DNA of 47,462 bases from Cercozoa sp. M6MM. Taxonomy: Eukaryota; Protista; Endomyxa: Ascetosporea. The stretch lies in assembly GCA_040357565.1 (NCBI GenBank), contig JBDODJ010000082.1; one strand, 5' to 3'. Below the pieces are notes generated by a model. It saw only the letters and a list, made by a program, of their open reading frames with translations, made no database searches and was not told the origin of the DNA. Numbering within the stretch: position 1 is the stretch's first letter; each line of letters starts with the position of its first letter. This document shows positions 1 through 47,462 of this stretch, in pieces. The translations under genes and the position numbers were made by a program.

Positions 1-270
1 TACGTCCCTCCTTCTCCTTCCTTCCTTCTTTTGACTAGTGCCGCCGGTCCTCTATTCCTTCCCCCGGCCAGTCTACCTTCCTGTACTTTGTCCACCCTAT
101 CTTGGGGTAACTAAAATTTACATCTGAACTGACTCCGTCTGCTGACTCATTAAATTTACTTAACGTCGGTTCCATTCGTTTCTTTCGTCTTTTTCCCGGC
201 ATCGTACTCTTTTTGCACTGCCAAAGCCTGATTACCAGCCCTCTCAGATAGGGATCAGCCTTGCTAACTT

Positions 271-495
271 TGTTACACGCATGAGCTACTGTATCCGCGC
301 GAAGCAACCCTACAACTTCCAAAAATCCTCAAGAAAGGTGTGAAAGTGTTTGACGTGTGTTCGCTGGTACCCTGACCTACTGAGACGAGAGCTTGAGTCC
401 AGGTTTCCGCAGCCCTCCTCATATTTGCCTGAAATAACTGGCCATACCTGTTGTAGGGTTGCTTCCGCGCGGGTACAGTAGCTCGTGCTGTAACA
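271..495. repeat. Imperfect ~45-bp inverted repeat pair (271-316 / 450-495), MITE-like or hairpin
   Basis: tgttacacgcatgagctactgtatccgcgcgaagcaaccctacaac matches the reverse complement of gttgtagggttgcttccgcgcgggtacagtagctcgtgctgtaaca with few differences; ~133-bp spacer; no clear target-site duplication. Confidence 0.7.
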
Positions 496-654
496 GCGGG
501 TAACAAAAAAACGCACAGACGAGCCTAATGTAACGCAAGATACTTTCGACGTGACCGGAGGCGAGCGAAGAGTGCATGCGGTGGGGTAACTTTGGTCACA
601 TCGCAGCAGTCACAGTCCAACCGGAACAGACAGGCAGAGCGCCGGTCGGGCTTT

Positions 655-3179
655 CTACGGAGCGATACGCGTCGGGTCGCGCGGGAAGAGCGAGCAGTTG
701 CGCACGTCGGGGAGGTCGAGGAAGAGCATAACGACGCGCTCGAGACCGATGCCGCCGCCGGCATGGGGCGGAGCGCCGTGCTTGAAGCAATCGATGTAGG
801 ACTGGATGGTCTCCAGGGCTACGCGTGGGGGGGGGGGTATTAAAGCATACAGGGGAAGGGGTATGGGGCCGGAGTACGGATCTCGTGCTCGCTGGCGCGC
901 TTGGCCAGCAGGTCGGGACAGTGCACACGCTGCGCGCCCGAGGTGATCTCCTGGCCGCGCAGGAAGACGTCGTACGAGTTGGACAGCTCGGCGTCGTTGG
1001 GGTCCGGCATCGTGTAGAACGGACGCACTGCGAGCGGGTACTTGTCGACAATGTAGAACTCGGTGTCGTACTTGGCCTTCATGAGGCGGCCCAGGAGCTT
1101 CTCGTTCGGCGTCGAGAAGTCCTCGAGCCACTCCAGTGCAAAGCCGCGCTTCTCGAGTTCCTCGTCGCTCAGCTCGCCCTCTGCGGCCAGCACGCGCGCC
1201 TTCTCCTGTGCCACACAAGTTAACTTGCACTATCTTACTGGGGGGGGGGGGGGGGCACTACCTCCTGGATCATGTCAAAGGCCTCCTTGAACGTGATCAT
1301 CTTGGCACCGGCCGGGTCGTACTTCAGCGGCTCCGACGGGAACTGCTCGCGGATCACCTGCACACACACAACTGGCGTAGGAAGGGGGGGGGGGGAAAAG
1401 GAAAGTAAGATGGGGAATACGGCAATCTCGCGTGCGTAGTGCTCGTTGAGCTTGTCGAAAATGTAGGTGAAGACGCCGCTGAGCACGCCAGTGGCCTCGT
1501 GGTAATGGTCGCGGATCTGCATCTCGAAATCCATGCCGACGAACTCGCACAGGTGACGGTGCGTGTGCGAGTTCTCCGCGCGGAACACCGGGCCGATCTC
1601 AAAGACACCTATAGCCAACGTCCATATGTATGTATATGCACAGTCCATATGCACAGTAGACATGCACAGTCCATATGCACAGTAGACATGCACAGTCCAT
1701 ATGCACAGTAGACATGCACAGTCCATATGCACAGTAGACATGCACAGTCCGTATGCACTGTGTGGGGTAGGAGTACCCGGGAAGTCGCCCATGATGGCCA
1801 TCTGCTTGTAGAGCTGCGGCGACTGTGCGAGACAGGCATCGCGGCCAAAGTAGTCGAGTCGGAAGACCTCGGAGCCGCCCTCCGAGGTGCCGCCGATGAG
1901 CTTGGGCGAGTTGATCTCCACAAAGCCCTGCTGGTGCATGTACTCGCGGTAGAAACGCGACACGCCCGAGCGCACGCGGAAGATGGCCTGCTTGGCCGGC
2001 GTGCGCACGTCCACCCAGCGGTAGTCGAGGCGCAGCTGCTCGCCCACCGTCACGGCCTGCTTCTTGCCCTCGGCCTTGGCCTGCTCGATCTCCTCGGGCG
2101 TCGGGGGGCGACGGGCTGTCATACCACACAAACACATCGCATGCATCGACTACACAGGGGACACGGGGACTACCAGCATCGGCCAGCGTGAAGGGCAGGT
2201 CCGTGGCCACGGAGACGGCGTAGATGCGCGAGATGTGCAGCTCCACCTGCTTTTGCGAGCACGAGGCGACCTCGATGGCCTCACCGGCCTCGTTGCGCGG
2301 CACCTTGATGACACCGCACACGTCCACCACCGACTCCTTCGGCAGCTTCTGCACGTACTTCACCATGGCACGCGGCACCTCCTCGCCCTCGAACAGGATG
2401 CCCTGCCGGCACACACAGCAAACATTACACACAATTATCTCAGACACCAAAGACACCAAAGACACACACAGACACACACACACCAGCGGCAAAGGCTACC
2501 TGGACAGTGGCCATGTCGTCACGGAACACGACAAAGGCGCCCTTGCCCTGCTTGCGCACCGAATCCACACGGGCACGCAGCCACACCACCTGGTCATCCA
2601 GCTCCGACGTCAGCGCCGACACCTGCGTGAACTCGCGGTCCGTCTTGTCCTGTCAAAAAACACAAACGAGTCAGAAACCCAAAAAGTACCAAAAATACAC
2701 AAAAAGACGCACCTTGGACGAGAAGAGCGTGAAGTCGCCAAACTGGCCATCCTGGATGCTCTCGATCTTGGGGGCACCGCGCTGGGCTGCAAGACGGGCC
2801 AGGCGCTGGGCCTGCGCAGAAAACAGACTTTTAAAGGTACCCAGACGATACGAGTAAGCAATCACACCTCCTTCTTGGCCTTCTTGGCGGCCTTCTCGGC
2901 CTGCTTGCGCTTCTTCTTCTCCTCCTTGGCCTGCACACAGGAAAATACGATAAATCCGCTGAGCGTATTTCACGGGACAAAAGAGGGCAAAATGAGGTGT
3001 ACAGCAAGCTGCTCAGGCGTGAGCTCAACCTTCTCGGGCACGGCGGACATCAGAAAGCGTTGACGAGACGAAGCACAGAAAACGCGAACAGACGAAGACG
3101 GGACAACAAGAAAGCGACGCGACTTGAGACTTCTTGACTGCAAAGACACGGGAGTTCTCGAGATCACGCGTCGCAGCAT
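655..3179 (-). CDS. DARS1: Aspartyl-tRNA synthetase (eukaryotic cytosolic type), ~10 exons, with N-terminal extension
   Basis: Spliced exons give the OB-fold (VWLRARV..RKQGK..FVVFR), [12 protein letters not shown], motif 1 region [33 protein letters not shown], motif 2 [15 protein letters not shown], motif 3 GGGIGLERV and the end [11 protein letters not shown]. In-frame ATGs at 3179 and 3050. Confidence 0.96.
1621..1760. repeat. 26-bp minisatellite (cagtccatatgcacagtagacatgca)n inside an AspRS intron
   Basis: About 4-5 directly visible tandem copies; they explain the spurious repetitive peptides in the ORF track. Confidence 0.9.
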
Positions 3180-3532
3180 CCACTGCGTACGCAGTCAATC
3201 AAACGCAAGCTCCGGCTTCCCACAGCACCATGCGCACAGCGGGCCCACGTGAGAAAAGGGCGAAAAACCCACGGACAAAAAACACAACAGAAAAAACACA
3301 GAACGCACATGATTAGAGTGCGCAACCTGTATGCGAGTTTATTCCGCAACTTACATCAAGCACCGCTTACGTGTGTGGCGCTAGTGAGGGCAGGGTCGGA
3401 GCGACCTCATCGCAATACAGTTCTGTAGCCACATTTGAAACACGAGTTGTAGTGCCTCTCGCGACGCCTGAAGCACATCTTTCGTGTTTAAACGGTTAAA
3501 AACACTTAAAACAGCACCTGCTTTAGCAGATA
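3180..3532. promoter_or_regulatory. Putative bidirectional promoter between AspRS and the aminopeptidase
   Basis: Head-to-head start codons with 353 bp between them. Confidence 0.55.
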
Positions 3533-6500
3533 ATGAGCGATTCTGGGTACTTTTGCAAAAACGCAATGAACAATTCCGGTGTGTCGGGTGAACCACCTTG
3601 AACACTCTCGAGCAGACCGAAGGACCACTCGTCGCACGCGAATCTCGACGATGTGGCGTGCGAACACATCTATTTGGACTGGACGGTACAGTTACGAGCG
3701 TTTTTTAGGAGTTTGAACCCGGCAGGCAGTTGATGTGTGCGTTTGGGCAGGTCGACTTTGAACAGAAGGTTCTGAGTGGCACAGCCACGCTGCGCATGCG
3801 CGCTGTACCTGCCCTTCTCTTGGGTTACGTTTAAGTACCTGAACAAGGTTGTTTCTGGGTGTCTGCGCAGTTGAAAGGCGGCGTGTCGCATGTGGTTCTC
3901 GATACGCGCGATCTGCTGGTGCACTCCGTGACTCTGAGCGACGGTACGCCACTGGCCTTCTCGCTGATCGACACCGTCCCTGCACTGGTATTGGCCACGT
4001 GGTCACTTGCACTAGTGTCTCAATGTACGCACGTGTGCAGGGCCAGGCACTGAGTGTGACACTGCCAGAGGACAAGGTACTGGCACGCGAGGAGACGGTG
4101 TCGATCCGGGTGAGGTACGACACCTCCGAGTCGGCCAGCGCGCTGCAGTGGCTCGAGCCCTCCATGACCGCCGGTTGCTTAATCTTTCAGTCCATCTTTG
4201 TGTCCATTTGTACCTGTGTTGTACATATGTACGAATGTACAGGCAAGCAGCAGCCGTACCTCTTCTCGCAGTGTCAGGCCATCCATGCGCGCTCAATGTG
4301 CCCGCTGCCGGACTCGCCTCGGCGTATATTTTACCCCCTACCCCCTCTTTACCCCCTCACCCTCTCTTTCTTTGCCTCTTACTCTCTTACCCTCTTATCC
4401 TCCCCCACCCCCGTATTGGTAGACAAGTTCACCTACGAGGCCGTGGTGCGTGTGCCGAGTGGCATGTCGGCCGTCATGTCGGCTTTATCCGAGGGCCGCA
4501 GCTCGCTGGGTTGGTCTCTGTTACCCCCCCCCCCACCCCTTTACCCCCCACCCCTTTACCCCCACCCCTTTACTCCCACCCTTTGTTCCCTACCCCTTTA
4601 CTCCCACCCCCTCTCGTGTGAGCAGACACAGTCGAAGAGTTCCGCTTCCGACAGCCGCAGCCGATTCCGTCGTGTACGCTGTTTTCTCGTATTTTGCCAG
4701 ACAGGGGTCAGCGATAAGATACCGAAAAAGCGCAGACCTGCTCGCTCTGGCCGTGGGCGACATCGAGCGACGCGAGACAGGACCGCGCACTGCCGTTATT
4801 GTATGTTTTCTTGGAAGAGGTCAAGGGGTAGGGGTAGTGAGAGGGGAGTAAGAGGGGTAGGGGTGGGGATAAGAAGGGTAGGGATAAGAGGGGTAGGGAT
4901 AAGAGGGTTAGGGGTAGGGTTGGGGGTAGGGTTGGGGGTAGGGATAGGATTGGGGTAAGGATAAGAGGGATAGCAGTAAGGGGGATAGGAATAGGGATAA
5001 GAGGGGTGGGGTATAGGCCGAGCCATCGGTGCTAGAGGCGGCGGCTCACGAGTTCGCGAACGTGGAGAAACTGCTGATCGCGGCCGAGACAGTGTGTGGT
5101 CCGTACCAGTGGACGCAGTACGACGTGCTGGTGATGCCGCCTTCCTTTCCGTACGGAGGCATGGAGAACGCGTGCTGCACCTTCGTGACGCCGTCGCTCG
5201 TGGCCGGCGATCGCTCTTTGGTCAACGTGCTGGCACACGAGATCGCGCACTCCTGGAGCGGCAATCTGTGCACGTACTCTGCTCTTTTACCCCCCCTTTA
5301 CCCCCTTTGCCCCCCTATTTGCCCCCCTATTTGCCCCTCTTTGCCCCCACCTATACCTCCCCTCTTTGCACCCTATTTATCCATACCTCCCCTGTTTGCC
5401 CCCTATTTATCCCCCTATTTATCCTCCTATTTATCCCCTATTTATCCCCCTATTTATCTCCCTATTTATCCCCCTGTTTGCCCCTATACCTTCCCTCTTA
5501 CCTCTCTTCAACCTCCTCAGTACCTCTTCTTGACTCACCTCTTTAACCCCCCCCCCTCCGGCAGGAACTCCACGTGGCAAGACTTCTGGCTCAACGAGGG
5601 CTTCACGGTCTTTGTGGAGCGTCGCATCGTAGCCTCTCCTCTCACTGTGTCCCCTTAACAAAAGAGACAGCACCTTTTACCAAAAGGCTGCCCCCTTAAC
5701 CAAAGCCTTACTAACTAATCTGAAAAAACAGATCGAAGCAACGGAAGGCGCCGAGGAGTGCGCGCTGCACTCGGTCGTCGGTCTCGTCGATCTGCAGGTA
5801 TCACAGTCCATTTGTACTTTCTATCTGTACGGTCTATTTGTACGGTCTATTTGTACGGTATATTTTACGGTCTATTTGTACGATCTGTATGGTCCATTAA
5901 AACCCTGGTTGTTGTTGCTTCAGGAATCGGTCGATCTGTTCGGCTGCGATCACGAATTCACGAAACTGTGCCGATTTTGATAGTTTTACCCCCCTCCCTT
6001 TACCCCTTCCTCCGCCCTTCCCTACCTCTTTCAACCCTCTTACCGGCTTACCCTCTTTACCCCCATTCTGACTCTCGTGTGTTTTGTCAGGTGTCCGAAT
6101 CTCTCGGGCGGCATTGATCCCGACGACGCCTTCTCCTCTGTGTACGGTCCATTTGTACAGGGTCCATTTGTACAAGGTCCATTTGTACAAGTTTAATTTG
6201 GACACACGCGCATTTAAACAGGCCGTACGAGAAGGGCTACAACCTGCTGGTGCACCTGGAGCGACAGGTCGGCCGCGGCGTGATGGACAAATATTTGAAG
6301 GCGCATTTTCAGCACTTTGCCGGCCGCTCATTCTGCACGGTGAGACCTTTACCCCCTGCCCCCTTAATGCTGTTTACCCTCCCCACCCCCTTATTGCGGT
6401 TGTCCCCCCCCCCCCCTACTTTTTTGGCAGAGCGAGTTCCGCGAGTTTTTCGAAGCTTTCGCCGCTCAAAACGGCGCCGAGATCAGCGTCGACTGGGACA

Positions 6501-7404
6501 AGTGGCTACATGGTACGAATGGACCAGTAACTGTCCCGAAAGGTACAAATGGACCGGTGCATTGGACAGAACCGGGCATGCCGCCGGTGCGGAACGAGTT
6601 CGATGCGACGCGCGCCGACGAAGCGAAAACTTTGGCGACGCAATGGCTGCTGCACGGCGCATCGCCTGCGGTTTACCCCCCTTTTTACCCCCTTTACCCC
6701 CTTCCCCTTTACTCCCCTGTTTACCCCCTGTTTACCTCTTTACTTCCATGTCTATCCCCTCCCACACAGCCAGTGAACAACTGGTCCACGACGGCCAAGA
6801 TCATCTTCTTGGACACTGCCATTCAGCGTGTTGAGGGTGCCTTTTACTTACCCTTGACACCCTTTATTCCTTTACTCCCTATACCCCCACCCCTTTCCCC
6901 CCCCCCCCCCAGAAAGCGAGAAGGAGGAGGAGCGCGACTGGTCGGAGCGACTGCGTCAGTTGGACGACGCGACGCACTTCTCACAGTCGCAGAACGCCGA
7001 GTTGCAGTTCCGCTGGCTACAGCTCTCGGTCCGCGCCAAGCTGCCGTACCGTTTCTGCAGCCTTAATCAGGCCCATTCGCACCCTTAACCAGGCCCATTC
7101 GCACCCTTAATCAATTGAATTTGCACTCCCATTGTGGTAGGAGTGCGCCCGAGGCGTGTGCGCACTTCCTCGGACGCTTCGGCCGAATGAAGTTCGTGCG
7201 ACCGCTGTTCCGCGCGCTGCACGCCGGCGTCTTCCGTCGTCAGGTGGCTCCTGCCCCTCCCTTCCTTCCTCCTTGCTTCCCTCTTAAAGGTAGATGGACT
7301 GTGTTTAAGGTTTGCGTGAATAGGCCGCCGAGATCTTTGGCAAGTTGCGGCACACGTACCACCCGATCTGCGCCAAGATGGTCGCGCGCGACCTCAGCAA
7401 GTGA
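3533..7404 (+). CDS. LTA4H: Leukotriene A4 hydrolase-like M1 zinc aminopeptidase, ~20 introns
   Basis: Spliced: MSDSG|[16 protein letters not shown]|[88 protein letters not shown] (stop 7402-7404). Confidence 0.95.
4801..5016. repeat. G-rich (GGGGTA/GGGATAAGA) low-complexity intron with G-quadruplex potential
   Basis: Many GGG/GGGG runs on the + strand; the complementary TACCCC-rich form fills several neighbouring introns. Confidence 0.8.
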
Positions 7405-7552
7405 GACCACGACCAGTCGCCTAATCCACGTGTCTTGTCGTGTCGATTCCAACGTAGTGTCTGTATGCAACCCGAATTATACCGACGAAACGCTGCCTTG
7501 CGTACCTGGTTCGGATATAGCAAACGTTAACGGCTATACGATATACACGATT

Positions 7553-7868
7553 CATCGCATACTGATAGTTAGTTGAGTCTTCTAGGAAACCAACTATGTA
7601 GTTCCCCTGCACCAGTCTGGGGTGGGTCATAAGAGCATGGCCGTGTCTACCGCCCGCTTGGGGTAGGACCATACAACTCCCCTTTTGACGTTCCCCAGAC
7701 ACCGAAGTCGACTTCATGGTTGGTGCACATCGCATACTGATAGTTAGTTTGTTGAGTCTAGGAAACCAACTATGTAAGTTTAGTTCCCCTGCACCAGTCT
7801 GGGGTGGGTCACAAGAGCATGGCCGTGCCCACCGCCCGCTTAGGGTAGGACCATACCATCGCATACTG
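7553..7868. repeat. Intergenic tandem duplication, 175-bp period (starts at 7553, 7728 and a stub at 7857)
   Basis: catcgcatactgatagttag...ctaggaaaccaactatgt...gttcccctgcaccagtctggggtgggtca...gggtaggaccatac occurs twice. Confidence 0.9.
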
Positions 7869-8093
7869 TTACCGGGCGATAGTCGAACCTTACGTATACC
7901 TACCGTACGTTAAGCGAGGTTTCTGTGTTTCAGTTCTTTAAATTTACTTACATACGTTAGTTTGAATCGAATCAGTCCCTTGCCGAATTAGCCGAGTCGG
8001 CGCGAGTACACATACAGCAGTGCAGTCGGAGCATTGACTAGTTACCGCACGCGCAGCCGCAGACTCGCACATGGCCGGTTGGCACCCCGTCAG

Positions 8094-9418
8094 TCAGCGG
8101 AAGGAGATCAGATACAATGGGATGGCTTTGTCTTCGTGTGAGGTCGTGTAGATCTAAACCAAACGGTCCAAACATTGAAGATGCACTAGCAAAACTTAAG
8201 CAGTACGGTGGATTCAGAGGTCGTGCCGACGATAAGCTCGGCCATGAAGATCGTCTTTTCGAGAGAACTCAACGAGTATGCGTAGCCTTCAGCAGAGTAT
8301 CTGGCTTGTGTGCTAAAATACAGGTGACCTGCTGTGCCACGACGAGCAAAGCGCGGGTCGAAGGCAGCTCGCGAACGCTTCCAGATCAGCGCAGGGTCGG
8401 TGCCGCTTGTGCCATCTGGAGTCCAAAACGGCAGTAAAGATCACGCCAGTCACTAAACGCAGAAACGGAGATAGTGTCTTACGGAAGACAGTGAGTGTCT
8501 TGCGCTCGATCAGAGACAATGAACTCTTGTGCGCCTCGTACTGCTTGCGTAGCGGCGGGTTGTGCACCTTCTCGATCTTGGTGATACGGCCACGAGGCAT
8601 CGTTTGTGTCCAGTGGTGGAAGACCACCTGTGCCTCGGAGGAGTTGAGCGGCACATCGACCAGTTCAGCCTCTTCGTCGGAAGTCTGCGGTGTCACAGTG
8701 GGTGCTTTGTCACCCCCACGCAATGTCGCTGCAATCTCTGTGTTGGCAACCACGAGATGCGCGCGCATCAGCGACAGGTCGAACCAACAGCGCGGATCGA
8801 CCTGGTTGTAGCAACATACAAACAATACAAAACACATAAGTTAGGTACCTCAACACGCCCGGTGATGCCTTGCGCCTGCGCTTGCGACAGCACGGAGTTC
8901 ATCTCCATAGGCACTGGTTTCCATGTGGAGTATCCTTCGCGACAGTAGCTGAACTGCACTATTTCCAGCGGTGCCTGAGCGGTGCTGCAGCACATGTGTT
9001 GTAAGTTTACTGAAGCTTGGCCCTATTTTACAGCACAAGGATAATGGCAAAGTACTCGAGACGACGCAGCTGGCGGTTGCGAGCACCGCGCTGGGTTTTG
9101 CTCGCCATGTCCACAGTGAACGTATGTGGTCTTCCGTCTGAAACAATAGGCACAATAGAAAGTTTACCCAGAAACTTAGGGAACAACGCAATAAAAAAGT
9201 CTGGGAGTCAGATACCTGTAGCGTTGACGGTGACTTGAACCGTGGAGTCATTGTTTTGGTACGCCTAAAAAGAACATAGTACAACTGGAACTACATTTAG
9301 TGGAAAACCTGAACCGAGACCGAGATACCGCTTCAAGACGGTCGTTGTAGTTAGCGTCGACGAAGGAGTAGAAGTCGGACGAAGGGTCCACTTGCCATTG
9401 CCAAAATAGGAGCTTCAT
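8094..9418 (-). CDS. WWE-domain PARP-family ADP-ribosyltransferase (PARP11/12/TIPARP-like); 5' end uncertain
   Basis: WWE-like segments FWQWQVD..FYSF..NYNDRLE and FSYCREGYSTWKPVPMEMNSVL. PARP domain: LVDVPLNSSEAQVV..ITKIEKVHNPPLRKQY, VF|HGT (His codon split by intron 8416-8482), AFDPRF, GHLYFSTQARYS, IFMAELIVG, IYTTSHEDKAIPLYLISFR*. Upstream exons to ~9713 are possible. Confidence 0.85.
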
Positions 9419-10114
9419 CTTTTCCTGTACCCACGGCAAAAATGCTTGAATTCAGTTGAAACGGTCGTACAAGTATACACACATTGGCATCGAGTGACAA
9501 CTTTGTATGAGAAGGACAAGTACTTTTGGAGGTTCCAGGCGTCGCTTTAGAAGAGCACCAGAGCCAGAATAACGTCGATCTCGCCAGATATCGGACAATA
9601 CAAAATGTGGAATCGCTTTTAGAGCACTGTGGGCACTTGTTGTTTTCCCTGGTTCCGTCAGAATGCCTCCCAGGGTTTCGGACTTTGCTAGCTGAGTGGT
9701 CGCGAAAGATCAACTCGGATTCGGTGAGTAAATTTATTTAAGTTTAGTTTCTGTTTGTTGGTGTGTAAATTTAATGTAATAATGCAACATTTAAAGACGG
9801 CACCAGGATTATACTTCATATCTAAAGAGAGGAACTTCTTGCAGTTAGTCGCTAATCGCCCGTGAGTCGCTCGGGCTGTGAGAAACGCAGACCGAGACCG
9901 ACTGACCCAAATGACAGAAAAGAGAAACCCCGCCGTTCGACTAGTGGCAAGCTAGTATCCCCACGCACGCTAAGAGTGATAGGAGAGTAGCAAAAAAGTC
10001 ATTAGAGGTGCCGATGGTACAATTGTGCAGATAGATTTGCTGATACCGCGGGTCTCTTTCTAAACAGAATCCTTGCAATTCGGATCTGCCAGAGTGTTTG
10101 TTAGTTTATTTGAA

Positions 10115-10624
10115 ATGGCGAATGGCCAGAAACGACTCTCGAGAGCGGGAAAACGCGTCCTTTCAAAGCTGCCGTGCACGCGACTGGACACAAGCGCCAT
10201 CGATATCGATACCAACTGCCCCGAAGCGACGACTCCGCTGATAAATTTATCGCGGCTTGATTCCTCCGAGCGAGAGGACCCGCGTGTCTACTTTGAATTG
10301 GGCGATGACGATGCTGCAGCTTGGAAGGCGCTGCGCGCACAGGAGGCTCGAATCCGCGCTCGCGAACACAGGCTCGCACTCGCTCGAGCCGAAGCAGAAG
10401 CACAGGAGGAAGCGCGAGCTCTAGCCGAGGCAGCTGCGCAGGCACGGGCTGAGGCACGGGCTGCGCATCTGGCGGAACAGAGACGACAAAGCGCGCGACA
10501 GGCGGCCGCAAAACGTGCCAAGTATCTCAAGCTGTGGCAAGCCTTTGCCGACCGTCAGAACTACCCGCATCCGTGCGGAATGGAGGCATGCGATGCTTTT
10601 GGCTTCTTTCATAGTTTCTTTTGA
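10115..10624 (+). CDS. Hypothetical single-exon Ala/Arg/Glu-rich coiled-coil protein
   Basis: ATG at 10115 opens a 169-aa ORF with a long helical A/E/R tract; no family recognised. Confidence 0.55.
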   Translation: MANGQKRLSRAGKRVLSKLPCTRLDTSAIDIDTNCPEATTPLINLSRLDSSEREDPRVYFELGDDDAAAWKALRAQEARIRAREHRLALARAEAEAQEEARALAEAAAQARAEARAAHLAEQRRQSARQAAAKRAKYLKLWQAFADRQNYPHPCGMEACDAFGFFHSFF

Positions 10625-10712
10625 CCCGCCGGGCGGGGCCGACTATAAGCTTAGTCGTAATGTTTTTGGCCCTTATAATCGAGACACTTTAACAAATTCG
10701 ACATTGGAGACA

Positions 10713-13700
10713 CTACTTCGGCTCGTGAGCCTGAACTAACCATTTGATGCGAGCTGGTGTCTCGGCCTCATCCCGATCTTGAATCATGAACAAAAAAGCT
10801 GCTGAGAGACTCAGATTCAATCTCTGTCTGGTAGCGACAAGGATCTGCACAGGGCCCAACGCACAAGTAAACTCACAAGCCGAACCGAGAAAGACCTCGC
10901 ACAAGTGCCTCCTACCATCTACATCGCGGAGAAGTGTGTTGTCGCGACCAAACACGGCAAGCATGTGGTTGGCTCTCGTAAGGGCAACGTTCATGCGGCG
11001 AGATTCTTCACACACGCAAATTTACAAGCAGGCATTGTTTTATGGGGGTCAGTGTAATATAAGTTGACGCACCAGTGAGAAAACGATAGTTTGAAGTGCG
11101 TACGCAGGACAGCAACACAATATCAAAGCAGGCGCCTGCGTTTTAACATTCATTGAAACAGAATAATATCAAACAGTAAAGTCACAAGAGTGATACGCTG
11201 TGCAGTGTCGCTGTCGATTGTATGGAAGGCCAACCTCTCCCAAATCTTCGTCTGGTAGCGTCGGAATTCATACTTTTCCAACAGATGTTTCACCTGACAC
11301 ACATAGTATCATCAACGCAGACCTTGCATTGATGTGCGTGGATCTACTGTACCATCGTCTTCATGAGTCGAATCTGGCCTGTGTAGGGCGACAAAAAGCC
11401 AATGCTCGGCACTGCTTTGATCCAATTGCCTGCGATGGCGTCACGAGCGGAGTCCAAAATACGCTCAAGGTGCTTGGCAACGGCCCTGGCCTACCAAAGA
11501 ACACGAATCTTGACCATACCGGGAGCGTCAACTTGACTGCACAATACCTCCTTGTAGTTCTTGTATGACTGGTTCTGACAGATCTCCTCTGCACTGTCAC
11601 GAACGAAAACAAATCGGATCGTGTCTGTTGAAACAAATTAACTCATAAGTGCGCACATCTTCACACAAACTACAGTCTGACCAAAATGACGGCGAAGCTT
11701 TGACTCGTAGAGCCAGAAAAACTGGTGCTCCCACTGGTACTAACGAAAGCGAACAGTGGACAAACAAAAGCAAGGAGGAGAGTGAATGCACCTCATATGT
11801 GCTGACCTCGGCGCTATCGATGACATCGACACCGGTGTGCTTTCGGCGAAGATCGGCGATTCGCGGGTCCATTCTGTCCTGCCTCTGCAGTGCGACTGTG
11901 TGGTAACCCTTGTCCTTCGAAAGCCACACAAGCATACGCATGAACACAATTATTGTCAGTCAATGTACCATCAGTCGCTCGAATAGAGAAATCTGAAACG
12001 CGGGGATGGGCATCAGACTGGCCGGCACCGTTGCCTATATATGCATACAGTCATTCTATAAAGATTTATACGTAAGGTTGGTGAAGATGCATACTACCTG
12101 CAGACGAGTCGGGTCGCCCAGTAGCACGAACTTGTCACGACCAAGCGACACAGGAATCAAAGCCTGATACTCGTGCAACCTCACGGCGTCATCAATGACT
12201 ACGAAGAATACATGCACTATGCGATGGAGAGGAATACTGCAATGTACCCACTAAGTCGGGCTGCCATTTCGCACGCAGCTTGCCGGCAGCGGAAACCGTG
12301 CAGAAATGCAGCCTAGACGACCTACTATCATACCCATGCGCTGCACTTTTGATGTCCTCCACGCCGCCTTTCGTCGGTGCACACACCAGCACTGTCTTTT
12401 GGAGTGTCTGCAGGTGAAAAAACGACTCAGTACCCCATAGATTGGCAGAAAAATAGATCACCTGAGAATAGAACGTGAGCATCGCATTGATCAGTTGCAA
12501 CTTGTCTACAGCAAGAACACGAGTGGCTCGTCCCTCTATAAAAGACGAAAACTGTACCAGATTCGGTGCCAGGTGGTGTGCGAATCAATGTGACATGTTC
12601 GCTCTGATCGCACGCGCGCTGCAATGCGTCGCGCTGCGACTTGTTTAGGTTCCGGCTCAGCACACCAAGTGCCTGCGCAACCGAGCAAAATATGCAAAGT
12701 GTAAACACACACACACACACCATACACAGCACAGTGATTACCTCTTTCTCATTGTTAGACAGTGGGACAGCAAAAAAATTAAAATTGGCGGCAGCGTCGG
12801 CCAGAAGAAACGCCTGATTCGCCTTCAAACCTTCGATGGAATCAAAGTAGCGCTTCGTGTCGGTTCTGGGTACACAGACTCCAGTCAGTCAGGCCATGCA
12901 GATCGATCGATCAAGCACACAGTACAGTGAATGGAGATAGCGCAGCTTGACTCGAGGACATTCACTCTGCGACTGTGCTTGACGCATAGCGCGCGAGAAC
13001 GGGTGATTTTCTTCCGCCATCCACTCGATTTCCAGACAGGTTCCAAAGCGACCCGCAATGAAGCCGAACACTGCGTTGCGAGTTTGTACCGGATCCTCGA
13101 AGGACAGCAACACGATACCGTTAGGGATCAAGCCCTGAAAGATGCCAACGTAACAAAGCAGACACCCTATTGTTTGAATCAATCAGAGAGCACCTTGAGA
13201 CTTTCGCTGCTTTCAAACTCGGGATTGAGCTCACCGACGATAAAGTGCCGAACTTTGTCCTCTCCAGGCATAAACAAAGGCACCGCATCGTGACAAGGTT
13301 TCCTCGCTTGCATGCTGTTCTCAACAAGAAGGAACTATCCCACCACTGATTGCTGCGCAAGATATAACCGGTACCCGTGCGGACCCTCCAAGATGTTCGC
13401 CCAATCTCTGGCTTGCAGCTCGAACAAACCTGGGACGCCAAGAAATCTAACCTGATGTTTCTTCGTGTTCAAACAACAAGATGAGACAAAACGAACGACT
13501 GAAGCCGGTGTCGTAAGTCTGTAGCGACTTAGCGACTTGCGTGAACGCATCGCTATGCCCGTGTTTGTGCTCGTACTGCTCGAAAGAACGTTGCGGCGAT
13601 GAGCGGAGTAGCTTATCCTTGAACAGCTCAAAGCTTTGTTCTTCAGGGACCATCAAGGTCGGTCCAAATCTGCACAGTAGGAAAGAAAGAAAAAAATCAC

Positions 13701-13758
13701 AGAGAACAAAAAGCAAAAAGCAAGCAAAACAACAAACACACCCAGTCCTCCAGCTCAT
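10713..13758 (-). CDS. UPF1/SEN1/DNA2-family (SF1B, AAA_11/AAA_12) helicase-like protein with degenerate ATPase motifs
   Basis: Spliced motifs: Q LNKSQRDAL; I TLIRTPPGTESDKL; Ia VLVCAPT; II VVIDDAV..EYQALIPV; III LLGDPTRL; IV LQRQDRMDPRI; V HTIDS..FDIVLLSCVR; VI RRMNVALTRANHML. Confidence 0.85.
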
Positions 13759-14111
13759 TTGCCGTAAAATTGAGGCTAATAACAGCCGTGCGCCAGTTTT
13801 AATTCCGATTACAGTGGGACTCTACCCTCAATAATGCAGTATCGATACCGTACAGGACAATTGAAGCAATTTTCTGTTTTTGTTTTTCCAAAGCGATCCG
13901 AACGGTGCGTGAAAAATGCTTAAAGTGAAGTTGTCATAGCGCTGCATCTGCGTCTGCTAGCAGTGACGAACTGCTACTCGACTACAGCACATCTTTATAC
14001 ACAAACTGTACAGTTTGTTTAGTAGCGCAGGTTTAATCAAAGGCCATGTCATGTGTTTGACGTTAGTGAGGGTGGCGTTGCTTGCAAATTGATGCACGGC
14101 ATATACTCGGC

Positions 14112-16719
<2,608 letters not shown>

Positions 16720-17436
16720 GTACTTTCTTGCCACTCCGCCATGAACCTATCCAGACACGACTGACATCACATGCACAGGTAGTGATCACACATTGGACGA
16801 ACCACAGAGATGCAACTGATCGCCAGATGCGTCAGCAAGAGACCCGTTCGAAGTCGAGGCATCGGAGAGCTTGCCTTGCCTTTGCCTAAAGTTGTGAAGC
16901 AAGCTTAAAACTGTCCGAAAACACTGAGGGTTGATGATGCAATGAATGTTCGATCAATCAACGTCACTTTGTTGTTTTTCAGTATGATTGGGTTCTGCTA
17001 CTGGAACAATGCAGCTGCAATCGTACCTTTGTTAAGCAGAACGCACGTGGCCCTTGTGCGATCAAACAACTGTAGGATCTGGGTTCGGCATATTTGGGGA
17101 TCATTTTCGCCAGCCAACGCGTTCTCGATAGTCAGTCACAACCCAATTCCCGACGATGACATCACCTAGCGGTGCCAAACACCACTCATTGGGAAACTTT
17201 TGGAAGCCGACAGCGCTGACTCTGCCACGCAGCTCCTTCAACATGCTCTCGGCTATGCCAGCAGCGTCTTTAACGCAGTAAACTTTCGAACGTGTTTATG
17301 TACTCGAGTTTTCCCGTAGTTTTTGCTTACAGTAGTTTTTCGTGCGATGTATGCTCAAAGTCAGTGTAAAAGTAACGTAACTACCGTACGTGACGTAGCC
17401 AACACTACAGTAGTTCGGAGGTACGGTAGGGCACAC

Positions 17437-18186
17437 TCACTGAGTCTTGCGTTTCGTTGCCGAGGTAGGCGGACGCATCAGTACGCTGCACAGGTCGCGG
17501 ATCGCCAGCAACGGAATGCTGCGCACATAGGACACAAAGGGACTGACAAAAATAACAAGTGGACTCGTCAGTGCGTACATGATCCACATGGCGTTGGGCA
17601 GCAGGAACATCTGCAGGAACTCCTGCTGCGACACGGGCAGTCCGTCCTGGGAGATTTCGAGCGTCACGTTGGCCATGTAGGACACGGTCTTCCACAGCAC
17701 CATCGTGTTGACCACCAAGAAGGTCTGACCAATGATTGCTTCTAGTACAGGGGAAGGGGTGCGGGGAAGGGGTAACTCACCAGTGCAGACGCACGCGGCG
17801 ACGACTTGCGACGCAGAGCAGCGACACAGAAGAGCGCAATCTCGACGATGCACATGACCTGCATAATCACAGGCGCCAGTGCCGACGCATCGCCGTACTC
17901 GGGGTCGATTTTCACATACACCTGTAACACAGTAGCAGGATACACTGCCCTCTGTTTCAAGGACACACGACCAAGTGGCGGTACCGGATGGGCAGGGAAG
18001 TACTCGGCCAGATCACCTCCCGGTAGTGAGCGCGGTCGCAGGAAAATGAAAGCCACGTCATACAGCACCATGAGTGAGGACTAACGTGCACGGCAGCGTC
18101 ACAATCATGCAGCAAAGCAGCAAAGCAAGGACAACGAAACAAGTCTGTACCAGCAAGCCCCAGACTGAGTGCAAAACTGAAACCAT
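17437..18186 (-). CDS. EXPERA/emopamil-binding-protein-like ER membrane protein
   Basis: Spliced MVSVLHSVWGLL|SSLMVLYDVAFIFLRPRSLPGG..|VYVKIDPEYGD..VE..|..VLWKTVSY..FLLPNAMWI; C-terminal KRKTQ* fits the KxKxx ER-retrieval signal. Confidence 0.8.
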
Positions 18187-18380
18187 TTCCGTTTGATAGC
18201 ACTTTTACAGGCTGGAAAGATAGCAAGCACACTGGCACACTAACGCTTGTGGTGTAACTTCCAAATGCAGTTTTTGTAATTCTCGCACCGGCAGTACAGC
18301 AAAAAAAATAAATCCGCTTGTATCATTGCTCGAATACATGTAGCACACAGCTAGTGGCTGACAGCTCTGCGAGTTTTGTT

Positions 18381-20845
18381 TCAGCAAAGTTCATCAAGGG
18401 AGTCGGATGATGAAGAGGAGAGGTCGACATTGAAGGCCTTGTATGCTCCCAAATTTACACTGTCGCTCGCTGCATCCCGGCCAGTATGTTGACTCACCCC
18501 CTCTGGAGTCGGGCTAGCGTCCATCTTTTTGGCGTCCTTGGTCGGAGAAACACAGACAACGCTTCTCCTCGGACTGCTTGGGTGAATGGTCTTTGGCTGC
18601 GCGACGAGTTCGATTCGCGCGAAGCTCTCACCGTCGCATGCCAGTTTGCGAGGAAGTGTGTGCGACTGCGAGCGCGAGTGCGACGGCGTTGACTTCGAAG
18701 TGCTTCGTGCACTCGGCAGTGGCGAAGAGTACAAACGCACATGCAGCAGTTCGGCTAGCCCCTTCAGTCGCTCTCGCGTCTCCATAGCATTTGCATCTCT
18801 ACCCAGAAATAAGAAAATTTAGAATGCTCGGTGCGGACGAAAACAAAATTTAGTACTGTATGGTACCCTGGAGTTTGCAAGAGGGCGTTCATGTCATTCA
18901 GCAGTCGCGAGATGGCCAATTTGACCTCGTCTTCCGGTTCTTCGCGGTGCTGCAAGTTCTCCACGACCTGTCGCGCCTCGCGAAGCTGCTTCTGAAGTTC
19001 CCTGACCTCGCGCTGCAGTCGCTGCTGTTCGTTTCGAAGAGCGAGGTTTCCAGTGGGATGAAAGCTCTCTGCAATTTTCGACGTCGACGTTATCGCAGCA
19101 GGTGAGGTTTTTGGGCGCTTTGTGAGCACTGGAGCCGAGGCACTCTTCTTGGGTCCGCGCTGAGTCAATGGTCGCGCCGAAGTGAGCGAACTGATGCTGC
19201 TGCTGTCCATTCGTTGCAATGCGAGTGCCTGTTTCAAGGTCGCAGAGAGTGTATATAAATCTCAAGCGGAATCTCAGTCAGACATGATATGTACTGTACC
19301 GAGGCTAAAGCAGCCGGCGTGGGAGGCGCGAAGGTGTCGAGCTCCTTGCTTCGTATCTTTCGGTACTCGTCAGCGAGAGCCGTGGCTTGCAGTGGGTGTG
19401 TGGCGCTGACGTGAGTTGTTCCCTTGTCCAGTTCAAGCACCGAGCAACTGGGCGTAACAACAATGTGCGAAGCAAAGCTCTCCGACTTCTTGAGACGCTG
19501 CTCTTTGGGAACATACAACTTCTGTGCGTTCTCAAATGCCAGTTTCTCCAACCGCGAGAGTTCATTGTCGACGTCGAGTCCTGTGAAGTCGTCTTCGTGG
19601 TCCAGCGGCCACACACCGTGCTGCTGTGCGCTTCTCACCGCTTCTTCCTCGTGTGCAATGCAGAAGTGAAGGAACTCCATGTGTCGCCGCAGCCACTGCT
19701 TCACATCTACGACTTCATTCACCAGAAACTGCCGTTCGTCGAGCTTTGCGTCCAAACGACGCTGTCTGTCATTGAGGCGACGCTGTAGCTTTTGCACATC
19801 TTTCTCGAGATTTGAAGAATGTGTTCGCAGGAAGTCCAGTTCCGACGCCACTGCCTTCTGGTTCAGTGCAGCGTCTTGAGCCGCACGCTCACTCTTTTTC
19901 TGAGCCTTTTTGAGGTCGCCTTCCACTCGGTGAAGTCGAAGCTGAAAGCCTCGCACTAGCTCTTGCTCGTGCCGACGTAGTATTTTTGCAGTGCTTTCTC
20001 GCAACGAATTGACCGCAGTGGTCACATTCGAAGCGATTCCGCGAACATTGCTCATCTCTTCGCTTGGATCAAACGTTGCGATGGAGTCAACGTCTTCTTT
20101 TCTCTCGTCCTCTGTTCGAAGTGAGGTGGTAGACGAGGATTCCAATGCCCGCAGTGCGTTGCGAAACACTCTTGTTGGTATCGGATGGATTCTCATCTGC
20201 GTCAGAGCCGACTTTAGTGTATCGTCGTCCTCAGTCGACAAATCGCCGATTGAAATACACGCCAGACTGGAAGCGGCGCTACCTTCTCGAGACTCACTGT
20301 TAATCTCATCAAGAGGAAGTGCGTTGGCAAGCTTCGTGTCAGAGGCTCGCACAATGCGTAAGAGTTGTTCCTGTTTGTGATACAGTGCGAAGGAACGTGC
20401 AATCTGTTTCAAGACCCAGGTGGTCGAGGTGAAATTAGTTTACCAACTGAGCGATTCGTTCCAAACACGCTTCAAGCTTTTCGCGAAGAAGACGTTGTCT
20501 GCGGAGTTGAATTTCGTCGCGCTGTTTCGCTTCAGTCGCTGCCTGCGCCTTGGCTGCTGCGATGAGACGAAATCGACGCAGGACATCGTTGTACATGACG
20601 CTGGTAGAACGACCACCGAGCGAGACGGTGCTAGCTTCCAACGATAACGCACGCTGCTCTCGCACCGACTCACAGGCTTCAACGAGGCCCGACTTTCCGC
20701 GCAGTGTCAGTGGACCAGGGCTGCTCAAAAACGACTATCAATGGAAACGTTAACAACAGGCAGCAACCAAAACTGAGTGCCAGGTCGCTCGATACCGATC
20801 ATCTCGCACTCGACTTCTGAAGCCTTTCGATTTCGCTTTCTGCAT
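18381..20845 (-). CDS. Large coiled-coil protein, multi-exon; start approximate
   Basis: Long ORFs 20435-20728, 19234-20412, 18764-19237 and 18381-18785 are colinear and joinable by GT-AG introns; heptad-rich segments such as ILRRHEQELVRGFQLRLHRVEGDL and LRNEQQRLQREVRELQKQL. Confidence 0.7.
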
Positions 20846-21106
20846 TGCACTCCGTGCATGAGCCTAATCTGGTGCTTTAAGCACAGCTGCGCGTGGTGTT
20901 GTACTGAGTGCAGTCGACGTGGGCGAAACGCTTCATTGAGCGTTTCCTGTAGGTTGGTCCTGAGATTGTCAGAGTACTGATCTCGAGCCTTAGGATTTGG
21001 AACTGAACTGGCTTGCAATTGGCCATCAATCAAGAAAGACGTTCAAGTCCGGTACTGCAGTTTCATGTTCTTACGAGTTTAGAGTGGCAAAACTAAGTGC
21101 GTTGCT

Positions 21107-22933
21107 TCAGTCCGGCCTTGTTTCTGTTTGCCCTTTTGAATTCAGTTTCAGTTCAAGTGAGGATTTCCCCACGCCCGCGTGCTTCTGCGCATCACGATCA
21201 TATTCAACAGTGAACATGACGGAATTCCCCTATGCCATGCGAAGGAATTTGTAATACAACTTTGCGGCGTTTGGGCTCAGGCTACAGAAAACAGGGTTGA
21301 ACGGAAAGCGCAGCACACGACTGCTTCGGGACTGAAAGTACTGTACCACTGAAGTGCTTATAGCGTCTTGAAGTAGTTTTTTTAGAGCGGGAACTTCGTG
21401 CTCTCTGGCAGCAACGTCGGCGATGGGCTGCAACGCCGCGTGATTCAGCAGAACCAACGTTGCTCCTTCGACGAGTTCACACGGCGAGGAGCTTTCCGTG
21501 TTTTTGGAGATGAAGAAGAGGTCCGGGTCGCGCATCGTTGCTTGAAGCACGTACAACAGAATGCAGCGCAGAGCGCACTTGGGCCCGTTTTGAAGCTTTT
21601 GTTGCAAACCGTGAACGCACGCTTGTATCAGGTGCACCGTCAAAGGTGCGTTGAGACTAGACAGCTCCAGGCGATTCTGGATGTCCAAAAGCAACGGGAT
21701 GCCAATCAAGTCGTCACAAGTCGGAAGCACTCGGAACCGCGCTTTACCGGCATCATTCACTTCGAGACCGAACACGTGGTAGTACTGCAAGCCCAAACGA
21801 TTTATCCCCTCTCGTAAGAAAGCAGAGAACCTGAGGAATTGAGACTGACCAGGGCAATGAGACGCGACTTGATGTCATTGTCAACTTTCGCAAACGCTTC
21901 CGCATCCAGATAAAACTCGTTGAAGTGTCTTATCGCATGGTAGGCAACGCAGAAATCCACCTTGCAGAACACGTGTTCGTTCGTCTTCAAGCACACAGCT
22001 TTGAGATCATCGCTTTGCAGGAGTCTGTCGAGCAATGTAATCCATCGAACGCCCAGTACTTCACCAAATGCGCCGAAGGTATCGAGAACGACAGCACGCA
22101 ATTCTTCTGCCTCAGGTGGGAACTCCACTCCCAGTAGGTAACAGTGTCTCAGTGCCGTCGCGAAGCTTTCTTGCAAGTCTTCCGGTGCCATGTCGTCTCC
22201 GACATGCGCATTCATGGTGAGGACCCAGATGAGCACACGAACATCTGGGGCTAGATCGCACCATGCTTCTGCCAAACCAGTTGCGTCCTCCTGGCCGACT
22301 GCAGCAACTGTACAATGCGCAGGTAAACGCTAAGACAGTTTTTAAACTGAAAGTCGTTCACAAACGTACGATCGAGTTGCCAGTAAAACAGAGGCAAGTC
22401 ATTGCTCTCCAGCGCTGGCAACAAGTCGTTGCGGAAGTGCGCATGTGCTTCACGAACCACAAGTGGCACACGATCACGTGGCAGATGGTCAAGTATTAAA
22501 TGCGACAGGTGCATCGATACATCGCGACCTATGTTACCAGGCAGCAGGGAAACTGTAAATTACTTGCGAGATGCAGGTAGACTGACAAACACCGTTGGTG
22601 TACCGTACCGCAAAAGTGTCGTGTAGTGTCAATGCAAGCCACATACATCAACAGGTCACAATGTCGCAAGAGCTGCTCTTCTTGTTGCATCTGCAGTTTC
22701 ACAAAGCTTGCAATCTCGTCACGAAGTAGATTTCTCATCTCTGTCGAGTCGTACTCTCCAAAAGAAGGCACCGATCTTGAGGTGCCACTGTTATTCGCCG
22801 AATCAGTAGAGCTTTCATTTGCACCGACCTCCACTCGGTATTCTCGATACTGTAGCAGGCACGAGCACATGAATTGTACAACGTCATCGAGGACGTTTCG
22901 GCGTTCTTCCCGGCTGGTAACCTCGTCTGCCAT
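21107..22933 (-). CDS. Orphan tandem paralog 1 (helical protein, C-terminal NLS PEPKRRK); 3' end approximate
   Basis: Shares ERRxxLxxV..FM..CL..Y, HCDxLxY, WCxL..DVRVxIW, YYHxFGLE and PCEL blocks with paralogs 2 and 3. Confidence 0.8.
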
Positions 22934-23388
22934 CTTTTTCAGTTGCCGGAGCGCAGATTACGCCGAATTCTGCTACTGTATCGTGTTATAGTGAAAAGCA
23001 AGCTGAACTGTCATTGGCAGCAGTGAAACGCCGAAATGACGTTTCATCTCCTCGCGCCTCGCTCGCACTGAGCCGACCCGACGAAGAGATGCGACTAATG
23101 TTCCCTACAGTAGAACCGAACTCGAGCCTGTAGTAAAATGCTACGGTGCTCCACGGCTAGATCAATTTCAGACGGTAGACGAACTGATATTTCGTGCCCG
23201 TCGATACAGAAGCTTCGAATCAACGACTGACAGTTTTTCACGGTCAGACAGTGGCAGCATCGAGTTGTTTTCAAATTAAGTCAGTTCTACCAAAACCAAA
23301 CGGTACATGAACCAGCTGTACAGTTTCAAAAAGTGACGATGATACCAGTTCTTCAGAGACAGGTGCCGCCTCGTGGTGCTACAGCACA

Positions 23389-25203
23389 TTACGGTTTAAT
23401 GGCTTCAACCGCGTTGGACTAGCGGAAGGTCGCAGTAAACCTGAGCAAAGGCTCAAGTTAGTGCAGGGAAACTACCGTTTTACGTCGTTTTCGCTCAGGC
23501 TAAAGCAATAAAACTTACTCTCATCAGTCAGCTGCAAGTGGGTGTCGTTTACAAGCGGGGATGACAGTTTTACCTCAATACTGTTCAGAGCGTCTTCAAT
23601 GACTTTCTTGAGTCCATCGTCAGCAGCAGAAGCAACCGAAAGCAGCAAGGGTTTGTTTAGTGTGATCAAAGCTTCGTCTTCTTCATTTTCGAGCAACTCA
23701 CAAGGCGAAGTGTTCTGTTCATACAACAGTTTTCTCATATATACAACACATAATATATAGGCATCGGTTGAAGGGTACTTCTTCGTCCAAGGTGAGCGCA
23801 AAGCGACTTTGAAACTGCAACACTGGTTTGAGCACGTACTGCAGCGTTCTGCGCACTGCCTGTTCTGTCTCCTTCTGCAACGAGGGTTCTTGCAACGCGT
23901 TGTCGCACGCTTTGATAAAATGCACGACGAAAGCGGCGTTGTGGCGCGACACTTCGAGCAGCACTTCAAGGTCCAAGAGCAAGCACACGCCGATCATCTC
24001 GTCGCGAGGAAGCGTTCGGAACTGAACTGTTTTCGCTTCTTTGTTCACCTCGAGGCCGAACAAGTAGTGGTACTACAGGCAGTTATACTCAAAGGTGCTA
24101 GAGTTAGTGCCGATTCTAATTGGCTGTACCAACTGAGCGACTCGCAATTTCGTCTGCAGATTCGCAATTTCGTCAAAGGCGTCTGCATCGTAGAGAAACT
24201 CGCCAAAGTGTTTCGTTAAATGATAGGCCAGCGAGAAGGACAGTCGGGCGAAAGCAGAGTCCCAGGATTTAAGGCACAGGCCGTAGAACTCCTTTCCTTG
24301 CAACAATCGGTCGAGAAACGCCGTCCAGTCGATCTTCTCGGGTGACTTGTGCATGTCGGCGATCATTAGACGGAAGTTCTCGCATTCGGGGGGAAACTGC
24401 ACTTCCTGCAGACTGCAACGAGCGAGAGCATCGACAAAGCCTTGAATCAAGTCGTCCGACGCGATGTCCTCGCCGAGGTAGGTGTTCATTCCGAGCACCC
24501 AGATGTAGACACGAGCATCGGCAGGTAGTTTACACCAAGACGTTGCCAGAGCAGTCGAATTGTCCTTGGCAATGATTGCGTCTCCTAAAGTTCAAACTGA
24601 GGCATTGTGTTCATTGACATGGTCATAAAGATCTCGTACTGTCCAGGTCCGAGTATGTGTACAGCACAGAGTATGTCGCGAGCTGCGGCAACACTTTATT
24701 GCCGAAGTGCTGATGCGCGATACGTACTTCACGAGGTACAATCGGCAGAGCTTCGAGAATGAGGTGCGAGACGTGCATCGACACACCGTGGCCTGTGTGC
24801 CAAAATCTAAATTAAACTTACTGAAAGCAAAAGCAAAAAACTAAACTGAACCCGCAATCTCCCGTAGCTTTTCGAAGCAGCCGATGTAGATCAACATATC
24901 ACAGTGATCGTACAGTTTGACCCCTTCCAAAGGCTGTGATTGCACAAAGCTTTCGATGTCAACTCGAAGCAGATCCCGCACTTCGTAGTCAAGAAAATCG
25001 GTCGGATTCGCTTCGGGGTCGATTTCACCTGCGGCCACAAAAGCGTCGCGCGCACAGTCAAAAGCAGCCGTGATGTTCTCACTTTCCGCAGTTTCTTCGC
25101 TTTGATTTCGATCGCGATACTTGACGAGACACTTTCGCATGAAGGCAGAGACCACCTCAAGCACCTTCAATCGTTCATTTCGAGAAGTGTCTTGACAAGA
25201 CAT
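23389..25203 (-). CDS. Orphan tandem paralog 2 (NLS PERKRRK); 3' end approximate
   Basis: Same conserved blocks and largely the same exon structure as paralogs 1 and 3. Confidence 0.8.
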
Positions 25204-25479
25204 GATCACTGGCAGTTTTAATTTGCAACAGACCGCAGCAAACCCCAGCTTGATTATCTAAACAGATCTCACGAATCCACAGTCTATATGCACACTTACA
25301 CTTACAGACTGGGCAGCGGCTTCATAACTTAAATTTTATCAGTTTGTTCAGTTTAGCTGAAACTATCCCAGCACTCCGAGTTGCTAGTCTGCAGTGGGCG
25401 TTCGTCGTAAAACAACTGGGCTATAATGTACAAAGATTCTCTGATCCTACTCGATTCTTCCGTCGGCATATTCAGTTGA

Positions 25480-27447
25480 CTCAACAGTCAGTCGTATTAT
25501 CTTCCTACCTATTGATGCAGTCGATTGAGTCGAGTATTTTTAAATTGTCAAGCATCGTATATTGCAGGAAAATGTACAGTTGCATCGATTCCGTTGTTAA
25601 CTTTGCGACGCTTGGCTTCGGGCTGTAACAATACGCACAACGAGCATATACAATAGCGCGGTGCTATCCGCTGCCATTCAGCATCACTGAAAAAATTTAA
25701 ATTTAGTGCACCCCAAACTCTTCGATAGTGTCTTTGATAAGTTGCGCAAGACCGAAGCTCTCGTTCTTTTCGGCAGCCGCGGCAACGTTTTGTAGCACTG
25801 CCGTATTAAAGCTCACCAAACGCTCACCTTCTTCGGCAATCTCACAAGGCGATGTACTCTACAGAATATTCACCGGAAATACAGCACAAAGGCGATGTAC
25901 TGTATTGTGAGGTTAACAGGGTAAAAGGGGAAGGGTGGGAGTAAGGGGAGTGTAAAAGAGAGGGGGAGTAAGGGGAGTAGGGATAAGTGGTAAGTATTTA
26001 CTGTAGGGTCTGTGAAAAAGAGGTATCGAGTTTGATCGTCCGTCATTGCTCCAAACATTAACTGAAGAACACGACGTATCGCGAAAGCTGTACCTGCTTC
26101 AAGCTCTGGGAGCTGCAAAGCATGCACGCACGCTTTGGTGAAATCCACCGCGAACCCTGCGTTGTAAGGCGACAAATCGAGGAAAACCTCGATGTATTTA
26201 AAAATAGGAATGCCGATAATGTCCTCGCTTGATGGCAGCACCCGAAATCGCACGACTTTCGTGTCATCGTTGGTTTCGAGACCAAACAAGTGATAATACT
26301 GCAACAAATCAGTTTGGAATTTACTGTTGAATGAAACAAGCAATGCCACTGCTTATATTACCAAATCCATCAAACGAGCTTTCACAACGTCGCTCACTTC
26401 TCTCTCGTAAGCCAGCATGTCATCGAGAAGGGTGTTAAAGCGTCTCAACACATGAAAGGCAGCACCAAGATAAATGTGCGAGAAGGAGTCCGTCGCGTCT
26501 CGAAAGCACACGGCATCGAACTCATCACTGTCCGCAAGGTCGGTGAGTAGCTCTCGCCAGTTGAGGTCGAACAGATCTCCCAAGGCACCGTGCATGTGTA
26601 AAATGACAGCTCGTAAGTCAGCGAGATCGTCGGGAAACGATACTTCCAGCAAATTTCGTTTTGTGAGTCGAATTGCATCACAAAAGCCTCGAATCAGTTC
26701 GTGTGAAAGCACGTCGTCTCCTCGATAGGCGTACATTGTGAGGATCCACAGCAAAACTCGAACTTCAGCGGACAGTTGACACCAAGACTGAGCTAAATCG
26801 TTTGTTGCAGTTGTATCTACGACAGCGGAACCTACTCAAACAATCGGCTTCAAACGGGAAGGCGCAAGCATCCTGAATGAGTGCAACTTACGATCAAAAT
26901 TCGACAATGTGGACGCAATGGCAAAACTGTGTAAATGCGGCAACACATGCTCGCGGAAGTGCTTGTGCGAAACGCCGACAACGAGTGGTACACTCTGTAG
27001 TGCCGTCAAGAGAAGGTGCGACACGTATGTCGAGATTTCGTACCCTGAACGTAAGCCCAGGTCAAAGCTGTATGTACTGTATCTATTGACCTAGTGTGAA
27101 AGGTATTTACCACAAATCTCACGTAGCTTCTTTGCACAGCCAATGTATATCAGCACATCGCAGTGACGCAACAGTTGGCTTTGATGTGTTTGCACAAAGT
27201 TCGCGATGCTTTCGCGAAAGAACTCATGGATCTCGGACTCAACAAAATCAATCGAACTCGCATTGGATTCCTTTCTTTCAGCCTCAACAAACACATCGCT
27301 GAGAGACGTCTCAACACTCTCTTCGCTTTCTCCACTGCTCTCGCTTTTATTTTCCTTATGATACTCCATGAGACAAGCGTACATGAAGTCGAACAGAGCG
27401 TCAAGAAGGTCTCGCCGCTCTTTTCGAGTTTGCTCAATTGAAGACAT
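25480..27447 (-). CDS. Orphan tandem paralog 3 (NLS PEAKRRK); 3' end uncertain
   Basis: Same conserved blocks; starts MSSIEQTRKERR. Confidence 0.78.
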
Positions 27448-28128
27448 TCGGGAACTGAAAAAGCTGACTGACAAAAACGCCCTCAACTGCCAGGCTTAAG
27501 CTCCAAAACACACTCCAAGGCCAGTCAATATTGTTCAAAGCTTCGTTAGTAGCCGGGCTTACGGTTTTCGGTAAAAACAAAGACCGAAAACGCTGCTGCC
27601 TCGCAGTCACACTCTGTAAGTCACTCACCTTGGGATTGATCCAATGAATGACCCAGTTTTCAGTCGGTCAATCTTGCCTGTATTGTAGGTCAGTCAACAA
27701 AGCGAGTTCGTAGCATGGTCTGTAGAAGAGCACAGTACAGTACAGTACAGTGCTTTAATTATTGACCTACCCCTAGCTCATTTTAAAGGCCTTTAATTTT
27801 GATTTCGCAGCTTGAGAACGGAAGGTCAACTTCCAAGCTACTTAGGTGACTCAAGTCACTAAACTGCTTTGTAACAGTAATCTTAGTGTACTATGATCAG
27901 GTACGTACGCACATGTATATATTCGCACGACCTAAGATAAATTTACTGCGCACTGGAGTGCAGAGGGTGGTGTATAAATACACCGGACGGGCCCGAGAGA
28001 AACGGGCAGAAGAGCCAGTTGCACCAGTAGGATAGTACCGTACGGTAGCACCTGGCTGGGGACACGAGCGAACGTTGATCGAACGTTCTCGTGTGTGACC
28101 ATGTTGATGTGAGTGTGTGTGAACTCCA

Positions 28129-29540
28129 TCAGCGACGCCAGCGGCGGAAGGAGCGACGAGCCTCCAGTGCACACGGCTGCGCACTGCTCGAGCGCACAGC
28201 AATGGCACGTCGCAGCTGCAGCTCCAGGTAGCGACGGAAGGCGCGACGCGCACAGCAGGCTACGCGGAAGGCAGCGGCACGTCGCTCGAGTTCCTGCAGA
28301 CGCGCCAGTCGGCGTCTGGCCTGGCAGGCAGCCTCGGCGGCCACCTGACGCATCTGCTGCCGCAGCAGCTGTCGGCGACACCAGCACTCGCGGAATGAAG
28401 TCGAACCTCGCTGCTGCTGACGCTGCTGCTGCTGCCGCAGACACTCCAGCGCAGCAGAGTCACTCTCCAGCAGACGCATCAGGCGGAGCTCTTGCGGCGA
28501 GGCACGTGCCGTACTTGCAGGCGTCGCGTGCTGCTGCAGGGGCGACTCGGTGTTGTCGGGCACCCGCAGGCACCCGAGGAAGGCGCTCAGGATTGTCTGC
28601 ACCACCCACACACACACACACACAGCAGTGTGAAACGGTAATCACAAAGACAGACAATACAAACTAAAACAAAGACAAAATCACAAAGACAGAAACACAA
28701 AAAACAAAGACAAAAAAACACAAAACAACACAAAGTGAGAGGGCAGTTCCCAGGCATCCCCAACACCAGGTGCATGCAGAAACCCAACATACGGCAACAC
28801 GCAGCGACATACGAGCACTGAGCACATTGTGTACCATTCCCGATCACGCCAAAATCAGTCTCTTAGTGCTCAAAGCACTCTCAATCTTTGCGTAGTAGTC
28901 GTTGCGCTACAAATCTATGTCCAAAACAGTGTGTGGTGAGAGACGCAGCGTGCTTCTTTGTTCGAACCACGTGCCACGCACTCAATGTGGCTACAACATC
29001 AAACTGCGAAGATTCGGCAGGCCAGCGTGTGTCAGCATGGTATAACACCGCTAGTGGCACCCTCGACGCACCCCACCCCACACGAAACGCACAGAGCCAG
29101 GGCCAAAGCAACGAGAGTGCACAGATTAGATGTGGGACCTGTGCAGCGCGCACTCCAAACTGCACAAACCCCACGGCACACCTCGCGGCGAGCTCTCGGC
29201 ACGCAACACAAAGCAAGTTTTGCAAAAAATCACGCGCGCAGCGTTTCTCCCCACGAGAGTGACTAGTGACCCTTTTGTGAGTGGTAGACACGTGCAAGCA
29301 TTGTCTCACACAATCTAAACCTGCCAAAACATCTAACTGTTTGACAACCAGCACGCTGTGCATTGGTGCCAACATGCGCGCTCCAGGTTTGGCCTCCACT
29401 TTTTGTGGGACAGCATGATCGCAAGAATGAAGGGCGAGACGGCGTTAAAGCAACGGCAAAGAGGTTCGATCGCGAGTTTGGCTCGAGCTCGAGTCTAGTA
29501 TTGCTGGTGCGACATCGTCCACCTTCCGCTCTCTGCATTG
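28129..29540 (-). CDS. Hypothetical multi-exon protein with an Sfi1-like C-terminus; 5' exons uncertain
   Basis: Terminal exon has a coiled coil and RRAFRRY..RRSFRRWRR, resembling Sfi1 centrin-binding repeats; splice acceptor follows a GT-repeat intron at ~28600. Confidence 0.4.
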
Positions 29541-29803
29541 AATTCAATTGTATACGCGATCCGGCGCTGTTATTTAGTTGCAGTAAAACAGCAGGTGGCC
29601 CTAGCAGTTATGATCGGATAGTTTACTTACTTCCAGCCTACTACAGCAACCCCCATTGAGGAACTTCAGGTTCGTCGCTAAAATAAATCAAAAAGTACGT
29701 TAACGTTCACGACTCGCGCGGCGACGGGACAACCAAACGAAGGCAAAGAACTCCCGCTAGACCCGACTCTTTACCGAAACGAATGGCGGCAAGCCCAAAT
29801 GAG

Positions 29804-32800
29804 TTAGCCGCGGTGCGGCAGCGTCGGCGGCGGCGGTACCTGCAGCATCGGCGGCGGCATCGGCATGGACTGCGGGACCACGCCTACGCACACACATACA
29901 TAGTGTTACACCCACGTGTATGGGCAGCAAAGTCGGGGCGGGGGGTACCAACGACAACAGTGGGTGCAGTTGTCACTGTCGTTGGTGCTGTTGGTGCAGA
30001 CACCACGACCGACGGTGCCGCAGTCGCTCGTGTCACCGTCACTGCAGAGGGTGCCAGTCCCTCCTCCTCAGAGGCACCGGCGGCACCCTCGTTCGTCAGC
30101 AGCTGCTGCAGCACGAAGCGGCGTTGCGCGGCACGTCGCGGTCGGCGTGTGCGCTGCGGCACTTCTGCAACAACAGAGGGAGGGTAAGACAAACACAAAG
30201 GGCAGGAAGGGTAGGTAGGCGGCAGGGAGGCACCTTCAGGCGGCACCTGACGCCGCTTCGATGGAGGTCGCTCCAGCACACTGCGTGCGCGTGCTCGCTT
30301 GCCTGTCCACCAGACATACTTACAGAAGGAACACACAGACGAGGGGCATACCAGCCGGTGCATTCGCCTGTGTCTACATGGCCAGGATATAATCTACAAA
30401 GAAAGTTGCTTATCTGTAGGGGAAGGTACCTGCACATACTGGTGTCTCCGCGTGCCTGACCTCTGAGCGTACTGTTGTTGTTGTCGCAGGTGCTGCTGCT
30501 GTAGTTGATGATGTTGCTGGTGTTGCTGGTGCTGGTGCTGGTGGTGCTGCTGCAGCAGCAGGTGCTCCTCCACGTCGCTGTCGCTGTCGAACGCCTCGCT
30601 GCGTCGTCGCCGACTGCGCGCCTTCTTGCGCTTCGTCTGCCCGCCTCGCCGACGGTGCGCATCAGCTCGTGCGTGTCCATGTTGGCTACATCAAATTAAG
30701 AACACATCGTACAGTACACGTATGGTAAATATGGACACACAGCGAGAGCCAGTACCGCACGCGCTTACAGGCGGCACATACGCAGACGCCAATGCAGGCA
30801 GGACTGCGGGGGAGGGGGGACCATAGGAAGTAGACCGGGGGGGGGGGGTACACAGAATGGTCTACCACAGGTAGGGCGCAATCCCGCCGAGTGCGGACAT
30901 GCGCGCGAACCTGTCCAACACATACACCAGTCGTCCAGTCCAGCAGCCCAGCCCAGTCCAGTCCAGTCCAGTCCGGTCCAGTCCAGTCCAGTCCATCCCA
31001 ACCCAATCCCATCCCAACAGTAAGAAATAAAACGTGGTGAGGGGATACCGCGTGGTCTGGTAGAACTTGGCCAGACACGGCCGACAGTACTTCTTCTTGC
31101 ACATGCGCGGCTTGGCCTTGTCGTCGTCCTTCTGCGGGCAGGCAGGGGCAGGGCCAGAGGGTAGGGTGGGCGACAAAGGAGCGGAGGTAAAGGGTAGGGG
31201 TAAGAGGGTAGGGGTAAGAGGGTAGGGTGTAAGAGGGTAGAGGGTAAGAGGGTAGGGGGTAAGAGGGTAGAGAGGGGTGGGAGCAAAGGAAGTGCTACGC
31301 CGTTGGTAGCAGCAGCGGCCTCCTTGTCAAAGAGCGCATGCAGGTCACATGTCAGTCGGCAGAAGATCACGGCGTCGGCACGGTGGCGTTTCTTGCACTA
31401 CAGAGGGATGGATCAACCATCAGGACACATGCACACCAGTCACACACGGTGCTACTTGGTGGCACGACAGGCCCGTGCCCATGGCGAGTGGCGCTTCCGA
31501 ACCATCGGCCAGCTGCGCCGTCATGACGCCGTTGCTGCTGCCGTGCATGCCTAGAGGGGGGGGGGGTATAATTGGATGTGCATAGGTACAGGTGCACAGA
31601 AGGAATCGAAGTACCCTGCTGGTGCACACGTGCCAGCGTACGACGCGACGATGACGCTCCGGCCGGCCGAAACGGCCGCAGCTTGGCATTGACTCTGTGG
31701 GAAGGTAGGGTAGAGAGGGTACAGGGTGGGGTACAGGGTAGGCTAGGGTAGAGAGGGAGGGAAAGGGCAGGATACACTCGCGTGGCCTCGTCGAGGTAGG
31801 CATTCTCGCCGAGCGACTCGACCGTGTCGCCCAACTCGCCCGAGTCGTCGTCGTTGCGCGCGTCGCTATCGCCAGTCTCGCTGTCGTCCAGGTGCTCTGG
31901 CCGACTGCGTCCGCGCTGACTGCCATTGTGCCGCCTCTTACGTGCGCTGCCTAGTGCTATGTCGTCGGCGTCTATCCAAGGGGGCACAATTACAGAGACG
32001 GTAGCATACGGGGCAGGGAGGAGACAATGTACCAGCAGAGTGTTTCGACACGCGAACACCACCATCAGCAGTCGGCAGAGAGACCTGTATACGCGCACTA
32101 ACACGACAGTTAATATGCCATTGGTGGGAGATTCTACCTTGACAGTCTTCGCGTCCAGCGGCAGCGATGGCGACGTATCGGGCGTGCGATCCGTCAGCGG
32201 CAGCGACACGCCGCCTTGCTTGCCGCCTGCAAGCCCAACAGTCACGAGTACCTTCGGAAACACAAGAACCAGGCAAGCCAGGTCAAAGGCACCTGCCACG
32301 AGTTGCAGTCGGATGGTGCCGGTGCCGTAGCCGTCGTCGCTGTCGTCGTCGCTATCGTCAGTGTCATTGACACTCGTGTGCCCGTTCGACTCGTTGCTGC
32401 AAGCACATGTGTGCGTACAATCACAAAGGTACTCGGCTACCCAGAACGAGAAGGGTACCCGGACTCGTCCGACAAGGAATGTTGCAGAAAGTCGAGCACG
32501 AGCTCGTCCTCACCTACAAAGCACTCACGTGTTGAACCACCTCGCCAGAAAATAGAAGGGAAGGCACGCTCAAGCAGGTGCAGTGCGGGCGGACACGACT
32601 CTGCCCGACGCAGGGGCGGTAGTTGCGACGACAGCAACGTCAAATCGTCCAGGTAGCTGCCCTGTGTCTGTGTCACGCACCGACAATAGCACTCGAAACA
32701 AGTAAAGCCAGGACACAGGAGAGCAAAGAATGCACCTCGTAACGGGCTGACTCCAGTGTTGGCGAGAACCTGTGCACAAAGCGAAAGATCGAAACGATCA

Positions 32801-33540
32801 AGGAGGTTTGGACCAACGATGTACTGCTCAGCAGGCGTGCAAGGCGGCACGTCGCCGTAGTTTTTGTTGTGAGGCCACTCGACAATCGTGTCATCATCAT
32901 CGTCTGCCACTGCACAACAGTAGAGCCTAGTTAGAGGAGAGACAAAGATCGCACTGAGCAGAGTACCGCCCAGCAAAGCAGACGCAGCAGCAGTTCCGTA
33001 CTGCAAGCACCCACACATACACCAACTTGGAGGCAACACCACACAGATAGTTCGATCATCGACTCACCTGTGGATTGAAGTAGTGCAAGTGCACTTGTGT
33101 CCCGTCCGCCGCCTCACTTCTGTAGCGATAAAACAAAGAGTGAACGCACATTAAACAAACAACTAATTTCAACTGTCACAAGTACCGAGTGGACAAGCGG
33201 AAGACCGGTGGCGTTTGCGAGTCACCGGCTGAGACACAGCACATCATTTGGGAAGCACAAGTCCTTAAGAAAACTCTTACAAGGCGCGCTTGCAGCCAAG
33301 TGTTGCGGAGTTAGTTGCAACATGTTTGCTCGAGCCTCTGTCCTCCCCAGTCAAACACCATAAACACACAGACAACATGATGTAACAGCATACACTGGCG
33401 ACGGACGGAACAGGTAGCGTAAAGCAGCTCCTTGTCGCTCGTGCGCGCGCTAGCAGTCCCCCTGTTGTACAAAACAACATGCTTTCTTTGTAACTCACCC
33501 TTCTGGCACACAAGAGACACAAGTTCTTGCTGCACATACG
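29804..33540 (-). CDS. zf-4CXXC_R1 (CDCA7-type zinc finger) nuclear protein; start unresolved
   Basis: Spliced SCHQ|CKKRHRADAVIFC..CKKKYCRPCLAKFY..YLC|PACIGVCVCAACKR; acidic tracts; NLS-like RKRRH and PPSKRR; ends PPPPTLPHRG*. Confidence 0.8.
30927..31017. repeat. (CCAGT)n pentanucleotide repeat, intronic
   Basis: Directly visible ccagt tandem copies. Confidence 0.85.
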
Positions 33541-34513
33541 TGTTGGAAAAACACACGCACAAGTTCACGTAAAACAAGTTATTTGAAGCAGAGTGGCAAC
33601 TTTACCTTTACGAAGCCCGAAAATGGCGCCGAAAGAGGGACTCAAACTTTGATTCTGACGACACTCACCTGACTTGAATCGTCAAGTGAGTTCTGATGGC
33701 CGTCTTAGTGTCACAGCGCACGCGATCAAATCAACACGCGAGACACCACACCGGGAGGCTCTAGGATCAGTGTTTCTGGGCGGCCACCACGATTTTTCGC
33801 GTTTTTTCATTGTTTATTATTGTGTGAGTCGGCGATCCGCGCGGAATCAATGGACTCGAGAACCAATGGCCGTCTGACTCGATGTTCGGTGAATTGAGAA
33901 CCGACGTTGAAACGGTTCAGCTTTAGTGTTTTGCGTGGTCATGCTACCAAAACGTTGCTCCGGCTGTCAATTGTGCTGCGCAACAGGGACTGGCTCGTGT
34001 GGTTGGCTGCTTGTTTTTGAGCGTTATAGTTTTGGCGGTGCGCCGGAGAGATTCGCAGAACCAGGTTAGCTTCATACTCGCGGACAAGAGCAATCGTTGG
34101 CGGTGCTAGGCAGTTGCAACCAAGGCCGGGCCATCAGCAACAGAATTCTGTTGCCATCGCGTGCTGCTGAGCACAAGCACAGTACCAACATACAGCAAGG
34201 CAACTGCTTTAGGCTGTTTATCTTCTTTTACTGTAGTTTTTGGTATTTTTTGCAAACGCTGGAACGGGGTGTTTTCGAGTAGAAATTGAAATTAATCAAG
34301 ATTAATTGGCACCGAAGTGTGTTCACCTCGGTTGTTACGGACTATCGCTCAAAGGAATTGTTACGGGCTAATGTGCCTCACCGTAAGCGTAGCGTCGGTA
34401 GCGACTAGAGCGCTAGCTTGATTGAAATCTTAAGGTATCGGCTATCGGTGTAAATTTATACCTGTTTCACCATGCTTGCTGTGTACGTGTTAGCACTGCA
34501 GACCGATCGGGAC

Positions 34514-34855
34514 ATGATGGCGCTCCGACTGCTTGTATCAGCCCTTGTGTTTAGTACAAGCTGCGTCGTTGCGCTACCATTGCGCGTGCCAACGTCAAAT
34601 GTTGCGGCTATGAAGCACCTCATTGAACTGAAGCAATCAACCTCTTGGCATGAATACGCCACGGCGAAAAAAGAGGCCGAAGACACAGCTATGCACTGGA
34701 AGTCGCAAAAAGAACTCGACGAAGCACTGGACAATGCACTGAAAAAGCTCAAGAAGCTTAAAGACGACCGATCTGATGTCGTGCAAGATCTTGTGCAGCA
34801 AGAACTCGACGAACTCGAGCGGCTTTTCTTGACGTCCCGAGTGCACTGGGTCTAA
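34514..34855 (+). CDS. Small secreted helical protein (113 aa, single exon)
   Basis: Signal-peptide-like MMALRLLVSALVFSTSCVVALP followed by a charged amphipathic helical region. Confidence 0.7.
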   Translation: MMALRLLVSALVFSTSCVVALPLRVPTSNVAAMKHLIELKQSTSWHEYATAKKEAEDTAMHWKSQKELDEALDNALKKLKKLKDDRSDVVQDLVQQELDELERLFLTSRVHWV

Positions 34856-35591
34856 CACGACGCGGTTCGGTTGAAGTGCCGTCACGATACAATATCGAAT
34901 TCGAATTACGTTAGGATATTGGAAGATATTATGGACTCACTCAGAGTATCATGCAGTAGCGCAGACCATATAAGTTTAATATCATGAAGCAAAAGAGAAA
35001 GGAAGAGGCCAGTTTGCAAAGAGAAAACCCTCTTTTGTTAGATGTACCGCTGCATGCCATGTATGGTTGAGGCACTATTGGTACGCTCGAATCGAAAAAG
35101 TCCAAAAAAATGGCAGAAATCGAGGACCGTTTAGGCAGGTCACTTGCTTTAAGGCGATCTGAACACAAATTAGAACCTTTGTGAGGCTTAACTGCTGCTT
35201 AAACGACGTTTTCAGACAAAAACTAGCGTGTTGCTAACGGCATTTTTTTATTGTGCCTCAAAAACCGCCAAACCGTACCCGACAAAATCCTACTCGGCCG
35301 ACTACTGAAGCACCTGTCAGTCATGCCAAATAAAGAATTGAAGTGTTTTGCTGAGGCTGAGAGTTGGTACCTAACAGTTGAGTGTTGCCTAGCTTGGCAT
35401 ACCCAGTGTTGGTAGAGTGGCGAGCAGCTCGAGCTGCAAGAATTGAAACAGCCCTCAAAGGATACCATGCTCAACTGACTTGCTCTATCTTGAGCAGGCA
35501 AGAGGGTTATTTTGGGAAATAACATCAACATTAGTACGGTAACAAAAGTAACGTATAAAGCGAATGGACAGCTCGTCGAAACAACTTGTTT

Positions 35592-36834
35592 TCACTTGCT
35601 AACAGCGGAACGGGCGCGGTGCTTCTGGATGTGCTGCGACACGGAGAGCGTGACAGCGCGCGTCAGAAGCAGCGCGAGCAGCGGCGTGACGTTCTTGTTG
35701 GACTGCGCCGGCAGCTCAGAAGACGGCGGACAGGAAGTCGTCGTCTCCACTGTGACGCGGCGTGACGAGGCCGCTGGGAGAGCCCAGTTCGCCGAGGAGG
35801 TCAGTTTCAAAGCTCGCTGTACATACAGGGACAACGGTACAGTCAAGTCCAACAAGTCAAGTTCAACAAGTCAATCAACGAATGAATTCAATGAGAGTGT
35901 ACCGCCGAAAACTGCGTTGAAGTCGTCCATGTCGAATTCGGCGAACGCGGCGATTTCATCAGGCGTCGCCAAGGTATGTCGGCCAACTGTAGCGGTATCG
36001 GTCGATCCTCCTGCTTCAGCTGCTGCTGCTGTTGTTGTTGCTGCTGCTGCGGTTGTTGTTGTTGTTGCTTCTGCTGCTTCAGCGACACCGGGAAGCACGA
36101 CGAGTCTGGGCGGAGGCACAGAGCCCTGCTCACCAACGTGCAGAGCAGCGCCGATATCAGACGCGCGAGCCACTCCAACTGCTGGGAATTCACAATCTCA
36201 AGTTCTGCTGACTTGTTGATAGGGCTCGCGCGGCCGGCGGCTGCCTGCTGCACCTGCTCTCACCACACAGACAAAGGTACAGGGGGGGTACAGGAAAGAT
36301 GTCGGGTCGGGTCGGGTCGCAAGGTAGCAAGGTAGCAAAGGGTACAATGTTGGTTTCGAGATGATGCTGCTGTTCCAGTGCCTGCACTCGCATGCGGAGC
36401 TCCTGGTTCTCGCGTCGCAGCTGCTGCGACTCGGCGGCCTGCTGCTCGAGCGCCGACAGACGCGCCGACAGCGCCGCGTTCTGCTGCTCGAGAGCGGCGG
36501 CGCGGTCCTCCAGATTCGCAATGTAAAGCTTCTTACGCGCGCGCGAGTTCGCCGCCGCCACGCGATTGCGTTCGCGTCGCTCGGCCAGTTCGTCCTGCGA
36601 CTCGTTCTTTCGCGCGCGCGCTCTCGAAGCTTTCGTGCCGGCCGTGCGGCGTCGCTTCGTCGTGCTCAGACCTCCTTCGTCACTGTCACTGCCGCTACTC
36701 GAAGACGGCGACAGAGAACGCGTTCGTCTCATGCCGGCACGAACGGCTTCGACATTAGATTGCTGCTGTTGCTGTGACTGCTGAGGCAGCTGTTGCTGTG
36801 GCTGCAGCACTGGCAGCACTGGCGGCGCAGGCAT
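35592..36834 (-). CDS. XBP1/HAC1/bZIP60-like bZIP transcription factor (unspliced form 354 aa, stop at 35592; IRE1-spliced form 304 aa, stop at 35716)
   Basis: bZIP RRERNRVAAANSRARKKLYIANLE plus leucine heptads; spliceosomal introns 36254-36345 and 35817-35902; two overlapping open frames downstream of an IRE1-type double stem-loop. Confidence 0.9.
36182..36207 (-). other. Putative 26-nt IRE1-cleaved unconventional intron
   Basis: Stem-loop 1 CAAGU-CAG^CAGA-ACUUG (36215-36199) and stem-loop 2 AUUCC-CAG^CAGUU-GGAGU (36189-36172) fit the CNG^CNG consensus; excision joins the bZIP to the acidic frame. Confidence 0.85.
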
Positions 36835-36941
36835 GCTGGCGTGCTGGAACCTGCCCCCAAAACGTCCCAGGCGTACTTAGATCCAAGCACTCAGCTCAAA
36901 ATAGCTCAAAAACAGTCACGGACTGCGACTGCCAACTGGCA

Positions 36942-36964
36942 TGACGTCACAAAAAATGACGTCA
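36942..36964. promoter_or_regulatory. Two perfect CRE palindromes TGACGTCA (36942-36949, 36957-36964) upstream of the bZIP gene
   Basis: Exact 8-mers 15 bp apart, about 110-130 bp upstream of the ATG; a CACGTG also lies at 37062. Confidence 0.65.
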
Positions 36965-37349
36965 TCGCGGGAAAAACGAAAATTCCACAGCTCCAATCCT
37001 TACCCCAGCGCACTTAGATCGGGCCGTGCCGAAGCCAAGATCTCCTGGAACGACATCACGGCACGTGTCGCCCTTTGTGGGTGTCTCGACGCCAAACATT
37101 ATTTTGTAGCCACTTTTTGGTTTGTAGCCGCGGCCACCTGTCAGTTTTTTTTTTCCGGTTTTAATGTACAGTGGCAGTATACTGGACGCTGTGTGTAACT
37201 GTATTCGAGACTAATGAGCGAAAATCGTTTTTTTTGCCAACCCCGTGACGCCTTTAAGTTGGAATGCGAAAGCGACGTCACACGGCCGAACCGACCACGA
37301 ACGCGAGAGGAAGCACTGCCGACAGGGCACCATTGGCTGAACGTTTCGG

Positions 37350-38280
37350 TCAGTGCTCCTGGAACGTCTTGAGAATGTCGGTAAGAGTGACAATGCCAAT
37401 GGGTTGATTGTGAATATCTGTGATCCAGAGACGGTGCAGCTTCTATTTTACCGTCGCACGTGAAAGTACTCAACATCGACCGCAATCAGACACTATTTCC
37501 ACAATACCATGGCAGCGCAAATCTCAAGCGCCGAGCGCACAGTGGAGTGCGCAGCGAGCGTCAGCACGCCTGCGTTTAGCACAGAAACACTTCATGACTG
37601 AAAGCTACGAAACACCAAAATCAAAGCGTACGACGGAAGCGGGACTCCTGGTTCTTCTCGAGGAATTGCATCACGTTCTGTCCCTCCAATTCGCGGCGAA
37701 AGTTGTCTGCGTAGGGATTGATCCATGCAAAGAAAAGGGAAAGCAACTGTAATCATGCCAGAAGCACCTGCATGAAGTAGACGCACGTCTGTTGCCGACA
37801 TTGTGGCACGAAGTTCTTTGGTCTTGCGGTCGACAACGCCAACGGCCTGGTGGTGCTGATCGTACATCTTTTTGAAGGCAAACAGCGCCGGATCGTCTGT
37901 TTTCACAAAGTACCGTAATTTGATGGTTAAGGAAACTGAGCAAAAGGAAGAAAAGACTAAATACCAGTGTAAACGAGCTGATTGCGGAAGTGGCGAAGCG
38001 ACTCTTCATTTTCGTCAAAGCAGCAACCGATCTGACGGAGTGTGTCGTTGAGGTTCGTCCACGGATGCCCAGGGCAGTCGAGGTGACGGGCCAAAAACAC
38101 ACTGAATTTACGTTCATACAAAATCGCTAGAATATGTGGGAAGGAAGCGGGATGAAGAAAGATGAGAAATAAAGGGACTGATACATCACATCCGATTGCG
38201 TGACAAGGCGTGGCACAGGACAGTCAGTGTCATCCACGACCAACCGATGCTATCAACAAAGAACATATATAAATAAATAA

Positions 38281-38313
<33 letters not shown>

Positions 38314-39067
38314 ATATACACGGGGACAATAAAATTACATTTTCGTACCTCACCGTGACAAAACGGAAGCAAGCAAAGGGACAAACGCATGTCCGGAGGC
38401 ACAACAAGGGAAACCTTTGCGTTGTTGTCTCGCTCAAGTGCAAGGACCTTCTTGTTCGGCTTGGGTTTCCACTCCTGCAGTCCAAATAACCAGACGCTTC
38501 AAGGTCGGAAGTATACTATAACCAAACTCACCTTGGACACACGCATCGGTCGGAGATCGTCGCGTGCGAGCGTTTCGGGGTCGAAACACAAATAGTGGAC
38601 GAGGTCGGCCACAGTCACTGCGACAAAGAGCACGACTGGTCTCAGAAGAAACAGAGCATCTGCTGTATGGACAAATAATACTGTACCAATGGTGTCCACA
38701 ACAGGGTGCCCATTTTCTTCGTGGCAGATTGGCAGAGCTTGCAAATGGTTTTCACGCATGATTTGCATTGCATCCGACACAGTCACGTCGGGGCCAGCAG
38801 CAATCAGCTCGCGCTCCTTGTGAATCTCGTCGAGCACATCGCGTACTGGCATCTTTAGCTTGTCTTGCGTCACATTAGAAGCAATGGCGTGAATGGTACC
38901 GTCGATTGAGTGCTTTCGCATCTGCGAGGTCAGCTGCACTCCAGTACAAGTACCCGTAAAAGAGAAACTCAATGGAAAAAAGCAAAATGGCAGTTTACCG
39001 TTAGACCTTTTGGCAGATCACCATACGACGACGAGCTCGCTTCTGAGTTCTTTTGCTCCACTGACAT
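37350..39067 (-). CDS. Four-CBS-domain protein (SNF4/AMPK-gamma/Sds23-like)
   Basis: Spliced DVTVSDAMQIMRENHLQALPI, VTVADLV, HRLVV..LVTQSDV, AFKKMYDQHHQAVGVVD..MSATDVR, LHRLWITD..PIGIVTLTDILKTFQEH*. Confidence 0.85.
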
Positions 39068-39326
39068 GCCTGCTCAGTAAATGGCGGCTCTCAGGTAGCT
39101 AGCCGACCGACTGATTGCAAAAAATGCATTTGGCCGATTTTTGAGAATCCACGCGGACGATCGATTGATACCAATTGCAACAGAAAGCACAAGAAAGGCG
39201 TGCGTGCACGTGATATACACACTGTCCATGTGATTGTCATAAGGCCGGCCAACAAAGTGCGTAGAGTAGTTAACGACTTCACGTCGAACTGGGTGCGTCA
39301 AACAAACTAGACGGAGTTGTAAATTT

Positions 39327-39470
39327 AATTACGGGGGGGGGGGGGCATAGTTGCGCATAATTACGCCGTAATTACGCTACAATATGACTGGCAATTACGC
39401 GTGAATTACGTCAAGATTACGCTTGAACTACGTCAAGCTTATGCATGAATTACGGGGGGGGGGGGGGGCA
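39327..39470. repeat. AATTACG heptamer cluster bracketed by two direct AATTAC(G)nCA units
   Basis: aattacggggggggggggggca-type units at both ends with several (A)ATTACG copies between. Confidence 0.75.
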
Positions 39471-40177
39471 GCCTTGCGTCAGGACGACGCACGGCTGGGT
39501 CGAAATCCAAACGTTTGCGCAAGACGGCGACGAAGCTCTCGTCCAAAGGAGTGGTCTTACGATCTGGGGGAATTAAAGTACGCATTGTTCTTCATGATGT
39601 CGAACACGGGCATCTGCAAAGTCACTAGAGCAAAAAGGCTCGTATAGCATAAGTTAAATTTAGACGAACATGGATAATCAAACCGCTCCGACCCATAGCT
39701 CATAGAACAGGCAGCGGTCTGGCATAGGTATTGCAGCAGATACCTTGGGCCTCGTCGGTTGCCATGGAATTTAGCATTATAAATTAACTAAGTATCCTGC
39801 CAACGGTGAGTTCAACTGCATCTCCAGCACCTGCTTCACTGCCCATGAAGGCGAATTCCCAGACAAAAAACTAATGCTGCAATCGATTTTCCTGTTTTGG
39901 CAGTGGCTTAGCGTCACTATAATTCCTGGTGTAATGTTTTCTACTAATGTAAAATTATGCTGAGCTCATAAAGCGACCAACGTAAGCAACGCAAGTTGCC
40001 AAATGAAGCTAAATACGGCCGTAATCACGCTGCTGTACCCTGGTTCTCCAGGGCATCCGGTCATCCGGAGAAGTGAGTGGAACGTTAGGCACTACTTTAT
40101 ACGGCACTGCAAATCTGCAACAGCTTAAAGCGATCGCCAGCTCTCCCCCAGACGGGCCAGTCCGAGTGCACGGCAGT

Positions 40178-41142
40178 TTACGGAAGCGGAACAAAGTGAC
40201 AGCCGAGAAGTCCTCGGCCGCTCCATTGCTGAGGACGCAGAGAAAGCGCAACGTGTTCGCTGCCTGTGACAGTATATTCTTCAGTTCGAAAAAGCAGACA
40301 AAGTGAAAGGAAAGCAAAAGCGAAAACACCTCGTCGCACCACACACAGCACGCGCGAATTCTCGCTGGAGCGCACAATGCCTGCAGCCAGGAGAAGCAAT
40401 CTCAGAAGGAAATACCAAAGCTCGCACTGTACCAGCCAGAACAGCCGCATCGAACGTGTCCGTGAGTGAGCCGAACTGAATGACGTGATCGTTGACTTGT
40501 AGTCCAGCCTACAGGCATGGCATACATTAGCAGCTCCGACAACATTCAGTTCTCGTCAGTCAGAGCAAATTACTGAGAAAGCAGGCGAGTCGGCCGACAC
40601 TTCGTCAATCAAGGCGAAAGCTCGCATTTCGGCGGCATTCGAGGGCACTCGCGGGTGCTCCAAGGCATCTTCGGTTTTTTCCTCGGCACTGCGGACGTCG
40701 GACGCACTTGTTGTTGCCCTAAAGCACAGGTCGGCGAGTAGAACATCCGAGAAACACGAGTTAGTACCTCGATCCAGAGCTGTCCCAGTTGAGCACGTGT
40801 TGCTCCAACTGACGCATCACGCGCCGATAGTCGTTTTGAAGCATGGCGACCTTGTGCCGCACCGTTCGGATCAGGTAAACATCAATATCAGATCGCGGAA
40901 AGCCTGCTCACCACACATACTGGGAGAGAACACAGTACGACTTGAGTTACCTTCAGCGTCCACCAGTGGCGGCATCGAGTGCCGGTCGACACCGCGAAAC
41001 TCTGGCGGAATCGTTTGCAGCAGCGACGTGATCTCTCCCTCCTGCGGGAGCAAAAACAACCATGCTTCATTTGAGAAACGTTTGGGAGAAAAAGCACCAG
41101 AGCGTCACGCTGACGCATTAATGCCTGGACTTCTGGCTTCAT
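40178..41142 (-). CDS. PSMD9: 26S proteasome assembly chaperone PSMD9/Nas2 (N-domain + PDZ)
   Basis: Spliced PLVDAE|GFPRSDIDVYLIRTVRHKVAMLQND, AFALIDEVSADSPA..AGLQVNDHVIQFGS, LSLRPQQWSGRGLLGCHFVPLP*. Confidence 0.93.
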
Positions 41143-41361
41143 TTGAGTATTAGCACGCTGTTACGCACTTTTAAATCTCTACTCGGGACGAATGTGGTGT
41201 AGCAAAAAGTCTGTGAGTCAAAACGCGGGGTATGGCGGTCGAAAACCCCCGTCATACCCTCAAAACGCAAATCGAAAGTGAGTCGACGGGAGTAAACAAA
41301 CATCGCACGAACAACAACTGAACGTGAATGCAGAAGTAGCTCGAAAACTGTGCGCCAGTCC

Positions 41362-42603
41362 TCACCACGCGCAGTGCAGCAGCGTCAGTAGCGTCAGCAG
41401 GAGTGACGCCACAGAGGACATCTGCACCGCACCGTCATCATCATCGTCCTTGTCGTCGACAGGCTGTGTAGTGCTCGGCGGCTGAGTCGTCGGAGGGGGC
41501 GACGTGTTACCCAAACGGCAGGCCGTTGCCACACTAAATTAAATGGGACTCTTTATTAAACAGAGAGGGTAAGTACAGTACAGTGGTAAATTGTTGATAC
41601 CGCAGCGTGGGCATGTCGGCCTTTTGCGTGTCCGAGTTGCGCACAACGAGTGCTCCCTCGGGTGCCACGTGCGTCAGTTCCTCCAGATGAGGCAAGTGCA
41701 CAATCACGCGGTTGTCCGGAGGATTGCACACACTACGAGGCAACTCAAACTCATGGGGATGGACACATATGAGTGGGAAAGAGTACCCGTTGTGAGTGTA
41801 GACCAAGTCAATGTTGTCGCACGTCGCCGTTCGGCAACATCACGTGTGCCTACAGTCGATGTATATGTCGGCATACTCCCCCCCATGCAATGAGCGTACA
41901 GTGAGCGCGTGCAGTAGTGCAGACGACATGTGTTCCGCCAGAGAGTTGTTCGACGGCAATGGCGCGGCAAAGTCACCCTGCAGCATCAATCAGTTGACAG
42001 ACAAAGAAGATACAGAGGTGGAGTGCAAGTGAACATACCACAAGCTGACTGACTTCCGAGGTTTCGTGCACATTGACAACAAAGGTCAACACATCATCCT
42101 CTTGGTTCACGCCCTCGATTACCTGATGAGACAAAAATCGTTGATGTATAATCGTCGGTGTGACCGGGTATCAACAAGCGATAAGAGGGTACATCGCCAC
42201 GTCGCACTAGGTCGAGCAAGTATGCACCGAACTCGTGATCGCCCAGCAGCACAGCAGTGTCCTGAAAGAAGGGACGCACTTGCTTGGTCAGACCCGTGAA
42301 CACCCAGTCTCCCTAAAGAAATGCAAGCGTGAGCCGTATTGGTCTCAATGTGCAGTCATCATGTAGCTACATTGGCAGTGGCGTTTCGCACATGCGTCTC
42401 CACATAAGCACTCGGCGCGAATGGAGACACTTGCACACGCGATACCTCACAGGCACTGCCACTCGCACGTGCCGTGAGAGTCTACGCCGGGATCGTTTAT
42501 CAAAGCACATGTACAAAGCAACACAACGCTTACGAAAGAGTCGTGCGCCGTGGTGACATCAAAGCGGCACTCTAAGTGGCTCTCTTCCTGCACACTAGGT
42601 GTA

Positions 42604-42657
<54 letters not shown>

Positions 42658-45448
42658 AGACACAGACACAGACACACACACACGGACACACACACACACA
42701 CACACACACACGAGCAAAGAAGCACCTCAGGCGTCAGCAGCGCCGTATACTTGTCGACCAGCACGTTGTACTTGCGCAGTTGCACACGTGCCCAGCGGTC
42801 CTTGGACAAGAAGCGGAAGAGGGAGGCTTCGACCGTAGGAGCAATCGGCATGGCCCAGTCCCTGGGAGGTCACAAGAAACGTACTGTCTCTCCACTCCCC
42901 TACTCTATGGAACACGGAACACGGTACGAGTAGGCCAGCTTGGAACGACACTGCAGTTTGTCCGCATCGTTGGCGTGTCGCTCTTCGAACGACGTCCAGT
43001 CTACCACAATGCAAGGAGAAATTTTTACGAAACGCGACATTCAGATTGACTCGGAGCAAATACCACTGGGCGAGCACTCATCTATGTTGTACGTGTGAGC
43101 ACCAACAGCGGCATCATCGTAGCTGGCGAAAGTAGCAGCCAACAAGGCGCACACTCCGTCTGTTAAAAAGCGAGGTATCAAAAGACCTAGGCGACGGACG
43201 AATGCAAGAACACATACAGCCAGATAGCTCGTTGAGCACGATCGAAGTGAAGGCATTGTTGCACATTCGAATGCGCAGAGTGGCATCGCCGTTGTTGAGC
43301 AGCTTGCTGCATCAATCATCGTGGTATTTGTCAATACCTCAGTGCAAGAAGATTTTACACATCAGGCACGGTCAGTTTGAGCGAATCGACTCGCGTTGCC
43401 GACACTGCCGACAGCACCATCGCCGGTTCTTCCTTACTGTCACACTCCCGATATCTCACTCAATGCAGGAACCGTCGAAGTCAGTACCTGTAGACAAAGT
43501 CGGGATGCGCCTCCCAATTCACGTCGAAACGCGAGAAGCGCTCAATGCCGTCCAGGTGCACTCGCAACACTAATTGAGGGTATTGGAAAGGCAAGCAGGG
43601 GACAAAGTCAAGAGGTCTCGGTACAAGGCGGCATGTGCACGAGCTTAATGTCGGCCGAACCTACAAGAAACTTTGATACACTAAGCTGAAGACACCAGTG
43701 CCAATCTACCCCTCAATTTGAGCCAGTGCAGTGGCCCCAGAACCGAGTGCAACCACGCCGACCAGGCCTCGACCACGTGCGCGTGCACCCAGGATTGTCT
43801 GCATGCACACCATACAGAAGAACAACACACATACAGAGTGTCTGATAGACACAGAGTATCGATACCCCCAACGGCGAGACACCTCCAAGTCAAGAGTCAG
43901 CGTGTCCGTGGCCGAGCGCGCAATCGCATCGAACAGACACACCACACCCTCGCGCAAATCCTCCGTCATAGTCTACGTACACTCTTAAAATAACCCCATG
44001 TGCACATGTGAGTCAAACTGTGAGTCATACAGTGTCAGGCAGTCCAGTCGGCAGCGCGAACTTCATGTCCAACAGAATCGTCACACTCACCGAGGGTGCC
44101 TAAACTTCACATATCAGTGCACTTTCAAGTCTCAAGAGTGGATTTATACTTACCATCTTGACACTCTTGCCACAGAAGGCATCCTTCACGATCTTGCCGT
44201 ACTGTTCAGACAGTCAAAAAGACATATTGAAGAGGTCGTCTTAAAAGAAAGCAGATGACGGTACGACAGGTTTCGTGCCGAGTCTCTCGGAGAACTCGAG
44301 GTGCACTCGTCGAAGTGCGCCCGACGTGGCCGGAATCACCGTGACGTTGTCCCTGCGACACCTCTCGTAAATTATACATGTACCTAAGTTCACATCCAGA
44401 AATGTCACAGCGTACACATGGTTCGGCATCGTTGTGATTGGCTTGAACGACACCTCGTTCGCCTTGCTGATGTCGAGTTTAAGTGTCTGACAAAACAAAC
44501 AATGCAAACTGACACCCCCAAGCGAGCTATGCAAGCATGGTACGCCATTGACTCTGTCCGGCAGCGATACAGAGGAACCCGAGACCTCGAGATGCTCCAC
44601 GTTGGCACTCGTGTACACGTACCTGTATCACACGAAAGAATGGAATAGTCTACGGGTGGGGGAGATGGTAAAGTACTACCCTTGCGTCAAGGCAGGCACA
44701 CGCAGTGACTTGACAGACGTCGTGACACGCACATCTCGTGCCGACACCAGTTGCTACAACGACTTGTACTGAAGAGTGCAAGTACAGTCAAAGGAGAGGA
44801 TACCTCGAAAGCAAAGTCGCCCAGTGGGTCACGACCAGCCTGCACGAACACGGCCTGTTTTGTAAAAGCAAGCGACGAGTTAACCGGCGTCATTTCCTAC
44901 GGAGAAGGGGTGTAGAAAAACAAGAAGTGTCTGTGTAACAAACAACAGCAAAAAGAAGTACCCTCAGGAACGGGTTGATAGCATCGTCCGTGAAGTAGCG
45001 GTAGCGCTTCCTGCCAAAACCGCCGCCGTGCATCAGAGTGCTCACCAAGTGCGCGTTCGACTCGGCATCCTCCAGTGGCCACACGCACGCTTTCTGAACA
45101 CGCAAATCAGACCGATACACCTGCAGCCACGGCACTTATAAAAACAGCAATCACAGAGAGTACAGAGAGAATGAAGCCGTCGCAGTCGGCGAGTTTCTCG
45201 TGCTCGAACGACGACTCAGTCACGTTGGCACTAGTGACCTGTGATTGCGATGAAAGGTACATCGCAAACAACAGAAACAGTCAAGGTACATTGCAAACTG
45301 TGAGGCATTCGCGAGGCACTGGCACGTTGAACACGCCCTAGATACAGCTCAGTCATCACGTTGACACGGAAACAAATAAATGTTCAATTACAGAACCGTG
45401 CGCACTACGAGCAAGCGCGCCGAGTAACGCAACCGCTAGTAAACGCAT
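41362..45448 (-). CDS. Large multi-exon secreted, probably GPI-anchored orphan surface protein
   Basis: First exon MRLLAVALLGALARSAHGS looks like a signal peptide; last exon has a P/T stalk, an acidic run and the hydrophobic tail DGAVQMSSVASLLLTLLTLLHCAW*; many short same-strand exons lie between. More than one gene cannot be excluded. Confidence 0.65.
42605..42711. repeat. Compound (CA)n/(CAGACA)n microsatellite, intronic
   Basis: Directly visible. Confidence 0.95.
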
Positions 45449-45607
45449 GCCGCACACTCGTGCACTGCACTAAATATAGCCGTGTGTGCGTTCTGCGCTA
45501 CAGGCGTTTCGCATGACCACTACACTCAAAGATCAGCAGCCAAACCATGGCCTGGAGTTTTTGCTCGCAAGACGACATAGAGTACAGGACAGTAGGTAAT
45601 CGTAGTG

Positions 45608-46336
45608 ATGATTTCGCGGCGTGCACATGATTTGCAAAACGGTTCGGGTCAATTCCCGGTGGTACAATTTGTGCTTGGTCTGCCAGTTTGTGAACTCCAT
45701 TAGTTTACATGGAGTTACAGTACCTGGCTGAGCATTTCTCTCGCGTGTCTGCGCCCAGTGATGGTAATTGTGTTGCCCAATTGTACAAGATGCTTTCGTT
45801 GGTTGACTTGAAATATGCAAAGGCTTGTCGTATATCCCGTTCTGCGTCGCCGAGAATGTAAGTATCCTCCGCGTTTCTTGTGTCGGTGTGCTAGTGTGAC
45901 CCGAGCGTGTAGAAACTCATGTTCGACACCATTCAAGAGAAGCTGCAACAGGCCAAGTTCACTGGTGTTCTTTTGTTTGACATCGTTTGTACACAGTTTG
46001 TTCACACAGTTTTTTGTTTATGTGGCACAGAGGAGCACACTGGCTATCACGACATGATCGTGCACTTGCTTTTTTTAATACTGTTGTGAGTGTGCGTGCA
46101 GTGCAATGATAAATGTCTGCGAAGGGCACTCCGAAACTGCGTGAACTGATGGCCAAACTGCTCGAGAAACGTGTGTGCAAAGTGCCCGTTAGTGCCGATG
46201 AGGTCAAAGCTGAGACATACAAAGTCAGGTGTGTGCGAACTCATTGGTGTGTGTGACGAAACAGCTCGTTCTCTCCAACGGATGCGGTACGACGCTGGAG
46301 CAACTGTTCTGGGCCATCTGTGATGCTGTAACTCAT

Positions 46337-46372
<36 letters not shown>

Positions 46373-47339
46373 TATATATGTATATATTATCTTTTATTAT
46401 ACAATACAGGGCGAGGAGGTGATGATCCCAGCGCCCTACTATGCCGGGTTCGAGATGGACCTGTGCAAGCGCGATCAGCTGTCGCTGCTGACGTGTGACA
46501 CCAGCGCGGACGACGGGTTCCGACTCGACATTGAGCGCATCAAGGAGACCTACGCGAACGCGTCCAAGGTACCTCTCTACTCGTACTGGTTCCTTGTATC
46601 TTGTTGATTTGCATTTGTCTGTAGAAGCCGTCGGCGTTTCTGCTGACGTCGCCGTACAACCCGGTGGGTCGTGTACTGGCCGAAGAGGAAGTGCGTGACC
46701 TTGTTCGCTGGGTGCTCTTGGTACCAGATGCTTTACGGTTGAAGACTGCACCACTGTGATGCATATGCATATCACTGTGATGGCGCACCTTGGTGATGGT
46801 GTGACAGGAGACGCCAATGCACCTGGTGTCGGACGAGATTTACGCTCTGTCCGTGTACGACGAGGAGGCCGAGTTCGTGTCGAGTGCCGCCATTGTGCAG
46901 CAGGAGATTGCACAGGGCAGCATGTCGCACGAGGTGTGGCAGCGTGTGCACATCACATACGGCATGAGCAAGGACATGTGTCTCTCGGGCTACCGCGTGG
47001 GCGTTTTGTTCACCAGGAATGCAGCTGTGCGTCAGGCCATTGCTGGTACCCTTTGCCTCTCCCTTCGTGCTGACATGCTATGTCTGCAAAGGCAATGCAT
47101 ACTGGCACGCCATCGGTGGTGCCGTCGAGGCACACTGCGAGTCCTTCTTGTCCGACGACGACTTTCTCGATGCCTTCTTGCAGGTGAGTACACCTCCAAG
47201 TCTACTATGTTGTACTTGTGACCCGTTGGCATTGTCGACAGGAGTCGGCCGACAAACTGCGTGCCAGGGCGAAGCGAGTCGCTGAGATCTTTTCCATGCC
47301 GGCACCTGCTCAGGCCGGTCTTTTCGGTACACTTGCATC

Positions 47340-47420
<81 letters not shown>

Positions 47421-47428
47421 CCCATACA

Positions 47429-47462
<34 letters not shown>
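45608..47462 (+). CDS. ACC-synthase-like PLP-dependent aminotransferase (class I/II), 3' truncated by the window
   Basis: Spliced MISRRA..YIPFCVAEN, GTPKLRELMA, LVLSNGCG, IPAPYYAGF, LTSPYNPVG, HLVSDEIYALSVY and the PLP-lysine motif VHITYGMSKDMCLSGYRVG. Confidence 0.9.
47341..47462. repeat. (CA)n microsatellite, probably intronic
   Basis: Directly visible; runs to the end of the window. Confidence 0.95.

Follow-up and report, generated by a model that had tools for sequence, protein, structure and literature searches.

IRE1 is the most widespread sensor of endoplasmic reticulum (ER) stress. In vertebrates the substrate of IRE1alpha is the XBP1 mRNA, in which a 26-nt intron lies a few tens of codons past the leucine zipper, between twin CNG^CNG stem-loops (the caret marks the cut) carried on a stem that zips the exons together; the unspliced form encodes a hydrophobic segment, and the frameshift gives the spliced form its activation domain. 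Plant bZIP60 and Chlamydomonas bZIP1 likewise have twin hairpins flanking a short intron, 23 nt long in Arabidopsis, whose removal shifts the frame. In these mRNAs, a hydrophobic or membrane segment is lost upon splicing, ligation is of the Trl1/RNL type, and the target boxes are of the TGACGT type. In the fungal HAC1/hacA/Cib1 mRNAs, twin-loop cleavage by IRE1 swaps the C terminus and creates the active factor; HAC1 also autoregulates through its own promoter. In work with yeast and human minisubstrates, IRE1 favors 7-nt loops, and XBP1, ATF6, and bZIP60 all bind ACGT-core boxes.

The gene described here lies in a window of 47,462 nt, by which we mean the whole stretch of DNA that was analyzed, and the locus is labeled "MAG: Cercozoa sp. 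M6MM" in the source protein library. M6MM is an amoeba from fish gills that phylogenomics has placed in Apofilosa (Rhizaria) and that is currently named Lemnamoeba sinaloensis (PMC11069148, PMC13746701). The published draft genome comprises 2244 scaffolds (23.67 Mb, 52.8% G+C), and repeats of the AC type occur at the ends of contigs (PMC11069148, PMC13746701); the assembly used for our genome scans has 2235 contigs and 23.61 Mb. An (AC)n array is found at the end of the 47-kb window, and CAG-type repeats are plentiful in the bZIP gene and in the genome. The two genome papers on L. sinaloensis contain no mention of IRE1 or the unfolded protein response (UPR) (PMC11069148, PMC13746701). A transcriptome is publicly available (SRX22918777; PMC13746701), under BioProject PRJNA1051017, and there is a chromosome-level assembly, GCA_040357565.

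An initial annotation made from the nucleotide sequence had read the locus as an IRE1-spliced bZIP switch, which would be new if the host lay outside animals, fungi, and green plants or algae. The protein-library label, the taxonomy, and the published phylogenomics all indicate such a host, a marine rhizarian amoeba. The evidence assembled below makes it likely, with good confidence, that this mRNA is the HAC1/XBP1/bZIP60-type UPR effector of L. sinaloensis and that its 26-nt segment is a real IRE1-type intron.

The bZIP gene and its reading frames

The gene has three exons on the minus strand (Table 1) and is represented by the NCBI model MHM6MM_003085 (P0001), a protein of 354 amino acids (aa) with its start codon at 36834. 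This model uses both ordinary introns and reads straight through the hairpin region. Only two matches to Pfam bZIP_1 were found in the assembly, and the present gene is the stronger one. Its nearest named relatives in phmmer searches were basidiomycete proteins annotated as "X-box-binding protein 1" or Hac1, together with XBP1-like proteins with the NRVAAQ motif. The gene resembles fungal HAC1 in its nearest named relatives and vertebrate XBP1 in its NRVAA-type basic region. It has no sequence similarity to vertebrate XBP1 beyond the bZIP domain, and the representative protein library yielded generic bZIP matches only, at E values of 1e-6 or worse. A protein-homologue search with the whole open reading frame and with the bZIP region recovered no orthologue, only the NCBI model itself, and no relative was found in a metagenome scan. 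A pelagophyte bZIP candidate (P0002) was recorded.

Table 1. Features of the bZIP locus (positions within the 47,462-nt window)
Feature	Position	Strand	Description
Two TGACGTCA boxes	36942-36949, 36957-36964		108-130 nt 5' of start codon; candidate bZIP/UPR cis-element
Exon 1	36346-36834	-	163 codons; Q-rich N terminus, basic region, leucine zipper; residues 1-163 of P0001
bZIP domain	about 36433-36591	-	Pfam bZIP_1 4.6e-11, bZIP_2 1.1e-10
Spliceosomal intron 1	36254-36345	-	92 nt, GT..AG, phase 0; P0001 uses the junction ETNI/VQQAAAG
Exon 2	35903-36253	-	Two reading frames; from piecewise translation, stop map, hydropathy, and charge
Base stem, 5' arm	36223-36231	-	GCGCGAGCC; pairs with 36163-36171; aligned to the outer helix of RF04247
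Hairpin 1	36199-36215	-	CAAGU (CAG^CAGA) ACUUG; 5-bp stem, 7-nt loop; cut between 36208 and 36207
IRE1-type unconventional intron (candidate)	36182-36207	-	26 nt, CAGAACUUGAGAUUGUGAAUUCCCAG; CA...AG ends; starts in codon 179
Hairpin 2	36172-36189	-	AUUCC (CAG^CAGUU) GGAGU; 5-bp stem (one G-U), 8-nt loop; cut between 36182 and 36181
Base stem, 3' arm	36163-36171	-	GGCUCGCGC; from fold prediction and RF04247 alignment
Spliceosomal intron 2	35817-35902	-	86 nt, GT..AG; P0001 uses the junction TQFSA/RALKL
Exon 3	35592-35816	-	Unspliced stop 35594-35592; IRE1-spliced stop 35718-35716

Because 26 is not a multiple of 3, removal of the segment shifts the frame. Both translations given in the initial annotation were reproduced piece by piece, the second of them requiring that the ordinary intron at 35902-35817 also be taken out, as it is in the NCBI model. 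The unspliced frame reads ...KSAELEIVNSQQLEWLARLISALLCTLVSRALCL... and then enters poly-Q, so that exon 2 of the 354-aa form contains a poly-Q tract as well as the hydrophobic LEWLARLISALLCTLVSRALCL. After removal of the 26 nt, exon 2 is Ala/Thr rich and then acidic (DEIAAFAEFDMDDF); the spliced frame runs ...KSAVGVARASDIG...DEIAAFAEFDMDDFNAVFG and continues across intron 2 as SFETDLLGELG...GDDDFLSAVF to its stop, for a predicted protein of 304 aa by our own count. Over the 279 nt 3' of the cut, the unspliced and spliced frames are both open, and 7 stops interrupt the third.

The two predicted tails are opposite in character: the unspliced tail has a net charge of +14 and a hydrophobic 19-residue window (Kyte-Doolittle [KD] value, 1.81), and the spliced tail has a net charge of -14 and no such window. 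On these calculated values, the swap in charge and hydropathy is the pattern of XBP1u/XBP1s and bZIP60u/bZIP60s. Unlike that of plant bZIP60, the hydrophobic segment of L. sinaloensis is broken by two Arg residues and is therefore not a clear transmembrane helix. Whereas the 252-nt intron of Saccharomyces cerevisiae HAC1 pairs with the 5' untranslated region and blocks translation, the unspliced and spliced forms of L. sinaloensis both look translatable, as do those of animals and plants.

The twin-hairpin element

The two hairpins, their loops, and cut sites exactly 26 nt apart (36207-36182), all proposed in the initial annotation, were confirmed to the base. The same is true of the missing GT donor, since the 26-nt piece starts with CA and ends with AG, and of the 8-nt second loop. 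The loop of hairpin 1 matches the 7-nt CNG^CNGN consensus exactly; that of hairpin 2 (CAGCAGUU, between AUUCC and GGAGU) has the consensus bases but one nucleotide more, and it differs in this from the second loop of vertebrate XBP1. IRE1 would have to tolerate a loop of this length. The length of the intron equals that of XBP1 and exceeds that of Arabidopsis bZIP60, and the element is placed about 25 to 45 codons 3' of the zipper.

Folding of the region added a feature that had been overlooked: both hairpins are enclosed by a perfect, G+C-rich 9-bp stem with a pairing probability of about 1.0 in the folding ensemble, in the position of the exon-zipping stem of XBP1. The small hairpins themselves fared less well, with pair probabilities of 0.3 to 0.5 for hairpin 1 and about 0.26 for hairpin 2 in the thermodynamic ensemble, and the fully canonical fold lies 0.9 kcal/mol above the minimum free energy fold.

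The Rfam covariance model RF04247 ("bZIP non canonical Hac1/Xbp1 intron"; 72 positions; gathering cut-off, 41 bits) provided the top Rfam match in the window at this element. It covers 36158-36236 on the minus strand over model positions 1 to 72 of 72, with both cut sites in register and one inserted base in the loop of hairpin 2. The score of 31.8 bits (E values of 4.3e-4 when 601 nt were searched and 0.034 when the whole window was run against all 4227 families) does not reach the curated threshold of 41 bits, a further difference from vertebrate XBP1, and we estimate that the E value, if scaled from the window to the whole genome, would exceed 1. A scan across the genome, in which 74 of 2328 first-look candidates were scored and the bZIP locus was not listed, returned a single match, a tandem repeat on another contig (C867; 20.5 bits). 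With a score below the cut-off and a background of 19 to 24 bits in unrelated repeats of this CAG-rich genome, RF04247 alone cannot carry a genome-wide claim; the match gains its weight from being placed just 3' of the zipper in the stronger bZIP gene of the genome.

These figures bear directly on the alternative that survives best, a chance look-alike, which we nevertheless regard as unlikely. Under this explanation, two CAGCAG words in a CAG- and poly-Q-rich coding region happen to fall in short hairpins, and the gene makes the 354-aa protein only. The abundance of CAG-type repeats in gene and genome makes CAGCAG words common and speaks for such an origin, as do the repeat background and subthreshold score of RF04247 and the 8-nt loop of hairpin 2. 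So does the number of single hairpins of the same kind, 17 in the window, that were found by a scanner accepting CNG[C/A]NG loops of 7 or 8 nt on stems of at least 5 bp and pairing hairpins within 300 nt. The twin arrangement, on the other hand, is unique in about 95 kb (both strands of the window), and a frame-shifting twin arose in only 40 of 20,000 dinucleotide-preserving shuffles of the 443 nt 3' of exon 1 (p about 0.002), a frequency in which the perfect 9-bp enclosing stem is not counted. Chance would also have to account for the location of the element directly 3' of the zipper in the genome's best bZIP, for a second frame that runs without a stop over about 125 codons and finishes in an acidic tail of the activation type, with the third frame broken by stops, and for the presence of IRE1 in the same genome.

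IRE1, RNA ligation, and a candidate promoter element

The IRE1 homologue that the proposed switch would depend on is encoded in the L. sinaloensis genome. The KEN/RNase model PF06479 matches a short contig (C411) above the Pfam cut-off, and this contig contains the end of a kinase domain and a KEN domain, the coding sequence being broken up by an N gap and by introns rich in simple repeats. The part of IRE1 that is visible is C terminal, comprising the kinase C-lobe and KEN; the luminal portion and the N-terminal kinase portion were not recovered. The best PDB matches of three KEN exon pieces are chains of IRE1 crystal structures, at consecutive positions, and the catalytic motif of the RNase (Y...RNK and HH) is kept intact.

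The search for a joining enzyme was less straightforward. Neither of the two ligases named in the initial annotation, RtcB and Trl1, was found: in six-frame profile scans of the draft assembly there was no match, even at an E value of 10, to RtcB or archease (PF01139, PF01951) or to the three fungal domain models of Trl1 (PF09511, PF08302, PF08303). Tpt1, by contrast, is present (E value, 2.3e-46). Tpt1 removes the 2'-phosphate left by ligation of the Trl1/RNL type. With Tpt1 present and no match to RtcB, the joining ligase is probably of the heal-and-seal Trl1/RNL type. The apparent lack of RtcB, the ligase of animals, sets L. sinaloensis apart from them, and Tpt1 would be expected to clear the 2'-phosphate from the splice junction as in the bZIP60 and Chlamydomonas bZIP1 systems.

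Alternatively, cleavage by IRE1 might only destroy the message, in the manner of regulated IRE1-dependent decay (RIDD), or alter its stability, and no spliced, frame-shifted message would be formed. We judge this somewhat less probable still than a chance look-alike. It would fit the profile scans, in which no RNA ligase was identified among RtcB, archease, and the Trl1 domains, and the CNGCNG loop in a short hairpin is a feature shared with RIDD substrates, single hairpins of this kind being typical of decay sites; to our knowledge, Schizosaccharomyces pombe and Candida glabrata have kept IRE1 without a HAC1-type intron. Unlike RIDD substrates, the bZIP mRNA of L. sinaloensis has two sites spaced so that excision would shift the frame, within a stem that would hold the exons together, and decay would leave the long open second frame with its acidic tail unexplained, as well as the presence of Tpt1. 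The genome is reported to have 461 tRNA genes (PMC13746701), and if some of these carry introns, a ligase must exist. Very improbable is a structure unrelated to IRE1, be it a very short spliceosomal intron or another kind of regulatory element (a translational pause or a localization element): ribosomes could be delayed at the strong 9-bp stem, and the minimum free energy fold is slightly unlike the canonical one, but both loops have the IRE1 consensus bases in register with RF04247, and the 26-nt piece lacks a 5' GT and is far shorter than the 86- and 92-nt introns of the gene.

The region 5' of the gene contains a candidate cis-element for the proposed IRE1-bZIP switch. The two TGACGTCA sites are the only ones in the window and lie 15 nt apart, and the second extends to the palindrome ATGACGTCAT; they are a candidate site of autoregulation by the bZIP protein. 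There are 22 ATGACGTCAT sites in the genome, and 3 of them are located 5' of UPR core genes, namely, the bZIP gene, BiP, and the main PDI gene. The palindrome is found about 350 nt upstream of the start codon of BiP, which was identified by its ER-type signatures and signal peptide, and also 5' of the two-domain PDI with the highest score, at a distance of about 175 nt from where its signal peptide starts. Two other sites lie next to or within unrelated genes, one encoding a CH-domain protein and the other a dynein heavy chain, and the open reading frames adjoining the remaining 17 have no Pfam match. None of the genes for HSP90, DnaJ, Derlin, calreticulin, or ERO1 is on a contig with any ATGACGTCAT site, and the palindrome is not enriched genome-wide (22 sites, against 30 for its reversed sequence as a control). 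At this density (22 in 23.6 Mb), a given 500-nt promoter would be expected to contain about 0.0005 sites; the occurrence of ATGACGTCAT at two canonical UPR targets and at the bZIP gene itself would be hard to get by chance, in a test that is post hoc to the motif.

Proposed switch and its significance

The match to RF04247, the IRE1 gene, the two open frames of opposite character, and the rhizarian host together support the original reading of the locus as an IRE1-type bZIP element, and a working switch in L. sinaloensis is likely on this genomic evidence. In unstressed cells, the unspliced mRNA would yield the 354-aa protein with a basic tail and the hydrophobic LARLISALLCTLVSRALCL, by which the nascent chain or the protein may be retained at the ER membrane, as in XBP1u or bZIP60u. 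Under ER stress, IRE1 oligomers would cut after G36208 and G36182, the base stem would keep both exons together while the 26-nt piece leaves, and the exons would be joined by tRNA ligase. The resulting frameshift would produce the 304-aa protein, whose acidic tail, studded with aromatic residues (net charge about -14), could serve as an activation domain. This predicted form probably binds ACGT-core boxes such as ATGACGTCAT 5' of BiP, PDI, and its own gene. As in fungal HAC1/hacA/Cib1, a C-terminal swap after twin-loop cleavage is predicted to create the active factor.

In the literature that we covered, which is incomplete, an IRE1 splicing substrate is documented only for animals, fungi, and plants or green algae; no account of an IRE1-spliced bZIP turned up for Rhizaria, stramenopiles, alveolates, or Amoebozoa, the taxon list of one key survey lying outside that coverage. 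In Dictyostelium, the splicing substrate of IRE1 has been described as "yet unidentified" (PMC6025073), and in the recent literature splicing seems to be absent from early-diverging eukaryotes. We lean, with some reserve, toward the view that the L. sinaloensis gene would be the first IRE1 splicing substrate in Rhizaria, and seemingly in SAR or in any protist outside the green algae, with an 8-nt second loop, probable joining by a heal-and-seal ligase, and an ACGT-core UPR element of its own, ATGACGTCAT, common to the BiP, PDI, and bZIP promoters.

With a canonical substrate in a rhizarian amoeba that can be cultured, the strictness of the 7-nt loop rule could be probed, and the palindrome would provide a candidate UPR promoter element in a supergroup about whose regulation almost nothing is known. 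Judged from its sequence features, the switch probably also works in a fourth major branch of eukaryotes, a result that is expected rather than shocking, because most of the eukaryote tree already falls between plants and opisthokonts. If true, it would provide a search template for substrates in other protists, such as Dictyostelium, and it would mean that the complete IRE1-bZIP splicing circuit, and not IRE1 alone, is older than the split of the major eukaryote groups and already existed in the ancestor shared by plants, SAR, and opisthokonts.

Repeats and the background of the intron model

The Hac1/Xbp1 intron model (Rfam RF04247) gave a false match of 20 to 24 bits to a tandem repeat on contig C867 (positions 1500 to 1620 of stretch L004), whose units are of the GGGTCA(G/A)CAGTACCT type; this is a useful background level for the model in this genome. 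The introns of the IRE1 gene on contig C411 carry differing simple repeats, of TATG/TATA and TTTA types, and an N gap lies within the kinase region. One long (AC)n array forms an end of the window, in agreement with the AC-type repeats at contig ends described for the draft assembly of this species (PMC11069148, PMC13746701).

Features in the window and in genome assembly G000
Feature	Location	Remark
IRE1 gene	L001, G000:C411:137-3253	introns packed with simple repeats
Palindrome ATGACGTCAT	window 36942-36964	bZIP promoter, as two TGACGTCA boxes
Palindrome ATGACGTCAT, further listed sites	G000:C1069:1084-1093; G000:C331:8538-8547	5' of BiP and of main PDI
Tpt1 (RNA 2'-phosphotransferase) gene	G000:C6:104804-105346	strong match
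Long (AC)n arrays	window 14525-14661; 42605-42711; 47341-47462	

Related bZIP proteins

The XBP1-like proteins P0007 and P0014 of one organism, from Logan assemblies, are near-identical as far as ...SATTCETAV, after which one tail is hydrophobic and the other is not, as unspliced and spliced isoforms from one XBP1 gene would look. The nearest bZIP matches also included two proteins of stramenopile type, P0004 from Logan and P0002 from Pelagophyceae sp. CCMP2097, in each of which a bZIP-like basic region occurs twice. The chain of P0002 stops directly behind its second zipper, and its gene may be a place to look for an IRE1-type intron.

RNA ligation and the promoter palindrome

Tpt1 was found, and six-frame profile scans of the draft assembly recovered neither RtcB nor archease, a combination that points to a tRNA ligase pathway of the heal-and-seal type in this amoeba. 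Only 22 sites of ATGACGTCAT occur across the genome, those 5' of the bZIP gene, BiP and main PDI among them. The palindrome, or the paired TGACGTCA boxes, is a candidate UPR element and autoregulatory site of the bZIP gene.
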